From positions 1 to 64,000 of the forward strand of contig OZ223264.1 in assembly GCA_965140585.1 (NCBI GenBank): a DNA stretch of 64,000 bases. The letters are read 5' to 3'. The stretch comes from Spirochaetia bacterium (lineage in GTDB: Bacteria; Spirochaetota; Spirochaetia; UBA9216). Under the pieces are notes generated by a model. It did no database searches and was not told where the DNA came from. It worked only from the letters and a program-made list of their open reading frames with translations. Made by a program: the position numbers and the translations under genes. Shown here piece by piece: positions 1-64,000 of the stretch; the stretch's first letter is position 1; the number at the start of each line of letters is the position of its first letter.

Positions 1-324
1 ATGGGTATCAGGCTGATTCCTCTGCCGTTAAAGAGATTAATTTTTTCGGTTCTTTACTATTATTTAGGAGAAAGACAATACAGCGGAGGATTATCAAATC
101 TGGGAGCATTTAAATTACCGGAAGCTATAAGCCATGAAATTGAGGAAGTTAGACTGTTGACACCTCCCAGTCAGGGAACTTTAATTAAAGCAGGATGTAT
201 TTCATATAATGACCGTTTTTGCATTACATTCGGATCTCTTGTGAATGAACGGGAATTCGAAAGACGGTTTTTTTCGGGTCTGAGAAAGCAGGGTCTTCCT
301 GTTAAGATCAGCGTAAATTATTAA
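1..324 (+). CDS. C-terminal part of an alcohol acetyltransferase/condensation-domain-like protein (5' truncated by window edge)
   Basis: Motifs 'SNLGAFKLP' and 'CISYNDRFCITFGS...ERRFF' resemble the C-terminus of CoA-dependent acyltransferase-fold proteins; the gene sits directly upstream of a zinc-ribbon membrane protein. Confidence 0.55.
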   Translation: MGIRLIPLPLKRLIFSVLYYYLGERQYSGGLSNLGAFKLPEAISHEIEEVRLLTPPSQGTLIKAGCISYNDRFCITFGSLVNEREFERRFFSGLRKQGLPVKISVNY

Positions 325-334
325 GGAGAACATT

Positions 335-1069
335 ATGCCATACTGCCCGAAGTGCGGCGTTGAGCTTGATTCACAAATTAAAAATTGTCCGTTGTGCAGT
401 TTCCCCATACCTGATACAGGATCGCCCGATTCGGAGTCGGTTTCCAGATATTCATTTCTGCTGAACCGTCATAATTTGAAGAAAGCTGAACAGAAAAAGA
501 AGTGGATGGAGGCTAAACCCTTTGTCTTTATATCATTATTATTAACACTTATAGTACTTTCAGCTGTTTTCGGGATACTTGATATACACTTCTTTAAGGG
601 CTTTACATGGTCGCGTTATGTAATAGCTATTAATGCTGCTGTTGTTTTGATAATGTTCTTCCTCATGCGGCTTATTCCTTCTATTAGTTTTAATTTTATC
701 GGGATAGGCATGACAGTTATGATTTTCCTATATCTGATTGACAGCTTTTCTGATAATGTCAACTGGTTCTGGACACTTGGTCTGATAATCTGTTTTAATA
801 CAATGTTCTGGACACTGATTTTAAGAAAAACCATTCTGCATAGTAAGAGAAAAGGTTTAAATATCGTATCATATATTTTGTTTTCAATATCAATCGCCTG
901 TTTTTCTATTGATCTATTTTATAACTTTGCAGTATCTACCCTGATAAAATTATCATGGTCTATTCCCGTAATAAGTGTATCTATCCCTATAGGTATTTTA
1001 TTTATTCTTTTACATCTTCTTCTTTCCCCTGCAGTAAAAGAAAAATTAAAAAGGAAATTTCATATCTGA
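335..1069 (+). CDS. Zinc-ribbon (CxxC...CxxC) membrane protein, DUF6320-like
   Basis: N-terminal YCPKCG...CPLC followed by about 6 hydrophobic helices; RBS aaggag. Confidence 0.65.
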   Translation: MPYCPKCGVELDSQIKNCPLCSFPIPDTGSPDSESVSRYSFLLNRHNLKKAEQKKKWMEAKPFVFISLLLTLIVLSAVFGILDIHFFKGFTWSRYVIAINAAVVLIMFFLMRLIPSISFNFIGIGMTVMIFLYLIDSFSDNVNWFWTLGLIICFNTMFWTLILRKTILHSKRKGLNIVSYILFSISIACFSIDLFYNFAVSTLIKLSWSIPVISVSIPIGILFILLHLLLSPAVKEKLKRKFHI

Positions 1070-1518
1070 TGCAGATTCAGAAAAATTTTATACAAGTAAT
1101 CATCATGGTTTTATCAATGACGGTTTGTATAGTTTTTCCGGTATCTGCACAGAATAGATACTTGCCCGGCGATATCCCGGCCGGCATACTGGTTCCGGGC
1201 CCTGACCCATTTTCGCTTGATGTCAGCAGTGCTATTTACTGCATCAGCCTCTTAAAAAATAACCGTTATATAGAAAAGAAAAACGAATCAGAAAAATACC
1301 GGATCATTGAGGTAGATTCCGTATGGTCGTGGTTTCTTGATTACGATGAGAGCTTTCCCGAGGGCTACCGGAAACGATACGACATTATTGTAAACGGAAC
1401 TCCGCTTGACTGGGACCACAGTTTCATTGAGTACGGCGGGGAAATGATTAACATGCGCCTGCTTTTTCTATACCGGAATCAGTATCCGTCTGATGGGTTG
1501 GAGAAGTGCAGGAACTGA
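1069..1518 (+). CDS. Hypothetical exported protein
   Basis: ATG overlaps the upstream stop (TGATG at 1067-1071); signal-peptide-like N-terminus ending VSA; ORF-track start at 955 is probably over-extended. Confidence 0.55.
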   Translation: MQIQKNFIQVIIMVLSMTVCIVFPVSAQNRYLPGDIPAGILVPGPDPFSLDVSSAIYCISLLKNNRYIEKKNESEKYRIIEVDSVWSWFLDYDESFPEGYRKRYDIIVNGTPLDWDHSFIEYGGEMINMRLLFLYRNQYPSDGLEKCRN

Positions 1519-1589
1519 CAGTTTATTTTTTCTTCATTAATAAATCTGTGAATAATCGGTTATACTCTGAATTTCAAAAATTACGGTTT

Positions 1590-2462
1590 TTATTCAGAAG
1601 CACTTCTTACCTCTGGATGAATCAGACAATACAGTCCGGAAGTTTTAAATAAATACGATTCAAGAAGTGAAACACAATCGTGGGCTTCCTTCAGTTTTAT
1701 ATCATCCCGGAAATATCCATGAAATGTAATTTCTATATGTCTGCCGTATTTATGATATTTGAAATTATGAAGGCCCTTTATCTGCGGCGTCTGGTCGGAT
1801 GCCGCTGTCTCGATTAGTTTTTTAATATCCTGGGGAATCGATTCGCCAATCATGCTCCTGACCGTGTCTTTAATAATTTCTAAGGCGGCATAGATAATCA
1901 TTACGGCTACAATAAGTCCAAGGACGCTGTCTATACGTGCAATATACCGGTTAAGCCAGATTCCAATCAGAATGACTAATGAAGATATCGCATCACTTCT
2001 GTGATGCCAGCCGTCGGCGATGAGTGACCGGGAGGTTTCCTTTTTTCCGGTCTTTATGGAAATCTGGGCCATAAATTCTTTTGTTACGATTGTGACTATC
2101 ATGATTATGATGGATGATAAGGAATAATGGACATGCGTAATTCCGTAGGTCAGACTTATTATAGATTCCCTGAGAAATGTAATGCCTATATATCCCAGCA
2201 TTATTCCCACAATGATACTTGTTATTTCTTCAAAGCGGCCGAAGCCGTAGGGGTGGTTCTCACTTTTCGGTTTATTTGAGATCCAGAGTCCTGCCATTAC
2301 TATGATGGAACTGATTGAATCAGACAGCGTATGCCAGGCATCGGCTTTAATTGCGAGCGACTGGTTCTGGATACCGATAATGTACTTTACTGAAAAAAGC
2401 AGAAGGTTTGCAATAATTGAAATGGTAACAACGGACGAGCCTTTAAAAAGGATTTTTTTCAT
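1590..2462 (-). CDS. Cation diffusion facilitator (CzcD/FieF family) metal exporter
   Basis: ADAWHTLSD, HPYGFGRFE and ADGWHHRSD metal-site motifs; C-terminal dimerisation domain ending IHPE; RBS gggag before ATG 2462. Confidence 0.92.
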   Translation of the reverse strand: MKKILFKGSSVVTISIIANLLLFSVKYIIGIQNQSLAIKADAWHTLSDSISSIIVMAGLWISNKPKSENHPYGFGRFEEITSIIVGIMLGYIGITFLRESIISLTYGITHVHYSLSSIIIMIVTIVTKEFMAQISIKTGKKETSRSLIADGWHHRSDAISSLVILIGIWLNRYIARIDSVLGLIVAVMIIYAALEIIKDTVRSMIGESIPQDIKKLIETAASDQTPQIKGLHNFKYHKYGRHIEITFHGYFRDDIKLKEAHDCVSLLESYLFKTSGLYCLIHPEVRSASE

Positions 2463-2502
2463 GAATACTCCCTTTCTGAGCCAGGGAATGTTCAAAAAAA
2501 TT

Positions 2503-2546
2503 AAAAAACCTGCAGAACACCCCTACTAATGGGTCCCACAGGTTTT
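2503..2546 (-). terminator. Intrinsic terminator overlapping the NiCo aptamer 3' strand (expression platform)
   Basis: AAAACCUGUGGGAC pairs with GUUCUGCAGGUUUU (including G-U pairs) and is followed by U runs. Confidence 0.75.
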
Positions 2547-2596
2547 CCTGCTGCAACTAAATGCCCGACTGCGCCGTTTAAGGCCGCCTGATCCTT
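2531..2596 (-). ncRNA. NiCo (czcD) riboswitch aptamer
   Basis: Minus strand reads GGAUCAGGC..GCAGUCGGGC..GCAGCAGG-AAAA-CCUGUGGGACC, matching the conserved NiCo four-way-junction blocks; lies directly upstream of a CDF gene. Confidence 0.85.
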
Positions 2597-2634
2597 ATAC
2601 TCAAACTAATATTTCTAAAATACTAATATATAAT

Positions 2635-2991
2635 CTATGATCTGTCTATTACAAATGTAAAATTTTCATTTTCCCATTTTCTGGTAATCAGACCTTCCTT
2701 TTCCATCTCGTTAAGATTTTCCGCTACCAAATCAGCTGGAAGACCGAGATTTGAGCCTATCTCCGACTGCTTCAATCCATCGCCTTGCAGTGCAAGCATT
2801 GCACAGACAAGCCCTGAAAAATTATTTAATGTTTCTCTTTTGCTGTCATCAATATGATTCTGTGACTTTTCACTTTTGTGGGATCTGCTGCTGAGCAGCG
2901 CAAAAATTATTATTGCGGCGAGTATTAATCCGGTTAATATCAATAGCCAGTAATGATTGAAGAATCCGTCAAAAAGGTATGAATGTCGCAT
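2635..2991 (-). CDS. Small membrane-anchored winged-helix protein
   Basis: One N-terminal TM helix; C-terminal 'LKQSEIGSNLGL...LNEMEKEGLITRK' resembles a MarR-type wHTH; RBS aaaggag. Confidence 0.6.
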   Translation of the reverse strand: MRHSYLFDGFFNHYWLLILTGLILAAIIIFALLSSRSHKSEKSQNHIDDSKRETLNNFSGLVCAMLALQGDGLKQSEIGSNLGLPADLVAENLNEMEKEGLITRKWENENFTFVIDRS

Positions 2992-3205
2992 ATTTAAAAC
3001 TCCTTTGCTTTTGTTTAGAGAAATATAACATAAATTATATATAGAAAATTAGTTTGTTTTGTGAAGATTTTAAAAGGATGACTTTTTCCCAGGGATTACC
3101 GATAATTAAAAAATAAGTAATTTCCGAGCATGGTATTGCTAATTTGAAATTTAGTTCATAAAATTTATCTACAGGAAAAAAAGCAAAGTTCTGGAGGACT
3201 ATTTA

Positions 3206-5158
3206 ATGAAATTAAAAACTACCTTATTATCCGGGTTCCTTGGAATGGCAGCTCTTACATTTCTTATAGGTTTAATAGCTTTCCTTATCAGCAACAGTAC
3301 CATTGGGAGCTATGAGGATGTTAATTCTTTAGGGGAAGTAGAAACCAGTCTTCTGGATGCAGTTAATGCTCATAATGAATGGAAATCAAGCCTGGAGGAG
3401 TCTTTTCTTTTTAATTCTAATGAAATTAATGTTCAGTTTGACGGACATAAATGCGGATTCGGAACATGGTTTTATCAGGGTGGACTGGACACTCTGAAGC
3501 AGCTTTCGCCTGATTCTGCAGCGGTTATTATGAAGGCTGAGCAGGATCACCTGGCTCTTCATTCATCGGCTATCAGGATTGATGAGCTCTGGGCCAGTAT
3601 TCATCCGGGGCTTGGCGAAGAGTTGTATAAAAGGCTCAGTGATCATAACCGTTGGGCAGCAAATTTAATTGAAGATATCATGAAAGGTCAGATTTCTGAT
3701 GTACAGGTTGATCCGACACTCTGCGGATTTGGTCAGTTTCTTTCCAGCAGCTGGAATAAGGAACTTAAAGATTCCTGGCCGGAATATAAAAAGATTATGG
3801 TTCCGATAATTTCTGCCCACGAAAAACTTCATCAAGCTGTACCGGCAATAAATGATGCTGCTGATTTTGATGATAAATACTATTTATTTGAAACAGAAGT
3901 ACTGCCAAATCTTGAATCAATAAGGTCTGCTTTTCAGGAAATTATTGAACTGGAGAAGACTCTGATAGAAAATCAGGATGCGGCAAATAATATTTTCAAT
4001 ACTGAAACTGCAGGTTATCTGAATGCCGTAAAATCCGGAATAAACGATACGGTTGCACAATTGACTCTGGAACGGGAAGGGCTTGTTGAGGATGCTGAAC
4101 AGTTGAATTTTATGCAGAGCATAATTATCTGGACGGGTATCGGCCTTGGGATTCTGATTGGTATTTTTGTTGCGGTTATGATTACCAGATCTGTACTTAG
4201 ACGGCTTGGCGGAGAACCGGATGAAATTTCATTGATTGCTGAGAGCATTGCAGAAGGAAATCTTGATATAGAGTATGACGATCGTGAGCTGCGGGGGGTC
4301 TATGCTTCAATGAAGACTATGTCGCTTAAACTCTCTCAAATAGTCAGTTCAGTATTAAGCGGAAGTGAGCAGGTGGCTTCTGCAAGTGAACAGCTGGCAT
4401 CCGGAAATCAGGATCTTTCCAACAGAACAGAGCGTCAGGCTGCCTCTTTGGAAGAAACATCCTCTGCCATTGAACAGATGAATGCCTCAATTAAATCCAA
4501 TGCCGATAATACCAAGACAGCTGACAGCCTTTCCAGGGAGGCAGCCGGAAAGTCTGAATACGGAGCAGAAACTATTCATGAAATGGTAAACTCCATGAAT
4601 GAAATAAGTATTTCAAGCAATAAAATTGCTGATATTATTGAGGTTATTACAAATATCGCTTTTCAGACGAATCTGCTGGCATTGAATGCTTCCATTGAAT
4701 CTGCGAGGGCAGGTGAACATGGAAAAGGCTTTGCTGTTGTTGCGGTTGAGGTGAGAAAGCTTGCCAAGCGCTCGGATCGGGCTGCAAAAGAAATAACCGA
4801 TATTATTAAATCAAGTAACCAAAGGGTATCTGAAGGTGTTGAAATAGCCAATAAGGCAGGTGTTGTTCTTCAGGATATTAATGATGCGGTCAGAAAGGTT
4901 ACTGCACTTGTTGCAGAGATCTCCGCAGCCTCCCAGGAGCAGATATCAAGTTCCAATGAAATTAATCAGGCTCTTATTTCTCTCGATGAAAATACCCAGA
5001 AAAATGCAGCATTAATTGAAGAATCTGCTTCTGCCACCGAAGAGCTCTCCGCTCAGGCCCAGGAGCTGAATACAATAATGCAGTTCTTTACCTCGGTCAG
5101 TGATCCTGCTATAGAATCCAAAGTAAATTTGCAGATAGAGGGGCCGGGGATCGATTAA
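3206..5158 (+). CDS. Methyl-accepting chemotaxis protein with two periplasmic CZB domains
   Basis: TM1, two H-xx-W/C-x-FG/H-xx-LH repeats, TM2, HAMP, then signalling domain ([30 protein letters not shown]); RBS ggagg. Confidence 0.93.
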
Positions 5159-5305
5159 AATCACAGGTTTTCACCATCTCAGGGAATATCATTTTTATAC
5201 AATGGGTATCAGCACTATCCTTGATTATGTATATAGTGGGGAAAAAGTTATATTATATTTATCACCTGAGCAATAAAAAATAACCTATAGAGAGGTGAAA
5301 ATATA

Positions 5306-8300
5306 ATGTCCCACAAATTTAATGAAAAACTTAAACTTAGATGCGGTGCTGAATTCAAAAACCGTATTATTATGGCGCCTATGACTACCTTGTGCGGGAA
5401 CTCAAATGGTACTGCACCGCATGAACTTGTTAGATACTATGGTCTACGTGCAGGTGGCCCCGGTGCTATAGTTGTTGAATGTGTGCATATAAATGCTACC
5501 GGCCGTGTTTTCCCAGGCGGTATAGGTCTTGATAATGACGGTGAGATCGAAGGTCTCTCAAAGATTTCCGAGGCTATTAAAGAAAAGGATACAAAGGCCA
5601 TTCTTCAGGTTTTTCATGGCGGAAGAATGACCAATCCCTCCCTTATTAATGGAGCACAGCCTGTCTGCCCAAGTGCAATAGCAGCCCCCCGGGCAGGTGC
5701 GGTTGTTCCAAGAGAACTTACAGCATCAGAAATTGATAATCTTATTATTGAATTTGCAGAAACATGTAAAAGAGCTGTACGTGCAGGTTTTGATGGTGTA
5801 GAGATACATGGTGGAAATACCTATCTTATTCAGCAGTTCTTTTCACCCCATTCAAACCGAAGAACCGATAAATGGGGTGGTGATGTAAAATCAAGAGCTC
5901 AGTTTCCACTTGCTGTACTTAAGGCTATTAAAGCTGCAGTTCCTGATGAGGGTTTTATAATAGGATACCGATTTAGTCCTGAAGAACTTGAAGTTCCGGG
6001 CATCAGGTACAATGATACACTTTTCCTTTTAGAGCAGCTTGCAGCTGAAGGAATTGACTACCTTCACTTTTCAACCAAGACCCTGCATCAGACTTCAATT
6101 GTAAACAGAGACGATCAGGAGACTCTTCTTGAAAAACTTATTGGCAGTGCCTCCAATACTTTAAAATCAGTTCCGCTTGTCGGTGTCGGTGGTGTAATGA
6201 GGGGGGAGCAGGCTGATAAGGGCATCGAAGCCGGATTCTCTGCTATTGCTATAGGACGTGAACTCATTGTTGAGCCTGAATGGGTCCAGAAGACTGTTTC
6301 AGGTGAACCGGCATCAACTTATGTAAGGCATGATCAGTGTAGAAAGCTGGCAATACCTGAGTCTCTCTGGAACTTTGTTGAAAGTGACATGTCGGCAGAA
6401 TACAAGCGCGTTAATGCTGATAAGCTTGCAGCAAGAGTATTCCAGCCCGGTACCTATCGTGAGAGCTTTGATGATCTGCATGGCATAATTACTCTTAAGG
6501 TAAAGGTAAACGAGAAAGGGATTGAAGATATTGAAGTTATCGGCGGTTCAGAAATTGAAGGAGCCGAAGAGGATGTATTTGACGTTATTCCCAGGCGCAT
6601 GATTGAGCTGAATTCAACTTCAATTGATATTATTACCGGGGCTTCAATGTCCTGTAAAGGGATTATTGCCTGTGTTGACAGGGCTCTTGCAAAGGCTTGC
6701 GGAGAGGAGGATCCTTTTGCGGTTCAGTATAATGGTGAAGTGATTCCTACTCCTACATGGCTTGGTGACGAACCTGTAATTATTGATGAACAGATTGAGA
6801 AATATGTTGAGACAGATGTTATTGTAGTCGGTGCAGGTGTGGCCGGTGTTAGTGCTACACGTTCAGCAGCAGAAGAAGGTGCCGAGGTTATAGTGTTCGA
6901 AAAAGCTGACGGACCTCAGACCAGAAGCGGTGAGTATGCTGTTATTAATGGCCGTCTTCAAAAGATGTGGGGCCGTGATGGTCTTGATACTGACGAAATT
7001 GCCGATGACATGATGAAGGAATGTTCATACAGAATAAAAAGACCTATTATCAAGAGATGGGCTGATGAATGTGCCGATGTTTTTGACTGGTGGATTGCTG
7101 CAAAACCGGATCTTTATATATGTAAAACCAACAGGGAAGATGTTCCGGATGAATACAAAGACTCATTCCTTGTTCCGCTCTATCATCCGCTTCCTGAGCA
7201 TTATAATTACCGTGAAGAAGTTTTTCCGACTATTCCGACATCAGTTGAATTCCTTCCGACTCAGCATCCTGTTGTATTCGCTAATATGGATAAAGCTGTC
7301 GGTGAAAATAAGGTGACTCCCTTCTATGGACATTTTGTAGTTAAGCTGATTACTGATGAACACAAAAAGGTCATTGGTGTTTACGCCCGTAATGCTGAAA
7401 CAGGACAGTATGTTAAAGCCGTTGCCAGAAAGGGTGTTATTCTCGCTTCGGGTGATTATGCAAGCAATACCGAAATGGTTCGCTATTATTGTCCGCATAT
7501 AATCGAAAACGGAGTTCCGTCAATCTGGATGAACAGGGACGTGGAGGGTATGCCGACGAATACCGGTGATGGACTGAAATTCGGAGCCTGGATTGGTGCG
7601 CGAATACAGCAGAACCATGCTCCTATTACACATAATATGGGCGGCCCCGGAGGTACCGGTGGTGCCATGGGAAATACTCCCTTCCTCTTCCTGAATGACA
7701 GGGGTGAACGTTTCATGAATGAGAGTGTTCCGGGACAGCAGCTTGAAAACCAGATAGAAATGCAGCCCAACCAGGCGGCTTTCCAGATTTTTGATGACAA
7801 CTGGCCTGAAGCAATTCCGTTCATGCCTACAAACCACGGTACAGTCTGCTACTATGATGATGGAATAAAGCCGAAGAACAATGAAGAAGACAGAAGTTAC
7901 CGTAGCCGGAAAGAGATTGATGAAGCTGTAGAAACCTATCAGTTGGTTAAAAAGGATACTCTTGAAGAGCTGTTTGAAGAACTGGGAATAGAAGTTAAGA
8001 CCGGTATTGCATCGGTTAAAAGATACAACGAACTCTGCGCAAAGGGTAAAGACGAAGATTTTGGTAAACCTGCAAAAAGACTGTTTCCTATCGACAAGGC
8101 TCCTTTTTACGGAGTTAAGATGGGTGTTACCGCAATGCTCTGCTGCCTGGGCGGGCTTGAAAGTGATGAAAACTGTCATACATTTGATCAGAATACACGT
8201 GAAATTATTAAAGGCCTTTACGTGGCCGGAAATATTCAGGGAAACAGGTTTGCTGTTGAATATCCGATTGCTATCAAAGGTGTAAGTCATTCAATCTCAG

Positions 8301-8347
8301 TTTTTTACGGTTATGTCGCTGGAAAAAACTGTGTAAAAGGTATATAA
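5306..8347 (+). CDS. Cytoplasmic NADH:acceptor oxidoreductase: OYE-like domain + FMN-binding (flavinylated) domain + FAD-binding flavocytochrome-c-like domain
   Basis: NRIIMAPMT and GFDGVEIHGGNTYLIQQFFSP (OYE); DIITGAS flavinylation motif; VIVVGAGVAG, GDG and GLYVAG (FAD_binding_2); no signal peptide. Confidence 0.88.
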   Translation: MSHKFNEKLKLRCGAEFKNRIIMAPMTTLCGNSNGTAPHELVRYYGLRAGGPGAIVVECVHINATGRVFPGGIGLDNDGEIEGLSKISEAIKEKDTKAILQVFHGGRMTNPSLINGAQPVCPSAIAAPRAGAVVPRELTASEIDNLIIEFAETCKRAVRAGFDGVEIHGGNTYLIQQFFSPHSNRRTDKWGGDVKSRAQFPLAVLKAIKAAVPDEGFIIGYRFSPEELEVPGIRYNDTLFLLEQLAAEGIDYLHFSTKTLHQTSIVNRDDQETLLEKLIGSASNTLKSVPLVGVGGVMRGEQADKGIEAGFSAIAIGRELIVEPEWVQKTVSGEPASTYVRHDQCRKLAIPESLWNFVESDMSAEYKRVNADKLAARVFQPGTYRESFDDLHGIITLKVKVNEKGIEDIEVIGGSEIEGAEEDVFDVIPRRMIELNSTSIDIITGASMSCKGIIACVDRALAKACGEEDPFAVQYNGEVIPTPTWLGDEPVIIDEQIEKYVETDVIVVGAGVAGVSATRSAAEEGAEVIVFEKADGPQTRSGEYAVINGRLQKMWGRDGLDTDEIADDMMKECSYRIKRPIIKRWADECADVFDWWIAAKPDLYICKTNREDVPDEYKDSFLVPLYHPLPEHYNYREEVFPTIPTSVEFLPTQHPVVFANMDKAVGENKVTPFYGHFVVKLITDEHKKVIGVYARNAETGQYVKAVARKGVILASGDYASNTEMVRYYCPHIIENGVPSIWMNRDVEGMPTNTGDGLKFGAWIGARIQQNHAPITHNMGGPGGTGGAMGNTPFLFLNDRGERFMNESVPGQQLENQIEMQPNQAAFQIFDDNWPEAIPFMPTNHGTVCYYDDGIKPKNNEEDRSYRSRKEIDEAVETYQLVKKDTLEELFEELGIEVKTGIASVKRYNELCAKGKDEDFGKPAKRLFPIDKAPFYGVKMGVTAMLCCLGGLESDENCHTFDQNTREIIKGLYVAGNIQGNRFAVEYPIAIKGVSHSISVFYGYVAGKNCVKGI

Positions 8348-8349
8348 AA

Positions 8350-9327
8350 TTGTCGGATCAGCGGACCATAAACAGTGAAAATCTAATGGGTACGCTGATC
8401 CGTACTATTATTCCCGGCGAGGTCCCTCACTCTGTCACTGATACAGTCTTCGATCTTCTCCGCAGTCTGGAAGCCCGGCTGACTGTTAACAGCCCTTCAG
8501 CTTCCGGGCAGAAATCACAGCTGAAAGAAATAAATGATTCAGCGGGTGTCTCGGCTGTTAATGTAGAGTCGGATGTATACAGTATTGTCCGAAGGGCTGT
8601 TGCTGCCAGCCTTGAATACCGTGACGGCTTCAACGCCTTTCTGGGTCCGGTTGTTAAGGCCTGGGGCATAGGATTTGAAAATCCCCGAATCCTTACTGAT
8701 GATGAAATTTCCGAACTTTTAAAACTTACAAACCCCGAAGATGCTGTACTTAATGATGAAATGCAATCGGTTTTTCTTACCCGTAAAAATATGCAGCTTG
8801 ATCTAGGGGCAATCGCGAAGGGATATGCAGCGGATCTTGCAGGTCAGATTTATAACTCACATGGGATTTATCAGGGGCTGATAGACCTCGGCGGAAATGT
8901 CCTGGCTATGGGCGGTTCCGACAGAGCTGCGGACGGTTACTGGCGGATCGGAATCCAGTCACCTTTTGATTCAAGAGGCGCCGTTGCAGGAACGCTTGCC
9001 ATCCGAGATGCCTCTGTTGTTACTTCAGGTATTTATGAACGAACTTTTGAGTCTGGCGGAAAGAAGTATCATCATATGATTGATCCTCTTACCGGCCGGC
9101 CCTTTGAGACAGACCTTGCAAGTGTGACGGTTATTGCCGGGACCTCTATCGAAGCTGATCTATGGGCAACGATCCTGCAGGCCGGCGGACTTGATACGGC
9201 ATATGAAAAAGCCGAAGGCTGCTCTGACATTGAGGCTGTTTTCATCACAAGGGACGGTCTTGTTGTCCCGACTCCGGCGATACGCAACTGGTTTTCTCTG
9301 ACTGACAATTCCTTCCGGCTGAATTAA
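8350..9327 (+). CDS. apbE: FAD:protein FMN transferase, cytoplasmic type (no lipoprotein signal)
   Basis: MGT, LDLGAIAKGYAAD, DLGGN, VVTSGIYER, YHHMIDPLTG motifs; TTG start 2 nt after the reductase stop. Confidence 0.93.
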   Translation: MSDQRTINSENLMGTLIRTIIPGEVPHSVTDTVFDLLRSLEARLTVNSPSASGQKSQLKEINDSAGVSAVNVESDVYSIVRRAVAASLEYRDGFNAFLGPVVKAWGIGFENPRILTDDEISELLKLTNPEDAVLNDEMQSVFLTRKNMQLDLGAIAKGYAADLAGQIYNSHGIYQGLIDLGGNVLAMGGSDRAADGYWRIGIQSPFDSRGAVAGTLAIRDASVVTSGIYERTFESGGKKYHHMIDPLTGRPFETDLASVTVIAGTSIEADLWATILQAGGLDTAYEKAEGCSDIEAVFITRDGLVVPTPAIRNWFSLTDNSFRLN

Positions 9328-9815
9328 TTCAGAATGTCGTTTAAGCAAATATTTTTACAGCCTTTGCTTTGATAATATTCCAGCATCTCGGGAATTTTTT
9401 TCATTGACCAGCTGGTAATGCAATCTGATAAGACATTTACATCAAAACCTGCTTTGCGTAAATTGAAACAGGTTGATTTAACACATATAGCTGCATCTGC
9501 TCCCGCTATATAAAATTCTCCAATTTCATTTTTACTGATAAAGTCTCTAAATTCTTCACTGGTTAATGCATTAGTCCTGGTTTTTGTAAAGATCTTCTCT
9601 GAAACTACTTTCAAGTCTTCAGCTAACTCAGCCCCGAATGTATTGGGTTTAAGTACCCTCGAACCGGCTGATAGATTTTCATGCTTTATATAGACTACAT
9701 GAACTTTATTATTGGCGGCCCAATCGATTGCTTTATTTATGTTACCAATAACATTTTTATAATTCCCGGTTATGTCATTTTGAATATCTATTACGACGAT
9801 GGCTTTTTTCTGCAA
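9324..9815 (-). CDS. Isochorismatase-family cysteine hydrolase
   Basis: AIVVIDIQND, FTK..NAL and ADAAICVKST motifs. Confidence 0.88.
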   Translation of the reverse strand: MQKKAIVVIDIQNDITGNYKNVIGNINKAIDWAANNKVHVVYIKHENLSAGSRVLKPNTFGAELAEDLKVVSEKIFTKTRTNALTSEEFRDFISKNEIGEFYIAGADAAICVKSTCFNLRKAGFDVNVLSDCITSWSMKKIPEMLEYYQSKGCKNICLNDILN

Positions 9816-9870
9816 AATATATCCTCCTCATTAGCAGATTTATATGCTTATTTTTCAATTATACATACAA

Positions 9871-9894
9871 TTGTTGACAACAGTATGGCAACAA
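9871..9894. promoter_or_regulatory. Inverted repeat, probable operator of the HTH-WYL regulator
   Basis: TTGTTGACA-N6-TGGCAACAA (8/9 symmetric) lies between the divergent hydrolase and WYL genes. Confidence 0.55.
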
Positions 9895-9923
9895 TATAAA
9901 AATATAAAGCAGGTAATTATCTG

Positions 9924-10856
9924 ATGAAAATTGACAGGCTTGTCAGCATAATAATGATACTCCTTGATAAAAAGCGTATTGGCGCAAAGGAGCTAGCTGA
10001 TATTTTTGAAGTATCACCCCGGACAATCTACCGCGATATAGATACCATCAATATTGCGGGGATTCCTGTCTGCGCAATACCCGGAGTGGGCGGTGGTTTT
10101 GAAATTATGCAGAATTACAAAATTGAAAAAAATGTTTTCTCTACAGCAGATCTTTCTGCAATTTTAATGGGGCTTTCCAGTATTTCCAACATGATACGGG
10201 GTGATGAACTGATAAACGCCCTTGCAAAAGTGAAGAGTTTTATCCCTGCAGACAGGGCGAAAGACATTGAATTAAAAGCAAATCAAATATATATAGATTT
10301 AAGCCCCTGGATGGGCAACAAAAACATACAATTGTATTTGGACCTGATCAAAAGATCCTTACAGGATAGTAAGCTATTGTCGTTTGAGTATTCAGCTCAC
10401 CATGCAAATCAAACTTTACGAATTGTAGAGCCGTATCAGCTTGTATTGAAAAATAATCACTGGTATTTGCACAGCTACTGCCATACCAGAACTGATTATC
10501 GATTATTCAAACTATCCCGTATATCGAATCTTAAAATAGATGATGAATCTTTTATACCACTAGACTATCAGAAACCGATTTTAGAATTTTCGGAAATTTT
10601 AGAAACAATTCAAAGGAAGATCAAACTCCGTATTCATAAAGATGTGCTGGATAGGGTTCGTGATTTTTGTTCTTATGAAGACTTTTCACCGGAAGATAAC
10701 GGGTATTATATTGTCAAATTTCCTTTCATCGAAAATGATTACTACTACAATATGCTTTTTAGTTTTGGAGATAAATGCGAATGTTTAGAGCCGTTACATA
10801 TCCGTAAAGAAATCAAGCGAAGAATACATGATATGGCTGCCATATATGAAAAATAG
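9924..10856 (+). CDS. YafY-family HTH-WYL transcriptional regulator
   Basis: MKIDRLVSII..ELADIFEVSPRTIYRDI (HTH_11); EPYQLV..HWYL...RLFKLSRI (WYL). Confidence 0.93.
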   Translation: MKIDRLVSIIMILLDKKRIGAKELADIFEVSPRTIYRDIDTINIAGIPVCAIPGVGGGFEIMQNYKIEKNVFSTADLSAILMGLSSISNMIRGDELINALAKVKSFIPADRAKDIELKANQIYIDLSPWMGNKNIQLYLDLIKRSLQDSKLLSFEYSAHHANQTLRIVEPYQLVLKNNHWYLHSYCHTRTDYRLFKLSRISNLKIDDESFIPLDYQKPILEFSEILETIQRKIKLRIHKDVLDRVRDFCSYEDFSPEDNGYYIVKFPFIENDYYYNMLFSFGDKCECLEPLHIRKEIKRRIHDMAAIYEK

Positions 10857-10920
10857 ATATCTGTAACAGATACATGCAATTTTATAAAGTTATAATTAGC
10901 GTCATCAGGAGGATGAATTT

Positions 10921-11937
10921 TTAAGGTTTATCCTCTGTACCGTCCGCGTACCGTGCAAAACGAATTGCATCAAGCGAATGAACCGGCTCGCTGCTGTCCC
11001 AAGGCCAGCCTCCGAACTGTGTCCGCTGATAGTCTAAAATTGCCTGGTTGATTTCACTGCTTGTATTCATTACAAAGGGACCGTATTGAACTACCGGCTC
11101 GTTAATAGGGTTTCCCTGAAGCATTAGAATCCGGCTTACATCACTGCCAGTATTCTCAAGATGAATTACTGTATCCGATGCTGCATCAAACCCGTGGTTT
11201 TCGGGAATTTCTTTTCCTTCGGCCGTTAGTCCGCTTCCTTCATAATAATACAGCGTTCTTTCGCTTTCTGCAGGGGCTTCAGGAAGGTTCCATTCTGCTC
11301 CCGGTTCGAGGTTTATTATCCAGATCGCTACATTGTTCTCCGGTTTGTTTGCCCATGAATCCGGTGCAGGTGCGGGTGCCGATTCTCCGTGCAGGTTCCC
11401 GGCAATAATCCGAATTGAAATATTTTTTCCGTTCTCATCGGTCTTATGAAGCACCGGAATCTTTTCAGCCCATAGCATTGTGTAATGCGGATCAACAAAT
11501 TTATATTTTGCCGGCAGGTTGAGCCATACCTGAAAAAGATGCAGGGTATTCGGTTTGTCTCTGTGGACACAGGGGAACATTTCAGAATGCTGCAGTCCGC
11601 TTCCGGCGGTCATCCATTGGACATCCCCTTCGCCGTAGCGCCCTCCGGATCCGTGTGAGTCCGAATGATCTACATAGCCTTCAAGCACTATCGTTACAGT
11701 TTCAAATCCTCGGTGAGGGTGCTCGGGAAAGCCTGGAACTTTTTCTCCGTGGTACATTCTCCACCCGTCTTTAAGCGTGAAGTCCTGTCCTATCATTCTT
11801 CCGGAGAGAGAGGCGTCCGGGCCCTGCAGATCGTTACCATTCGGATAATGATCATAATGATGAGCACAGAACAGAAAAGGATCCCTGGTTTCCCAATGGA
11901 ACCCAAGCGAACGAATATTACTTATTGTATCTTTCAT
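10921..11937 (-). CDS. Pirin family protein
   Basis: GFPEHPHRGFETVT, HSDS, GDVQWMTAGSGLQHSE and QYGPFVMN motifs. Confidence 0.93.
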   Translation of the reverse strand: MKDTISNIRSLGFHWETRDPFLFCAHHYDHYPNGNDLQGPDASLSGRMIGQDFTLKDGWRMYHGEKVPGFPEHPHRGFETVTIVLEGYVDHSDSHGSGGRYGEGDVQWMTAGSGLQHSEMFPCVHRDKPNTLHLFQVWLNLPAKYKFVDPHYTMLWAEKIPVLHKTDENGKNISIRIIAGNLHGESAPAPAPDSWANKPENNVAIWIINLEPGAEWNLPEAPAESERTLYYYEGSGLTAEGKEIPENHGFDAASDTVIHLENTGSDVSRILMLQGNPINEPVVQYGPFVMNTSSEINQAILDYQRTQFGGWPWDSSEPVHSLDAIRFARYADGTEDKP

Positions 11938-12006
11938 AATCACAATATTAATGTTTCTGTTTTATTTAATCAAGAAAATGGTATAAAATCAGTTACGGAA
12001 AATCCA

Positions 12007-12483
12007 ATGGAAAAAGCTGATTTAATAATAACGAATGCAAAAATATTTACTTCAAACAGTAAGTAGAAATGGGCCGACAGTCTTGCAATTAAAGGGGAGA
12101 GCTTTATAGCTGTAGGCAGCATCCTGTTCATGGAGTTCCGTATTTCTTTGGTGAACGTTACTACCCTGAAATGTCTGACGGAGACGAACCGTCCAGATAA
12201 CTTCTTGATAATTATATTTCGGACAGACCCGCCAGGCTGCAGGATTTTATAGATCTCGCCTGCTGGTTTAACAGTATGGCTCTTGAGTATCTGGGTATCA
12301 AAAAAGAAACTCCTAACCCTATCGGGCTTTTCGGTGAAGCTGCAATAGACTATCCGGACTTGGAACGATGGAATACCATGTATGATTTTGACAGATGATT
12401 GAAGACGGTCCTGTTACTCCGAATCCTGTTTATAAAGACGACTGTCACAAGGACTTCAGACATAAAGATAAAAGAAGACATAG
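12007..12483 (+). pseudogene. Collapsed YtcJ-like amidohydrolase pseudogene
   Basis: MEKADLIITNAKIFT..., in-frame TAG at 12064, ..ADSLAIKG..IAVGS, then an out-of-frame internal block LDNYISDRPARL...WFNSMALEYLGIKKETPNP; far shorter than a full-length family member. Confidence 0.75.
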
Positions 12484-12501
12484 ATAATTCTTTAGATTAT
12501 T

Positions 12502-12530
12502 AGAGCTGTCCTGACCGGGCAGCTCTTTTT
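12502..12530 (+). terminator. Intrinsic terminator
   Basis: agagctgtcc-loop-gggcagctct followed by a T run. Confidence 0.7.
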
Positions 12531-12745
12531 CAGAAAACTATAAAATCGCCTTTCCGGTTGAGTTCTTCTGCATATCTTTTATTACCTGTATCGGTGAGAA
12601 TATAATATGTTTCGATTCCGTTAACAACTTCTTTATACAGATCATAATATTGACAAATTTTAACATCATCACCCGCTTCAATTTCTGATGGAGTCCAGTG
12701 AGTAGCTTCATATGCTGAATAAACAATTTCATAGCTTGTAGACAT
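12530..12745 (-). CDS. Small hypothetical protein (71 aa), probably leaderless
   Basis: Acidic/aromatic ORF preceded by TTGACA-N17-TATTAT-N6-ATG with no RBS. Confidence 0.6.
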   Translation of the reverse strand: MSTSYEIVYSAYEATHWTPSEIEAGDDVKICQYYDLYKEVVNGIETYYILTDTGNKRYAEELNRKGDFIVF

Positions 12746-12865
12746 GAGTTAATAATAGACAGCAGTTAAAACCCTGTCAATTATACTTTTCAATTGTTTA
12801 TCAGTCTTGCCTGAAAGAGCTAATCATTATAACCTGATAGTTACCTGGAAATCTGGAGTACGGAC

Positions 12866-14089
12866 ATGAAAACTATTAATCTGACAATTCCTGATGAAGT
12901 AGCTGAAAAATATGGATTTAATCAGGACGGGCAGTACGATATAAAAGAATATGCTGACGGAATTTTTATCAGACAGTCAGCTGATATTCTTAAACGTATT
13001 TATCTTGAGGTAACTAATCAGTGCAATCTGAAATGCAAGACCTGCGTTAGAAATGTCTGGGAAGAAGAAACCGGCTTGATGTCTTACTCGAATTTTCAGA
13101 AAATAATTGAAGATACAGGCAGGATGCTTGAAGGGAATGAGCAGCCTTTTACTTTCATTTTCGGGGGATGGGGTGAGCCGCTTACTCATCCTGAAATATT
13201 CAGAATGATCCGCGAAATTAAAAAAAACGGATGGCGTGCAGAACTGATTACAAACGGAACACTGCTTAACGTTGAAACTTCCGAAAAACTGATTGATGCC
13301 GGACTGGATATTATCTGGGTTTCGCTGGATGGAGCAAAACCTGAAAGTTATAAGGATGTAAGGCTTGGTAATATGCTTCCTGTTATTCTTGATAATCTGA
13401 GCAGTCTAAGAAATGCCAAGGTTCTGCGTTTTTCAGAAAATCCTAATCTGGGCATAGCCTTTGTTGCAATGAAGAGTAATATAAATGACCTGCCGGGTAT
13501 TATTGATATTTGCCGCAGAATGAATGCTGTAAAACTTTCAGTAAGCAATGTACTTCCCTTTACAGAAGAACTGGCGGAAGAACGGCTGTATAAAATGTCT
13601 TCAGGTAACTGGTGGGGACGGGGAGACATTGAAATATCTTTTCCAAGAATTGATGTCTCAGATGAGGTTTCTGAAATTATTAAAACAACAGCAGGTGCCG
13701 GAGGTTGGTATTCAATTGCAGGCAATGAGAGGGATCAGCGGATAGGGGTCTGTCCCTTTATGAAAAAAGCAAGTCTTTCGATCCGCTGGGACGGTAAGGT
13801 AAGTCCATGCACACCGCTGTTTTACAACAGTGAATCATACCTTGATAAAACTCTTCGAAAAAGCGATGCCTGTCATTTCGGGGATATTCAATCAGAGACT
13901 CTATCCGGAATATGGATGAAGTCCGAATACCGTGAGTTCAGAAAAAGACTTCAGTTTGAGGAGTTTTCTCCGTGTACTTACTGCAATTCCTGTGAGATGG
14001 CCGAGGACAACGGTGAAGACTGTTTCGGTAACGGTCACCCCTCCTGCGGCGGCTGTCTGTGGCAGCAGGGATTTATCCAGTGCCCGTGA
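12866..14089 (+). CDS. Radical SAM/SPASM protein of the tungsten-cofactor oxidoreductase maturase type, with N-terminal AbrB-like extension
   Basis: CNLKCKTC; GGWGEPL; SPASM region CPF...GKVSPC; C-terminus CTYCNSC...DCFGNGHPSCGGCLWQQGFIQCP is characteristic of the TIGR04317-like family. Confidence 0.82.
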   Translation: MKTINLTIPDEVAEKYGFNQDGQYDIKEYADGIFIRQSADILKRIYLEVTNQCNLKCKTCVRNVWEEETGLMSYSNFQKIIEDTGRMLEGNEQPFTFIFGGWGEPLTHPEIFRMIREIKKNGWRAELITNGTLLNVETSEKLIDAGLDIIWVSLDGAKPESYKDVRLGNMLPVILDNLSSLRNAKVLRFSENPNLGIAFVAMKSNINDLPGIIDICRRMNAVKLSVSNVLPFTEELAEERLYKMSSGNWWGRGDIEISFPRIDVSDEVSEIIKTTAGAGGWYSIAGNERDQRIGVCPFMKKASLSIRWDGKVSPCTPLFYNSESYLDKTLRKSDACHFGDIQSETLSGIWMKSEYREFRKRLQFEEFSPCTYCNSCEMAEDNGEDCFGNGHPSCGGCLWQQGFIQCP

Positions 14090-14100
14090 AGTAGTGCCGG

Positions 14101-14468
14101 TCAGGCTATTGGGAAACTGATAGTAAAGGTCGTCTCTATTTCTATACCCTCAGGTATAAACGTCAGAATAAGATCAGAAATAAAATCCTCAAGATAATTC
14201 TTTATATTAATACTTTTTATTTTTCCTTCACTTTCTTTTCGCCAGTTTTCGCTGAGATGCTGTGTTATTCCTGATATTATTTTCTGTTCCCTGATAGTTT
14301 TGAATAATTCTGCCTCTGCAATTATGTTGTCTTTTCTGGGGCTTGAAACTATCAGGACCTTTTTTGCTGAAAACTGTTTTTCATGCCTTTCTGTCAGTTT
14401 TCCGGACCCCTGTCCGAAAATGATTTCAGGAACTACAAAATTTCTCATGTTAAGTAAATCAGGCATAT
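14101..14468 (-). pseudogene. Chimeric remnant: Fe-ADH(ErcA-like) N-terminus joined to histidine kinase fragments
   Basis: MRNFVVPEIIFGQGS...AKKVLIVS matches a Fe-ADH start; INIKNYLEDFISDL and TTFTISFP match HisKA_2/HATPase pieces. Confidence 0.55.
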
Positions 14469-14530
14469 GCACATCTATTATTCTAATTATTGGAAATGCA
14501 GAAAGATATTTCCAATTTGAGAGTTTAATT

Positions 14531-15346
14531 TTACCTGTACTTGAGTGAGTTATCAAAAAGCCATGGGAATAAGTCAGTATCTGTGTAGCAGGGCCCTGCT
14601 GTGTGTCCCATGCCGGTGTATTCGCTGTATTTAAACATCGGATATATTCCGCGGGTCAGAGTTACAGTAGTCCGTTCGTAATCAGATAGTATATCCGTCT
14701 TTTCTGTTTCAAGTGCCCATTTATTGCAGTCGTAATTCCGCATATATTCCAGCGCTTCATTGGCTACGGCCACCCGTTCCTCAGTATCTTCGAGTCCTAT
14801 ATGGTACCAGACGGCAGTCTGCTCCGCAATTTCTTCAGTTAGATCTGACTGGCTACCTCCAGCGCAACGTATGATTGCTGCGAAATACAGCCCTTCTGTA
14901 TACATTCCCTTTGCAATCGGGTAGCTGCTTGAGCCGCCCCAGGAGAATCCGGTCAGATAGATTCTGTCGGTGTCTATCCTGTACCCGACATCAACCGCGC
15001 TTTTAATCCACAGTGCAAGCGCCTCACCGTCTGACTCCGAAGTCTTCTGGTAGTCAATCACAAAGGCGGGATATTTCTGTGGAAAAAATGGATGGGTTTC
15101 GCTTTCCACCCCGTACTGTGATTCTCCTTCACCCCACTTTCCGGAAACAAGCAGAGGGTAGCTGCGAAGTGAGTTTGAAAATTTATCATAGCCCCACGGG
15201 CTTTTAAAGCTCAGATCTTCATGAACAAGTTCGACAGGAGCATCCTCCTTGTTAAAGTTTTCATCAGGATAATATGGCTGACATGAAAACAGAAATGATG
15301 CTGAAAAACTGATGATTAATAGTGTGACATACGTTTTAAATCTCAT
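14531..15346 (-). CDS. Lipoprotein alpha/beta hydrolase (esterase/peptidase-like)
   Basis: Lipobox-like FLFSC; DRIYLTGFSWGG nucleophile elbow; HIGLED and GMGH candidate Asp/His. Confidence 0.8.
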   Translation of the reverse strand: MRFKTYVTLLIISFSASFLFSCQPYYPDENFNKEDAPVELVHEDLSFKSPWGYDKFSNSLRSYPLLVSGKWGEGESQYGVESETHPFFPQKYPAFVIDYQKTSESDGEALALWIKSAVDVGYRIDTDRIYLTGFSWGGSSSYPIAKGMYTEGLYFAAIIRCAGGSQSDLTEEIAEQTAVWYHIGLEDTEERVAVANEALEYMRNYDCNKWALETEKTDILSDYERTTVTLTRGIYPMFKYSEYTGMGHTAGPCYTDTDLFPWLFDNSLKYR

Positions 15347-16043
15347 TTTTTTTCAACTGTTCTTTTTCTATCATAAGATAGCCGAGTGCAAAAAGAGCCT
15401 GTGCTGTGATGAAGCAGGGATGAACAATATTCTCACCGAAACTTACCGAACTCATATAATGATTTGCCGTATACAGTCCGTTTTCAGCAATATAGAAAAG
15501 GGATCCCAGAAACATTACGAGGCTTCCCCTGCTGTGCGGATTACTCATGAGCTGTCCAAGTGCGGTAATACTTATTAACGCTATCAGGGTCATGTAGATT
15601 GCGATGGGTATTAGCATTGAGCCTAAATCGTCTTTCATTAAAATTATAAAGAAGGTACAGATCCAGATCAGCGGAAGCTGAATAAGCATAAACCATCGGG
15701 AGAGCTTATAGATATTAATTCCCATAATAAAAATGTATCCTAGGAATCCGATGATTGTAAAAGCTGAACCTGCAATGAAAAGAACCTTCGATTCCTCTCC
15801 CCATATCAGGCAGACATTTCCCAGCCACAGGCCTGCTTCAGCCCATACGATCGGGAGTCCCTTTTTTCTGTTCTGTACAGTCAGTAAAAAGAATACAGCC
15901 AGTGACGGCATAAGCAGTACTTTACTATAGTCAAAGTAATTACCGGCCATATTGGTTAGAATAATGTGAATTATTGAGACTGCCGTAAAAAATGAAAAAG
16001 CTATGATTGAGCCTGTTTTTTTATCTTTGTTTAATTTTTCCAT
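15336..16043 (-). CDS. YhhN/lysoplasmalogenase-like membrane protein
   Basis: SKVLLMPSL, LFIAGSAF, PIAIYM and LGSLFYI motifs; about 7-8 TM helices; overlaps the hydrolase gene. Confidence 0.65.
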   Translation of the reverse strand: MEKLNKDKKTGSIIAFSFFTAVSIIHIILTNMAGNYFDYSKVLLMPSLAVFFLLTVQNRKKGLPIVWAEAGLWLGNVCLIWGEESKVLFIAGSAFTIIGFLGYIFIMGINIYKLSRWFMLIQLPLIWICTFFIILMKDDLGSMLIPIAIYMTLIALISITALGQLMSNPHSRGSLVMFLGSLFYIAENGLYTANHYMSSVSFGENIVHPCFITAQALFALGYLMIEKEQLKKNEI

Positions 16044-16196
16044 TTTATAAAATCCGTGATTTGTGATGTCTCCATCTTATGCTTATTAAAGCACAGGGTC
16101 AATATTTTTCTTGACTGGTGAAATTTACTGCCTTATTATGGCTCGCCGGTAAAAAGATCCAACTGCCGGAATATTTTATGACGGAGGAAAAATATT

Positions 16197-16292
16197 ATGA
16201 ACCTTGACGGTCGAAAGTTTAAAAAATTTTACCCTGATAATTATTCACCTGATGAAAAAAAACATTGGATGGGGTTAGGTATTGAGGTATAA
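16197..16292 (+). CDS. Unannotated 31-aa small ORF (MNLDGRKFKKFYPDNYSPDEKKHWMGLGIEV)
   Basis: TTGACT-N17-TATTAT promoter (16111-16139), GGAGG RBS and downstream hairpin. Confidence 0.4.
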   Translation: MNLDGRKFKKFYPDNYSPDEKKHWMGLGIEV

Positions 16293-16329
16293 AAAAAGAG
16301 CTGGCTAAGATTTGTTTTTAGTCAGCCCC
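16291..16329 (-). terminator. Intrinsic terminator of the PPi-PEPCK gene
   Basis: Minus strand gggctgactaaaa-loop-tcttagccagctc followed by T7. Confidence 0.7.
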
Positions 16330-16349
16330 TCATTTCATTGAAAGTTAAT

Positions 16350-19300
16350 CTATTGCCTGTAAAGCGGATCGAGTCCGATTGTTCCTACAAGCCGCTCGAT
16401 GTATTCCGGGCTCCTTACTTCTTTCAGCTTTTCTTTTCCCTGCTGAAGCTTTGTCGGTATGCCCAGTCGCATTGCTTCATCTTTATGGCGTTCTGATTTG
16501 AGGAATTCTTCCATATATGACATTCCGTTTAGAACCTGCTGTTCTCTCTGCGCCCGGAAAGCTTCAAGTCTGGCTTTATACCAGTCACTCTCTATAACAT
16601 ATTCCCTCTCGAACAGATTTCTTACTTCAGGATCTTCAGCAGTCTTTCCTTCCCAGCTTCCTTCGGCCATGATGTACAGTATGGCTTTTAGCGGAGGAAT
16701 AGCAGCATTAACGCTTCCGTCTGCAATATATCCCTTTGCAACTTTCTGCTGGGCTTCAACAATATTATTGATTCCGTCTACGAAATCTTCCATGCTCTGA
16801 AGTTCAGGTTTAAGCATTTCCTCGTTGAATACAACTTCAGGGTTGTCAAAAATTCGTCCCATGTAGGTGGAAAGAAATTCCCTGTTAAAACGGTATCCGA
16901 GCCTGCTTGCCAGAACCTTTTTTCCCTTGTACTCAAAGTCATCAATCTTGTCCAGAAGTCCTTCCGCTATCAGGTTTTTCGGATCTCTTTCTTCTTCAGA
17001 CATTCTGCTCCAGAGTTCAGGAACCAGAAGGCTGATATCATGATCAACCTTGTAGTCAGGTCCGATGTACCCGGCTGCGGATGTATAGCCGTTATAGCCG
17101 GTCAGAATGAAAGAAAGAAGTGCGTTGTTCAAATCACTTGTAGCGGACAGGGCGTTAAACGGTGCTTTTGTAAGTGCCCCTTCAGATCCTGCTCCCGTAG
17201 TTGATGGAGATTTTCCTGTGAGGCTGCAGACGAAGTCCATGAAAAGCTCCGGAAGCTGCTGATAATGAATTGGGGCATATACAGCGAGCGGACGAATGCC
17301 TGCTTCGTGGTCTGCGGGATTGTTTCTTCGTCCGGCAAGTACTGCATTTACCGGCGCAGCAAGCGGAGATCCCGCAGGAAGCTTACGGAAAAGTCTCATT
17401 CCTATCTCACCAAGATATTTTGTGATTCCATCCTCCAGATCCGGCCTGAGTTGCAGGTATCTGGGGTTCTTTGAAGGTGCGCCGTCAACTATTCTGGGAT
17501 GTGAGGATGCGATAAAATATTCATCATCGCCTCCGTTCTCTTTAAACTCTTTTATTACATTCTGCATCGGTTCAGTGTAGGCGTAAAAACCCGCTGTTTT
17601 CTCATAGATATCGATAGCATTCTGCTTCTGAAGCGGTTCAAAGTTACTGATAAAGTTTCCTCTTGAGCCGAGGTCTTTTTCCGCCTGTTTATCCAGGCCT
17701 CTGTGAACAGCGTCATCAGGTCTCTGGAAGAATCTGTTTTCACAGTTTTCTACAATTTTTACACTGGGATGGGTGTTTGCTTCTGAAAGTCCCTTAACCT
17801 GGGTCTTTGATAAGGTTATTGAGGCAGAAATATCATCTTCAAGCTGAACTTTTTCAGCAGGCATATAATCCTGTCTCAGCTTGTTTGTAACCCAGCTGCC
17901 TGTTTTTGTTGTTCCAAGCTTGAGGTAGCTTCCGACAAGTTCTCTGTTGTGAAATTTAAGTATATGACCGGGTTCATTATTGATAATATCAACTGAAAAT
18001 TTATCCTTCCAATTATCTCCCCACTCTGGTTCATAAAACCGCTTAACCAGGAAGACAAGCATTTTAACCTTCAGCGGGATTTTTTCAAGCCATTCGTTAA
18101 ACTCGTCGGTGTTGTTTGTTGACGGGGAAAGCAGTTTAATAACTGAACCCAGTGAACGCTCATCACTTAAAAGCGGCCGGGTGGTATGTCCCGGTTTCAG
18201 GGTCTTCCGGTATTCAGGCTTGAACCGTTTTCCATAATTGTAGGAAATAATTTCTTCGGCTCTGGCCATATCCTCTTCAAAATCACCTATGAATACCGAG
18301 CTGAATCTCATAGCATCACGAATGGATTTTGATATCTCGGATTTTCCTCCGCCTGAAACGGTGCTTGGTTTATGACAGAATGTTCCTTCGGCAACTGTTC
18401 CGACAAGCATCCATGCCGGTGATGCCAAATGTTTTCTCATCTGGATCTTGTATCCTGAAGGATGAAGGTAGTAATTTTCAGGAAGAACCTTTATTGTTAC
18501 TTTTTCCCCGTCTTTTTCCCATACAGCCTGCTGTGTTTCAAGATCTATGGCAGCGGTTTCGGGGATGTAGATTATGTTTTTGAAATTTTTATCATAACCG
18601 AAACCCTTGCGGTGTATGATTAAATCATCGCCCAGTACATGTTCAAAGTTTGCGAACGTATGTCCTTTTTTCTGATGAAGAAAAGACATGTTACTGTCCG
18701 GTATAAACCTTGTACCAAGATTGAAACTGGGAAATGCAAGTGCACCTCCGGCGTGCTCTTCCTCCACCACTCCAAAGAGATTTGCAGAATAACCTATCTG
18801 GGTTTTGACTTCCTTTTTACAGTATCCGAAGTAGTTGTCGGCTATAAGAGTGACAATAACACCGCTTTCATCTCTTGCTGTAAGTTTGAACGGACTTCCG
18901 TCATTATAGAGTTCATTTTTTGAAGTCCAGAACATACCGTCTTTTTTCTGGCGTTCTGTCGCATATTTTTCATTCGGCAGACCCATTTCGGCCTTTGTGA
19001 CATTTGTCAGATGCGGTGCAAGGATTATACATCCTGTATGGCCTGTCCAGTGTTCGGGATCAAGGGCTGCATCATGCTCGGGAAGATAGGGATCTCCGGC
19101 ATTACCGAAAATGGATTCAACAAAGTCCAGGTTACAGACCATATTGCCAGGAGCAAAGAATCTTATCTCAATTGATCTTCTTTCTGAAAAACCGGGAACC
19201 TCAGGGACAACTACAGGTCTGAGGAGAAGGGATGCAATTACATCGGCCTTATCTTCCTGTGAATCCGTAAACGGAAGTTTTGTAAGAATTGAAGGAGGAT

Positions 19301-19829
19301 TAAGTGCTTCTTTTAAAAGCAGGGCGAATGTCTGTTTGGGGACTGCTTTCTTGTCAAAAGGAATAGGAAGACCGCCCTCGGCTATATGGAATACACCCTT
19401 GGTTGTCCGTCTGTCGTTCTTCGGGTTATGCAGTACGCCCTGTTTTACCCTGTAGGAACTGATAATGTCGGTTATAAACTCGTTTTTATCCGGCGGAATC
19501 GAAAGTTCACGGGCAAGACCGTATCTGTCCAGAATCAGGGTGTCTGTAGGCAGCTCGGGCAGTTCGTCGGTGTCAACGTCTGCAAGATACCTGTTCAGAA
19601 AGTCCTGGATGCGTTTATCAACCGGACAATGATAGGTAGATAACAGACGGTTCTTTTCTTTATAGTTTTCGATAAGATCGTGGGCAATTTCAATGTCCAT
19701 ATTCTCTGTGCTGCTGCTGTGAGGAAGGCCCATTGAAGTCAGTTTAAGATTTATATATCTCAGTGTTCTCGCACGCTCTTCAGGGTTTTCTAAATCCTTT
19801 CCTAAACCCAGTTTTCTGCTTGTGTCCAT
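16350..19829 (-). CDS. Pyrophosphate-dependent phosphoenolpyruvate carboxykinase (PEP carboxytransphosphorylase)
   Basis: 1159 aa; GVLHNPKNDRRTTKGVFH, ADNYFGYCKKEVKTQI, HKPSTVSGGGKSEISK and GKSPSTTGAGSEGALTK motifs of the PPi-PEPCK family. Confidence 0.9.
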   Translation of the reverse strand: MDTSRKLGLGKDLENPEERARTLRYINLKLTSMGLPHSSSTENMDIEIAHDLIENYKEKNRLLSTYHCPVDKRIQDFLNRYLADVDTDELPELPTDTLILDRYGLARELSIPPDKNEFITDIISSYRVKQGVLHNPKNDRRTTKGVFHIAEGGLPIPFDKKAVPKQTFALLLKEALNPPSILTKLPFTDSQEDKADVIASLLLRPVVVPEVPGFSERRSIEIRFFAPGNMVCNLDFVESIFGNAGDPYLPEHDAALDPEHWTGHTGCIILAPHLTNVTKAEMGLPNEKYATERQKKDGMFWTSKNELYNDGSPFKLTARDESGVIVTLIADNYFGYCKKEVKTQIGYSANLFGVVEEEHAGGALAFPSFNLGTRFIPDSNMSFLHQKKGHTFANFEHVLGDDLIIHRKGFGYDKNFKNIIYIPETAAIDLETQQAVWEKDGEKVTIKVLPENYYLHPSGYKIQMRKHLASPAWMLVGTVAEGTFCHKPSTVSGGGKSEISKSIRDAMRFSSVFIGDFEEDMARAEEIISYNYGKRFKPEYRKTLKPGHTTRPLLSDERSLGSVIKLLSPSTNNTDEFNEWLEKIPLKVKMLVFLVKRFYEPEWGDNWKDKFSVDIINNEPGHILKFHNRELVGSYLKLGTTKTGSWVTNKLRQDYMPAEKVQLEDDISASITLSKTQVKGLSEANTHPSVKIVENCENRFFQRPDDAVHRGLDKQAEKDLGSRGNFISNFEPLQKQNAIDIYEKTAGFYAYTEPMQNVIKEFKENGGDDEYFIASSHPRIVDGAPSKNPRYLQLRPDLEDGITKYLGEIGMRLFRKLPAGSPLAAPVNAVLAGRRNNPADHEAGIRPLAVYAPIHYQQLPELFMDFVCSLTGKSPSTTGAGSEGALTKAPFNALSATSDLNNALLSFILTGYNGYTSAAGYIGPDYKVDHDISLLVPELWSRMSEEERDPKNLIAEGLLDKIDDFEYKGKKVLASRLGYRFNREFLSTYMGRIFDNPEVVFNEEMLKPELQSMEDFVDGINNIVEAQQKVAKGYIADGSVNAAIPPLKAILYIMAEGSWEGKTAEDPEVRNLFEREYVIESDWYKARLEAFRAQREQQVLNGMSYMEEFLKSERHKDEAMRLGIPTKLQQGKEKLKEVRSPEYIERLVGTIGLDPLYRQ

Positions 19830-20022
19830 AATTCCTTATTCCTCGGTTCTTTAATCAGATTAATTCCGAGTATACTGGTCGTAAAACGAAGGGTCAAGAT
19901 GCACAATTGTGCAAATTGTTAAATATCAGTAAAAGTTATGAACTAAAGATGTTATGAGTATATTATTGAAAATACAGGACAATCCGGATAGAATCTTTTT
20001 AGCATATAATAAAGGATTCACC

Positions 20023-20811
20023 ATGCATAAATTTGATCAGGAACTGAATTTTACAGAGACCGGAGACCATCTTCTTCAGGCTGATATCTCTGATAACTGG
20101 ACACACAGGGGAAATCTAAATGGAGGACTTCTTTTAGGTTTAGTAGGAAAGGCTGCGTCTTTCTACAGTGATAAAAGCGGAAGTATGCAGGTAACTGCGA
20201 ACTATCTTGACCGCACACTGCCTGGAAAGGTCGAAATTCAGGTTGAAGAACTGTCTGTATCGAGGAATTTCGATCGTTTTGAGGTAAGCCTTGTTCAGGA
20301 GGACAAAAAAGTCCTTCGAACTTTCTGCACTCTTTCTCAGAAAACCGGAGAAACTGAAGATTTTTCCGACTCTACCGATTATAAACCTTCCGCCTTAGAA
20401 GCTGATTGCATAGAAATGACCAGACCCGGTGTCACAATTATGTATGAAAATATGAGTGTGAAAGTAGACCCGGCTACGTCAGGATGGATGAAGGATGAGT
20501 TAAAAAAGCCGGGAGTGGTAAACGGGTGGATACGCTTCAGAGAACCCCGAAATTTTGATTTATATTCGGTTCCTCTTGCTGTAGACTGCTTTCCACCCTC
20601 AATTTTTGCCGCACTGGGAGCTTCCGCCTGGGTCCCAACGCTTGAGCTTTCCGCCTTTATTGCCAGATCTCCAGATGTGGATGCACTTTGGTCCAGTTTT
20701 AGAACAAATTTCTATACTGACGGTATCATTGTAGAAGACGGTATTGTTACAGATCCTGAGGGTAAAATTGTTGCCGTTTCCAGACAGACTGCCGTGTACA
20801 GAAAGGCCTGA
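20023..20811 (+). CDS. Double hot-dog thioesterase family protein
   Basis: NGG.LLG, AVDCFPP, WVPTLEL, EDG...G..VAVSRQ motifs; RBS aaagga before ATG 20023. Confidence 0.85.
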   Translation: MHKFDQELNFTETGDHLLQADISDNWTHRGNLNGGLLLGLVGKAASFYSDKSGSMQVTANYLDRTLPGKVEIQVEELSVSRNFDRFEVSLVQEDKKVLRTFCTLSQKTGETEDFSDSTDYKPSALEADCIEMTRPGVTIMYENMSVKVDPATSGWMKDELKKPGVVNGWIRFREPRNFDLYSVPLAVDCFPPSIFAALGASAWVPTLELSAFIARSPDVDALWSSFRTNFYTDGIIVEDGIVTDPEGKIVAVSRQTAVYRKA

Positions 20812-20898
20812 TTTAAAGTACTTATAAACATTAAAATTGTTTGTGATTTACAGTGAAAACCTTTAGACTTGTCTAAATAAATTTGAAGGAGATTTCTT

Positions 20899-21843
20899 AT
20901 GGCTTTGCTCCGTTATTTGATTCAATACCGTATCAAGGATATGGCTGATCTTATAGGTAATGATAAGAAGGAGCCGGAGAACTGCGATGAATCTCTTAAA
21001 GGAAAAACGGTTGTAATATCAGGAACAACAGCAGGTATAGGTCTGGAGACTGCAAGATTGTTTGCCGGGAAGGGTGCGTCTCTGATCTGTCTTAACAGGA
21101 ACCCGGAAAAATCTGCAAAGCTGGAAAAAGAGCTGCGGGAAAAATATAACTGTGATATTCAGACTGTAATTGTGGATTACAGTTCAATAGAGCAGGTGAA
21201 AGCCTGTGCTGACAAACTTATTAAACTTGAGAAGCCTATTGATGTTATTATTCACAATGCCGGTGTTTATCATACTAAAATGACTCTGTCTCCTGATAAT
21301 ATCGAGATGGTTTTTCAGTGTAATCATCTTGCTTCATTTATGCTGAACTATCTGCTTAGTGAAAAACTTAAAAAAGAAAATCGGGCCAGAATTATATATG
21401 TAAATTCGGAGGGACATCGCTTTGCTATGGCAGGTGTACATCTGTCCGATCTAAAGTGGCGACGGCATCTGTATACCGGTCTTAAAAGCTATGGGGCGGC
21501 TAAAACCGCCCAACTGCTGACCATGCAGAAGTTCAGTGAATACTTTTCAGATACAGATGTCACTGTAAACGCAATGCATCCGGGGAATGTACGTTCGGAC
21601 ATGGGTAATAACAACGGCAGACTTTACCTGTTTTTCAAGCAGAAGCTGGTTTTAAGCTCAGCAAAAGATCCGGAAATTTCTGCAAGATCCCTGTACTGGC
21701 TGGCTGCTTCTAAAAAAATGAAGGGACTAAGCGGGAAGTTTTTCAACCTGACTACCGAAGAACGTCCTGCCCCTCATGCAAGAGATTTAAAGCAGGCTGA
21801 GCCTGTCTGGAAAAAAAGTCTTGAACTCTGCCGATTAGAGTAA
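20899..21843 (+). CDS. Short-chain dehydrogenase/reductase (retinol-DH-like)
   Basis: SGTTAGIG, HNAG, YGAAK and HPGNV motifs. Confidence 0.9.
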   Translation: MALLRYLIQYRIKDMADLIGNDKKEPENCDESLKGKTVVISGTTAGIGLETARLFAGKGASLICLNRNPEKSAKLEKELREKYNCDIQTVIVDYSSIEQVKACADKLIKLEKPIDVIIHNAGVYHTKMTLSPDNIEMVFQCNHLASFMLNYLLSEKLKKENRARIIYVNSEGHRFAMAGVHLSDLKWRRHLYTGLKSYGAAKTAQLLTMQKFSEYFSDTDVTVNAMHPGNVRSDMGNNNGRLYLFFKQKLVLSSAKDPEISARSLYWLAASKKMKGLSGKFFNLTTEERPAPHARDLKQAEPVWKKSLELCRLE

Positions 21844-22848
21844 GAGCTTCAGAAGCAGAAAGAGAATTATTCCGAAGTTGATGATCGATGAAATCATCAT
21901 ACTTCTTAAGATTGGTTTCTTGATGTCATCACCCTTCATTGTTTTAAAGCCTGTTTTACTCATGAAGGTGCTTATCTGGGCCAACAGGCCGCTTTCATCA
22001 CTCAGGCTGTTTTTCTCAAGATCCTGTTTAATTATAAAATGCTGGCTGTATGGGAACACTGCAGCACTTTCCGGCTGGTTGCAGTCAATCAGGTTACATA
22101 GATAGGTATTTTTCAGAAACTCGATTTTATCAACAGATATTTCAAGTGCTTCTGTCATCAGGGCAGGATCGAATATCAGGCTGAAATTTTCGGATGTTTC
22201 ATCCTTCAGAAGCCCCCCGTAATCGACTGATAGGTTTCCCTCCACCCATAGAGCCTTATCAAGCGGTTTCATTTTTCCGCCGTTCAGATCAATATTTGCA
22301 GCAAACTCGGAGTTTCGTTTTTCATTTTTAAAATCAATAAGCAGTTCACCATATGGTGTAGTTGTAAATATTGTAGGGTCACTAGTGTATCCGCAGAAAC
22401 CGTTTTTAGGATCATGGCTGTTAGTGTTGGTTTCATAGTCCGAGATGATCCAGGAGATAAGACCGGTTTCTTTGTTTCGCGCTATGAGGTAGAATTCGAG
22501 TCTTGTCCCTATAAAGGCCGAGGTTCGGGCTGTAAAAGCGCTTAATATAACCATAGGGTACTTTTCTTCCCCTTCATAGACGGTGGCTTCTGCAAGCTCA
22601 TAACCTTCAGGGAGCATGGCCTGTGCTGCTTCAATATCCTTTATTCTGTAGGCAAGGAAGAAGCAGTAGGGATCAACGATAAATCCCATATAGGGGATCT
22701 TGCTGCTTCCTTTCTTCATGATACTGTCCTGGGTTTTTTTGGGAAGAATTTGGTTGAAGTCTCCCAGGAAACTTATTGCTGTCACATCTTTCGGTTTAAC
22801 AAGTGATTCTGTTTTAATTATAAAATCTCTGTTTTCTGTTTTATTCAT
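21835..22848 (-). CDS. Hypothetical protein with C-terminal TM anchor (paralog of 22861-23865; possibly acetoacetate-decarboxylase-like fold)
   Basis: Shares PYMGF, MLP, RLE.YLIA...TGLISW, NT, LWV.GN, IFDP and FP..QH blocks with its neighbour. Confidence 0.7.
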   Translation of the reverse strand: MNKTENRDFIIKTESLVKPKDVTAISFLGDFNQILPKKTQDSIMKKGSSKIPYMGFIVDPYCFFLAYRIKDIEAAQAMLPEGYELAEATVYEGEEKYPMVILSAFTARTSAFIGTRLEFYLIARNKETGLISWIISDYETNTNSHDPKNGFCGYTSDPTIFTTTPYGELLIDFKNEKRNSEFAANIDLNGGKMKPLDKALWVEGNLSVDYGGLLKDETSENFSLIFDPALMTEALEISVDKIEFLKNTYLCNLIDCNQPESAAVFPYSQHFIIKQDLEKNSLSDESGLLAQISTFMSKTGFKTMKGDDIKKPILRSMMISSIINFGIILFLLLKLLL

Positions 22849-22860
22849 TCTTTGATGTCC

Positions 22861-23865
22861 TCATGTTTTTATCATAAGTAATATAGAAAGAATTATTGAG
22901 ATGACTGGAAAAATCAGTATTCCGAAAAAGAATAGCCGTTTAATTCCCTTTGTTGAGAATGTTTTCATCCCTTTCATTTCGGCAAGGCTGTTGTAGTTTT
23001 TTATCAGATCATCAGTTGATTTAATATAGGTCCGGCAACCCGGGGCGTCTGCAATATAATGCTGGGTAAAGGGAAAGCAGGCAACCTTTGCCAGTTTCTG
23101 TTCTGCAAAATCGGGAACCAGTGTATTTTTTGAAATGCTTATATCTTCCGGCGGAATATCCATAGCTCTGCCTACTTCTGAGGGGTCAAAGATAACCGCA
23201 AAGGGGTCGTCTTCGTAATCGGATAGATCTTTTATATGGCCTATTGATGTGTTTCCGTTAACCCAGAGCGGTTGGTCGGGCCTGCGTATGACTCCGTTAT
23301 TGAGATTTCCCTTCAGGGAAAGATGGCGGTCTGAATTATCATCTTTTATATCGAGATAGACATCACCCTTTGAGCTTGTTGTGAACAGGGCTGTTCTGCT
23401 GTTGGGGTCGATTACTCCTTCAGACGGCACAGCAATTATTGTATTGCTTAATATGTCAAAAAATATCCAGGAAATAAGGCCGGTCTCTGTGTCTTGTGCA
23501 ATCAGGTATGACTCTAGTCTTATTCCCCAGAAGGTGCTGCCTCTGGTGTTTAAGTTTCCGATTCCAAAATAGTAGTCCGGTTCATCATCTTCAAATACCC
23601 TGGCTTTTACCAGTTTAAACCTGTCAGGCAGCATTGACTGCGCTTTTTCGATGTCTTTAAGCTTGAAAAAAAGAAAAAGACTGTATGGCTCGATGACGAA
23701 GCCCATGTAGGGCGTTTTTCTTGATGTTTTTATCAGCATTTTTTTAAAAAGAGAATTGGGCAGGAATTTCCGGAATCCCTGGAAGAAAAACAGGTTGCAG
23801 ACCTCGGCCGGATCGATAAGGTCTTCAACGTTTCTGATGAAACTGTCTTCGTTTTTTATCTGCAT
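22861..23865 (-). CDS. Hypothetical protein with C-terminal TM anchor (paralog of 21835-22848)
   Basis: Same conserved blocks; hydrophobic C-terminal tail. Confidence 0.7.
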   Translation of the reverse strand: MQIKNEDSFIRNVEDLIDPAEVCNLFFFQGFRKFLPNSLFKKMLIKTSRKTPYMGFVIEPYSLFLFFKLKDIEKAQSMLPDRFKLVKARVFEDDEPDYYFGIGNLNTRGSTFWGIRLESYLIAQDTETGLISWIFFDILSNTIIAVPSEGVIDPNSRTALFTTSSKGDVYLDIKDDNSDRHLSLKGNLNNGVIRRPDQPLWVNGNTSIGHIKDLSDYEDDPFAVIFDPSEVGRAMDIPPEDISISKNTLVPDFAEQKLAKVACFPFTQHYIADAPGCRTYIKSTDDLIKNYNSLAEMKGMKTFSTKGIKRLFFFGILIFPVISIILSILLMIKT

Positions 23866-23934
23866 ATATAAGGCCCCCTATATAATTTAAAACAGCAGGA
23901 GCAAAATTGCCAACTAAAAATTTCCGGTTTTTTA

Positions 23935-24369
23935 CTATAGAAGTGAAATAATTAAAGCTGTAACAAAGCCGGCCAGAAACAGTGATATAAGTATGAGCAG
24001 GATTCTTGAGTAGCCTTTTGGCGAAACCTGATCATTCTTGTCCATTTTTCTGATTGAAGGATAGAGCCGCCAATAGAAAGTGGCTATCGATGGAATAAGT
24101 ACTATAACGGCGAGCAGTTTCAGGGTGTCATCACCTTTAAGCAGAATAACAATAAGAAGCGCTATGAAAATCAGCTTGGTGCCTGCTACCCAGTTAATGA
24201 GATATTTTACAAAAGCGTGAATTTCCGGATCGGCTTTCGATTTTTCATAGGCGTTGAAAACGCCGATACCATTTCCATTTTTTGCACCGGGAAAGAAATA
24301 TAGGATAATAATATTAGTAGATTCCAGAATGATAAAAACCAGTATTGCTATTGATAAGGCACTCGTCAT
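23935..24369 (-). CDS. Small 4-TM membrane protein of unknown function
   Basis: Four hydrophobic segments; conserved-looking LES.N, NWVAGTKLIF and FYWRLYP. Confidence 0.7.
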   Translation of the reverse strand: MTSALSIAILVFIILESTNIIILYFFPGAKNGNGIGVFNAYEKSKADPEIHAFVKYLINWVAGTKLIFIALLIVILLKGDDTLKLLAVIVLIPSIATFYWRLYPSIRKMDKNDQVSPKGYSRILLILISLFLAGFVTALIISLL

Positions 24370-24414
24370 TTAATAATGATAATGTAAAAAAGCGTGTTTT
24401 ACCAGATTACAAAT

Positions 24415-24452
24415 AAAAAAGGGTCCGACAATTATTTGTCCGGACCCTTTTT
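24415..24452. terminator. Intrinsic terminator hairpin (A/T tails on both sides) downstream of the flavocytochrome gene
   Basis: aaaaaagggtccgacaa-loop-ttgtccggacccttttt. Confidence 0.8.
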
Positions 24453-24477
24453 AAACCAGGTCTAAGCCCTGATGTAA

Positions 24478-26433
24478 TTAAAGCTCAGAAGATGCGCTGT
24501 TTCCTGCGATTCTTCCAAAAGTCATGATATCAGAGATTGCATTACCGCCAAGTCTGTTACCTGCATGAATACCGCCTGTAACCTCTCCGGCAGCGTAGAA
24601 TCCGGGAATCGGGGTTCCGTCTGCATCAAGGACTCTTGCGCTCGTATCAATTCTGAGTCCGCCCATTGTGTGGTGAACAGAGGGTGAACGGGGAGTTGCA
24701 TAGAACGGTCCGTTTACAAGCTTCGGTCCGAAGTTTCTCTTTCCGAAATCAGGATCAGATCCCTGTTCGATAAATGAGTTGTATTTAGCAATTTCAGTTT
24801 CCAGAGCGCCTGCAGGCATTCCAAGCTGTTCTTCAAGGCCAGCAAGTGTGTCGGCCTTGTAAACCTTCTGAGTGGCTATGAGAGTATCAATATCATCACC
24901 CCAGAAGTTCTTTCCGCCGGGCTGCGGGTTTCCTGCAGTTACCTGGTCGCAGATAATGTAGAAAAGCGCATCCTGCTGTGAAAGTGCTCCTGAAGCAAGA
25001 ACATCTCGTTCTGCGTATTCGTTTACAAAGCGTTTTCCGGATTTGTTGACGAAAACCTGTGTTTCTGCACTTCCCCATAGACCTCCTGAAAGGGCTCCGT
25101 TCTCAGGGTCTGAACTTGGCATAAGCTGTACAAAACCCATACCGACAAGATCGGCTCCTGCATCTGTTCCCATTACAATACCGTCACCCATAGCATCTGC
25201 TGTGTTGGTAGTCTTCATTGTTTTTGGAATATCCGGCCAGTATGTGTTGTATTTTGCAATCATCTCAGGGTTTGCACCATAGCCGCCGGTTGTCATTATT
25301 ACGCCTTTCTCTGCAGTGAGGGTTACCGGTGTTCCGTCAGTCATCTTTGCGATAACACCTACTACACGGCCGTTCTCATCTTTAACAATCTCACTGGCCT
25401 TTGTTTCAAGCATTATATCAACACCGTTTTCAGCAGCAACTCTTGAAAGAGTGTTGATAAAACCGGCACCGACATGTTCAACGGTTGTATGACTTCTTGG
25501 CCAGAGTGCGCCGAGGATTGTTGCGACCTCTTCGCTGAATTCAAGACCAATGCTTTCAAGCCAGTGGAGAGTGGGAAGTGTGTTTGATGTAAAAGTTTTT
25601 ACAAGATCAACATTTCCGGTGATTTCTTTTCCATCAAGAGAGGTTCTCTTTCCGCCAATATATGTCTGCATCATGTGAAGTTCAGGGGAATCAAAGAGTG
25701 TTCCGTCATTTGATTTCTTGTATTCACGAATCTGGTCCTTAAGGACAGCAAGAGTAGGAGCAAAATCGCCGGCTTCAGCAGGAGTCATTGATAAGAAACT
25801 TTCAAGATCTTCCATAAGCGGTTTTGTCATCTTGATAGCTTTCTGTCTCTGAGGATCATATGAATTGTATCCGCCGCCTGATCTGATTGTGTTTCCGCCG
25901 AGGGCCGCTGCTTTTTCAATTAAAATCACGCTTGAACCGTTTCCTGACGCAGATACTGCCGCTGCAAGACCGGCTCCGCCTCCGCCGATTATGATAACGT
26001 CAGCAGTTTTTTTAATTTCTTCTCCTGCAACAACAGCAATCTTCTTGTTCTTGAGCATGAGAATATCACCGCCGGCCTGGGCAACACAGTCTTCTACGGC
26101 TGTAAGGAAAGCGCGGCTTGAATTAGTAGCTCCGGTTATTGCATCAACTGCAAGGGTCTGACCGTCTATTATTTCTTCGGTCAGTTTCTCCATGGCGACG
26201 CCGCCGATACCGGGAGTCTCTGAGTTGGATCCAACAGTAATCTTTTTGATTTTAGTCTTACTGAAAGAGACCTCAACAGGAACATCTCCGTAATTTCCCG
26301 GAGCAGCTGCGCTGTAGGTTCCAGGAGTAAACTGTGCTGTTGAGCCATTTTCATCACTTACGCATCCGCTAATCAGTAAAACTGCAATTACAGCGAGTGC
26401 GGTGAATGAAGCAAGTAAAGATCCTTTCTTCAT
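24478..26433 (-). CDS. urdA: Flavinylated flavocytochrome c lipoprotein, urocanate reductase-like
   Basis: Lipobox ISGC; FMN_bind motif VDAITGATNSS; GGGGAG; QLMP (Met instead of the fumarate-reductase His); HHTMGG; NRLGGNAISD. Confidence 0.72.
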   Translation of the reverse strand: MKKGSLLASFTALAVIAVLLISGCVSDENGSTAQFTPGTYSAAAPGNYGDVPVEVSFSKTKIKKITVGSNSETPGIGGVAMEKLTEEIIDGQTLAVDAITGATNSSRAFLTAVEDCVAQAGGDILMLKNKKIAVVAGEEIKKTADVIIIGGGGAGLAAAVSASGNGSSVILIEKAAALGGNTIRSGGGYNSYDPQRQKAIKMTKPLMEDLESFLSMTPAEAGDFAPTLAVLKDQIREYKKSNDGTLFDSPELHMMQTYIGGKRTSLDGKEITGNVDLVKTFTSNTLPTLHWLESIGLEFSEEVATILGALWPRSHTTVEHVGAGFINTLSRVAAENGVDIMLETKASEIVKDENGRVVGVIAKMTDGTPVTLTAEKGVIMTTGGYGANPEMIAKYNTYWPDIPKTMKTTNTADAMGDGIVMGTDAGADLVGMGFVQLMPSSDPENGALSGGLWGSAETQVFVNKSGKRFVNEYAERDVLASGALSQQDALFYIICDQVTAGNPQPGGKNFWGDDIDTLIATQKVYKADTLAGLEEQLGMPAGALETEIAKYNSFIEQGSDPDFGKRNFGPKLVNGPFYATPRSPSVHHTMGGLRIDTSARVLDADGTPIPGFYAAGEVTGGIHAGNRLGGNAISDIMTFGRIAGNSASSEL

Positions 26434-26606
26434 TTTTTCTCCTTTTCTTAACCCTTAAAGGACAATTGGGTTAAAAGTTATAGATAAATATTTAACTATA
26501 AAATATCAATTAATTTTATCTATTGCAATAGGCTTACTGAATATATTCGGTAAATATTTTGTAAGGGCAGAAATATGATATATTAGATTAAGAGGGAGAT
26601 TGGTAA

Positions 26607-27071
26607 ATGGCTGATATGCTTGTGAAACTGTATGAATTACCGAAGCCGGAAGCTTTGAGTGAGGGTGGAATAACTGTTAGAAGGGCATACCCCTCAGAGA
26701 AGGGCATTCTTACAGGTTGGATAAAAGATAATTTTTCACAGGGCTGGGCTGATGAGTGCGGAATTACGTTTTCAGGACATCCGGTAAAAACATTTATTGC
26801 CGTGAGGGAGAATGATATTCTGGGGTTCGCCGCATATGATGCGAGTGCTCTGGGTTTCTTCGGTCCGACAGGAGTTGCAGAATCGGCCAGAGGTCTCGGG
26901 ATTGGAAAAGTTCTTCTCTTGGAGACACTTCATGCAATGAAAGATTCGGGTTATGGATACGGGATTATCGGCGGTGTAGGACCTGTAGGTTTTTATTCAA
27001 AAACGGTAGGCGCTGTTGAGATTGAAGGTTCAACTCCCGGGATTTACCGGGGCATGCTGAAAAGGAAATAA
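26607..27071 (+). CDS. GNAT family N-acetyltransferase
   Basis: FFGPTGV..SARGLGIG acetyl-CoA motif; FYSK. Confidence 0.88.
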   Translation: MADMLVKLYELPKPEALSEGGITVRRAYPSEKGILTGWIKDNFSQGWADECGITFSGHPVKTFIAVRENDILGFAAYDASALGFFGPTGVAESARGLGIGKVLLLETLHAMKDSGYGYGIIGGVGPVGFYSKTVGAVEIEGSTPGIYRGMLKRK

Positions 27072-27105
27072 AAAAACCGGGACAACCATAGGTCATACCG
27101 GTTTT
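27070..27105. terminator. Bidirectional terminator between the GNAT and ABC genes
   Basis: aaaaaaccgg...ccggtttt hairpin between convergent genes. Confidence 0.6.
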
Positions 27106-27144
27106 GAAACAGTTAAAAACTTAAGTGTAACGAATGCGGGCTGT

Positions 27145-28011
27145 TTATTTAATGGCGCCTGCAGACAGGCCCTGAATAATATACTTCTGAAAAAAGATAA
27201 CGATTATAATCGGCGGGATAATTGCCAGTATGGTTGCCGCAGACATCAGATCCCAGTGAACGTAGTACTGGCCGATAAACTCGGTCATGGTTACAGTCAG
27301 CGGTTTTGATTTAAGGGTATATGTCAGAACCAGTGGCCCAGAAAACATATTCCATGTGTGCAGGAATGAGACAATTGAAACTGCTATCAGTCCCGGCATA
27401 ACCATCTGAAGACTGACCCTTCCGAGAGTCTGAATTCTTGTACAGCCGTCAATTCTTGCCGCTTCCTCAATTTCCTTAGGCACAGATTCAAAATATCCCT
27501 TCATAAACCATGTTTCAAAAGGCAGTCTGAATGTAAATGACAGCAGGATCAGGCCGAGCTTTGTATCCAGCAGATGCAGGTGAGAGAATTCGGAAAATAA
27601 TCCTATCAGAACCGGCCAGGAGGGAAGGGCTATTATGCCTATAATAAGATAGAAAAACAGCTTGCTTCCTTTGAACTTCAGCCTTGAGAAGGCGTATCCC
27701 AGAAGAGGCGCAAAGAACATAACCATGGCTGTTGTAATAAGCGACACAATCAGAGAATTGATAATTCCAGCCCTGAACAATTTTGCAGCAGCTATGCCGT
27801 CACCGCCTCTGAAGCTTTCGCCGGTTATCAGTACCTTTTTATATGCTTCGAGTGTCGGGTTCTCCGGTATCCAGTGAGGAGGTATTGAGTAGAGCTCGGT
27901 TCGCGGGGATATTGATGAAATGAATACCCAGAATATAGGCGCAATTGACCAGAAGAAGATTATGAAGACCATTACGGCAAGTATTATTTTGTAGGCAGGT
28001 CTGGCTTTCAT
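27145..28011 (-). CDS. Carbohydrate ABC transporter permease (MalG-like)
   Basis: EIEEAARIDG EAA motif; FQKYIIQGLSAGAIK tail. Confidence 0.93.
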   Translation of the reverse strand: MKARPAYKIILAVMVFIIFFWSIAPIFWVFISSISPRTELYSIPPHWIPENPTLEAYKKVLITGESFRGGDGIAAAKLFRAGIINSLIVSLITTAMVMFFAPLLGYAFSRLKFKGSKLFFYLIIGIIALPSWPVLIGLFSEFSHLHLLDTKLGLILLSFTFRLPFETWFMKGYFESVPKEIEEAARIDGCTRIQTLGRVSLQMVMPGLIAVSIVSFLHTWNMFSGPLVLTYTLKSKPLTVTMTEFIGQYYVHWDLMSAATILAIIPPIIIVIFFQKYIIQGLSAGAIK

Positions 28012-28901
28012 GCATTCTCCTTCTTGAAGCTCATTCTCATATAAAAAAGCGTGAGCAGGAACAGAAACAGGCCGACCATGTATGCCATGGCAGATCCTCT
28101 ACCGAACCTTCCCATATCGAACGTAATTTCATAGTTATATATCATTGGTGTTTTTGTAAGTTCGCTGAACTCTGTCAGCGCATATATACCGTCAAAAACA
28201 TTAAAGCTTGCAATCATTGTAAGAACAACGGCAATACCGCCTATCTGTGAAAGGTAGGGGATTGTAATTGCAAAAAGACGTCTCACTACACCGGCTCCGT
28301 CCACCATTGCCGCCTCGTAGAGCTGGTTTGGAATTGATTGGAGAACGCCCAGGAAAAGAATGGTGATAAATGGTGTATACCGCCAGACGAATAGAAATAC
28401 CGACAGGTTAATCGCAACATTGGGATCACTCAGCCAGAAATGATAATCGTCTATTAATCCCAGCTGAAACAGCAGTCCGTTAAGGGCTCCGTAATCACCA
28501 TTGAAAATCCATTTCCACAGATGTCCGTTAACGACCGGCGGAATTGCCCACGGGATGATTACAACTGCTCTTAAAAACCCCTTTCCAGGAAAAGCCTGAT
28601 TCAGAACCTGCGCGAATCCCAGTGATATTATCAGTACTGAGGCTGTGGCTACAATCATAAAGTAGACAACACGGAGTACTGTTTTCTGAAAGGTCGGATC
28701 CTTCAGAATATAGATATAATTTTCAAGGCCGATGAATTTAATATTATTCGGCATCTTCAGGTTGTATTTAAGAAGACTGAATCTGAAAGACTGTATTGCG
28801 GGCAAATATGCAAATACCAGCAGGAGCAGCAGTGTCGGAACAAGGATCGTCCAGGCCAAATGTGTTTCGTTATCCAGCCAGGTCGATAATTTTTTTCTCA
28901 T
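28008..28901 (-). CDS. Carbohydrate ABC transporter permease (MalF-like)
   Basis: FIGLENY; LYEAAMVDGA. Confidence 0.93.
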   Translation of the reverse strand: MRKKLSTWLDNETHLAWTILVPTLLLLLVFAYLPAIQSFRFSLLKYNLKMPNNIKFIGLENYIYILKDPTFQKTVLRVVYFMIVATASVLIISLGFAQVLNQAFPGKGFLRAVVIIPWAIPPVVNGHLWKWIFNGDYGALNGLLFQLGLIDDYHFWLSDPNVAINLSVFLFVWRYTPFITILFLGVLQSIPNQLYEAAMVDGAGVVRRLFAITIPYLSQIGGIAVVLTMIASFNVFDGIYALTEFSELTKTPMIYNYEITFDMGRFGRGSAMAYMVGLFLFLLTLFYMRMSFKKENA

Positions 28902-28939
28902 AGGTTATTTCTCCTGATTATATCAGTTTAAATGAAAAG

Positions 28940-29190
28940 GCCCGCAGGTGAAACAAAAACAAAACCAGGTCGGTTTTGTTTTTGTTTTAGGAGTGTTTAT
29001 TGTAACCCCGTAAAGATATACAAGTAAGAAAATGGTTGCAATAAAACTCCACACAACTATAGAACCTTTAAAAACTGCAGTTTTTAAAGGTATACCTTAG
29101 ATTTAACGAAGTAATTTAATTTCCTGATAGAGGAAATTAAATTACTTCAAAACAACATGAACACCACCAGTTTGTGGTGTTCATGTTGTT
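28940..29190. repeat. Array of five consecutive hairpins/palindromes (REP/MITE-like element plus mRNA-stabilising stems)
   Basis: Stems at 28951-28987 (16 bp), 28990-29050 (about 17 bp, imperfect), 29064-29091 (perfect 28-bp palindrome), 29108-29148 (18 bp) and 29151-29190 (17 bp). Confidence 0.8.
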
Positions 29191-29192
29191 CC

Positions 29193-30434
29193 TCATTCAT
29201 ATTCTTTCTGAAGTTCTCTGGTGAACTTGCCGAGCTCTGCGATGGCAGTATCAGCATCAACTTCACCGCGTGCAACTCTGAGAAGTGAGTTTTTAAGCTC
29301 TGTTTCGAACTCGCCGAACCATGGTGTTGCATATGGAAGCGGTACTACGTATTCACTCTGCTTTGACATAGTTTCCCATCCGTCGATGAGGCCCTGATCT
29401 CCAAGTGATTTGTATACGCTCTTTTCAGCGGGGAACATTCCGTTTGCTTCATAGCAGAAAAGCTGCGCTTCTTCTGTGAGCATAAACTCAATGAACTTTT
29501 CAGCAGCTTTCGGATATTCAGTATAGCTTGATACTGCGAGACCTGCAGGAAGTGACCATGTGTAGTGCTGTTCAGGGAGAAGGAGGTAATCTGCATTGGG
29601 AGCAATCTTTGATTTCTCAGGATTGTTGGCAATTGCAAGTGAACCCTGCCATGCCTGGTGAAATGTAGCGTCTCCTGCCCAGAATGAAGGGTGAGCATTC
29701 GGTGATGTGAGTCTTTCAGGAGTAATCAGGCCTTTTTCAAACCATCCTGTAAGTCTCTTGTATGCATCATATGCAGGATCTGAAGGATCATCGAACATTG
29801 GTGTTCCGTCTTCAGCAAAGAGGGTGGAACCGGTTGAAAGTGCAATAAGGTAGTAAGGCCAGTGTCTTACTGCCATCGCAAGCGGGTATTCATAGATACC
29901 TTCTTCCTTCATCTGGATTGCTGCATTTTCAAGGTCATCCCAGGTTTTAATGTCGGCAGCTGTTTTTCCAATCTGCTCAAGGGTTGCCTTGTCGTAATCG
30001 ATCATAACCATCTGCTGATAGATAGGCACTGCGTATGAAGTCCCATCAACAACAAAGAAATTAGAACCGATAGTTCTGTCGAAGGTTTCCTGGGGAACGA
30101 GCCCTTCAAGATCGGCAAGGATGCCTGAAGCTGCAAATGTTCCAAGGTGGCTTATACCTACAAAGATAACATCTGCCGGATTAACCTTTCCGCCGGCGGC
30201 CTGCATAACCTTATTTCTAAGGTCTTCATCCTTAAGAGTAGAAACTTCAACCTTGATTCCGGTTTCAGCCTCAAACTTGGCAACAAGTTCCTCTGAAGGT
30301 GCACCCCATGACGGAGTTATATAAACAAGCTTTTCTGGAGTAGCTTCTTCTTTCTGTCCTCCGGCAAATACTGAAGCGCAGCCGAGGACAATTACGGTAA
30401 CAATCAACAATAATTTTTTCATATAATCCTCCAA
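29193..30434 (-). CDS. Carbohydrate ABC transporter substrate-binding protein
   Basis: Spirochaete-style signal VFAGGQKEE; KFEAETGIKVEV; KTWDDL; start may be the second Met (30422). Confidence 0.92.
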   Translation of the reverse strand: MEDYMKKLLLIVTVIVLGCASVFAGGQKEEATPEKLVYITPSWGAPSEELVAKFEAETGIKVEVSTLKDEDLRNKVMQAAGGKVNPADVIFVGISHLGTFAASGILADLEGLVPQETFDRTIGSNFFVVDGTSYAVPIYQQMVMIDYDKATLEQIGKTAADIKTWDDLENAAIQMKEEGIYEYPLAMAVRHWPYYLIALSTGSTLFAEDGTPMFDDPSDPAYDAYKRLTGWFEKGLITPERLTSPNAHPSFWAGDATFHQAWQGSLAIANNPEKSKIAPNADYLLLPEQHYTWSLPAGLAVSSYTEYPKAAEKFIEFMLTEEAQLFCYEANGMFPAEKSVYKSLGDQGLIDGWETMSKQSEYVVPLPYATPWFGEFETELKNSLLRVARGEVDADTAIAELGKFTRELQKEYE

Positions 30435-30563
30435 GATAGTATTAAGAAATTATATTCTGCGGAAAACACTTAGTCAATAAAATTATTTTTCATTTTCAGA
30501 ACATTTTTATGAAATTACTTTTTAAAAATATTTTGACAAACAATAATTAAATGCGCATAATGA

Positions 30564-31712
30564 TTGAATATGAATGAACAGATTGTTATCGGACTCATGT
30601 CCGGCACTTCGGTGGACGGTATTGATGCCGCTGCGGTAAAAATTACAGGTCTTGGAGCTCTTCCTTCTGCTGTTGAGATGCTGGGCGGACTTTCCTGGCC
30701 GATCCCCGACGATGTGAAAAAGGTTATATTTGAACTTTTTGAAGACGGGCCGGGTTCACTAAAAAAGCTTTGTCTTATTAATATGCGGCTTGGGCAGCTT
30801 TTTGCCGAAGCTGCAAATGCTCTTATTGAAAAGCTGGATTTAGATCGAAGCGATGTAAAACTTATAGGATCGCATGGACAGACCCTGTATCATGTTGCTG
30901 AAAAAGAGGCTTTCTGCGGTGATATGCTTCGTGGCAGCCTTCAGACGGGGGAAGCCTCTGTGATTGCTCAGGAAACCGGAATCCCTGTGGTTTCGGATTT
31001 CAGAGTTGCAGATATTGCCGCCGGCGGTTCAGGTGCTCCCCTTGTTCCTTTCTTTGACAGCTTTCTTGCAGAGCTGCATGGTGATAAGACCGCGTTTCAG
31101 AATATAGGCGGGATAGGAAATCTTGCCTACTTTGAAAAGGGAGCAGCCGCCTCGGCCTTTGATACCGGCCCGGGGAATATGATAATTGATCGGCTTGTGA
31201 CCGAATATACGAGGGGCAAGCTTGCCTATGATAAAGACGGTCTGATTGGGCTTCAGGGAACCGTAGATGAAAAACTGCTTGAAAAGTGGATGACTCATCC
31301 CTATCTTTCAGCGCCTGTGCCCAAGTCTACAGGCCGGGAGGAATTCGGTACAGATTTTTATAAAAACTGGATTAATGGTGAACAGCCGGAACCTGATTTA
31401 ATTCGAACCGCTGAAGAATATACAGTACGCACTATTACTGATGCGTTTAAGCGTTATTTTGATAAGGTTCCGGAGAAGCTGATTGTTTCCGGAGGCGGGT
31501 CATTTAATCCTGTAATCATGAACGGCCTGAAGCAGGCCATGCCTGAAACACTGATTGTCTCGGGTGATGAGGCCGGTATAAGTTCGGAGTACAAGGAAGC
31601 TGCCGCCTTCGCTTTGCTCGCCTGGAGTTATCTGGAGAACATTCCAAATAATATTAAAGCGGCAACAGGAGCCTCCCGTCCGGTGGTTATGGGAAAACTT
31701 TCAAAGCCCTAA
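30564..31712 (+). CDS. anmK: Anhydro-N-acetylmuramic acid kinase
   Basis: GLMSGTSVDGID, GSHGQT, DFRVADIAAGGSGAPLVP, NIGGIGN, FDTGPGN, PKSTGRE and KEAAAFA motifs. Confidence 0.95.
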   Translation: MNMNEQIVIGLMSGTSVDGIDAAAVKITGLGALPSAVEMLGGLSWPIPDDVKKVIFELFEDGPGSLKKLCLINMRLGQLFAEAANALIEKLDLDRSDVKLIGSHGQTLYHVAEKEAFCGDMLRGSLQTGEASVIAQETGIPVVSDFRVADIAAGGSGAPLVPFFDSFLAELHGDKTAFQNIGGIGNLAYFEKGAAASAFDTGPGNMIIDRLVTEYTRGKLAYDKDGLIGLQGTVDEKLLEKWMTHPYLSAPVPKSTGREEFGTDFYKNWINGEQPEPDLIRTAEEYTVRTITDAFKRYFDKVPEKLIVSGGGSFNPVIMNGLKQAMPETLIVSGDEAGISSEYKEAAAFALLAWSYLENIPNNIKAATGASRPVVMGKLSKP

Positions 31713-31731
31713 TTTTAAATACGAGGTAAAC

Positions 31732-32646
31732 ATGGACAATCTTGGAGAACTGCAGACTGAACAGCCGAATCCGGCATCCAGGAATATTGATACTAAATCA
31801 GTCATTGAAATACTTGAAATAATTAACGAAGAAGACATGAAGGTTCCGGGCCGGGTAACTCCTGCAATTCCGGAAATTGCCGCAATTGTGGAAGCAACTG
31901 TTGAAGCTTTTAAAATGGGCGGAAGGCTTTTTTATGTGGGAGCAGGTACATCAGGAAGGCTCGGTGTTCTTGATGCCTCCGAGTGTCCGCCTACCTTCGG
32001 GGTAAGCCGTGACATGGTTCAGGGGCTGATTGCCGGCGGACAGGAAGCCCTGACCCGCTCGGTTGAATGGGCTGAGGATAACGAGGAAGCCGGTGCAAAT
32101 GAACTTGCTGAAAAAGGCATATCTGCAAACGATGTTGTTGTAGGAATTACAGCAAGCGGTCAGGCCCCCTATGTAATCGGAGCAATGAAGAAAGGACATG
32201 AGGCCGGTGCAGTAGTTGGTGCTATAAGCTGTAATAAAAACTCGAAAATCTTTCAGTATGCTGACCATTCGATTTTTCTGGATGTAGGTCCCGAGATTGT
32301 TGCCGGATCTACAAGGCTTAAGTCGGGAACCGCGCAGAAGCTTGTGCTGAATATGATCACAACTGCTTCGATGATACGGCTGGGAAAGGTTTACAACAAT
32401 CTGATGGTTGATCTGGTTCCTGTTAATAATAAACTGATTGAGAGATCTATAAGGCTGATCATAACTGCAACAGGCTGTGATCGTAAAACAGCTGAAGCAG
32501 CCTTTGATGAATCAGGAAAACACCCTAAAACTGCTATTGTGTCTGTACTTCTGGGGATTTCGGCTGATGAGGCAAAGGCTCTGCTGGATGGTAATGAGGA
32601 CCGAATCGGAACTGCAGTACAGAGTTATAAAAATCAGGCAGAGTAA
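31732..32646 (+). CDS. murQ: N-acetylmuramic acid 6-phosphate etherase
   Basis: GAGTSGRLGVLDASECPPTF; GSTRLKSGTAQK; NLMVD. Confidence 0.96.
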   Translation: MDNLGELQTEQPNPASRNIDTKSVIEILEIINEEDMKVPGRVTPAIPEIAAIVEATVEAFKMGGRLFYVGAGTSGRLGVLDASECPPTFGVSRDMVQGLIAGGQEALTRSVEWAEDNEEAGANELAEKGISANDVVVGITASGQAPYVIGAMKKGHEAGAVVGAISCNKNSKIFQYADHSIFLDVGPEIVAGSTRLKSGTAQKLVLNMITTASMIRLGKVYNNLMVDLVPVNNKLIERSIRLIITATGCDRKTAEAAFDESGKHPKTAIVSVLLGISADEAKALLDGNEDRIGTAVQSYKNQAE

Positions 32647-32648
32647 AA

Positions 32649-33704
32649 ATGTTTGGAAAACTGATTGAAGAAAGTATAGCAGGCGGTTGTTTTCCGGGAA
32701 TATCCCTGATTGTTGAAAAGGACGGAAAACGGATTGCAGCTGAAAATTACGGCAATATGTCTTATGATGATGAGACATATGTTAGTTCTGATACCCTCTT
32801 CGATCTTGCCTCACTGACAAAACCGCTTGCGACAACACCGGTACTGCTTGCCCTGCTCGATGCTGAAGGTCTGGATACCGGTAAAACTCTTTCATACTTC
32901 CTTGATAAAATAAATGAAGAAAGCGGAGCTCTGAGTCTTCAGCAGCTGATGACTCATTCTTCCGGGCTCCCTCCAGTCCCGGAGATTTTCCGGCTGTTTG
33001 AAACAGAATCGGATATCGATGAACAGAGAGCACTTCGGCATCTTTACTCTCTGGTTCCGGAAGTAAACCCCGGCACCGAAGTTATTTACAGCTGTACCGG
33101 TTACATTCTTTTGACTCAGGTATTGAAAAAAATTGCAGGGATGTCGCTTGCGGAGGCTTTTTACAAGCTGATAATAGAACCCTCAGGGATCTCTGATCTT
33201 AAATTTAATCCTGATGGGGATGATAAAAAACGCAGTGCTGCAACCGAGTTCTGCAGCTGGAGAGGCCGGCAGCTTAAGGGTGAAGTCCATGATGAAAACT
33301 CCTGGTGTCTGGGAGGCGAGGGTGGAAATGCCGGACTCTTCGGAACCGCGGAGGCTGTTTCCTCAATTGCCGATCTTTTCATGCATGAGGGCGTCTTAAA
33401 CGGAAGGCAGATTCTGAAACCGGAGTATGTACAAAAAATGACTACAACCCAGTCCGAAGAACTTCAGCCTTCTAGAGCTCTGGGTTTTCTCACCCAGTCG
33501 GCAGAATCTTTTGCCGGTCAGGGTTTCAGTGAAGCCTCCTTCGGTCATACCGGGTTTACCGGCACAAGTCTCTGGATAGATCCCGAAATGGGACTTAAGG
33601 TTACTGCTTTGACAAACCGTGTTAATCTTGGAAGGGATAATACGGCCGATAAAATTAAGGCCTTCCGGCTTGACCTGCACAAACTGATAAGGTCTTTTTT
33701 TTAG
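32649..33704 (+). CDS. Serine hydrolase, beta-lactamase family (AmiE-like exo-amidase candidate)
   Basis: FDLASLTK (SxxK), YSC, VHDEN, GNAGLF and GHTGFTGT motifs; cluster context. Confidence 0.85.
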   Translation: MFGKLIEESIAGGCFPGISLIVEKDGKRIAAENYGNMSYDDETYVSSDTLFDLASLTKPLATTPVLLALLDAEGLDTGKTLSYFLDKINEESGALSLQQLMTHSSGLPPVPEIFRLFETESDIDEQRALRHLYSLVPEVNPGTEVIYSCTGYILLTQVLKKIAGMSLAEAFYKLIIEPSGISDLKFNPDGDDKKRSAATEFCSWRGRQLKGEVHDENSWCLGGEGGNAGLFGTAEAVSSIADLFMHEGVLNGRQILKPEYVQKMTTTQSEELQPSRALGFLTQSAESFAGQGFSEASFGHTGFTGTSLWIDPEMGLKVTALTNRVNLGRDNTADKIKAFRLDLHKLIRSFF

Positions 33705-33757
33705 TAAGCTTCCTGCAAAACCCGGTTGGTTTTGAAATTGCCTTAATTAATCAAAAT

Positions 33758-34969
33758 TCAGTAATTGAAAAAATTATCCCATTGCCGGTCAAGGATTGAG
33801 AGCGAATCTTTCAGCGGTTTAACAGTGAAACCTCCCTCAGAGTCTTCATTCAGCAGTTCCAGAGCCTTAAGTTTTGCCAGTGCATCATCGCACTCAAAGT
33901 CCATTACGCAGCCGTGCTTCTCTTCCATCCACTTTTCGATACGGCTGTCAAGCTCACCTTCAGTCAGCGGACTTTCGGCTGTGTACAGGAAGTAGTACGA
34001 AAGAAATGATTCTTTGCATTCCTCTTCTTCGGCCGAATCTATCAGCGAATAGAAAACTCCTGCATTGTTTACCATATTTCTGAAATAAAGATTGTCGCTG
34101 AGTTCTTTCTGAAAGAGGAATCTCTTTGTTTTATATTTACTCCATTGCTTGAAGAGAAATCCTCCGAGGGCTCCAAGAGCTGAAAATACCGCAATAGCCT
34201 GCTTGAGCTGATTTTCTTCAACTGTCCCCTTTATTCCAAGATAGGCGCTGATGATTACAAAGGCGACTATAAGTGCCGGAATAACCTTTGTTACCAAAAG
34301 CGGTACTCCGGCGGCAACCGCAGGGACGACCAGCATAAGTTTGTCCTTCAGGCTCATTATTACTTTTGAGTTTGGAAAAAGAATCTCGAGGTCCTCAATA
34401 GGGACATCCTTGAACATCTTTATGAAGGTACTCTCTTCCTGTTCCTCTGTCTTCTTGAGACGTGCAAAGAGAACTACTCTTTCAAGTATTTCGTGCTCAT
34501 GGTCGGTGGTTTTAAGCCCGAACAGGCGTTTTAATGTGAATTTATCCTTTCTACGGCCGCGGGCGTAAATTCGGGCGTATTCATAATCATCGAAATCAAT
34601 TTTAACACTGAAGTTGACCAGGGCGTTATCGTTGAATGCGCTTTCAATTTCTTCCTTGGGGATTAGATTGAAATTGGCGTCATTTAATATCTTCTGGAGG
34701 GTTGTATCGAGCTTCCGGTTCGAGTCTTCGATTTCTGCTTCAGATGGTTGCAATGCCTTTTTCAGGTCGGGGTTTATCGGATAGTAAGCGTCTTTCAGTT
34801 CCTCTAGATCTTTGTGAAAGGTAAAATGAAAAATGCTTTCGATGATTCCGCAGAGCAGATTAAAATCCCCTCTTGCTTCTTCTGATTCAAATTTCTGATC
34901 GTCGAGAATCATACCGATGATATCCCTCTTCCGGAAGGGAATATACCGTTCTTTCTGTGTCTCCATCAT
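33758..34969 (-). CDS. DUF3754/TMEM143 family protein
   Basis: ERYIP, LKDAY, KMFKDVPIEDLEILFP, LYFR...NN.G, AEEEECKE and FECDDALAKL motifs. Confidence 0.8.
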   Translation of the reverse strand: MMETQKERYIPFRKRDIIGMILDDQKFESEEARGDFNLLCGIIESIFHFTFHKDLEELKDAYYPINPDLKKALQPSEAEIEDSNRKLDTTLQKILNDANFNLIPKEEIESAFNDNALVNFSVKIDFDDYEYARIYARGRRKDKFTLKRLFGLKTTDHEHEILERVVLFARLKKTEEQEESTFIKMFKDVPIEDLEILFPNSKVIMSLKDKLMLVVPAVAAGVPLLVTKVIPALIVAFVIISAYLGIKGTVEENQLKQAIAVFSALGALGGFLFKQWSKYKTKRFLFQKELSDNLYFRNMVNNAGVFYSLIDSAEEEECKESFLSYYFLYTAESPLTEGELDSRIEKWMEEKHGCVMDFECDDALAKLKALELLNEDSEGGFTVKPLKDSLSILDRQWDNFFNY

Positions 34970-34983
34970 TTACTCCAGCGGTT

Positions 34984-35850
34984 TCAGGAACGTTCATGAA
35001 GTCTCTTCAGTCCTTTTACTGCTCCGGTAAGTTCAAGATAATTCTTGATTTCGGGGTAGTCCTCGGAAGCGAGTCCTGTGAACAGTATATCAATAATATT
35101 GAGCTGGGCAATACGTGATGAGCTTGCAGCGGACCGCATGCTGGTTTCCGGAGATGAAATGTGAAGGTTTATATCCGCTTTTTCACTGAGGGTGCTGCTG
35201 CCGTATCTGGTGATGGCAATGGTAACCGCACCTGCGGCTTTCGCTATATCTATCAGTTCAACAACATCCCTTGTTTCTCCGGAATATGAAATGAAAACAG
35301 CTGCATCTCCGGATGTGAGAAGTGTTGCTGAGGTTGCCTGAAGGTGGGTATCTGCGTAGGCATTTGCAAATCGGTTGATTCGCATAAACTTCTGCTGGGC
35401 ATCGAGGGCAACAAGGCCTGAAGCTCCTGTTCCGTAGAAGTCAATTCTGCCGGCACTCCGGAGGGCTTTAATAGCTTTTTCCACCTCGTTTTTATCAAGA
35501 ACCTTTATGGTGTCCTCAATAGCCTGTTTATTGTTATGAGAAATATTTCTGATTATTGTTTCAAGACCGTCACCGGCCTGGATATCTGTATACTGTTTGT
35601 CAGCAGAGTTTTCCCGGGATAATGCAATATCAGTGGCCATTTTCAGGGCAAACTCTCTGTATCCCTCAAAGCCCAGAGTCTTGCAGAAACGGATTATTGC
35701 TGCTTTTGAGGCTCCGCTTAGATCTGCAAGTTCGCCTATTGAAAGTCCTACTGAATTATCAGGATTGTGCATTACATAGGATGCAACCTTGCGCTCCGAT
35801 GGGGTTAGTCCGGAATAAGACTCTTTTATTTTTAACAGGCAACCGTTCAT
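34984..35850 (-). CDS. murR: MurR/RpiR family transcriptional regulator
   Basis: HTH_6 (SERKVA...IIRFCKTLGFEGY) plus SIS domain (ISYSGET, SSRIAQL); located in the mur cluster. Confidence 0.88.
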   Translation of the reverse strand: MNGCLLKIKESYSGLTPSERKVASYVMHNPDNSVGLSIGELADLSGASKAAIIRFCKTLGFEGYREFALKMATDIALSRENSADKQYTDIQAGDGLETIIRNISHNNKQAIEDTIKVLDKNEVEKAIKALRSAGRIDFYGTGASGLVALDAQQKFMRINRFANAYADTHLQATSATLLTSGDAAVFISYSGETRDVVELIDIAKAAGAVTIAITRYGSSTLSEKADINLHISSPETSMRSAASSSRIAQLNIIDILFTGLASEDYPEIKNYLELTGAVKGLKRLHERS

Positions 35851-35851
35851 A

Positions 35852-37348
35852 TCAGACCTCTTTTTCTCCGATCAAAAAACTGATCACAGCTTTCTGCTGG
35901 TCGGGAGTGTAGCCGTATGAACACCAGGCGTTTCTGATTCCGGCAATATCGGCATCCCACGGATTCCGGAGAGCTATAAGATAGAGTGTCTTTGAAGCCT
36001 CCGCTAGCGCTGTGATTAGATTAGATATATTATCATCAAGATAAGCATTTTCGGTAAAAATCAGATTAATTTTTCCTTCAGCAGCCTTTAAAAGGCTTCT
36101 TTTTGTCTCATCTGTCGCTGTTTCGCTGTTTATTTCAAGAAGAGGGCAATCCGAAAGTTCAGCAGCCTTGACCGCTGCGTAGAACAATCCCTGAGCTTCC
36201 TCTTCAACCATCACGAGTCTCTGACGTTTCATGGAAAAAATGTTTTCAATTGACGAAAGCAGGGGAAGGGGCTCTTCCTCTTTGATGCATTTTATTGAGC
36301 GTCCGGAGAGTCCTGCAGCTTTTGAGGCATTTTCAGCGATTCCGATTTTTACTGTATCCTGATTCAGAGAATCCTCAAAGGGGGATAGAATACTGTTGAT
36401 CCTTTCCAGTGATTCAAGATAACGTCTGTATAGATGCTCATCTTTCCCGACAGCATCGTTAAGCGAATTAAATGCATTAATCTGTTTCTCAGTTCCCTCA
36501 CAGATTGAAAGAATATCCATTCCGGCACTAAATGTGTTGATGACCAGTTGTTCAGTAGAGCTGCTGTTTGCCACTCCGCCCATATTCAAATCGTCGGCAA
36601 GCAGCAGTCCGTCAAAATCAAGTTCGTTTCTGACTATTCCGGTAAGCACTTCAGAAGAAACGGTTACAGCCTCTTTCCTGCTTTGAATTGATGGAACGTA
36701 TATATGAGTAGGCATCCAGCATGGGCAGTCAATGTCAAGGAAGGGTTGAATATCAGTATTAAAAAGCTCTTCCCGGCTGATATCAAGAACAGGAAGGTCG
36801 ATATGCGGATCAACCGATGCTCCTCCCAGTCCGGGGAAGTGTTTAAGGCAGGAAAGCACTCCGGCCTCACTAAGCCCTTTAACGAATGCCTGTGCGCAGC
36901 TGATTACTTCTTCTTTCCGGGTTCCGAAGCTTCGTATTCCAATCCCCCGGTTCATAGGATTCCGGTTGATATCAACAACCGGAGCGAGATCCCAGTCAAT
37001 TCCAACTGCCTTCATTTCTGTTCCAAGTATAAAAGCCGCTTCGTAGGCTGCGGTTTCTCCACCTGCCTGTGCAAGAGCCATTGGGCCCGGCATTACAGTA
37101 AAGCCCTCGGTAAGCCTTGTTACAATGCCGCCTTCCTGGTCAACTGCAAAAACGGGTTTTCTGCCCATAAAGGCCGTAATGTCTGAAATAAGTACGGCAA
37201 GCTGCTGCGGATTGACTATATTGCGGCCGAAAAAGATAATCGACAGCGGATCAACTGTTTCAAGGAGTCTTTTAGTTTCATCATCGAGTTCGGATCCCGG
37301 AATTCCGAGCATGAACAGTCTTCCGGTGTTTATATCTGCAGTGTTCAT
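35852..37348 (-). CDS. nagZ: GH3 beta-N-acetylhexosaminidase
   Basis: AVDQEGG, LAPVVD, RSFG, KHFPGLG...DPH (Asp-His dyad) and DDLNM motifs. Confidence 0.88.
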   Translation of the reverse strand: MNTADINTGRLFMLGIPGSELDDETKRLLETVDPLSIIFFGRNIVNPQQLAVLISDITAFMGRKPVFAVDQEGGIVTRLTEGFTVMPGPMALAQAGGETAAYEAAFILGTEMKAVGIDWDLAPVVDINRNPMNRGIGIRSFGTRKEEVISCAQAFVKGLSEAGVLSCLKHFPGLGGASVDPHIDLPVLDISREELFNTDIQPFLDIDCPCWMPTHIYVPSIQSRKEAVTVSSEVLTGIVRNELDFDGLLLADDLNMGGVANSSSTEQLVINTFSAGMDILSICEGTEKQINAFNSLNDAVGKDEHLYRRYLESLERINSILSPFEDSLNQDTVKIGIAENASKAAGLSGRSIKCIKEEEPLPLLSSIENIFSMKRQRLVMVEEEAQGLFYAAVKAAELSDCPLLEINSETATDETKRSLLKAAEGKINLIFTENAYLDDNISNLITALAEASKTLYLIALRNPWDADIAGIRNAWCSYGYTPDQQKAVISFLIGEKEV

Positions 37349-38409
37349 ATTTTAAGACCTATTCCCGGCTTTTGTGAAAAGTATATGTCTGCGCCGCGGT
37401 ATTCGACGCCGCCTTCTTCTGTTTTTGTTCTGCAGAGCAGGGGAACATCAAGATCGGCATATTTTACGTTTCTTACTGCGGAGGCAAAGTGCGCTGCTGC
37501 GGATACTCCCGCATGGCTTTCCATCATGCATCCTGTCATGCAGAAGAGCCCTGCAGCTTCTGCCAGGTGTGCAATTTTAACCGCTTCTGCAATGCCTCCG
37601 CATTTGGCCAGCTTGATGTTGATTCCGTCAGCGGCTTCTGCTTCAATCAGCCTGAAGGCGTCGTTAAGTGAAAAGACACTTTCATCAGCTACAAGGGGAA
37701 TATCTATATTTTCGCGTACATAGCGCATTCCTTTGAAGTCGGCAGCGGCAACCGGCTGTTCAGCGAAGTCGAGACCGGCTCCTGCATTCTGTGATTCATT
37801 TATCACCTTGACTGCATCGCGAGCGTTCCAGCCCTGGTTTGCATCAATCCTTATCACGGCTTCGGGTCCCAGGATTTTTCTGACGGCAAGAATCCGCTCA
37901 ATATCTTCCATTGGATCCTTTCCTACTTTAAGTTTGAATTCACGAAAGCCCTCGTTATAATATTCAAGAGCATCGGAAGCCATCACAGCGGGAGGGTTCA
38001 GGCTGATTGTAAGATCGGTACGGATGCACTCACCCCGTCCGCCAAGGTACCGGTAAAGCGGAAGCCCGCAGGATTTAGTAAAAAGATCGTGGAGGGCAAT
38101 GTCCAGGGCGGATTTTGCGGAAGTGTTTCCGGCCATTGATTTGCCAATAGTATGAAGCAGGGGTTCCAGTGCTGAACAGTCTTCACCGGTAATCAGCTTT
38201 GAAATATGTTCGAGGGCTCCTTTCAGAGAGGCTTCAGTTTCTCCGGTAATAGCTGCGGTAGGAGCGCAGCCCCCTATGCCTTTAAGTCCGGTATCGGTAA
38301 CTACTTCAACCTGAATAACTTCGAGCAGGCGCAGTGTTCTCAAAGATGTTATAAAGGGCTTTTTCAGCTCGCAGCTAATATTCTTCCAGCGGATACTTTC
38401 TATCTTCAT
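37345..38409 (-). CDS. L-Ala-D/L-Glu (dipeptide) epimerase, enolase superfamily
   Basis: KLKVG, DANQGW, EQP, ADES, NIKLAKCGG, GCMMES and DLD motifs. Confidence 0.92.
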   Translation of the reverse strand: MKIESIRWKNISCELKKPFITSLRTLRLLEVIQVEVVTDTGLKGIGGCAPTAAITGETEASLKGALEHISKLITGEDCSALEPLLHTIGKSMAGNTSAKSALDIALHDLFTKSCGLPLYRYLGGRGECIRTDLTISLNPPAVMASDALEYYNEGFREFKLKVGKDPMEDIERILAVRKILGPEAVIRIDANQGWNARDAVKVINESQNAGAGLDFAEQPVAAADFKGMRYVRENIDIPLVADESVFSLNDAFRLIEAEAADGINIKLAKCGGIAEAVKIAHLAEAAGLFCMTGCMMESHAGVSAAAHFASAVRNVKYADLDVPLLCRTKTEEGGVEYRGADIYFSQKPGIGLKI

Positions 38410-38533
38410 AAAATCAGATTAACACTATTATCAGGATCTTGCCAACGAATATAAAACTTTTTATCATTAAAACGATGACAATCTGAAAATTAGTTGTATG
38501 ATATCCTGATTTTTTAATGTATTATTAATATGT

Positions 38534-39715
38534 ATGAAAAATATCATTTTATATAATGCTACGATTTTTACCGGTTTTACAGAGATTGAAAGAGGCGCAG
38601 TTGTGCTTGAAGACGGCCGTATTACCGATGTTTTCAGCGGAAAACGGTTTGAACAAAAATCGTTCGGCAGCGACTTTGAGCTGTGGGATCTGCAGGGAGC
38701 TTATCTTGTTCCCGGACTGATCGATACCCATATTCACGGTCTTCACGGATACGGTACGGATGATCTGTCCACCGAATCCATACTCGGAATGAGCAGTGCG
38801 ATGGCTGAATACGGTGTAACCGCCTTCTGTCCGACCCTGTATCCGCAGAATGATGAAAACTTCATGAAATCAATTGAGGCTACCGCGGCAGCAATAGGCA
38901 AAGAGGATGGCGCCAGAATTCTGGGGCTGCACCTTGAGGGGCCGTTTATAAACCCTGAAAAGAAGGGTTCGCTTCTTGAAGAAGGAATCAGGGCAGTAAG
39001 CCTTGATTTAATGGATAAATACTATACCGCGGCCGGCGGTCGAATAACAAATATGACAGTTGCTCCTGAACTGAAGAACATGCGTGAGTTGGCCCTGTAC
39101 TGTAATAAAAAGGGAATAACTCTTCAGGCCGGACACTCCAACGCCAGTTACGACCAGATGAGGGAGGGGATGGAGGCAGGCATTACCCATTCCACCCACT
39201 TCTTTAATGCGATGAGAAGTATACATCATCGTGATCCGGGAATTGTAGGAGCCATCCTGATTCATCCCGAGCTGACCTGCGAGCTTATTGCCGATGGAGA
39301 GCATGTGCATCCTGCAATAGTACAGATGCTGATAAAGGAGAAGGCTGCCGACAAGATCTGTCTGGTTACCGATGCAGTCAAACCGACCTGCGTAAGATCG
39401 GGAAAACTGATTGCAAACCGTGATGAGGTTTATCTGGGTGATGATCATGTCTTTCACCGGGTCGAGGATGATGTGATTGCAGGTTCCGCTCTGACCATGA
39501 ACAGGGCGGTAAAGAATATGGTCGGATTCGGCAGTACACCGCAGGAGGCTTTTCTTATGGCCAGTTATACACCGGCCTCCGTACTGGGACTGTCGAAAAA
39601 AATGGGAATGCTTCTGCCCGGGAGCAATGCGAATCTGGCTGTCTATGACAAGGAATATAACTGTCTTGCTACAATTGTAGACGGAGTGTTTAAAAAGAAT
39701 GAGATGCGCGGTTAA
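38534..39715 (+). CDS. nagA: N-acetylglucosamine-6-phosphate deacetylase
   Basis: PGLIDTHIHG, HLEGPF, GHS, THFFNAM, DGEHV, VTDA and IAGS motifs. Confidence 0.95.
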   Translation: MKNIILYNATIFTGFTEIERGAVVLEDGRITDVFSGKRFEQKSFGSDFELWDLQGAYLVPGLIDTHIHGLHGYGTDDLSTESILGMSSAMAEYGVTAFCPTLYPQNDENFMKSIEATAAAIGKEDGARILGLHLEGPFINPEKKGSLLEEGIRAVSLDLMDKYYTAAGGRITNMTVAPELKNMRELALYCNKKGITLQAGHSNASYDQMREGMEAGITHSTHFFNAMRSIHHRDPGIVGAILIHPELTCELIADGEHVHPAIVQMLIKEKAADKICLVTDAVKPTCVRSGKLIANRDEVYLGDDHVFHRVEDDVIAGSALTMNRAVKNMVGFGSTPQEAFLMASYTPASVLGLSKKMGMLLPGSNANLAVYDKEYNCLATIVDGVFKKNEMRG

Positions 39716-39725
39716 GGAGAAATAA

Positions 39726-40523
39726 TTGAGACTTATAATTCATCAGGACTATGAAGGTGTTAGCCGATGGTCAGCGGCTTATATTGCAAACAGGATAAAA
39801 GAGTTTAACCCTTCAACTGAAAAGCCCTTTGTATTAGGGCTCCCAACCGGATCGACACCGCTGGGGATTTACCGGGAGCTTATAAGACTTTACTCCGAGG
39901 GAAGCCTTAGTTTTAAGAATGTAGTCACTTTTAATATGGATGAATACGTCGGACTGGGACCGGAAGACGAACAGAGCTACCATCACTTTATGCAGAAGTC
40001 TCTTTTTTCTCATATTGATATACCCGAAGAGAATATAAATATCCTCGAGGGGCTGGCTTCTGATCCGGAAGCCGAATGCCGCAGGTATGAAGAGAAAATA
40101 AAATCCCTGGGCGGAATTAACCTCTTTCTTGGCGGTGTAGGCGCCGACGGTCACATTGCTTTCAACGAGCCCGGAAGCAGCCTGAGTTCGCGCACCCGCC
40201 TTAAGCGGCTGACCCATGATACAAAGGTGATGAACTCAAGATTTTTTAATGATGATATCAGTCTTGTCCCGGATATGGCATTAACAGTAGGTGTGGGAAC
40301 TATTATGGATGCCGATGAAGTCCTTCTGGCCGCAAGCGGTCTGAGCAAGGCCAGGGCTCTTGAGAAGGCCGTACAGCAGGGGGTAAACCACATGTGGACT
40401 GTGAGCTGTATGCAGCTTCATCCCAAGGCAATTATTGTCTGTGATGAGGACGCAACTGTAGAATTGAAGGTCGGAACTGTTAATTACTTCAAGGCGATAG
40501 AATCACAGCGATCTCCATCCTGA
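39726..40523 (+). CDS. nagB: Glucosamine-6-phosphate deaminase
   Basis: [16 protein letters not shown] and [11 protein letters not shown] motifs; TTG start with RBS aaggag. Confidence 0.96.
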
Positions 40524-41079
40524 GTTGATCAGAAATCATTTCTTTCAGTGTCTGATCTTCAGTATCCTTGATCCACCATATTGTATAGAGCATAAGAACT
40601 GCTACCAGTCTTTTTGACAGCATTTCAGGTGAGACCGAATCCGGAATGCTTTTGCTCTGCTGACCGCTTTTGATTATTTTTGTAAGCAGCGGTCTAATCG
40701 GCAGCAGATTTTCAATGATTGATTCACCGCTCTGAGGCACAATATCATTTTTTATCAGCTGGGCAACAATTGCCTTACCCTTTCTCTCATAGTAATCAAG
40801 TTGGAAAGACATCAGCTTCTCAAGCTGTTCTGCGGTCGAGTCAGTCTCTATTTCCCGATAGTAATTGGATAAATCCTCACCTTCAATCTTTAAAATCTCG
40901 TTAATAATATCATTAACCGAATGAAAATAATGATAAAAAGTTCCCTGAGCTACGTTCGAAACACTGCAGACTTCAACAAGAGTTGTATTCTCAATTCCTT
41001 TTTCCTTGATCAGGTTTATTGCTGAAGTAATTATCCTGTTTTTGGTTTTTGTGCCCTTGGGGGTCTTTCCTGCTTTCAT
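40489..41079 (-). CDS. TetR/AcrR family transcriptional regulator
   Basis: [12 protein letters not shown]...[13 protein letters not shown]; divergent from the AOR operon. Confidence 0.9.
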
Positions 41080-41125
41080 AAAAAAAAAGTAACAGAAGCG
41101 GACTCATCTTTCAAGGAGATAATAG

Positions 41126-41207
41126 AAAAAATCGGGAAATCCCGAAAATAATTGACATTTCATTACAGCAGGAGTAACATGAGAAAAAACCGAGAGTTCT
41201 CGAAAAA
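41126..41207 (+). promoter_or_regulatory. Sigma70 promoter of the DUF362-AOR operon flanked by two palindromic candidate TetR operators
   Basis: TTGACA(41152)-N17-TAACAT(41175); CGGGA-aa-TCCCG (41133-41144) and CGAGA-gt-TCTCG (41191-41202), both embedded in A tracts. Confidence 0.65.
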
Positions 41208-41210
41208 GGT

Positions 41211-42848
41211 GTGTTTATGAGCGGGGGAAATTATGTAATAGTCAGCAGAGCGCCGGATCTGGATTACAAAACCGATTATGTAGTCCTTCCAAAAAATTAT
41301 GGAAGCCGGCAGTATTATCAGAGGAAGGATGTAAGTGCAATAATTGATACTGTTGAATCAAATCTTAATGCGCTCAATGAAAAAACTGATTTTGTAAAAA
41401 AAATTCAGGGTCGAAGGGTTATTATCAAGCCGAATTTTGTCGGGGTCTTTCACAAGGTCGGACTGAAGGTTGACGATGTTCCTCAGTCTACAGATCCGCG
41501 GGTTATAGATGCGGTTGTAAAGTATATGAAAAAATATACTGATGATATTATTATAATAGAAGGTTCAGGTGCTCCTGTTTCACGTCTGATGGCTAAAATA
41601 AACGGAACAGACCGTATTGTTAAACGCTACAATATTGAGTTCCAGGCTGTCGAGGAGCTTCCTGTTGATAAATACCTTCTTCCGAAGGCACAGGTAATGA
41701 AGGAAGTATATATTCCCAGGACTTTCAGTGAGATTGTCAGAGGGGAAGCTTTCTACATTTCTCTACCCAAGATGAAAACAAATGCCTATACCGGAGTGAC
41801 CCTCGGGTTTAAAAACGCCATGGGCTGTCTTTCACCGCATATGCGGTATCGAAACCACAATTACAATATTGATAAGAAACTTGTGGATCTTCTCTGGCTT
41901 TTTAAACCGGACCTGACAATTATTGATGGAATTATTGGTGCCGAGGGGAATGTTCCCGGGCCGGTAGATCCGGTGGATGCCCGTCTGATAATTAGCGGTA
42001 CCAACAGCGTCGAAACCGACAGGGTTGCTACAAGGATAATGGGACATGACCCGTCAAAGATCAGACTGATGCAGGAGGCTGACAAACTCGGGTTTAACGA
42101 CCCTGACACTGTTGTTATCGGTGAGCCGGAACCCATTCCCTGGAGGCATGCCGATACAAGTCTTGTTTCAGGCAGGATTGCGGAAAAATTTCCTAATGTC
42201 AGGTTTCTTGTAGGAGCAACAAAGAATACCGCTCCTGAGATTGACAGTATCGATGTTGATATTGAAACTGTGAAGGCTATGGAACAGGCCTGTCCCGGAG
42301 GATGTCTGCCTTCGGTGATTTATAATATGGAGAATTTTCTCTATTACCGCAATCTCAATCCGGAAGATGTAAGGATGACTGTTGTAATCGGAGCCGGTGC
42401 CCTTGTCGACGGCCGCAGGTTCTATTTTGATAAAGACTGTAGGGCGTACTCCGATGAGGATATAAAAGCCCTGGAGGAGCCAGTAGTTGCTGTGGGTTCA
42501 TGTACAAGCCGTCTGAATGGATCTGCAGATTACCAGGTTGAAGGTTGTACCGCCAAGGTCTCAAGAGTTACAGAGGTATTCAATAAAGCAGCAGGCCTGC
42601 CTAATCCGATAACAAGAAGTCTGCTGTCAAATCCTTTAAACATCCCTGTGATTCTTAAGTCTCAGCGGAATCGTAAGAAACTGGCTCTGGCAGGGCATCC
42701 CATGGATGTTGAACTGTGTATTGAGGACAGGGTTTTTGAAGGACGGGCGATTACTGACGATGAAAAAAAGATGGATTATATCCGCTGTGAAATAGAGCCG
42801 CTTACAAAAGAACAGATTAAAAGGCAGTTAAGCTATATAAAACTATAG
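41211..42848 (+). CDS. DUF362 domain-containing Fe-S protein
   Basis: IIKPN, TDP, IEGS, LPKMKT...TLGFKN.MG and IIDGIIGAEG motifs; C-terminal ACPGGC..GSC..GC. Confidence 0.82.
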   Translation: MFMSGGNYVIVSRAPDLDYKTDYVVLPKNYGSRQYYQRKDVSAIIDTVESNLNALNEKTDFVKKIQGRRVIIKPNFVGVFHKVGLKVDDVPQSTDPRVIDAVVKYMKKYTDDIIIIEGSGAPVSRLMAKINGTDRIVKRYNIEFQAVEELPVDKYLLPKAQVMKEVYIPRTFSEIVRGEAFYISLPKMKTNAYTGVTLGFKNAMGCLSPHMRYRNHNYNIDKKLVDLLWLFKPDLTIIDGIIGAEGNVPGPVDPVDARLIISGTNSVETDRVATRIMGHDPSKIRLMQEADKLGFNDPDTVVIGEPEPIPWRHADTSLVSGRIAEKFPNVRFLVGATKNTAPEIDSIDVDIETVKAMEQACPGGCLPSVIYNMENFLYYRNLNPEDVRMTVVIGAGALVDGRRFYFDKDCRAYSDEDIKALEEPVVAVGSCTSRLNGSADYQVEGCTAKVSRVTEVFNKAAGLPNPITRSLLSNPLNIPVILKSQRNRKKLALAGHPMDVELCIEDRVFEGRAITDDEKKMDYIRCEIEPLTKEQIKRQLSYIKL

Positions 42849-42861
42849 AAGAGGGTGTATT

Positions 42862-43134
42862 ATGAATAATCAGTCAGTGAAATATGCATCGGTAATTCTT
42901 ATCTGGGCGGCAGCGCTGCTTCTGTGGATTATCAAAGGGTGGTGGTTTATAACTGCGGCTCTGTTTCTGCTGCATTTTTTTGAAACAGTGTTTACAGGAA
43001 TCAGGACAGGAAAAGAACATGGTCTGAGTCGGGGGTATTCGATTATTATGTCAATGGCCTTCGGTATTGTCTGGTGGAAACCTCTAAATGATGAGTATAA
43101 AAAGAAAAACATTCCGGAGGACTGCGAAGAGTGA
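42862..43134 (+). CDS. Small membrane protein
   Basis: Three hydrophobic segments, LHFFE and FG..WW; overlaps the AOR start. Confidence 0.7.
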   Translation: MNNQSVKYASVILIWAAALLLWIIKGWWFITAALFLLHFFETVFTGIRTGKEHGLSRGYSIIMSMAFGIVWWKPLNDEYKKKNIPEDCEE

Positions 43135-45131
43135 AAGGTTATATAGGAAAAATTCTGGTTGCTGATCTCGGATCAGGTAAATGTGAAATTGAAGCTGTTC
43201 CCGAGAAGGTATATGAAGAGGTTCTCTCGGGAGTAGGCCTTGGTGCCTGGTACCTCTGCAGGAATATTCCGGCCGGTGCAGATCCGCTTGGTCCGCTAAA
43301 TATTCTAGGATTTACATCCGGTCTTCTTACGGGAACAGGCTCTGTCATGACCGGCAGGTGGATGGCAGTCTGCAAATCACCGCTTACCGGTGGATGGGGA
43401 GATTCCAATTGCGGCGGAAATCTGGCACCGGCAATCAAGCAGTGCGGTGTTGATGCAATATTTATCAAGGGGCAGGCGGCCGAACCCGTTTACCTGTATA
43501 TGGATAACCGGGGAGCGGAGATCCGCCCGGCTGCAGACTTTTGGGGGCTTGATGCAATCGAAGCCGAAGAGCGGCTGATAAAGGAAAACTGGAAAAAGAA
43601 GAAGCCGGCTGCTGCCGTAATCGGACCATCTGCTGAAAAGCTGTCGCTGATATCCGGCATATCCAATGACCTTGGTCGGTATGCCGCGCGTTCGGGCGTC
43701 GGTGCTGTAATGGGTTCAAAGAAACTTAAGGCGGTGGTTCTTGCCGGAACCAAGCAGGTTAAGGCAGATAATCCGGAAAAGATTAAGGAACTGAGTAAGG
43801 AGTATTCCCGGAAGGTAAGAAAGATGAACGCGCCCAGCGTATTCACCGGTGCCCTGCTTCCTGTGCTTGGAAAGGTAATGGGCAGCCTGAAAAGTGTTGC
43901 GCCTCTGGATGGAATGCTAACCGCAATGCTTCTTAGAAAATGGGGTACGGTGATGAACAATACACTGGCCGTCATGAATGGTGATGCCCCGATTAAGAAC
44001 TGGTCCGGTTCGGAAAAAGATTATAATTTTAAATACTACAGACAGATCAATCCCGATAAGTTCATTGCCCGTGAGCAGACCAAATATCACTGCTATTCCT
44101 GCATAATCGGCTGCGGGGGAATGTGTTCAATAAAGGATATCAGGGACGGAAAATATTCCCATACCCATAAACCCGAGTATGAAACGGCAATGATGTTCGG
44201 CGGTCTTCTGATGAATAAGGACCGTGATGCAATCTTTTATGCAAACGAACTCTGCAACCGCTACGGTCTTGATACCATTTCAGCGGGAACTGTAATAGCA
44301 TTTGCAATTGAATGTTACGAGAACGGGATTCTCACGGATGAGGATACATACGGTCTGAAACTTAACTGGGGCAGCAGCGATGCCGTCATAAGTCTTCTTG
44401 AAAAAATTGCAAACCGCGAGCCGGGTCTTGGTGATATCCTTGCCGACGGTGTCAAAGCCGCAGCTGAAAAGATAGGTAAGGGTTCTGAAAAATATGCTGT
44501 TCATGCCGGCGGGCAGGAGCTTCCGGCACATGACCCGAAGATTGATCCGATGCTTGCCCAGACCTATGGAATAGATCCGACTCCGGGCCGGCATACTACC
44601 AGCAGCGGCTTGTACTATACTTCCTCATTTCTGTGGCAGTATGTTTCATGGCTTCCCTCATTCAGGCTGTATTCTAAAAGTAAGGAATACATCCCTTCTA
44701 TGGAAGAAACAATGAAAAATGTGGCTTATACATCGTTTAAGATGCTGATCGATGGAACCGGCAGCTGCTATTACGCTATGCTGATGGGTGTCAGGTATTT
44801 CAGAATTTTTGATTTCCTGAATGCTGCAACCGGATGGAACAAGACTCCCGATGAATATATGGAAATAGGAAAGCGGATGCAGAATCTGCGTCAGCTGTTT
44901 AATGCAATACATTCTGTGGATGTTAACAGCTTTAAGCCCCATGCAAGAGTTTACGGGGCGGAGCCTCTTGTAAGCGGACATAATAAAAATATTACGGTTG
45001 ATATTGACGGGATGATTGAACTGTATAAGGAAGCCTGGGGCTGGGATGCTGAAAGCGGATACCCCACTGAAGAAACCGTTAACAAATACGGACTTGAACA
45101 GCTGCTTGATAAGGAGGACCTGTATGCCTGA
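43131..45131 (+). CDS. aor: Aldehyde:ferredoxin oxidoreductase family (tungstopterin) enzyme
   Basis: KSPLTGGWGDSNCGG, ARSGVGAVMGSKKLKA, CYSCIIGC, PEYET, GLDTISAG and GQELPAHDP motifs. Confidence 0.92.
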   Translation: MKGYIGKILVADLGSGKCEIEAVPEKVYEEVLSGVGLGAWYLCRNIPAGADPLGPLNILGFTSGLLTGTGSVMTGRWMAVCKSPLTGGWGDSNCGGNLAPAIKQCGVDAIFIKGQAAEPVYLYMDNRGAEIRPAADFWGLDAIEAEERLIKENWKKKKPAAAVIGPSAEKLSLISGISNDLGRYAARSGVGAVMGSKKLKAVVLAGTKQVKADNPEKIKELSKEYSRKVRKMNAPSVFTGALLPVLGKVMGSLKSVAPLDGMLTAMLLRKWGTVMNNTLAVMNGDAPIKNWSGSEKDYNFKYYRQINPDKFIAREQTKYHCYSCIIGCGGMCSIKDIRDGKYSHTHKPEYETAMMFGGLLMNKDRDAIFYANELCNRYGLDTISAGTVIAFAIECYENGILTDEDTYGLKLNWGSSDAVISLLEKIANREPGLGDILADGVKAAAEKIGKGSEKYAVHAGGQELPAHDPKIDPMLAQTYGIDPTPGRHTTSSGLYYTSSFLWQYVSWLPSFRLYSKSKEYIPSMEETMKNVAYTSFKMLIDGTGSCYYAMLMGVRYFRIFDFLNAATGWNKTPDEYMEIGKRMQNLRQLFNAIHSVDVNSFKPHARVYGAEPLVSGHNKNITVDIDGMIELYKEAWGWDAESGYPTEETVNKYGLEQLLDKEDLYA

Positions 45132-45336
45132 CAAAAAAATCCCGGAAGTCGACTATAAACACTGCATGGCCTGCCGGGTCTGTATTATCGCCTGCCCATT
45201 CAGTTGCCTTGATGCGGTTAAAACCGATAATCCGGGAAAGAAGGGTTTTCCGGAACTTGTAAAAGCTGAAAGCTGTACAGGCTGCGGAATATGCGCGCAG
45301 GCCTGTCCTGTTGAAGTAATAAGGATGGTTTCCTGA
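45124..45336 (+). CDS. 2[4Fe-4S] ferredoxin
   Basis: CMACRVCIIACP and CTGCGICAQACP; RBS aggagg; ATG 45124 overlaps the end of AOR. Confidence 0.92.
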   Translation: MPDKKIPEVDYKHCMACRVCIIACPFSCLDAVKTDNPGKKGFPELVKAESCTGCGICAQACPVEVIRMVS

Positions 45337-45339
45337 GAA

Positions 45340-45573
45340 GTGAAGGTTAGAATTACTGCTCCGGCATTCTGCGACTACAGCCGGATTGATGATTCCGGCT
45401 GCATCGAACTGCCGGAAAAATCCCGGCTTAACAAGCTGTATTCAATGCTTAAAATCCCGCTTCCGGTAAGGCCTCTTTTAATAACCATGGTGAATTTCGA
45501 AAAAGCCCGTCCGACTAAAATTCTTTCCGATGGAGACGATGTCAGCATCCTCTGGTTTATGTCAGGCGGATGA
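45340..45573 (+). CDS. MoaD/ThiS family sulfur carrier
   Basis: Beta-grasp size, VN and LSDGDDV motifs, C-terminal GG. Confidence 0.85.
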   Translation: MKVRITAPAFCDYSRIDDSGCIELPEKSRLNKLYSMLKIPLPVRPLLITMVNFEKARPTKILSDGDDVSILWFMSGG

Positions 45574-45676
45574 TCGTCTCTGCATTGACTCTTTTGCGGT
45601 ATTAATTCATTCTTAAACAAGAATAAAAAGTATAAGAGGCTGAATCGGTTCAGCTTCGCGTAAAGGAGTCTCTTCA

Positions 45677-45919
45677 ATGGCAAAAATAATCGAGTTTAAA
45701 AAACCTGAGCAGGAAAAGGGTAAATCATGTTCCTGGTGCAAGAACCGGGGAACTCATCCGCTTGACCCTCCTTGTGATAGATGCAGATGGTATGATCGTG
45801 ATGAAGTCTTTGATCTTGAAGTTGCCGGTGAAGGCGTTGTTAAAGTCAGAAAAGAGGTAGACCCCGAGACCTTCGAAATACGCTTCATCCCCGCGGAAGA
45901 AACTGATATAGATATCTGA
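45677..45919 (+). CDS. Small Cys-rich hypothetical protein (CxxC-x11-CxxC)
   Basis: Strong RBS taaaggag; CSWC...CDRC. Confidence 0.65.
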   Translation: MAKIIEFKKPEQEKGKSCSWCKNRGTHPLDPPCDRCRWYDRDEVFDLEVAGEGVVKVRKEVDPETFEIRFIPAEETDIDI

Positions 45920-46011
45920 GCTTCCTGCAAAACTTTCATAGTTTTGAAATTGTCTTATCTGATCAAACTCTCCGGTTGACTGTCGGATCGTCGGACGGGT
46001 ATACTTACAGA

Positions 46012-46641
46012 ATGATAGACATTTTTCTGAAAGGCGGCGTACTGATGTGGCCGCTTCTTGTAATTTCAGTTATAGCTCTTGCTGTAATTCTTGAGCGTGA
46101 ATATTTCTTTTTTAAAAACCGGGTCAGTGAATCCCAGCTTAACTCTTTAAAGGAGCTTCTTCTTGATGGAAGGGCTGATGAGGCAGAAACACAGACCGGG
46201 CGTTCCGGCCGTGTGCTTCTTGTTTTTCTTAACTCAGTAATTTCAAACCGTAGAAATTCCGTTGAGATTGCCGAAAGGGAAATTTCACTCTCCGGAGAAA
46301 AGATGCTTTTTCAGGCTTCAAGCTTTATTCATGTGCTTGAGCTTATCGGCAGTATTTCTCCCATGATTGGACTTTCAGGTACTGTTGTGGGAATGGTCAG
46401 GGCCTTCCAGCAGATCGGTTTGAATACAGGGTCCCAGATTGACCCATCGCTTCTTGCCGACGGAATATGGGTAGCCATGATAACAACTGTGGCAGGACTA
46501 TTTGTGGCAATTCCCAGTTTCATCTTTGCCCATATAAATAACAGGCGCCTTAGAAAGCTTGAGTTCAATATGAAAATTTATGGAGAAGAGTTTCATTCGA
46601 TTTTGCGTGCAGATGAAAAAAAGGCTGTATTGAATGATTGA
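46012..46641 (+). CDS. exbB: MotA/TolQ/ExbB proton channel protein
   Basis: GGVLMWPL, SPMIGLSGTV.GM and GI..AM.TTVAGL.VAIP motifs; ATG 46012. Confidence 0.9.
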   Translation: MIDIFLKGGVLMWPLLVISVIALAVILEREYFFFKNRVSESQLNSLKELLLDGRADEAETQTGRSGRVLLVFLNSVISNRRNSVEIAEREISLSGEKMLFQASSFIHVLELIGSISPMIGLSGTVVGMVRAFQQIGLNTGSQIDPSLLADGIWVAMITTVAGLFVAIPSFIFAHINNRRLRKLEFNMKIYGEEFHSILRADEKKAVLND

Positions 46642-47050
46642 ATTCAGAGAATTTGATGAATCGTGGAAGTCCCGTACAAGGTTTGAGATGACCCCGATGA
46701 TCGATATGATCTTTCTTCTGCTGATATTTTTTCTCCTGACATCAACTCTCACCAATCCGGTCATTACTGTTGAACTTCCTGAATCTGAAATTGTCGATAC
46801 CAGAATAGAGCAGGATGTTGTGGTTACAGTTGACAGTGAAGGCAGGCTTTTTCTGGATGAGCAGGAGTACAGTAAAGCAGCGCTTGCCGCTGAAATCAAT
46901 TCAATATATCTTGGCCGTGACTCATCGGATATTTTTATCCAGGCTGATGAAAATGTTGACTTTGGAATTATTGTTGAGGTAATGGACATCTGCAGAAAGA
47001 ACGGAGCCTTCGATCTTTCTTTCATTGTAGAAGGAAAGGCTTCTCCCTGA
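46634..47050 (+). CDS. exbD: ExbD/TolR biopolymer transport protein
   Basis: MTPMIDMIFLLLIFF; IQADENV. Confidence 0.92.
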   Translation: MIEFREFDESWKSRTRFEMTPMIDMIFLLLIFFLLTSTLTNPVITVELPESEIVDTRIEQDVVVTVDSEGRLFLDEQEYSKAALAAEINSIYLGRDSSDIFIQADENVDFGIIVEVMDICRKNGAFDLSFIVEGKASP

Positions 47051-47054
47051 AGAA

Positions 47055-47780
47055 ATGAAATCTTCCAGAATTATTCTATTATTTGCTGCAGTCTCAATTG
47101 TAATACACGGACTGGTTTTTCTTGTTAAGATTAGTCCGTCGGAAAGATCTCCAGTGCCGGACTCCGGACATCTGATCCCGGTTGAACTTGCATTTGTTCC
47201 GAAGCAGGCATTGCCTGTACAGGCAGCGCCTCCGGTGACACAAGCTGAGGAACCTCCGGCTGAACCGCCGTCAGCTTCAGAGAAACCAGTGCCTAAAGAG
47301 CCGGTCCGGGAAACTCCGCAACCGGAGCCGGTTAAACAGGAGTCTCAGGAAATGGACCGGGATACGGCTCCGCATCCGGAACAGGAGACGCAGGAATCTT
47401 CCTCTCAACAGCAGGACAGTAGTGATGTTTCTCAGAATTCTGATTCCACTGAAACCCGGGACTCTGCGACTGTCTCAGTCGCTGCGCCGGTGACTCAGGC
47501 AAACCCTGTTGACGGTCTTATGCAGCGTGTTGAAATAAATAAAAGAGGCAGCTATCCTCTTCGTGCAAGGAAGCGGGGCCAGCAGGGGACTGTTATAGTC
47601 TCGCTGATTCTGGATAAGGATGGAAATATGCTCAATGTTGAGATTATCAGAAAATCCAGACACTCTGCACTTAACACTGCGGCGCTTGAGCTGGTTGAAA
47701 AGATTATGGAAACACCTTATCCGCATGGTCTAGATAAAACGGTGAATTTTGAGTTTCCTATTACATTCAGACTTGATTAG
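47055..47780 (+). CDS. tonB: TonB family energy transducer
   Basis: TM with S...H motif, Pro/Glu-rich linker, YP..ARKRGQQGTV and PITFRL. Confidence 0.88.
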   Translation: MKSSRIILLFAAVSIVIHGLVFLVKISPSERSPVPDSGHLIPVELAFVPKQALPVQAAPPVTQAEEPPAEPPSASEKPVPKEPVRETPQPEPVKQESQEMDRDTAPHPEQETQESSSQQQDSSDVSQNSDSTETRDSATVSVAAPVTQANPVDGLMQRVEINKRGSYPLRARKRGQQGTVIVSLILDKDGNMLNVEIIRKSRHSALNTAALELVEKIMETPYPHGLDKTVNFEFPITFRLD

Positions 47781-48522
47781 TATAAAGGGGAAATTTGATA
47801 TTGAAGGATGTTCCTGAATTGCCCGAATGATCTATTTCTCCACTCAGGCTGGTAACTGTTTCACGAATAATTTTCATCCCCAGACTTGAGCCGGTCTCAA
47901 TATTAAAATCTTCGTTTAAAACTATTCCTGTGTCGAAATCCTGAAAAACTGTAGGGCTGTATCCGTGTTCTGATGCTGTTTTCAGTAGTTTCTCAAGATA
48001 TGCTTCTGTAGTTTTTACCTGTCCGTCGACTACATAGATATTCTCTGTCTTCGGTTTCTGTTTCAAAGCCATTGCAAATGTATTATTAACAGAAGACAGA
48101 TCATTATTGGGAAGCAGAATTATATCCTCACCCATCGCGATAGTTTCGCCCGGGTCGATAAGTATTTTTGGAATCCCTGGGAAGTAGTTGCTTATTTTCT
48201 GAAAAATCTCAGTTGCAGGATCAGCATCGATCATAATTGCGTCTATTTTTGCATTCTTGTATTTGATACTCAGATACCAGTCCCGTTCGTCTATAGTAAG
48301 GCTGCTGGACAGTCTCATATCGTCCAGGTATTCATTATACAGAATAACGGGTTTACCGTACTCGGATATCATTTCACTGATACCATTCTGGACGGCGGTA
48401 CTCCATGGAAGTTCTGCTGCATATGATGATAAAAAAAGTAACTTTAAATTGTTCTCCGATGCAGAAACCGGTTGAAAAACTAGGATGCTCAAAATAAATG
48501 CAAGTAAGAATTTCCTGGGCAT
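47767..48522 (-). pseudogene. Internally deleted sensor kinase (periplasmic ABC-binding-like domain fused in frame to the HATPase tail)
   Basis: Signal peptide plus LFLSSY...W...EYLD sensor domain joins directly to D.GI.L.EDF......SLGM.I...L.G.I...GT.F.I.FP; TM2, HisKA and N-box are missing. Confidence 0.6.
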
Positions 48523-48642
48523 CTCAGTATTATATTACGAATATATAGGATCACAAAATTATATTTGTGTTTTTGTAATATAAATATCTAAAAATTTGAC
48601 TTGCGATTTTAAAGATCCTATTAATTCAATAGGAGTAAATGG

Positions 48643-50568
48643 ATGATAATATCAAGGCTCAAGATAGGCCAGAAAATCAGTATAATAATGTCGATCACGG
48701 TAATTATTTCTCTTTCTGTTTTTTATATATACATAAGAAATACGACTTTAAACCTCGCAAATAATGACGCAGGAGTGATCGCCAATGAATATGCACAGCA
48801 TTACGGGCGGACCGTTCAGGAAATTTTCTCTACAGTATTAAGTGAGACCTCCGCAGCTGCAGATGCCATGCTTGCACTGATTGAATCGGGGGAACCTTCA
48901 AGAGAAACTGCAACCGCCATCCTTAAGCAGTGGTATGAGAGGGGCCGGGTAGAAAGCCGGATTTATGATACCTGGATAACCTTTGAACCGGGAGCCTTTG
49001 ACGACAGAGACAGCGAATACATGGGCACGGAACGATATGGGGAAGGTGGACAGTACAGTGCCTGGGTACTTGGTGAAGAAGTTTATGTAAATGTTCCGTC
49101 GGGTGACCCGGAGATGGATATCTGGTACACAGGGGCAAGGGAGAGAGGCCGGATAACAGTTTCGGATTTTTTTGAATTTGAATATCCGGACGGCATGCAG
49201 ACCGTTGTTGCAATTTCCAAACCCATAATTGATTCAAAAGGCAAACATCTTGGTGTCATCGGCTGTGATTTTGAGGTAGGATCCATTCATAAGGAAATAA
49301 GTCTTGTAAGAATTTATGAAAATGGATTTTTAACTCTGATCTCTGAAGGCGGGGGTATAATTTCAACAATGGATGAAAACGCCCTCGGGAAGGATATTGC
49401 TTCTTTCTCCTGGATGACTGCTGAACTTGAAGATAAGATAAAAAGCGGAGAGTCTTTTAATTTTGATTATTATTCAGTTTTCCTGCAGGAGGATATTTTT
49501 GCAGCTGTTGTCCCTGTCGAATTCGGTCATAGCGGTAATACCTGGTACATGATGGTTAATATTCCAAAGTCGGAAATTAATGCGGAATCAATTAAAATAA
49601 TGAGAAATATTCTGATTCTTGCTGTCATTATGATACTCCTTCTTATCTTTATCCTGACTTTGGTCTCCCGGAGCATCACTATTCCATTAAAGAAAGCTGT
49701 TAATTTCGCTAATGATATTTCAGAAGGTAATTTAAATGCACGCCTTGATCATAATAATAAGGATGAGATTGGAAGCCTTACAGATGCCCTGAATGACATG
49801 AAGGCAAATCTTGTCAGAATTATCACAAGCATAAAAGACAGTACAGAACAGTTTATTGCCGGAAGTTCGCAGCTGAATGAATCTGCTTTGCAGATCGCGG
49901 ATGGTGCAAATCAGCAGGCCGCCGGTGTTGAAGAAATTTCTGCAAGTATGGAAGAACTCAGTGCCAATATTCAGCAGAATGCTGATAATGCCGCCCATTC
50001 AAGCCGTCTTGCCGATGATGTCATAGTCTCCGCAGATAAGGGAGGTGAGGCTGTTCTTGAGACGGTTTCTGCAATCAAGGAGATAGCTGAAAAGATTGCA
50101 GTTATAGAAGAAATCGCCAGAAATACAAATCTTCTGGCTCTTAACGCTGCGATTGAGGCAGCCAGAGCCGGAGAATCGGGGAAGGGTTTTGCTGTGGTGG
50201 CAAATGAAGTTAAGAAGCTTGCTGAAAATAGTGCTGCTGCGGCTGCAGAAATAACAGGAATTACAGGTGTTAACGTCTCAAAGGCTGAGCATGCCGGAAA
50301 GATTATAAAGGAAATGGTTCCGCAGATAGGAAAGACTGCCGAGCTGATTCAGGAAATCTCCTCTGCAAGCCACGAACAGAGCTCCGGTTCCGGGCAGGTG
50401 AATGAATCCATCCTTCAGATGAATAATGTTGTTCAGGAAAATGTCAGTGTTTCTGAAAAGATGGCATCAATGGCTGAGGAACTTGATTCTCAGGCGCGTA
50501 CTTTACTTGAGCTTGTTTCCTTTTTTCAGCTTGAAGAAAACCGGCGGACACAGAAACTTCTTGAATAG
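48643..50568 (+). CDS. Methyl-accepting chemotaxis protein with periplasmic dCache-type domain
   Basis: TM1, WY...GVIGCD Cache motif, TM2, HAMP (KDEIGSL) and [19 protein letters not shown]. Confidence 0.93.
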
Positions 50569-50572
50569 CTGT

Positions 50573-50601
50573 AAAAAGCCGGCGTAATTACTGCCGGCTT
50601 T
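50573..50601. terminator. Bidirectional terminator
   Basis: aaaaagccggc-loop-gccggcttt between convergent genes. Confidence 0.75.
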
Positions 50602-50623
50602 ATGTAGATTTTTTGATTACCGT

Positions 50624-52440
50624 TTAAATTCTCATAGCAGCATCATATCCGGTTCTTGTTGCGTTGCGTACATTGCTGGCTTTGATGCAGTCGCCGACCG
50701 GAGTGAAGAACAGCGCTGTATCTCTGAACCTTTCGGCTTCATCACTTTTGCTTTTCATCCCGGCTGAGAGTACTACGAGATCGCAAGGAATTGTTTTTGT
50801 CTGATAGTCATTGTCGGTATATTCCAGTGCCTCAGAGGTTATTTTTGTACAGGTTGCTCCGGTGAAAACATTGGTGTATTCCCTAAGGTGATCCAGAAGC
50901 GCATCTCTGGTCAGATACATCTCATCGCTTCCAACTTCTTCAAGCTGTTCAACAATAGTCACTTTCTTACCCAGTTTTTCTGCAAGATAAAGTCCTGTTT
51001 CACAGCCGACCAGTCCTCCGCCGAGAACAACAATATTTTCCGGAAGCGCTTTTCCTTCCGCAGCACGGTTATAGGCTTCTTCAGCGGATATTACATTTGG
51101 ACCGTCAATTCCGGGAATTGGAAGAAGAATTGCTTCCGCACCCACTGCAGATATAACTGCATCCGGATTCATAGCTTCTATTGTTTCAGGTGTCGCTTCG
51201 GTTTCAGTTATCACCTCAACGCCGAGCTTGGACATCATGTGAATCTGCCAGTCCATAAACCGGGCAAGATCCTGCTTGAAGGGTACATTCCGTGAAAAGT
51301 TAAGCTTTCCGCCCAGTACATTTTCCTTTTCAATGAGAGTCACGTTGTGGCCCCGCTTCGATGCTGTGATAGCAGCCTGCATTCCTGCAGGACCGCCGCC
51401 GATGATCGCCACTTTTTTAGAAGGGCCTTCGGGCGGTGTTAGAAGCGGCATGAAAAGTTCGCGGCCAATAGTAGGGTTAACTGAACATGCAAAGGTTGGT
51501 GCGCGCTCAAAATCAAGGCAATGAAAGCATCTGATGCAGGGGATAGCCTCATCTTCAATTCCCAATTTCCACTTATTTACTCTATCGGCATCGGCTATAA
51601 GACCTCTTGCCATGGCAACAATGTCAGCCTTTCCCTCTGCAAGGGTTTTTTCAATAAGCTCAGGTTCCTGGAAGGCTCCGAGTGTGAGTACCGGAATTTT
51701 AATTTCCGGATCAGCTTTCACTGCTGCTGCATATTTTATATTACAGCCGTGTTCGAGAAATTCGGTCGGATGAGTGATGTTTTCTGTTCCGTTGTAAAAG
51801 GCTCCAGTAGATACATGGGCAATATCAATTTTATCCTGGATGTATTTGATCATCTCAATACCGTCTTCAAGGGTATAGCCGTCAGGATGCGCCGGATTCT
51901 CTTCTCCAGATATACGAAACTCTATTAGAAGTTTATTTCCGACTCTGGCTCTGATTTCATCAAGAACCATGACTGCAAAGCGCATTTTATTTTCAAGCGT
52001 AGCGGCGCTGAACTCATCAGTCCTGTGATTCATTATCTTTGAATAAAACTGGGACATGCACAGGCCGTGCCCGCCGTGAATAAGCAGCATATCAAAGCCG
52101 CACTTCATGGCAGCCTCGGCAACATCGCCATAGGTTTTTGCTATCCGTTTAAGATCTTCTTTTGTGAAAGCTTCAGTCTCGCAGTTCATCATTTTATTGA
52201 AATCGCCGTTTAATGAATGAAGAACGATTTGGCCGTTTTCAAGTTTATGATGATGCTGGAAGGCCAGCAGCTCAAGGCTGACTTTTGCATCCTGAGAATG
52301 AATGGCTTCGGTAAAGCGGTTATAAAATCTGTGTGTTTCCGGTTCCAGTATATTCTCACAGGCATGAACGGGATCGTAGGGTGCTTCAAGATCCATATTC
52401 TTAGCGGAGTAAGTGATTACTGCAGCTCCTCCTGCCCCCT
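50624..52440 (-). pseudogene. BaiCD/DCR-like NADH:flavin oxidoreductase (OYE + 4Fe-4S + FAD), 5'-truncated
   Basis: HGGHG, NHRTDE, CIRCFHC, CSVNP and GGGPAGM are intact, but the family N-terminus (NRI..AP) is missing; sequence upstream of 'GAGGAAVIT' belongs to an MFS gene in another frame. Confidence 0.7.
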
Positions 52441-53283
52441 GTTTGACAGCAGAAGAAATCCTGTAAGGGCTGCTGCAGAGACGAAGCCTGAAATATACCA
52501 TAGAAGGTCAGGATTGTAATTATCCATTACCAGACCGGCAAGGTAAGGGCCAAGCATGGATGGGATGGACCATGAAAGATTGTATATTCCCATATACCGT
52601 CCACGCATATGCTCAGGAGATAGTTTTGCGACAACCGTCTGGCCTACAGGAATGCTGTACCAAGGGCCATCATTTTCATGGGATTTTTTTCTCAAGCCAT
52701 GCTGAAACCCTGAACTGAAATATAACCACAAAAAGGGCATTTATGCTCATCAGAAGACCGTAGTGCCTGGCGGATATACTGTGAACATCACGAAGATAAA
52801 CTGAAAAAGAGCTATAGAGCTGCTGATAAACCAGCAGCATTTAATATGTAGGCCATGTAGAATTGATCTGAAAAAACTTTGCTGTAGCCCTTGATGGTTT
52901 TAAGCAGGTTGTCATGCTGTTTATCCTGTTCTTCATTTTCAGGTTTCGTTTCCGGAATTTTGATATAAAATATAACAGCGGTGATTATACTCGTAACTGC
53001 ATCAGCCAGAAAAATAAAGAAGTACGACTTCAGCGACAGAAGCCCGCCTTTCTTCCGGAAGCAGATCCGCCACCATAAACATTCTGGCCATGGCAAATAC
53101 TGCGAGAAGAAGACCTGCCTCTGTCATTCCAACATCAAATCTTTTAGTTACATACAGTGTGAAAAATGGGTACAGCATGGTGCCGCCCAGCCTGTCTATA
53201 AAGGTCGACCCGCTGAGTACCCAGAAATTGCCGGGATATAGATTATAGGTTTCGGTTATCCGCTGTTTTAATTTTTTTATCAT
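52417..53283 (-). pseudogene. MFS (MdtH-like) transporter pseudogene
   Basis: Fragments FIDRLG..MLYPF..LY, VADLLPEERRA, IPETKP and PEHMRGRYMG lie in different frames with deletions. Confidence 0.8.
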
Positions 53284-53294
53284 TTTGTAAGAAT

Positions 53295-53833
53295 CTAAAT
53301 ATTCCTTTCTTCTTTTATATCCGGAAATCTTACAGGAATTATCAAAGTAAATATTGAGCCTTTATTGAGTTCTGAAGATACAGAGATACTTCCACCCATC
53401 TTTTCGGCTAAGGAGTTTGAAATTGAAAGCCCCAATCCGGTTCCATGATGATTTTTTGTATAGGATGACTCCGCCTTCTGAAACTCTTCAAAAATATGTT
53501 TTAAATCAGCTTCCTGTATTCCGCAGCCTGTATCACTGATTGAGATGGCGATTTGATTCGGTTCAGTCTTATCTGTATATGCAGTTCTTCTGAAGCCACA
53601 AAAGTTCCTAGTCTTTTAATTTCATTCCAGTGGTGGTCAGTCAGAGTTCTCAATTCCTGTATGGAATGAAGCTGTTGGGGAGTAAGAGCTTTACCAGTTG
53701 AATTTGCTGATATCATGCGGGAACCTTCAGGCCCTGCGGTGTTACGTAGTGAAAGTGTCTCCAGTTTTATTTGGAAGCCGATATCATTTTCAGGGGATAT
53801 GGATGCAACGTAGATATGTATTCGAAAAAACAT
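53295..53833 (-). pseudogene. Histidine kinase remnant
   Basis: Minus strand 53500-53295 reads IFEEFQKAESSYTK..HGTGLG/SIS..LAEKMGG.I.V.S...KGS.F (HATPase_c, frameshifted); upstream portion fragmentary. Confidence 0.7.
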
Positions 53834-53908
53834 TTAAGTTAATCTGCTGATAAATTATCTTCAATTATTTGATAATCTCCTTCCGGTTATCTATACTTCA
53901 AGTACAGA

Positions 53909-55693
53909 ATGAAAATCTATAATTTACTGTATTCTGATCCTTCCGATTTAATTCCCGTTAAAGAAAAGGTATTAAAACTGCCTTCCGAAAAGGTTTTGAT
54001 CCAGGTTTTTATGGGTACGTCAGAATCTGCAATGGCGGAAAAAATTCTTGAAGAGCTTAAGTCAGACTTTCCCGGATATCCGGTAATCGGGACAAGTACT
54101 TCAGGTGAAATCCTAAACGGTACAGTTTTAAATCATTCAACCGTGATTAGTTTCAGTCTCTTTGATTCAACAATTGTCAGATCGGTACTGATTGACCAGA
54201 ATGATGATATTGCATCTGCCGGTCGGGAAATAGCAGATGTGCTGCGGAACCCTGATTTAAAATCAGTTATAGTTTTCGCCTGCGGAATGAAGGACAATAT
54301 TTATGTTGATCAATCTTCCATTCTAACAAGCCTTGAGTCCGAGCTTGGCCCTATACCGGTTTCCGGAGGACTATCCGGAGGTGTTTTTAAAGAACAGGAA
54401 TCTTTCTTTGTTTTTACAGAAAATGGCTTTTCATTTGGAGGCTTTGCTGCTGCAGGCTTGTCAGGAGAACATCTCAGGGTTCTCTGCGACTACAATGTCA
54501 GCTGGATACCAATCGGAAAACAGATGATGATAACAAAATCCGAGAATAAAAGGGTTTTCAGTATAGATGACAAGAATGTAAAAGAGTTGTATCAACACTA
54601 TCTTGGAATTGATCTTACAGGAGCCTCTTCTACTTTTATGGATAATTTTCCGCTGATGATCAGCCGATACAACCGCTATATTCCCAACCCTGTGTCCAGA
54701 GTCCTTGATGACGGTTCGGTTGAGTTTGTTCATCTGATGAATACCGGTGAAGCCGTCCAGTTCAGTATCTGCGATGTTCATCTTCTTGAATACGGCGCCA
54801 TTGGTTTGAAAAATACTCTTAAAGAATTTAAATCTGAGGCTGTTTTTGTTTTTTCATGTGAATCAAGAAAAAGTATTCTTGGAGATGATATCTACATCGA
54901 TATGAAGGCTCTTAATGGTTCACCGGCGTCAATAGGCTTTTTTACCTATGGTGAATTTCTAAAACCTCATGGAGAACCACCGCAGTTTTTTCAACAGACA
55001 ATGACGGTTCTTGCTCTTTCAGAAAAAGCGAAGGACGCTCCTTCTGAATACTCCGGATTGTATGAACTTATAGAACCAGAGATTCAGGAGTCCGACAGAT
55101 TCAAACTGCAGAAGGTTCTTATCTGTCTTGTAAAATGCATAACCGGTGAGCTTGAAGAACGTAATCAGCAGCTTGATAAAATGGCAAATTCAGATACGCT
55201 TACCGGGCTGGGTAACCGACGAAACTTTGATATGATTTTAAATCATGTAATAAAAACGCAATCCAGGTCAAATGACAGTTTCAGTCTGATTATTTTTGAT
55301 GTTGATTTTTTTAAACTATTCAATGATTATTACGGCCATGTCGAAGGAGATAATGCTCTCAGGGGAATAGGCGCTGTTATGAAGAAAATGCTTAAACGAA
55401 GCAGTGACAAGGCATTTCGTTACGGCGGTGAAGAATTTGCATGTATTCTTTTGTCTACAGATTCAGAAGGAGCCTCTTTAATGGCTGAGAAGATAAGAAA
55501 GAGTATTACGGGCCTCGGAATTCCTCATCAGAGGTCTGGCGTTTCTGATTTTTTATCTGTCAGTCTGGGGGTGCTTACGGTTAATCCTGATAAAAACTCA
55601 GAGGCAGATTCAATAATCAAGCAATGTGATCAGCTTCTTTACAAGGCTAAAGAACAGGGTCGGAACTGTTTTGTTTCAGGAAAAATTAATTAG
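53909..55693 (+). CDS. FIST-domain diguanylate cyclase
   Basis: VIGTSTSGEI, GG, FSCESR and GFFTYGE (FIST); RSSD I-site; GGEEF. Confidence 0.92.
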   Translation: MKIYNLLYSDPSDLIPVKEKVLKLPSEKVLIQVFMGTSESAMAEKILEELKSDFPGYPVIGTSTSGEILNGTVLNHSTVISFSLFDSTIVRSVLIDQNDDIASAGREIADVLRNPDLKSVIVFACGMKDNIYVDQSSILTSLESELGPIPVSGGLSGGVFKEQESFFVFTENGFSFGGFAAAGLSGEHLRVLCDYNVSWIPIGKQMMITKSENKRVFSIDDKNVKELYQHYLGIDLTGASSTFMDNFPLMISRYNRYIPNPVSRVLDDGSVEFVHLMNTGEAVQFSICDVHLLEYGAIGLKNTLKEFKSEAVFVFSCESRKSILGDDIYIDMKALNGSPASIGFFTYGEFLKPHGEPPQFFQQTMTVLALSEKAKDAPSEYSGLYELIEPEIQESDRFKLQKVLICLVKCITGELEERNQQLDKMANSDTLTGLGNRRNFDMILNHVIKTQSRSNDSFSLIIFDVDFFKLFNDYYGHVEGDNALRGIGAVMKKMLKRSSDKAFRYGGEEFACILLSTDSEGASLMAEKIRKSITGLGIPHQRSGVSDFLSVSLGVLTVNPDKNSEADSIIKQCDQLLYKAKEQGRNCFVSGKIN

Positions 55694-55715
55694 TTATATT
55701 CACTCCAATATATCC

Positions 55716-56564
55716 CTACCCGCCTATTCCGATCAGGGCTGCGCCGGCTATTGAAAGAATCAGTCCAAGAATCCTTAACGGCGGAAGCTTTTCTTTTAGA
55801 ATTATCCTCTGCAGAACGACCGTAGGTGCCGGATATAAAGAAGAAAGGATAACTGCAATTATAAGATATCCGGTCCTGCCTGCCAGCAGATAAAGTACAT
55901 TTGCGGCCATATCAAGAAAACCGCTTATAAAAGTGAGTTTACGGGTGCCCTTTGCCAAAATCACTTTTTTTTCTCGAATTATAGCAAATATAAGGAAAAC
56001 CGGTACTGTAACAGCTCTCGCCGCGGCAAGAGGCCATATTCCGGATTGTTCTGAGGTTTTTGAAACCAGAATGATAAAGAAGCCGGCAAAAAATGTCCCT
56101 GATATTAATCCGTGCCGGATAGATTTTGAAATATGTTCGGGCTTGCCGTTTTTTTCCCATGATAAGAATAATATTGCAGGAAGTGATATAGCCACACCAA
56201 GCAAGGTAAGAAAAGGCGGTCTTTCTCCAGTTAAAAGTCCGAAAATTACCGGAATAACGGCTCCGCATAAGGCTGCTGTTGGTGATACTATTGCGGCTAT
56301 TCCTGAGGCAAGGCCTCTGTAAAGAAACAGAATTCCAAGCCCGCCTGAAAGGCCTCCGACCATCCCCCAGAGAAGATCTGCGGCGCTCACCTCTGCTTTT
56401 CCTATAAATAGAGCTGCAATCAATACTGTGATAAGCCCAATCATCTGTGACCATGCAACAGTCAGGGCCGCTGAATTTTTCCTGGTGGAAAAGCCGCCCA
56501 GAAAATCAGCGGTTCCGTAGGCAAATGCCGACATCAAAGCATAAAAAACTACCATAGCATGCAA
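55716..56564 (-). CDS. EamA/DMT family transporter
   Basis: YGTADFLGG, LYRGLA.G...IVSP and SLYP..TV motifs; about 10 TM helices. Confidence 0.9.
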   Translation of the reverse strand: MHAMVVFYALMSAFAYGTADFLGGFSTRKNSAALTVAWSQMIGLITVLIAALFIGKAEVSAADLLWGMVGGLSGGLGILFLYRGLASGIAAIVSPTAALCGAVIPVIFGLLTGERPPFLTLLGVAISLPAILFLSWEKNGKPEHISKSIRHGLISGTFFAGFFIILVSKTSEQSGIWPLAAARAVTVPVFLIFAIIREKKVILAKGTRKLTFISGFLDMAANVLYLLAGRTGYLIIAVILSSLYPAPTVVLQRIILKEKLPPLRILGLILSIAGAALIGIGG

Positions 56565-56638
56565 TGATAACAGATCGTTTGGATTTCGTTTTAGAATTAG
56601 ATATAATATAATAGTACTGTCTGTCCGGAGGATAGTTT

Positions 56639-58444
56639 TTGAAATATTTGATTGCAGCTTTGCCTATTCTTTTTATTTTTACCGTATTTATTCCTGCTCA
56701 GGAAGTTGATGTAACCGGCGCCGGTTACAGAACTTATCTGGATGGTGCCTGGAGCGTGCAGTACGGTGATGTCGTTGAAGATAATAGCTGGGAAGATGTG
56801 GTCTTTCCGAACCTGAAATTCGATTTTCCGGACAATTCCAATCTTTTATGGTTTCTGCGTACCTTTTCTGTTGATGCTTCCATACAGGATGAGCCGCTCG
56901 GTCTGTTTCTGGGAAAGCTTCCGGATTCCTGTGAAGTCTATCTGAATGGTTCTCTTCTTCTCCGCAGCGGCCGGCAGGCTCCGGATGAATATTTCCCCGA
57001 AACATTTACAGCTTTTAGTACAATTCTTCCCTCGGGACTGCTTAAATATGATGAAAGTAATGTTTTGCTTTTGAAGGTTTACAGTGAAAGACACACCGGG
57101 GCACTTCCTTCGATGTTTATTTCAACACCCGGGGATGTTAAAACAAAAACTGTAAAAATTAATACTTTTAATTCCTATCTTGGTCTGACTGCAACAGTCA
57201 TAACTCTGCTGACAGCCTTGTATTTCGGCGTTATGTTTATCATGGACAGAAAGACTATCGGATACTTGTATATGGTGATCGGCTCTCTGGGGTTTTCTAT
57301 TAATTCCGGTATCCTGTATATAACCGGCAGTCCGTTTTCCTACCTGACAATGTTTAAGATTTACATCATAGGGCTCTATTGGGGAATTGCCGGTATTCAG
57401 CTGTTTGTTATGTATCTGGGTGAATTTGATCTTAAGCCAAAATCCAGGATTTTTATACTGGCAGTGACAGCGGCTATATCAATTACTGCCATTCTAATGC
57501 CCAATCTTAGGAGTATTCTCTTTTACAATGATAATATTATCTACTTGATCTGGGTAATTCCCATGCTGATCATTCTTCTTTATGTTACTATCAGGGGCAT
57601 CCGGGAAAATGTAAAATTCATGTACTTCATACTTGGCGGTGCGATTGTTGCAATGATGAGCGGCGGAAGAGATATATTGCTTCTGCAGCTGAACATTGCA
57701 CCGGATTTCTATTCAAATCTTATTGGACTCACTGCTCTTATAGTGAGTATTTTCATAACCTATGCTGCACAATTTAACTATAATGAGAAACTTTTAAGGA
57801 TACAGGCTCATAAACTGGCACAGATGACAGAGAATCTGGAAGGGCTCGTAAAGGATCGGACAGAGGAACTGGAGCATGCATATCAGGAGCTTTCACATCA
57901 GGCTGTTACCGATATGCTTACCGGAACATTCAACCGTCTTGAATACAGCCGGGTACTTGAGAGTGAGAATGCACAGTTCAAGCGGACTGGCCAGAATTAC
58001 GCGGTTATTTATATCGACCTTGATAATTTTAAATATATCAACGATACCTACGGTCACGCTTCCGGTGATTTCGTCCTGCTTGAAATATCAAAACTGCTGA
58101 AAGATTGCAAAAGAAGTTCTGATTTTTTATTCAGGATGGGCGGTGATGAATTCCTGATACTTATGACCAATACCAGCTCCGGAAAGGATGCGATTAACCT
58201 TGTCGATCGTATCTATCAGCAGATCGAGAAAAAAGAATACTTAAGACCTGCCTTATCGAAGTTTACCGGTGAAGAGATAGTTTACCCTGAAGGTAAAAAG
58301 CTTTCACTTACAATCGGTATCAGCTCTACAGATATCTCAAATGTTTCATCTCTGCATGATCTGCCCTTCCAGGCTGATATGGCCCTTCTTGATGCAAAAG
58401 TTTCAGGTAAAAATAGATACGCTTTTTATGAGAAGTCATTATAG
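56639..58444 (+). CDS. Membrane diguanylate cyclase with N-terminal sugar-binding-like domain and 7TM region
   Basis: LDGAW...GD, EVYLNG and NVLLLKV (GH2-type sugar-binding); about 7 TM helices; RSSD; GGDEF. Confidence 0.88.
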   Translation: MKYLIAALPILFIFTVFIPAQEVDVTGAGYRTYLDGAWSVQYGDVVEDNSWEDVVFPNLKFDFPDNSNLLWFLRTFSVDASIQDEPLGLFLGKLPDSCEVYLNGSLLLRSGRQAPDEYFPETFTAFSTILPSGLLKYDESNVLLLKVYSERHTGALPSMFISTPGDVKTKTVKINTFNSYLGLTATVITLLTALYFGVMFIMDRKTIGYLYMVIGSLGFSINSGILYITGSPFSYLTMFKIYIIGLYWGIAGIQLFVMYLGEFDLKPKSRIFILAVTAAISITAILMPNLRSILFYNDNIIYLIWVIPMLIILLYVTIRGIRENVKFMYFILGGAIVAMMSGGRDILLLQLNIAPDFYSNLIGLTALIVSIFITYAAQFNYNEKLLRIQAHKLAQMTENLEGLVKDRTEELEHAYQELSHQAVTDMLTGTFNRLEYSRVLESENAQFKRTGQNYAVIYIDLDNFKYINDTYGHASGDFVLLEISKLLKDCKRSSDFLFRMGGDEFLILMTNTSSGKDAINLVDRIYQQIEKKEYLRPALSKFTGEEIVYPEGKKLSLTIGISSTDISNVSSLHDLPFQADMALLDAKVSGKNRYAFYEKSL

Positions 58445-58454
58445 ATAAATTGAC

Positions 58455-58483
58455 TTGACAATAGTATCACCGGAAAATATTAT
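58455..58483 (+). promoter_or_regulatory. Sigma70 promoter upstream of the Moco/Wco RNA motif
   Basis: TTGACA-N17-TATTAT. Confidence 0.75.
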
Positions 58484-58487
58484 GATT

Positions 58488-58588
58488 CATAACTCCGAAC
58501 CTTTATCTCCTAAAATCCGGAAGGATCATGGGTTGAGGTCGATGGGTTCAACGGGAAACGGTTGTGCCTTCCGTGTTTGAAAAGGAGA
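58488..58588 (+). ncRNA. Moco-class riboswitch candidate lacking P3 (Wco/Tuco variant)
   Basis: ACUCCGA..CCUAA..AUCC-GGAA-GGAU-CAUGG..GGG..CAAC-GGGAAACG-GUUG..GCCUUCCGUGUUUGAAAAGGAG follows the Moco RNA consensus; only 4 nt (CGAU) lie where P3 would be. Confidence 0.82.
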
Positions 58589-58756
58589 AAATAAAAAACT
58601 GATCATGGCTTTAATGACCTGAAAAAAGTTTCTTATTAAATTACTCGAAGAAGGATTGATTAAGTAATCAGATCCTGTTCGGGCAATTCACACCTCTTAT
58701 ACAGATTCAGGAAGACAGGACCGTACTCTCGTAAATTTGAAAAGACGGAGGCTTGA

Positions 58757-60079
58757 ATGTCTGAATATCTCGAATATCTGCCAGAATTGAAAAGCACTAC
58801 ACTCTTTCAGGGAATAGGCGACTCTGAATTAATAGCTCTTCTTGATGCAATGAGACCCGAAATTGTCTGCAGGAAGGCCGGCACAGAAGGTGTACCGCAG
58901 ATAGACTTTGATGAAGGTCTATTCTGTGTTGTGCTCAGGGGGAAGCCTCTTGACAAGCTTGCCCCCCGGCCTGATGTTTACAACATGCCTAAAATAACAG
59001 AACCGGGAATGATGATGGGAGAAATTCCCTGTCTGTCTGAAATGCTGAAAAGTCGGGCTCCAAAAATCAGATTCAGAGGCGGCGGGCATGCAGGGCCCGG
59101 ACATGATGACTTTGATCTTTATATGCTTCGAATGAGCGGAGAGATGATTACTCGCTTTCACGGCATAGAGCATAGTGGTGCACAGGGACGGATGCTGCGG
59201 AATTTTCTCGGTATTCTGGCCCAGAAGGTAACTGATGTCCGAAAAGAGAAAGCTCAGCTGAGTTATGATTATAATAAGGCGCTTTCTCCATACCGACTGA
59301 ATATTCTCTGTGCCGGGGTTTCGCTCAAGCTGGTAAAGCAAACAGCTGATATATGGAATAAAATGCATCCTGAGCTTCCGGCGGTTGTTACTACGGGCAG
59401 TTCTGTAGACATTATCCGTGACTGTATAAGCGGTTATCCCTGCGACCTTCTTGTTTCTGCAGATGATTCCATTATTGAATCGATGCTGATGCCTGATTAT
59501 GTTTCGGGTTACCGAATCTGGGGCGGGAATAAAATGGTCATCTGCGGCGAGGGAATTTCTCCTGACAACTGGATTGACAGGCTTCTGGCTTCCGGGGCTT
59601 CATTTAAGCATAAGGACCCTTACGGAGATCCCGGCGGGTACAGGGCTGTTATGGCTATGCTGCTTGCCGATAAAGTTGAACCTGGACTCTCGGGCAGGTT
59701 GATGAATCATCCCGGCCATATCGGCATGGAGAAAAATCCCGGTCCATTTGGAAATATGAAGCCTGCGGATTATTCGTTTACCTATCTTAGTGCAGCTGTT
59801 TCGATGGGAGTCGACTATACTGAACTGCCCGCAGTTATGGATCTTTCTGATCCTGATCTGGCTTCAGAGTATGCCGAAGTAAGTTTTGCTGTTGATAAAG
59901 ATAATACCGTTACAGCAACACCAATTGCCCACGCATTAGCCATTCCGAAAACTTCACTGCATCTTTCTTCCGCTGCGGAATTTGCTGAACTCTTTCTTAA
60001 TATCGATAAATCTAAACACGGTTTTCTGCTTCGTGAGGGAACAGCCGGAACCGATCCTCTGACATTAAAAAACAGATAA
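58757..60079 (+). CDS. Fusion of Crp-like cNMP/dimerisation domain and WtpA/ModA-like oxyanion-binding domain; no signal peptide, no HTH
   Basis: N-terminus LFQGI..SEL..LL and C-helix MLRNFLGILAQKV (Crp-like); C-terminus GSS..IIR..CDLLVSAD..I..MLMPDY, N.MV and DPYGDPGGYRA (WtpA-like). Confidence 0.7.
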   Translation: MSEYLEYLPELKSTTLFQGIGDSELIALLDAMRPEIVCRKAGTEGVPQIDFDEGLFCVVLRGKPLDKLAPRPDVYNMPKITEPGMMMGEIPCLSEMLKSRAPKIRFRGGGHAGPGHDDFDLYMLRMSGEMITRFHGIEHSGAQGRMLRNFLGILAQKVTDVRKEKAQLSYDYNKALSPYRLNILCAGVSLKLVKQTADIWNKMHPELPAVVTTGSSVDIIRDCISGYPCDLLVSADDSIIESMLMPDYVSGYRIWGGNKMVICGEGISPDNWIDRLLASGASFKHKDPYGDPGGYRAVMAMLLADKVEPGLSGRLMNHPGHIGMEKNPGPFGNMKPADYSFTYLSAAVSMGVDYTELPAVMDLSDPDLASEYAEVSFAVDKDNTVTATPIAHALAIPKTSLHLSSAAEFAELFLNIDKSKHGFLLREGTAGTDPLTLKNR

Positions 60080-60118
60080 TGTACTTAAAAAAAGTACTGA
60101 TTATAAAAGGAGAAACTA

Positions 60119-61210
60119 ATGAATAACTTGAAAAAAATTGTTTTAGCGATTCTTGTCGGTATATGCATTGCAGCATCTCTTCCGGCGGACGACAGAGTTG
60201 TAAACGTCACTGACATGAGCGGTGACTCGGTTACTGTGAAAGGAGAGGTTCGTAAGATAATTAATCTTTGGCCTGCCGGAACTTCTTCATTCTTTGTTAT
60301 GGGGGCCGGTGATCTGATTGTCGGGCTTGCTGTAAACAGCCCGGCTACTATGAACTCCTGGACAAGGCTCTTCTACCCTGAATGTCAGAGTATTCCGGCT
60401 TTGGGCGGTATTACACCTTCTATAGAGGAGCTGATAAAACTTGATCCGGACCTTGTCATCATTCATCCTTCAAGTGCAAAGGCTGGGTTTGCACAGCAGA
60501 TTCGAGATGTCGGTATTCCTGCAATCAATATTAATTTCAGTGATTATAAAACAATGGTTAAGGCATATTCAGTACTTGGGGAAGTTCTTGGAGGCAAATA
60601 TCAGCAGCGGTTGAGCAAATGGTGTTCTGCAGTAGAATCAAAGCTTTCAAATGTAAGATCTCTTACCGCAGGACTTACAGACTCAGAACGTCCTGTAGTT
60701 TACTATGTTGCCGGCCAGACAGATTCATTGACAAAAACAATGCGTTCAGGCAGTATAATTAATGACTGGGTTGAGTCTGCCGGAGGAGTATATGCTTTTG
60801 ACAGGATGGATGTTCCAGGTTCTGATGTTACTCCTGAGGCTGTATTCGCGCTTAATCCTGATGTTATAATTTGCGGCGGTGTATATCAGCATATAGAAAA
60901 AGAACAGATTTCTGTATCTGAAGGCTGGAATGATCTTCGGGCTGCTGTTGATAAACGTGTATATACTAACCCTTACGGCTGTTTCAACTGGGATCGCTTC
61001 GGTCTGGAAAGTCAGCTTCAGATTAACTATGCCCTCTTAAGGATTCAACCAAAAATAGCTGCTGCTAACGGTATATCTGAAGAGTCAGTAATTGAAGAAA
61101 TTATTGATTTTTACAGTACATATACAGGATTTAATCTGAGCCGTGCACAGGCCGAAAATATGTTTAATGGTTTGACCGCTGACGGGTCACCGGAAATGTC
61201 AGCAAGGTAA
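60119..61210 (+). CDS. Class III (FecB/BtuF/MolA-like) ABC substrate-binding protein
   Basis: Signal peptide; VTDMSG..V, SIEELIKLDPDLVI, NPDVII, AV..RVY..P and WDR motifs. Confidence 0.88.
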   Translation: MNNLKKIVLAILVGICIAASLPADDRVVNVTDMSGDSVTVKGEVRKIINLWPAGTSSFFVMGAGDLIVGLAVNSPATMNSWTRLFYPECQSIPALGGITPSIEELIKLDPDLVIIHPSSAKAGFAQQIRDVGIPAININFSDYKTMVKAYSVLGEVLGGKYQQRLSKWCSAVESKLSNVRSLTAGLTDSERPVVYYVAGQTDSLTKTMRSGSIINDWVESAGGVYAFDRMDVPGSDVTPEAVFALNPDVIICGGVYQHIEKEQISVSEGWNDLRAAVDKRVYTNPYGCFNWDRFGLESQLQINYALLRIQPKIAAANGISEESVIEEIIDFYSTYTGFNLSRAQAENMFNGLTADGSPEMSAR

Positions 61211-61217
61211 GACTGCT

Positions 61218-62282
61218 TTGACAGATTTAAATTCTGAAAATAAAACTGATCACTCCGCTGCGGGCAGGGTGATCAGTTTCCCTTTTTCATGGATTTTTAT
61301 ACTTTCTCTTCTTGTCCTTTTTATGATGTTTACATTTTCCCTGGCTGTCGGTCGCTACAGTATTCCGGTTGATTATACTCTGCGTATTCTTTTTTCAAAG
61401 ATAATTGATGTAAACAGGATATGGACAGATATTCAGGAGGCGGTTGTTCTTAATCTTAGACTTCCCAGAACTGTTGCCGCCGTAGTAATCGGTGCGGCTT
61501 TATCACTCTCCGGTGCAGCCTACCAGAGTATTTTTAAAAACCCCATGGTATCACCCGATCTCCTGGGAGTTTCTTCCGGTGCCTGTGTGGGAGCTGCACT
61601 TGCAATTCTGTTAAATGCCGGGAATGCAGTTATTCAGCTCAGTGCCTTTACAGGGGGCTTAATTGCTGTAGGAATTACAGTTTCTATTCCAGCACTTATC
61701 CGGAGCAATTCAACCACGGTTCTAGTTCTCTCCGGTATTGTTATCAGCAGTCTAATGTCTTCAATTATGAGTATAATAAAATTTGTAGCTGATACAGATA
61801 CCCAGCTTGCAGAGATAACCTACTGGCTGATGGGCTCTTTTGCTTCTATAAAATTTAAACAGATGCTGCCTGTTCTTCCAACTATTATTATCCCTGCATC
61901 GGTCGTGCTGCTGATGCGGTACAGGCTGAATATTCTTTCTCTAGGTGATAAGGAAGCGAAATCTCTTGGTGTAAATCTTGGTATTACAAGGGGAATCTTC
62001 ATCCTGTGTTCAACTCTTTTAACGGCCGGCTGCGTTTGCTTATCGGGGACTATTGGCTGGGTCGGTCTCGTGATACCTCACACAGCAAGAATGATCATCG
62101 GATCGGATAACAAGAAAATGCTGCCTGTAGCAATGACCTGCGGAGCTGTTTTCATGCTGGTAATTGATATTCTCTGCAGAACAATTACTTCGGCCGAATT
62201 AAGGCTTGGAATTTTAACAGGAATAATCGGTGCTCCGTTTTTTATCTTTATTTTGTTTAAGCAGAAGGACCAGGTAAAATGA
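61218..62282 (+). CDS. FecCD/BtuC/MolB-type ABC permease
   Basis: LRLPR, FKNPMVSPDLLGVSSGA, WLMGS, IGWVGLVIPH and IIGAPFF motifs. Confidence 0.93.
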   Translation: MTDLNSENKTDHSAAGRVISFPFSWIFILSLLVLFMMFTFSLAVGRYSIPVDYTLRILFSKIIDVNRIWTDIQEAVVLNLRLPRTVAAVVIGAALSLSGAAYQSIFKNPMVSPDLLGVSSGACVGAALAILLNAGNAVIQLSAFTGGLIAVGITVSIPALIRSNSTTVLVLSGIVISSLMSSIMSIIKFVADTDTQLAEITYWLMGSFASIKFKQMLPVLPTIIIPASVVLLMRYRLNILSLGDKEAKSLGVNLGITRGIFILCSTLLTAGCVCLSGTIGWVGLVIPHTARMIIGSDNKKMLPVAMTCGAVFMLVIDILCRTITSAELRLGILTGIIGAPFFIFILFKQKDQVK

Positions 62283-63049
62283 TTCTTGAAGTAGATGATC
62301 TAAGTTACCGCTATCATAACAGCAGTAATGTTTTTAATGGTGTAAGTTTCTCACTTGATAAGGGCGAGGTCCTTTCGATCCTCGGAGTGAATGGTGCAGG
62401 GAAATCAACCCTGCTGAATTGTATAGGAAACCTTTTTAGACCTGCAACGGGAGAAATCAGGTTAAACGGAAAACTTATGTCTTCGATGCATACAAGAGAT
62501 ATAGCCCGTGTTATTGGTTATGTTCCGCAGAGCCATACTGCGGTATATGGATACAGCGTTAGAGAGTACGTTGTTATGGGAAGGACTCCGTTCATAGGTG
62601 CTTTTGCTGTTCCGGGAAGAGATGATTACAGGATTGCGGATGAAGCGCTTGAAAAAATGGAAATTAAACATTTGGGAAAAAAACTGTATACAGAAATATC
62701 CGGAGGTGAAAGGCAGCAGGTTATGATTGCAAAAATTTTCGCTCAGCAGCCTCAGCTTATTCTTCTTGATGAGCCTACAGCCCACCTGGATTACGGAAAC
62801 CAGCACCGTGTTGTCGAAATGATCCGTAATCTTGCCGGAGAAGGATATGCGATGATAATGACCACTCACAATCCGGAGCATGCGTTTATTCTTGATGGGA
62901 AGGTAGCTATTCTGAACAGGTCCGGTGTTCTGTGTGTTGGTGATTCCGGAGAGACCCTTACCACCGAAATTCTTTCAAGCCTTTATTCGCTGCCGATAAA
63001 AACCAAATATGATGAAGATGCAAAAAGAAATATCTGTGTAGTCTGCTAA
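62279..63049 (+). CDS. ABC transporter ATP-binding protein (FecE/MolC-type)
   Basis: GVNGAGKST, ISGGERQ, LLDEPT and TTH motifs. Confidence 0.95.
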   Translation: MILEVDDLSYRYHNSSNVFNGVSFSLDKGEVLSILGVNGAGKSTLLNCIGNLFRPATGEIRLNGKLMSSMHTRDIARVIGYVPQSHTAVYGYSVREYVVMGRTPFIGAFAVPGRDDYRIADEALEKMEIKHLGKKLYTEISGGERQQVMIAKIFAQQPQLILLDEPTAHLDYGNQHRVVEMIRNLAGEGYAMIMTTHNPEHAFILDGKVAILNRSGVLCVGDSGETLTTEILSSLYSLPIKTKYDEDAKRNICVVC

Positions 63050-63114
63050 ACGCAATACTCTTCTATTATTATAATCCCCTTGAAGCATCAGGTTGTAATT
63101 GTTAATCTTATTCA

Positions 63115-64000
63115 ATGCCTTTTAGAGAAGTTATTATTTTTAATGTTCCTATAGTATACATTTATCCGCTGCTGATTCTGATAATATTCAGCACAGTCCT
63201 TTTTATTGTTCTTAAGAATCTCAAGAAAGCGACGGTTCGTAGAGAAGAGCGTTTTATAAAAAAGGAACATGATAAAGCATTCTCAAAGCCGACTAAAACC
63301 ATGCGGAGAAGCAACGCAAAGAAGCGGAAGTCGGGGCTTGAAAGTATTGAAAAGCAATTTACAATAACAAGAAAAATACTTATACCCTTTATTCTGCTCC
63401 TTGCTCTTATCGTTGCAGTGGTGCCATTTCTTAATCAGGTTCCTGCGGCTATTTTTTCTATGTTCATTGCGGGTTTTTCGCTGATTCTCGGTATTGCAGT
63501 TAAACCTCTGCTGGAAAATGTTTTTGCCGGACTTGTTATCTCTTATTCGAAATCTCTTAATATTGGCGACACTGTAGTTGTTGATGATAAGTACGGTACT
63601 GTTGAAGATATAACCATGTCTTATACAACAATAAAAACCTGGGACTGGAAGCGCTATGTACTTCCTAATTCAAAAATGATTCAGCAGGAATTTTTAAACC
63701 TGACTCTTGTTGAAAAATATCAGTGGGCATATGTAGAGTTTTATGTGGCATATGATACTGATATTGAGAAGGTTAAAGAGATCGCTCTGAAATGTGCTTC
63801 AGAGAATAAACATACTGTTGTTGATAATGTCCCCTATTTCTGGGTTATGGATATGAAGGAAGAAAGCTATGTCTGCTGGATCGCCTCCTGGACTGAAGAT
63901 CCTGCGACTGCATGGTCATTTAAAAACGATATCAGAACTGATATGATCATTGAATTTCAGAAAGCCGGTATTAAATCCTACTCAATTAAATATTTCATGA
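63115..64000 (+). CDS. Small-conductance mechanosensitive channel (MscS family), runs off window end
   Basis: Not in the ORF track; open frame from ATG 63115 encodes LENVFAGLVI...NIGDTVVVDDKYGTVEDITMSYTTIKTWDWKRYVLPNS. Confidence 0.85.
   Translation, partial: MPFREVIIFNVPIVYIYPLLILIIFSTVLFIVLKNLKKATVRREERFIKKEHDKAFSKPTKTMRRSNAKKRKSGLESIEKQFTITRKILIPFILLLALIVAVVPFLNQVPAAIFSMFIAGFSLILGIAVKPLLENVFAGLVISYSKSLNIGDTVVVDDKYGTVEDITMSYTTIKTWDWKRYVLPNSKMIQQEFLNLTLVEKYQWAYVEFYVAYDTDIEKVKEIALKCASENKHTVVDNVPYFWVMDMKEESYVCWIASWTEDPATAWSFKNDIRTDMIIEFQKAGIKSYSIKYFM

Follow-up and report, generated by a model that had tools for sequence, protein, structure and literature searches.

Background

Anaerobic metabolism depends at its core on enzymes of tungsten and molybdenum, and the recognised uptake routes for the two metals are Mod, Tup, Wtp, the MOT1-type carriers and the little-understood MolBC-A. 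The latter, encoded in Haemophilus influenzae by HI1470, HI1471 and HI1472, is a type II ABC importer of molybdate and tungstate, and we know of no riboswitch or cytoplasmic WtpA-like fusion that accompanies it. The archaeal ModA/WtpA proteins (AF0094, MJ1186, PF0080) coordinate the oxyanion octahedrally, and two acidic ligands have been named for this class (PMC11350598). The periplasmic-binding-protein (PBP) fold also serves in cytoplasmic proteins concerned with Mo/W, namely in MoeA-PBP fusions and in the regulator TaoR, described in the Tub paper as HTH plus PBP-like domains. With regard to regulation, the accessible portion of Regulski et al. 2008 (PMC2408646) lists the targets of the Moco/Tuco riboswitch as modABC, tup/wtp, the moa genes and enzymes that use the cofactor, and proposes that the P3-less aptamer senses the tungsten cofactor.

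The locus described here lies in a window of 64,000 nucleotides (the whole stretch of DNA analysed) from a Spirochaetia bacterium. Like MolBC-A, it has the three-part type II layout and an ATPase without TOBE, and its permease and ATPase are closest to that system by a clear margin. In contrast, MolA is distant from the binding protein of the cassette. Further differences are the riboswitch, the WtpA-like fusion protein of the cytoplasm and the occurrence of the cassette in AOR-rich anaerobes. The WtpA-like domain shares the fold and the Asp/Glu/Tyr/Ser-aligned residues of archaeal ModA/WtpA, whereas the protein is cytoplasmic and fused to a sensor, and its gene adjoins no WtpBC type I permease. 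Compared with TaoR and the MoeA-PBP fusions, the partner is a Crp/Fnr-type sensor fold with no DNA-binding or enzymatic domain, and the gene is linked with an importer rather than with a regulon or MoeA. Finally, the pairing seen here, of a FecCD-type importer and a WtpA-like protein of the cytoplasm, is absent from the targets named in the accessible portion of PMC2408646.

Results

The preliminary description of the locus as one co-oriented unit under a Moco-class RNA is confirmed by an aptamer at 58481..58603 (+ strand) that scored 70.6 bits with RF01055 (gathering score 36, E 5e-15) and thus belongs to this Rfam family, followed by four genes on the same strand at 58757-63049. These encode a 440-aa protein in which a sensor fold of the Crp/Fnr type is fused to a WtpA-like domain (58757..60079), an extracytoplasmic substrate-binding lipoprotein of the Peripla_BP_2 family, cluster A (PF01497; 60119..61210), a MolB-like type II ABC importer permease of the FecCD family (PF01032, 287 bits; 61218..62282) and a MolC-like ABC ATPase of 256 aa (62279..63049). 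The ATPase gene overlaps the permease gene by 4 nt, and Pfam found nothing but ABC/AAA-type domains in its product, with no C-terminal TOBE-type regulatory domain. A sigma-70-like promoter (TTGACA-17 nt-TATTAT; 58455..58483, + strand), which is a consensus match alone, agreed at 11 of 12 positions and would let transcription begin immediately ahead of the aptamer's P1 core; because the region held six promoter-like sites where shuffles predict 9.8, the promoter carries no significance by itself.

The cmscan alignment covers the whole RF01055 model (1-135) with the positions of the P3 hairpin deleted, so that this aptamer is of the P3-less, proposed Tuco-sensing, type. The same type occupies the equal position in L012, L018 and L023, while P3-bearing aptamers precede orthologous cassettes in four of the nine leaders inspected (L013, L016, L019 and L025). 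The same cassette is found under both types. The tungsten specificity first attributed to the operon is not borne out, in view of these P3-bearing leaders and of the Mo-type enzymes of the DMSOR and XDH families that are also present in the genome. In 14 of 16 related loci the fusion gene is immediately preceded by an RF01055 match, which exceeds the gathering score in eight and scores 28-35 bits in six; L020 and L026 had no RF01055 match at E<=1, and L032 no riboswitch match.

The aptamer is followed by a 153-nt leader (58604..58756, + strand) in which the Shine-Dalgarno sequence GGAGG (58747-58751) is paired, in the minimum-energy fold, with a possible anti-SD, CCUCU (58693-58697), and in which a search for an intrinsic terminator found none. 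The leaders of orthologues outside Spirochaetia display clear terminator/antiterminator pairs, with a terminator ACGCC..GGCGU plus a U-run, whose 5' arm/loop (CCUUUCC) is complementary to the 3' P1 strand of the aptamer (GGAAAGG). Judged from base pairing, this arrangement is an OFF-switch layout, like that reported, together with the same aptamer, in the accessible portion of PMC2408646. In the spirochaete leader, regulation is probably translational.

The cassette displays 62-79% identity across four phyla, represented by Spirochaetia, Dehalococcoidales, Atribacterota and Clostridia. The binding-protein gene comes after the fusion gene in all 15 full-length loci, the permease and ATPase genes being next in line wherever the contig continues. 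AOR-family genes were found in 16 of the 17 cassette genomes, and in L015 the cassette is followed by an MFS_MOT1 molybdate-transporter gene. These results support the view of the unit as a genuine operon, conserved, headed by a riboswitch and connected with Mo/W cofactor metabolism. The AOR gene (43131-45131) and the radical SAM/SPASM gene (12866-14089) that had been noted in the same window as the operon are indeed there, but they are 13-45 kb distant with no operon linkage, and the top match of the second, TIGR04317 (W-cofactor oxidoreductase maturase), reached 286 bits, below the cut-off of 380. The ORF at 45340-45573 (77 aa, C-terminal GG), putatively labelled MoaD-like, matched no NCBIfam family and is likewise not linked to the operon. 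That the operon serves a W-AOR holds at the genome level only, where eight AFOR_N matches were found, the AOR gene of the window being 13 kb off and not linked to the operon.

In the AF2 model of the fusion protein (pLDDT 91), the Crp/Fnr-type sensor fold (residues 1 to about 135) and a long helix (137-179) precede the WtpA-like domain (180-428), which takes the place of the C-terminal HTH DNA-binding domain of the Crp/Fnr family. Residues 181-411 matched SBP_bac_11 in Pfam, and WtpA was the top NCBIfam match at scores below the curated cut-offs (101.3 bits against 242.75 for TIGR03730, and 99.2 against 355 for NF003196). When the full-length model was used in a structure search, the matches listed were to the C-domain only, with 3cfz_A, the M. 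jannaschii WtpA with tungstate, at the top (Z 28.8, rmsd 2.2, 243 aa, 27% identity) and the next entry at Z 20.5. The family profile matched AF0094 at 8e-48, and S216, D291 and Y343 (49 of 49 sequences) and an acidic residue, D or E, at position 325 (45 of 49) aligned with its ligand positions, the aligned ligand residues being D125, E190 and Y208 in native AF0094 numbering. The C-domain thus combines the WtpA/ModA oxyanion-binding fold with the conserved residues and, since these are kept, would be able to bind an oxyanion inside the cell. It is about 30 residues shorter than the archaeal proteins, the deficit lying between the lobes, and has new near-invariant residues (C229, H285, H318, H321 and H392). 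The fusion protein has no signal peptide, its conserved N-terminus (MxxYxEYLPELK) showing no hydrophobic leader, and it is therefore cytoplasmic and not the binding protein of the transporter; the same observation ruled out its candidacy as a second substrate-binding protein. Nor does it qualify as a WtpA in the sense of an ABC binding protein, as it is not exported and its neighbours are FecCD-type rather than WtpB/WtpC.

The N-terminal 178 aa had no match in Pfam, cNMP_binding was absent at E<=10 in all 16 members, and a PDB profile search of the domain gave 0 hits; by sequence, this domain family is not recognisable as cNMP_binding. A single bridging match linked the domain profile to P0276 (cNMP_binding plus HTH_Crp_2; 2.9e-6), and ESM Atlas returned cNMP_binding with a score of 0.90, which is only a lead. 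By structure, all 50 listed VIA entries were cNMP-binding-fold proteins, and the top match, HcpR (a moderate Z of 7.9, rmsd 3.8, 126 aa), is consistent with a cNMP fold followed by a C-helix. The Crp-WtpA fusion proposed at the outset is thus upheld by the structure matches of both halves. As in HcpR, CooA and DNR, the N-terminal fold is followed by the long C-helix, which is the dimer interface in the Crp/Fnr family, and the fusion protein is probably dimeric; in contrast with those proteins, the HTH is replaced by the WtpA-like domain and cNMP_binding is not detected by Pfam. The loop at the usual Crp/Fnr ligand site has an invariant motif of its own, EPGMMMGEIPCLSE. When the N-domain was folded alone, pLDDT was 64, with residues 63-117 below 50, whereas the blocks that span residues 51-90 reached 86-90 when the whole protein was modelled, which we read as a predicted packing of the conserved loop on the C-domain. 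A predicted complex between the fusion protein and two copies of the ATPase had a score of 0.00 and is uninformative either way.

The two domains are also found in swapped order (P0112, P0114; P0242, P0243, P0256) and as separate proteins, and a stand-alone WtpA-like gene adjoins moaC, moaA and moeA. The fusion family is small, as no more than 47 representative clusters were found in a set of 1.84 billion proteins. It has not been described before and, going by its residues, would bind tungstate or molybdate in the cytoplasm. At L027, the ORF after a short WtpA-like gene looks secreted and has no Pfam match; it was not counted as a binding protein.

The consensus of the binding-protein family includes a signal peptide and a GC lipobox. 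Its best solved relative was 4ovk (7e-29), and the other near ones (4pag, 4hn9 and 4mo9) likewise carry generic names only; MolA (3psa) ranked 10th (1.5e-10 over 74 aa), and the protein does not appear to be specifically MolA-like. The family has many invariant aromatic residues (Trp/Tyr), which would also suit a bulkier ligand. One homologue, P0186, carries the name of a Christensenella isolate. For the permease, the best solved relative was MolB HI1471 (225.6 bits), against 173.8 for HmuU and 154 for BtuC, and for the ATPase it was MolC HI1470 (157 bits), the only solved chain at E<=1e-35. Both components are thus closest to MolBC-A, and the analogy with MolABC drawn in the preliminary description is apt.

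Elsewhere in the genome there are tupABC under its own riboswitch, modA, a full pterin pathway (moaA, moaC, moaB and two moeA genes) and a MoeA-family protein that matches the long PRK14498 model. A second P3-less riboswitch precedes another MolB-like type II importer, in which a DUF364/DUF4213 'putative heavy-metal chelation' protein is in the accessory position; a reading of the 254-aa protein of this importer as a WtpA-like paralogue was rejected. It had been suggested that the operon could be a non-Mod/Tup route or import a pterin cofactor, and a check on whether the genome lacks tupABC/modABC or moaA/moaC had been proposed. However, tupABC, modA, moaA and moaC are all here, TupA matches occur in 13 of the 17 cassette genomes and moaA exceeds the cut-off in 14. 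As moaA is common and the pathway is full in this genome, cofactor salvage is not needed; with tupABC and modA already present, a third oxyanion importer needs a reason. The cassette is not a substitute for these routes in this genome.

Discussion

A cofactor-repressed role of the cassette in Mo/W supply is well supported. The riboswitch, the gene families, the folds, the conserved residues, the linkage and the co-occurrences are established here, and we infer what the binding protein carries, which way the operon is regulated in the spirochaete and what the fusion protein does. We lean, without great confidence, towards a cofactor-repressed Mo/W acquisition cassette, which on the sequence evidence would consist of a MolBC-type importer, a W/Mo-binding lipoprotein and a cytoplasmic oxyanion-binding partner. 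When Moco or Wco is plentiful, it would be bound by the aptamer and the operon would be off, by transcription termination in most lineages and probably by a translational mechanism in the spirochaete. When the cofactor is scarce, the MolBC-type (type II) ABC importer would be made, and its lipoprotein binding partner would take up tungstate, molybdate or closely related W/Mo species. In the cytoplasm, the oxyanion would be held by the WtpA-like domain of the fusion protein. The protein may receive or buffer the metal and pass it on to MoeA, or it may be an oxyanion sensor in place of the TOBE that is missing from the ATPase, while its Crp/Fnr-type domain would read a second signal.

It is also conceivable, if rather unlikely, that the importer takes up complexed or modified W/Mo, for example chelated by a metallophore or in the form of the thio-oxyanions of sulfidic habitats, and that the fusion protein captures the tungstate or molybdate released inside. 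This would agree with the coverage of free oxyanions by tupABC and modA, here and, as to TupA, in most cassette genomes, and with a binding protein that falls among cluster-A proteins, not close to MolA, and is rich in invariant Trp/Tyr. The DUF364/DUF4213 protein of the second riboswitch-controlled importer and the extra near-invariant Cys/His/Met residues of the fusion protein point the same way, and heme type II importers offer a likeness in the cytoplasmic heme-binding proteins encoded alongside them. However, the permease and the ATPase are nearest to MolBC, described as an importer of small substrates, and the cassette has no gene for chelator biosynthesis or an outer-membrane receptor. 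An extension of this idea, which we regard as unlikely, is that the fusion is a new cytoplasmic Mo/W handler whose one domain binds an oxyanion and whose other binds a second ligand, possibly a pterin phosphate (cPMP or MPT), and that it either gates the TOBE-less MolBC-type importer or presents the metal so that it can be inserted into the pterin, with the importer bringing in a chelate or thio-oxyanion beyond the reach of Tup and Mod. If true, this would be a fourth Mo/W acquisition route with its own intracellular partner.

Salvage of a pterin (Moco/Wco, MPT or cPMP), in which the Crp/Fnr-type domain would hold the pterin phosphate while the metal came from the WtpA-like domain, is very unlikely. 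Type II importers typically carry large cofactors, cNMP-type folds bind cyclic phosphates and cPMP has one, invariant aromatic residues abound in the binding protein, and the riboswitch ligand is the cofactor itself; against this, most cassette genomes have moaA, the pterin pathway is full here, the nearest relatives of the permease and ATPase are the small-substrate MolBC, and no sequence feature indicates a pterin site. An ordinary iron-siderophore, heme or B12 importer with the riboswitch and the WtpA-like gene as incidental neighbours is most improbable, for although binding-protein homologues are named 'iron complex transport system substrate-binding protein' in the source and BtuC, FecC and FhuB models are among the weak NCBIfam matches, none of the curated cut-offs for BtuF/BtuC, FecC/D, FhuB and IsdE was reached (BtuC 215.5 against 334, BtuF 32 against 234), the permease and ATPase score higher with MolBC than with HmuU, FhuB or BtuC, and the importer is accompanied in several phyla by both the riboswitch and the fusion gene.

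The open literature on the Moco riboswitch, in the portion accessible, does not describe the cassette. Searches of the open literature for a tungsten riboswitch with FecCD, or for MolBC with a riboswitch, found no report, and neither did those for PDB entries 4OVK, 4PAG, 9HRJ, 9HT5 and 9HRP.

Conclusions

Through this cassette, importers of the MolBC type are clearly connected, at the level of regulation, with the cofactor pool. It also adds an undescribed family of cytoplasmic proteins for which oxyanion binding is predicted from the residues. Its distribution shows horizontal spread among AOR-rich anaerobes. Should the cofactor-repressed acquisition cassette be confirmed, re-annotation would be needed for many transporters now labelled 'iron complex' in the genomes of anaerobes, and there would be a handle on how imported W and Mo are received and partitioned within the cell.

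Results

Across the 64-kb window a single Rfam family was matched, the Moco/Tuco riboswitch RF01055, at 58481-58603 (+), where the match spanned the whole model with the P3 hairpin positions deleted and scored 70.6 bits (gathering score, 36). A leader of 153 nt separates it from four genes on the same strand, which encode a fusion protein (58757-60079, 440 aa), a Peripla_BP_2 binding protein (60119-61210), a FecCD permease (61218-62282, 287 bits) and an ABC ATPase (62279-63049, 256 aa; 4-nt overlap with the permease gene). This confirms the riboswitch-led, co-oriented unit of the preliminary description. A promoter match, TTGACA-17-TATTAT (58455-58483, +; 11 of 12 consensus positions), owes its support to position, since the scan yielded fewer sites than shuffles did. 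No automatic family name applies to these genes; every NCBIfam match to BtuF/BtuC, FecC/D, FhuB, IsdE or WtpA stayed under its curated cut-off.

Among solved structures, the permease was nearest over its full length to H. influenzae HI1471 (MolB, 225.6 bits; HmuU 173.8, BhuU 168, FhuB 162 and BtuC 154 bits) and the ATPase to HI1470 (MolC, the sole chain at E<=1e-35), which on sequence grounds makes the membrane engine of the importer MolBC-like. Pfam found no TOBE-type tail in the ATPase. The binding protein, a lipoprotein, falls in a clade of its own, and its family shows numerous invariant Trp and Tyr positions. The family profile matched generically named structures best (4ovk at 7e-29, 4pag, 4hn9 and 4mo9), with MolA in tenth place (1.5e-10 over 74 aa) and BtuF at about 3e-4; homologues are named 'iron complex transport system substrate-binding protein' at source, or not at all.

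The fusion protein has no signal peptide, and its N-terminus, MxxYxEYLPELKSTTLFQ, is kept among 49 aligned homologues. In the AlphaFold model (mean pLDDT 91), residues 178-428 superposed on tungstate-bound M. jannaschii ModA/WtpA with Z 28.8 and rmsd 2.2 over 243 aa at 27% identity (runner-up entry, Z 20.5), the top ten Foldseek matches were archaeal ModA/WtpA chains, and the family profile matched AF0094 at 8e-48. In the crystal-construct numbering of AF0094, D291 (49/49 homologues) aligned to D125, position 325 (D in 24 and E in 21 of the 49) to E190, and Y343 (49/49) to Y208; S216 (49/49) fell on the second Gly-Ser. Octahedral coordination by two acidic residues is given, in a passage of PMC11350598, as a hallmark of the archaeal ModA/WtpA class. 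Unlike the archaeal proteins, the fusion protein reads Ala-Gly-Val instead of Ala-Gly-Ser at the first motif and has ~15 inter-lobe residues, including the near-invariant H318 and H321, in place of ~46; C229, H285 and H392 are also specific to the fusion family. WtpA-like proteins occur on their own as well. At one such locus, L032:610-4268, with no riboswitch match, a signal-less stand-alone WtpA-like gene adjoins moaC, moaA, a 146-aa gene of no assigned function and moeA; its product shares 79% identity with the corresponding half of P0112, a homologue with swapped domains.

The N-terminal 178 residues had no sequence match in Pfam or PDB. Folded alone, this domain retrieved cNMP-binding-fold proteins in 50 of the 50 listed VIA entries, the best of those listed being HcpR, a Crp/Fnr regulator, with its sensor domain (Z 7.9), and a genuine cNMP_binding plus HTH_Crp_2 protein matched its profile at 2.9e-6. 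Its best-conserved stretch, EPGMMMGEIPCLSE, sits where cNMP-type domains usually hold their ligand. In the AlphaFold model, helix 137-179 joins the two domains, in the place that the dimerisation helix occupies in Crp/Fnr proteins. The 'Crp-WtpA fusion' first described thus holds for the fold of both domains and fails for WtpA as an equivalog, the NCBIfam score being under cut-off; the protein is cytoplasmic and has no DNA-binding domain. The N-domain family is a small one, for which 1.84 billion proteins yielded 47 representative clusters, and placement ahead of the WtpA-like domain is one of its arrangements; it also lies behind that domain (P0112, P0114, P0242, P0243, P0256) or stands alone in proteins of about 176-190 aa. 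Two proteins of 707-748 aa (P0260, P0262) carry it at the C-terminus, behind an N-terminal NTP_transf_5 domain, the mark of an uncharacterised nucleotidyltransferase family.

Relatives of the fusion protein were found at 16 genome loci, from Spirochaetia, Dehalococcoidales, Atribacterota, Clostridia and Syntrophomonadaceae. The binding-protein gene follows in 15/15 loci with a full-length fusion gene, and the permease and ATPase genes come next wherever the contig extends far enough. Identities are 56-97%. The flanking genes show no relation between loci, with L015 as the sole exception. In this Atribacterota MAG (L015:11540-12658) an MFS_MOT1 molybdate-transporter gene lies directly 3' of the cassette on the same strand. 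Since the fusion gene occurred in 4 of the 201 genomes searched from the window's own class, all of a single family, and is ~65% identical to versions from other phyla, the sequences point to horizontal spread.

Immediately 5' of the fusion gene, RF01055 exceeded the gathering score at 8 of the 16 loci and reached 28-35 bits with the same spacing at six more; L020 and L026 had no match there at E<=1. Outside the spirochaetes, the leaders close with a terminator (ACGCC..GGCGU, then a U-run) whose 5' arm/loop, CCUUUCC, is complementary to the aptamer 3' P1 strand GGAAAGG, by sequence the classic antiterminator layout of an OFF switch. The leaders of L014, L015, L017 and L019 hold an extra hairpin before this terminator, trailed by a U-run in L014 and L015, and may thus carry two tandem terminator-like elements. 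No canonical terminator was found in the spirochaete leaders (141-192 nt), the window's included; in the minimum-energy fold of the latter the SD (58747-58751) pairs with CCUCU at 58693-58697. A passage of Regulski et al. (PMC2408646) proposes P3-less aptamers as sensors of the tungsten cofactor. P3 was typed in nine aptamers, none of them among the six sub-threshold ones: the window's own and those of L012, L018, L023 and L027 lack it, and those of L013, L016, L019 and L025 have it. Because both types precede the cassette, aptamer type cannot mark it as the tungsten-specific system that had been proposed.

The genome (GCA_965140585.1, here G000) has six RF01055 matches, five without P3. Apart from that of the cassette, one P3-less aptamer (G000:C3:56352-56486; L009:261-3998) precedes a second type II importer, with a Peripla_BP_2 protein 23% identical to that of the cassette, an ATPase, a permease also nearest to HI1471 (244.8 bits) and, in the accessory position, a DUF364/DUF4213 protein of 254 aa ('putative heavy-metal chelation'). 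Another (G000:C9:526535-526657; L007:248-5134) precedes a 496-aa SBP_bac_8 protein, a 465-aa Oxidored_molyb (molybdopterin-binding) domain protein and a type I permease of 669 aa that is a fused double, an odd unit in which a transporter encloses a pterin-domain protein. A third (G000:C7:210541-210666, -; L008:8503-9951, -) lies ahead of the gene for an NAD-dependent aldehyde dehydrogenase (639 bits to PRK13473), which may replace AOR without need of tungsten when the cofactor is scarce, and a fourth ahead of a ferredoxin and AOR. The only P3-bearing aptamer (G000:C6:700013-700190; L010), with a 45-nt insert in P3, precedes tupABC, two moeA (of which the second fits the long model PRK14498), moaA, moaC, a gene with a MOSC domain and moaB.

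The genome further has modA (152 bits) and 8 AFOR_N, 3 DMSOR-family and 3 XDH-family matches; no true WtpA was found in it. Of the 17 cassette genomes, mostly incomplete MAGs, 13 gave TupA matches, 16 had AOR-family genes and 14 had moaA over cut-off. It follows that the cassette is an additional system in heavy tungsten users that make their own pterin, neither a substitute for Tup/Mod nor a salvage route forced by a missing pterin pathway. The proposed links to the AOR, radical SAM and 'MoaD-like' genes of the window hold at the level of the genome only. At 43131-47780 of the window, AOR is followed by a ferredoxin ORF, small and of the 2x[4Fe-4S] type (within 45016-45336); next come an ORF of 77 aa with GG as its last residues (45340-45573), which matched no family, and then exbB, exbD and tonB. 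A radical SAM/SPASM gene (12866-14089) lies far from any window AOR gene; its top NCBIfam match is TIGR04317 (tungsten cofactor oxidoreductase maturase), at 286 bits under a 380-bit cut-off.

Discussion

On balance, we favour a cofactor-repressed operon whose MolBC-type importer would bring in tungstate/molybdate or close W/Mo species, with the fusion protein as its predicted intracellular oxyanion-binding partner. This partner could be an acceptor/buffer feeding MoeA, a role made plausible by the L032 neighbourhood and by the precedent of PBP-like Mo/W domains in other cytoplasmic proteins, among them TaoR, which a passage of the Tub paper describes. It could also be an oxyanion sensor replacing the TOBE domains that have this function in Mod- and Tup-type ATPases and that the cassette ATPase lacks. 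The main rival, a complexed or thiolated W/Mo species outside Tup/Mod reach as substrate, seems to us possible but rather doubtful. Pterin salvage by the importer is quite unlikely, the moaA counts being against it, and import of iron or B12 in the ordinary way, as the names of the binding-protein homologues would have it, is more improbable still, given the MolBC-like permease and ATPase and the sub-cut-off BtuF/BtuC, FecC/D, FhuB and IsdE matches.

The kinds of component, Moco riboswitch, MolBC-like importer and WtpA fold, are already known. In the searchable literature we found neither their combination, nor the cross-phylum conservation of the cassette, nor a family of cytoplasmic proteins joining a sensor fold to a WtpA-like domain. 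We believe that the cassette is of real interest for Mo/W metallobiology.

Follow-up and report, generated by a model that had tools for sequence, protein, structure and literature searches.

A leaderless fusion of Crp-like and WtpA-like domains, encoded with a riboswitch-controlled type II ABC importer, probably handles tungstate inside the cell

How scarce tungstate, and not abundant molybdate, reaches the pterin cofactor after uptake is a question with few known intracellular players: stores of the TOBE type and a handful of regulators. The question is raised anew by a locus in the first 64,000 nucleotides of contig OZ223264.1 from a Spirochaetia bacterium (the whole of this stretch is hereafter the window), where a domain resembling a tungstate receptor is joined to a Crp-like domain: what would such a protein do, and on which side of the membrane? 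The fusion ORF (58757..60079, ATG start, 440 aa), like all features given below, lies on the forward strand. It comprises a Crp/Fnr-type effector (cNMP-binding-like) barrel (residues 1-136; 58757..59164), assigned by the structure model, VIA-align and Foldseek; a long C-helix joining both domains (residues 137-179; 59165..59293), assigned by DSSP and VIA-align; and a WtpA/ModA-type oxyanion-binding domain without export signal (residues 180-440 plus the stop codon; 59294..60079), assigned by Pfam, NCBIfam, the PDB profile and Foldseek. The full-length model reached a pLDDT of 91.5, and DSSP indicated that helix 137-179 is followed directly by strand 181-186, which belongs to the binding domain. 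The motifs pointed out in the initial annotation were all present in the translation, namely GSS (214-216), SAD (234-236), the DP.GDP.GYR-type motif as DPYGDPGGYR (287-296) and the C-helix motif MLRNFLGILAQKV (146-158), and the architecture proposed there, a Crp-like domain without HTH followed by a leaderless WtpA-like domain, was borne out by the models, Pfam, Foldseek and VIA-align. Its reading that signal peptide and lipobox are missing also agrees with the 440-aa translation, in which no leader peptide was found and the first Crp-fold helix begins at the protein start. Stand-alone members of the family begin 1-2 residues ahead of the domain's first strand, and haloarchaeal WtpA relatives carry twin-arginine or lipobox leaders. 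From the leaderless start, and from the starts of the stand-alone members as against the haloarchaeal leaders, we infer that the fusion protein is cytoplasmic. An exported receptor was rejected by the same reasoning, as the fusion, unlike those haloarchaeal relatives, has no leader.

The identity of the C-terminal domain was indicated by several searches. Pfam SBP_bac_11 (PF13531) matched residues 181-411 (E 7e-9) and was the only Pfam match, with neither TOBE nor PF12727 (PBP_like) being matched in the fusion, while the NCBIfam WtpA model TIGR03730 gave E 5e-29 and 101.3 bits, a score below its equivalog cut-off of 242.75 bits. In the PDB sequence search, archaeal ModA/WtpA proteins accounted for seven of the eight matches at E<=1, and the profile of the C-domain reached E 6e-48 against the PDB. 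Supportively, the best 10 Foldseek matches of the full-length model were all archaeal ModA/WtpA proteins (best E 5e-21). An HMMER alignment, indexed by hand, placed D291 on Asp153 and E325 on Glu218 of A. fulgidus ModA/WtpA, which we take to be the numbering of the carboxylate ligands in that protein. In an alignment of 51 family sequences, D291, S216, Y295 and Y343 were each found in 51/51, position 325 was D or E in 48/51, H321 and H392 were invariant or nearly so, and H318 was nearly so. Both WtpA carboxylate ligands thus appear to be kept in the C-domain, and a tungstate site is predicted there. Octahedral binding of tungsten and molybdenum by WtpA has been put down to these two carboxylates, a six-coordination that suits these metals and not phosphorus or sulfur oxyanions (PMC4139814, PMC11350598). 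The ligand specificity of the C-domain may differ from that of archaeal WtpA, since the WtpA score is far below the cut-off, the domain is ~30 residues shorter than archaeal WtpA between the two aligned blocks, and the family has conserved His residues.

For the N-terminal domain, no Pfam match was obtained at E<=0.1, PF00027 (cNMP-binding) included, and its profile reached a best E of 0.039 against the PDB, with five of five matches being cNMP-domain proteins. The AF2 model of residues 1-179 (pLDDT 85) retrieved Crp/Fnr/cNMP folds in 50 of the 50 matches listed by VIA-align, with the HcpR sensor domain as the best (Z 10.2, rmsd 3.1, 132 residues aligned), and Foldseek of the same model gave a best E of 2e-3. 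In VIA-align, the fusion C-helix falls on the helix through which Crp/Fnr proteins dimerise, and the model suggests that the fusion may dimerise through it. HTH_Crp_2 was not matched in the fusion, and the C-helix leads into the binding domain instead of a winged HTH. The 51 family sequences show no or almost no variation in the motif Y-x-M-P ... E-P-G-M-x-M-x-E-I-P-x-L-S; positions 95-99 are variable, and the Arg of the phosphate-binding cassette is not conserved.

The genomic setting of the fusion gene was found to be an operon in the order promoter, P3-less Moco/Wco riboswitch, fusion gene, exported binding protein, permease and ATPase. The candidate sigma-70-like promoter (58455..58483; TTGACA, 17 nt spacer, TATTAT; 11/12 consensus) is a pattern match only: the region has 6 such sites, fewer than the 10.2 expected for shuffled sequence. 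The riboswitch aptamer (RF01055; 58481..58603) lies 154 nt upstream of the fusion start codon and was matched over the full model (positions 1-135; 70.6 bits, E 1.9e-15, gathering score 36), the P3 columns being deleted in the alignment. Forms without P3 have been described as associated with tungsten-cofactor genes (Regulski et al., 2008). Following Regulski et al., we propose that the window riboswitch belongs to the tungsten-cofactor class, its ligand being predicted from the sequence. In the 18 closest species loci, RF01055 scored at or above gathering in seven, reached 28-35 bits at the same upstream position in eight and was absent from three. It was also present in L022, a locus of a cultured Christensenella sp., and searches at E<=0.1 gave no riboswitch in L007, L011, L015, L019, L021, L026, L029, L031 and L033. 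Divergent variants were sought by Rfam E-value searches; the MAFFT alignment was structurally poor for a custom covariance model. The host genome has six RF01055 elements, eight AFOR_C matches (AOR-family genes) and two MoeA paralogues, and a second type II importer operon under riboswitch control contains a DUF364/DUF4213 gene.

The three genes downstream of the fusion encode a type II importer. The first (60119..61210) specifies an exported cluster-A substrate-binding protein (Pfam Peripla_BP_2) with a hydrophobic leader, whose best PDB match is 4ovk (4e-19) and whose best solved relatives are uncharacterised; its likeness to MolA (3psa) is weak, E 8e-7 over residues 30-140 only (~110 residues). 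The second (61218..62282) specifies a FecCD-type, MolB-like permease (FecCD E 1e-85), for which HI1471 (MolB) is the closest solved structure with 226 bits, followed by HmuU with 174 and BtuC with 154. The third (62279..63049) specifies a MolC-like ATPase of 256 aa (ABC_tran), closest among solved structures to HI1470 (MolC) with 157 bits, the next reaching 125. No TonB-dependent receptor was found among the window ORFs scanned, and no relevant paper was found on PDB entries 9hrj and 9ht5. Both the riboswitch and the type II (Peripla_BP_2/FecCD) nature of these ABC neighbours, which are not of the Wtp/Mod type, had been overlooked in the initial annotation.

The same association recurs across a family. 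The homologue search named in the initial annotation found full-length homologues in 87 of the 120 protein clusters listed, with relatives in dozens of species, and a one-off deletion chimera was rejected on these grounds. The family occurs in Spirochaetia, Clostridia, Atribacterota, Dehalococcoidales and termite-gut Deltaproteobacteria, and we found no description of it in print. The two domains are fused N-to-C, as in the window, or C-to-N (P0112, P0114 and P0142), or are split into adjacent genes (L036 and L038-L040), and the C-domain alone is found beside FecCD- or ModABC-type importers. No longer fused forms (771-2200 aa) were found, which is weak evidence, and an ESM Atlas query with P0014 returned its own cluster and generic SBP_bac_11 clusters only. 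At 32 of the 36 loci encoding both domains, type II importer genes lie on the same strand within 6.5 kb, with all three importer genes present in 26 of the 36 and both gene orders occurring; no importer is nearby in the other four (L011, L019, L023 and L025). Some neighbouring genes provide other links to molybdenum or tungsten: in L017 the operon is followed by an MFS_MOT1 gene, in L048 a MoeA gene is overlapped by one for a stand-alone N-domain, and a MoeA-PBP_like gene is part of L019. The MoeA link of the family rests on single loci. Close C-domain relatives adjoin or are fused to SAM methyltransferases in L032, L045 and L046, an arrangement that simple tungstate hand-over does not explain.

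The joining of a Crp-like fold to a tungstate/molybdate-binding fold, and its place in a riboswitch-controlled ABC importer operon, make it probable that the fusion protein handles tungstate intracellularly; the riboswitch, the MolBC-like importer and the eight AOR-family genes are each consistent with a role in tungsten metabolism. As to how it does so, we tentatively favour, with a chance that we put a little short of even, a dimeric cytoplasmic acceptor or chaperone that would capture importer-delivered tungstate for cofactor synthesis, as the fourth component of a MolBC-A-like type II importer. When the tungsten cofactor is scarce, the riboswitch would permit expression of the operon, and the importer would take up tungsten either as tungstate or as a complex releasing tungstate. 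The leaderless WtpA-like domain would bind the oxyanion intracellularly with high affinity, and the captured tungstate would be held for a MoeA-type insertion step, the scarce tungsten being kept apart from abundant molybdate. The Crp-like domain would make the fusion dimeric by way of the C-helix and may also respond to a second ligand by gating the capture or release of tungstate. A more elaborate version, in which a ligand-gated chaperone docks on both the type II importer and MoeA and so channels tungsten from uptake to cofactor insertion, with the WtpA-type six-coordinate site giving selectivity for tungsten over molybdenum and the Crp-like domain gating the hand-over by a pterin or nucleotide intermediate, is unlikely to hold in full.

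The main rival, also unlikely in our estimation, is an inhibitor acting in trans, whose WtpA-like domain would sense cytoplasmic tungstate and whose dimer would dock on the ATPase dimer and stop import. Some ModC and MetN ATPases of type I carry TOBE-type regulatory domains of their own, and such an inhibitor would provide in trans what these provide in cis, at a locus where the 256-aa ATPase shows no TOBE match in Pfam and no C-terminal regulatory domain. The tight synteny with the importer at 32 of 36 loci is consistent with this, as is the modelled Crp-like C-helix, which suggests a two-fold dimer that would match the ATPase dimer. However, the riboswitch would already shut the operon off when the cofactor is plentiful, forms consisting of the C-domain alone keep the importer context without the proposed dimerisation module, and the linked MoeA, MOT1, DUF364 and methyltransferase genes suggest a step that comes after transport.

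Less probable again is a chelate pathway, in which the importer would carry chelator-bound tungsten or molybdenum, cytoplasmic enzymes (in other genomes, DUF364 proteins or methyltransferases) would process the chelator, and the WtpA-like domain would take the freed oxyanion. Chelates are the usual cargo of type II importers that work with cluster-A binding proteins. In favour of such a pathway are also the TonB-dependent receptor with ExbB/ExbD/TonB in the cluster of L040, methyltransferase or DUF364 genes adjoining C-domain genes in L032, L034, L035, L041, L043, L045 and L046, and an exported binding protein whose best solved relatives are the uncharacterised ones and not MolA. The window operon itself is without a chelator-processing enzyme, though, its permease and ATPase are closest to MolBC, an importer of small oxyanions, and no tungsten chelator is known for these organisms.

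It is improbable that the protein is a signal-transducing sensor, with the Crp-like domain as an output or input module on another partner, the oxyanion merely modulating it, and no direct part in transport or cofactor synthesis. The N-domain family does include a distant homologue with a Crp-type HTH (P0152; hhalign probability 98.5%), fusions to NTP_transf_5 (P0138 and P0141) and many stand-alone or tandem copies, L023 and L051 carrying two extra stand-alone N-domain genes, but neither a DNA-binding nor an enzymatic output domain is present in the window protein, and the C-domain alone retains the same genomic context. Least probable of all is another anion as ligand (phosphate, sulfate, or an arsenic, selenium or vanadium oxyanion) with an indirect tungsten context, for which the sub-cut-off WtpA score, a Mangrovibacter family gene downstream of pstSCAB-phoU and methyltransferase fusions reminiscent, by analogy, of metalloid methylation would speak, but against which stand both conserved six-coordination carboxylates, the riboswitch, the likeness to MolBC and the MOT1, MoeA and AOR neighbours.

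With an acceptor or chaperone of tungstate as the preferred reading, the family offers a conserved and testable candidate for the intracellular route, in which a predicted leaderless WtpA-type binder and a portable Crp-like module are associated with MolBC-like type II importers and a riboswitch of the proposed tungsten-cofactor class. A further suggestion of the analysis is that, next to Mod, Tup and Wtp, anaerobes have a widespread fourth way of taking up tungsten, through type II ABC importers.

Among the closest known systems is MolBC-A of H. influenzae (HI1470/HI1471/HI1472), a type II molybdate/tungstate importer whose MolB and MolC are the best solved relatives of the window permease and ATPase and whose binding protein is of cluster A, as in the window; MolBC-A is not known to have a cytoplasmic fourth component. 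The archaeal WtpA/ModA proteins (A. fulgidus 2onr/3cij, M. jannaschii 3cfz and P. furiosus 3cg1) have the class II binding-protein fold in common with the fusion (Foldseek E 5e-21 to 3.5e-17, target TM-score 0.64-0.74), as well as the motifs GxS, xAD and D-P-x-G-Y-R and both carboxylates, whereas the fusion has no export signal, carries a Crp-like domain, and is encoded with a type II transporter and not with type I ModBC/WtpBC. The Crp/Fnr regulators (HcpR, GlxR, CAP and CooA) share its effector barrel and C-helix (Z 10.2 to 5.4), but the fusion has neither an HTH nor a PF00027 match at E<=0.1, and its family shows an invariant Met-rich motif in place of the conserved phosphate-binding-cassette Arg. 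The statement of the initial annotation that the known cytoplasmic molybdenum/tungsten sensors use TOBE domains was too narrow. TaoR is described as combining HTH and PBP-like domains (PMC11980592), and the host itself encodes a MoeA-PBP_like fusion. Mop/Tub (TOBE), TaoR and MoeA-PBP_like are described as intracellular, with known or predicted binding of tungstate or molybdate for storage, regulation or insertion, and the fusion differs from them in using an SBP_bac_11/WtpA-type domain with a Crp-like partner, neither TOBE nor PF12727. A PBP-like domain is probably also part of TunR. The DUF364/DUF4213 proteins of molybdate/tungstate ABC operons, described as a likewise uncharacterised cytoplasmic accessory of such importers, have a fold unrelated to that of the fusion, an enolase-N-like domain with a Rossmann-like one (PMC2954201).

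The fusion ORF (58757-60079, + strand, ATG start, 440 aa) carries in its translation every motif claimed in the initial annotation, namely GSS (214-216), SAD (234-236), DP.GDP.GYR (as DPYGDPGGYR, 287-296) and the C-helix sequence MLRNFLGILAQKV (146-158). SBP_bac_11 was its sole Pfam match (residues 181-411, E 7e-9), all but one of its eight PDB sequence matches at E<=1 were archaeal ModA/WtpA, and with a 51-sequence family profile the top PDB match improved to E 6e-48. Foldseek of the full-length AlphaFold model (pLDDT 91.5, pTM 0.77) returned archaeal ModA/WtpA for all of the best ten matches (E 5e-21 to 3.5e-17, target TM-score 0.64-0.74), with bacterial ModA next at ~1e-11. The Pfam, PDB profile and Foldseek matches thus support the WtpA-like binding-protein domain first read from the motifs. 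The NCBIfam WtpA equivalog matched with E 5e-29, yet at 101 bits, well under its cut-off of 242.75 bits.

HMMER alignments paired D291 with the second Asp of D-D-P-x-G-Y-R in A. fulgidus WtpA (chain index 125) and E325 with chain index 190, which we take to be Asp153 and Glu218, both fitting a single offset of 28. E325 lies 18 residues ahead of the invariant Y343; this Glu-to-Tyr spacing is identical in the A. fulgidus chain and presumably equals that of the ModA Val152-Tyr170 pair. Across the family alignment (51 sequences), D291, S216, Y295 and Y343 were each present in 51/51, and position 325 was D or E in 48/51 (S in two, A in one). Excerpts of PMC4139814 (P. furiosus Asp160/Glu218) and likewise of PMC11350598 attribute the distorted octahedral W/Mo coordination in WtpA to an Asp/Glu pair.

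The N-domain gave no Pfam match at E<=0.1, and a 34-sequence N-domain profile reached only E 0.039 at best against the PDB, all five matches being cNMP-domain proteins. Foldseek of the model of residues 1-174 (pLDDT 85, pTM 0.79) returned Crp/Fnr or cNMP proteins throughout (best E 2e-3, TM ~0.5), and an independent structure search over 48,161 chains found the Crp/Fnr-cNMP fold in all 50 matches listed, the best among them being the HcpR sensor domain (Z 10.2, rmsd 3.1 A, 132 residues aligned); the predicted fold supports the proposed Crp-like domain without an HTH. Just 61 proteins at E<=1e-3 were retrieved by the N-domain profile from 1.84 billion representatives. One of these, P0152, has a weak Crp-type HTH after its N-domain and an hhalign probability of 98.5% to the N-domain, and together with the fold matches this makes the N-domain a diverged offshoot of the Crp/Fnr effector domains. 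The phosphate-cassette arginine for cyclic nucleotide is not conserved in the N-domain family, and the cassette is replaced by a Met-rich motif, Y-x-M-P ... E-P-G-M-x-M-x-E-I-P-x-L-S, which is (nearly) invariant in 51 sequences. In the full-length model, helix 137-179 continues without a break into the opening strand of the binding domain and, by analogy with Crp, should be the dimer interface.

The Crp fold's first helix stands at the very start of the fusion protein, which bears out the reported absence of a signal peptide or lipobox, and stand-alone family members start 1-2 residues ahead of the domain's first strand, whereas haloarchaeal WtpA relatives from the same scan bear twin-arginine/lipobox leaders. 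The fusion protein is therefore probably cytoplasmic.

A search over 5.8 billion proteins yielded 180 relatives at E<=1e-3 among 8000 candidates scored, and at least 87 of the 120 matches listed cover at least 95% of the fusion protein at 43-100% identity. The scan of species-representative genomes gave 130 confirmed relatives, with 79 distinct loci kept, in Spirochaetia, several Clostridia families, Dehalococcoidales, Atribacterota, termite-gut Deltaproteobacteria (Adiutrix) and one Mangrovibacter. A one-off chimera, the concern raised initially should full-length homologues be absent, is ruled out by these relatives and their species spread. Besides the N-to-C fusion of the window, we found reversed C-to-N fusions (P0112, P0114, P0142), separate neighbouring genes (loci L036, L038, L039 and L040, where the N-domain ORFs are 170-175 aa long), additional N-domain genes standing alone (L023, L051), N-domains in tandem (P0121, P0122) and the C-domain alone (P0098, P0118, L030-L035). 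Longer fused forms were sought and none was found, which is weak evidence. Two proteins, P0138 (748 aa) and P0141 (707 aa), carry an N-terminal NTP_transf_5 nucleotidyltransferase domain and, at the C-terminus, a Crp-like N-domain with 39% identity to that of the window over 173 residues. Leaderless WtpA-like domains (38-58% identity to the window's C-domain) are also fused to or beside class I SAM methyltransferases (L045:7992-9632, L046:7321-8985, L044, L032:8750-9664, L041, L043), and several adjoin FecCD-type importers.

Ahead of the fusion gene lie a promoter-like site (58455-58483, 11/12 positions) and an RF01055 Moco/Wco riboswitch aptamer (58481-58603, 70.6 bits, E 1.9e-15) with the P3 positions deleted, the only such element found in window 40000-64000. 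P3-less Moco/Wco riboswitches track tungsten-cofactor genes, as stated in an excerpt of Regulski et al. (2008). The fusion gene is followed, after a gap of 39 nt, by the gene for an exported binding protein (Peripla_BP_2); a FecCD permease gene comes after a further 7 nt, and the gene for a 256-aa ATPase overlaps that of the permease by 4 nt. The best solved relatives were MolB (HI1471) for the permease (226 bits vs 174 for HmuU and 154 for BtuC) and MolC (HI1470) for the ATPase (157 bits vs 125 for the next); the binding protein matched MolA at just 8e-7 over ~110 residues, its top matches being uncharacterised. Elsewhere in the window, the riboswitch promoter is closely preceded by two GGDEF diguanylate cyclases (53909-55693 and 56639-58444), of which one is FIST-type and the other has a multi-pass membrane domain, and a DUF362 protein (545 aa) and an AOR-family gene (AFOR_N/AFOR_C) at 41211-45131 are followed by ExbB/ExbD/TonB genes (45976-47780); no TonB-dependent receptor was found among the window ORFs scanned.

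The host genome has eight AFOR_C matches, three PF00384 matches and six RF01055 riboswitches (C9:526535, C1:58481, C7:210541 on the - strand, C3:56352, C6:700013 and C9:227357), five of them P3-less. The sole P3-bearing element (45-nt insert) precedes a Tup-like transporter, then moeA, moeA-PBP_like, moaA and moaC, while one P3-less element controls a ferredoxin-AOR pair and that at C1:58481 the fusion operon. A second riboswitch-controlled type II importer (C3:56352-60197; Peripla_BP_2, FecCD, ATPase) has DUF364/DUF4213 as its fourth gene in place of the Crp-WtpA fusion, and two different cytoplasmic accessories therefore share one operon position. At C7:209102-210666 (-), a P3-less riboswitch stands directly ahead of the gene for an aldehyde dehydrogenase of NAD type (Aldedh, E 1e-171); were cofactor binding to switch it off, the cell would produce a tungsten-independent enzyme at times when the AOR tungsten cofactor is scarce. 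At C9:526535-531533, a P3-less riboswitch heads an unusual cluster of SBP_bac_8, a lipoprotein-like Oxidored_molyb protein and a 669-aa double permease, and the genome's top AFOR_C match (497 bits), near a contig start (C6:1539-2675), contains one in-frame TAA.

Examination of homologue neighbourhoods, as the initial annotation had suggested, placed same-strand type II importer gene(s) within 6.5 kb of 32/36 loci encoding both domains, and all three genes in 26/36, across lineages and domain arrangements; the fusion gene is either first or last in the importer clusters. The four exceptions are L011, L019, L023 and L025, and in L025 (3083-9320, Mangrovibacter yixingensis) the fusion gene directly follows pstS-pstC-pstA-pstB-phoU. 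This is the sole enterobacterial copy (46% identity). In the 18 closest loci (L001-L018), the riboswitch reached the gathering score in seven, scored 28-35 bits in eight (E 1e-4 to 0.015, just upstream in the same position) and was not found in three. It also precedes the first importer gene of L022; none was found at E<=0.1 in L019, L021, L026, L029, L031 or L033, and L023, L025, L027, L028, L036 and L038-L040 were screened at gathering score only. In clostridial and Atribacterota loci (L002, L003, L006, L008, L010, L012-L014, L016-L018), the fusion gene is preceded at a distance of ~80 nt by a divergent Moco-like element that scores 28-36 bits (at or just below the Rfam gathering score) and whose P4 region is apparently shortened in a MAFFT alignment of L010, L013 and L018. 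Other neighbours include MoeA, whose gene overlaps one for a lone N-domain (L048), MoeA-PBP_like (L019), AOR and ferredoxin (L023), MFS_MOT1 (L017), a TonB-dependent receptor with ExbB/ExbD/TonB (L040), and ModABC-type transporters and DUF364 adjoining C-only genes (L034, L035).

Judged from sequence and gene context, the fusion protein is probably a cytoplasmic binder of tungstate (or molybdate) that acts with the importer. A role as acceptor or chaperone is favoured, at somewhat below even chances, because the operon would be on at low cofactor, because the C-domain alone retains the importer context and because the neighbours (MoeA, DUF364, methyltransferases) indicate post-transport steps. 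The importer ATPase has no regulatory domain, and the main rival, in which the fusion protein would be a trans-inhibitor, is unlikely beside these three points. A variant in which the importer takes up a chelate is slightly less probable still, and a pure signalling role is improbable. A different anion as ligand is the least credible reading, set against the conserved Asp/Glu pair.

Cytoplasmic Mo/W binders are already known, and the fusion protein is therefore no new category: excerpts of the literature name TOBE proteins such as Tub and, with a PBP-like domain, TaoR, and MoeA-PBP_like fusions, one encoded in the host genome, also belong here. The earlier view that cytoplasmic Mo/W sensors and stores use TOBE domains thus holds for Tub and fails for TaoR and the MoeA-PBP_like fusions. 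Searches of CC-licensed PMC papers and bioRxiv for the Crp-WtpA architecture, which had not been recognised from characterised proteins, or for cytoplasmic tungstate binders or chaperones, turned up no account of such a protein. The fusion protein is Crp-like but differs from Crp in having neither HTH nor cNMP cassette. It is likewise WtpA-like, but its C-domain is short by ~30 residues between two aligned blocks, its family has apparently additional, (nearly) invariant His residues (H321, H392), and it departs from WtpA in score, export and transporter partner.
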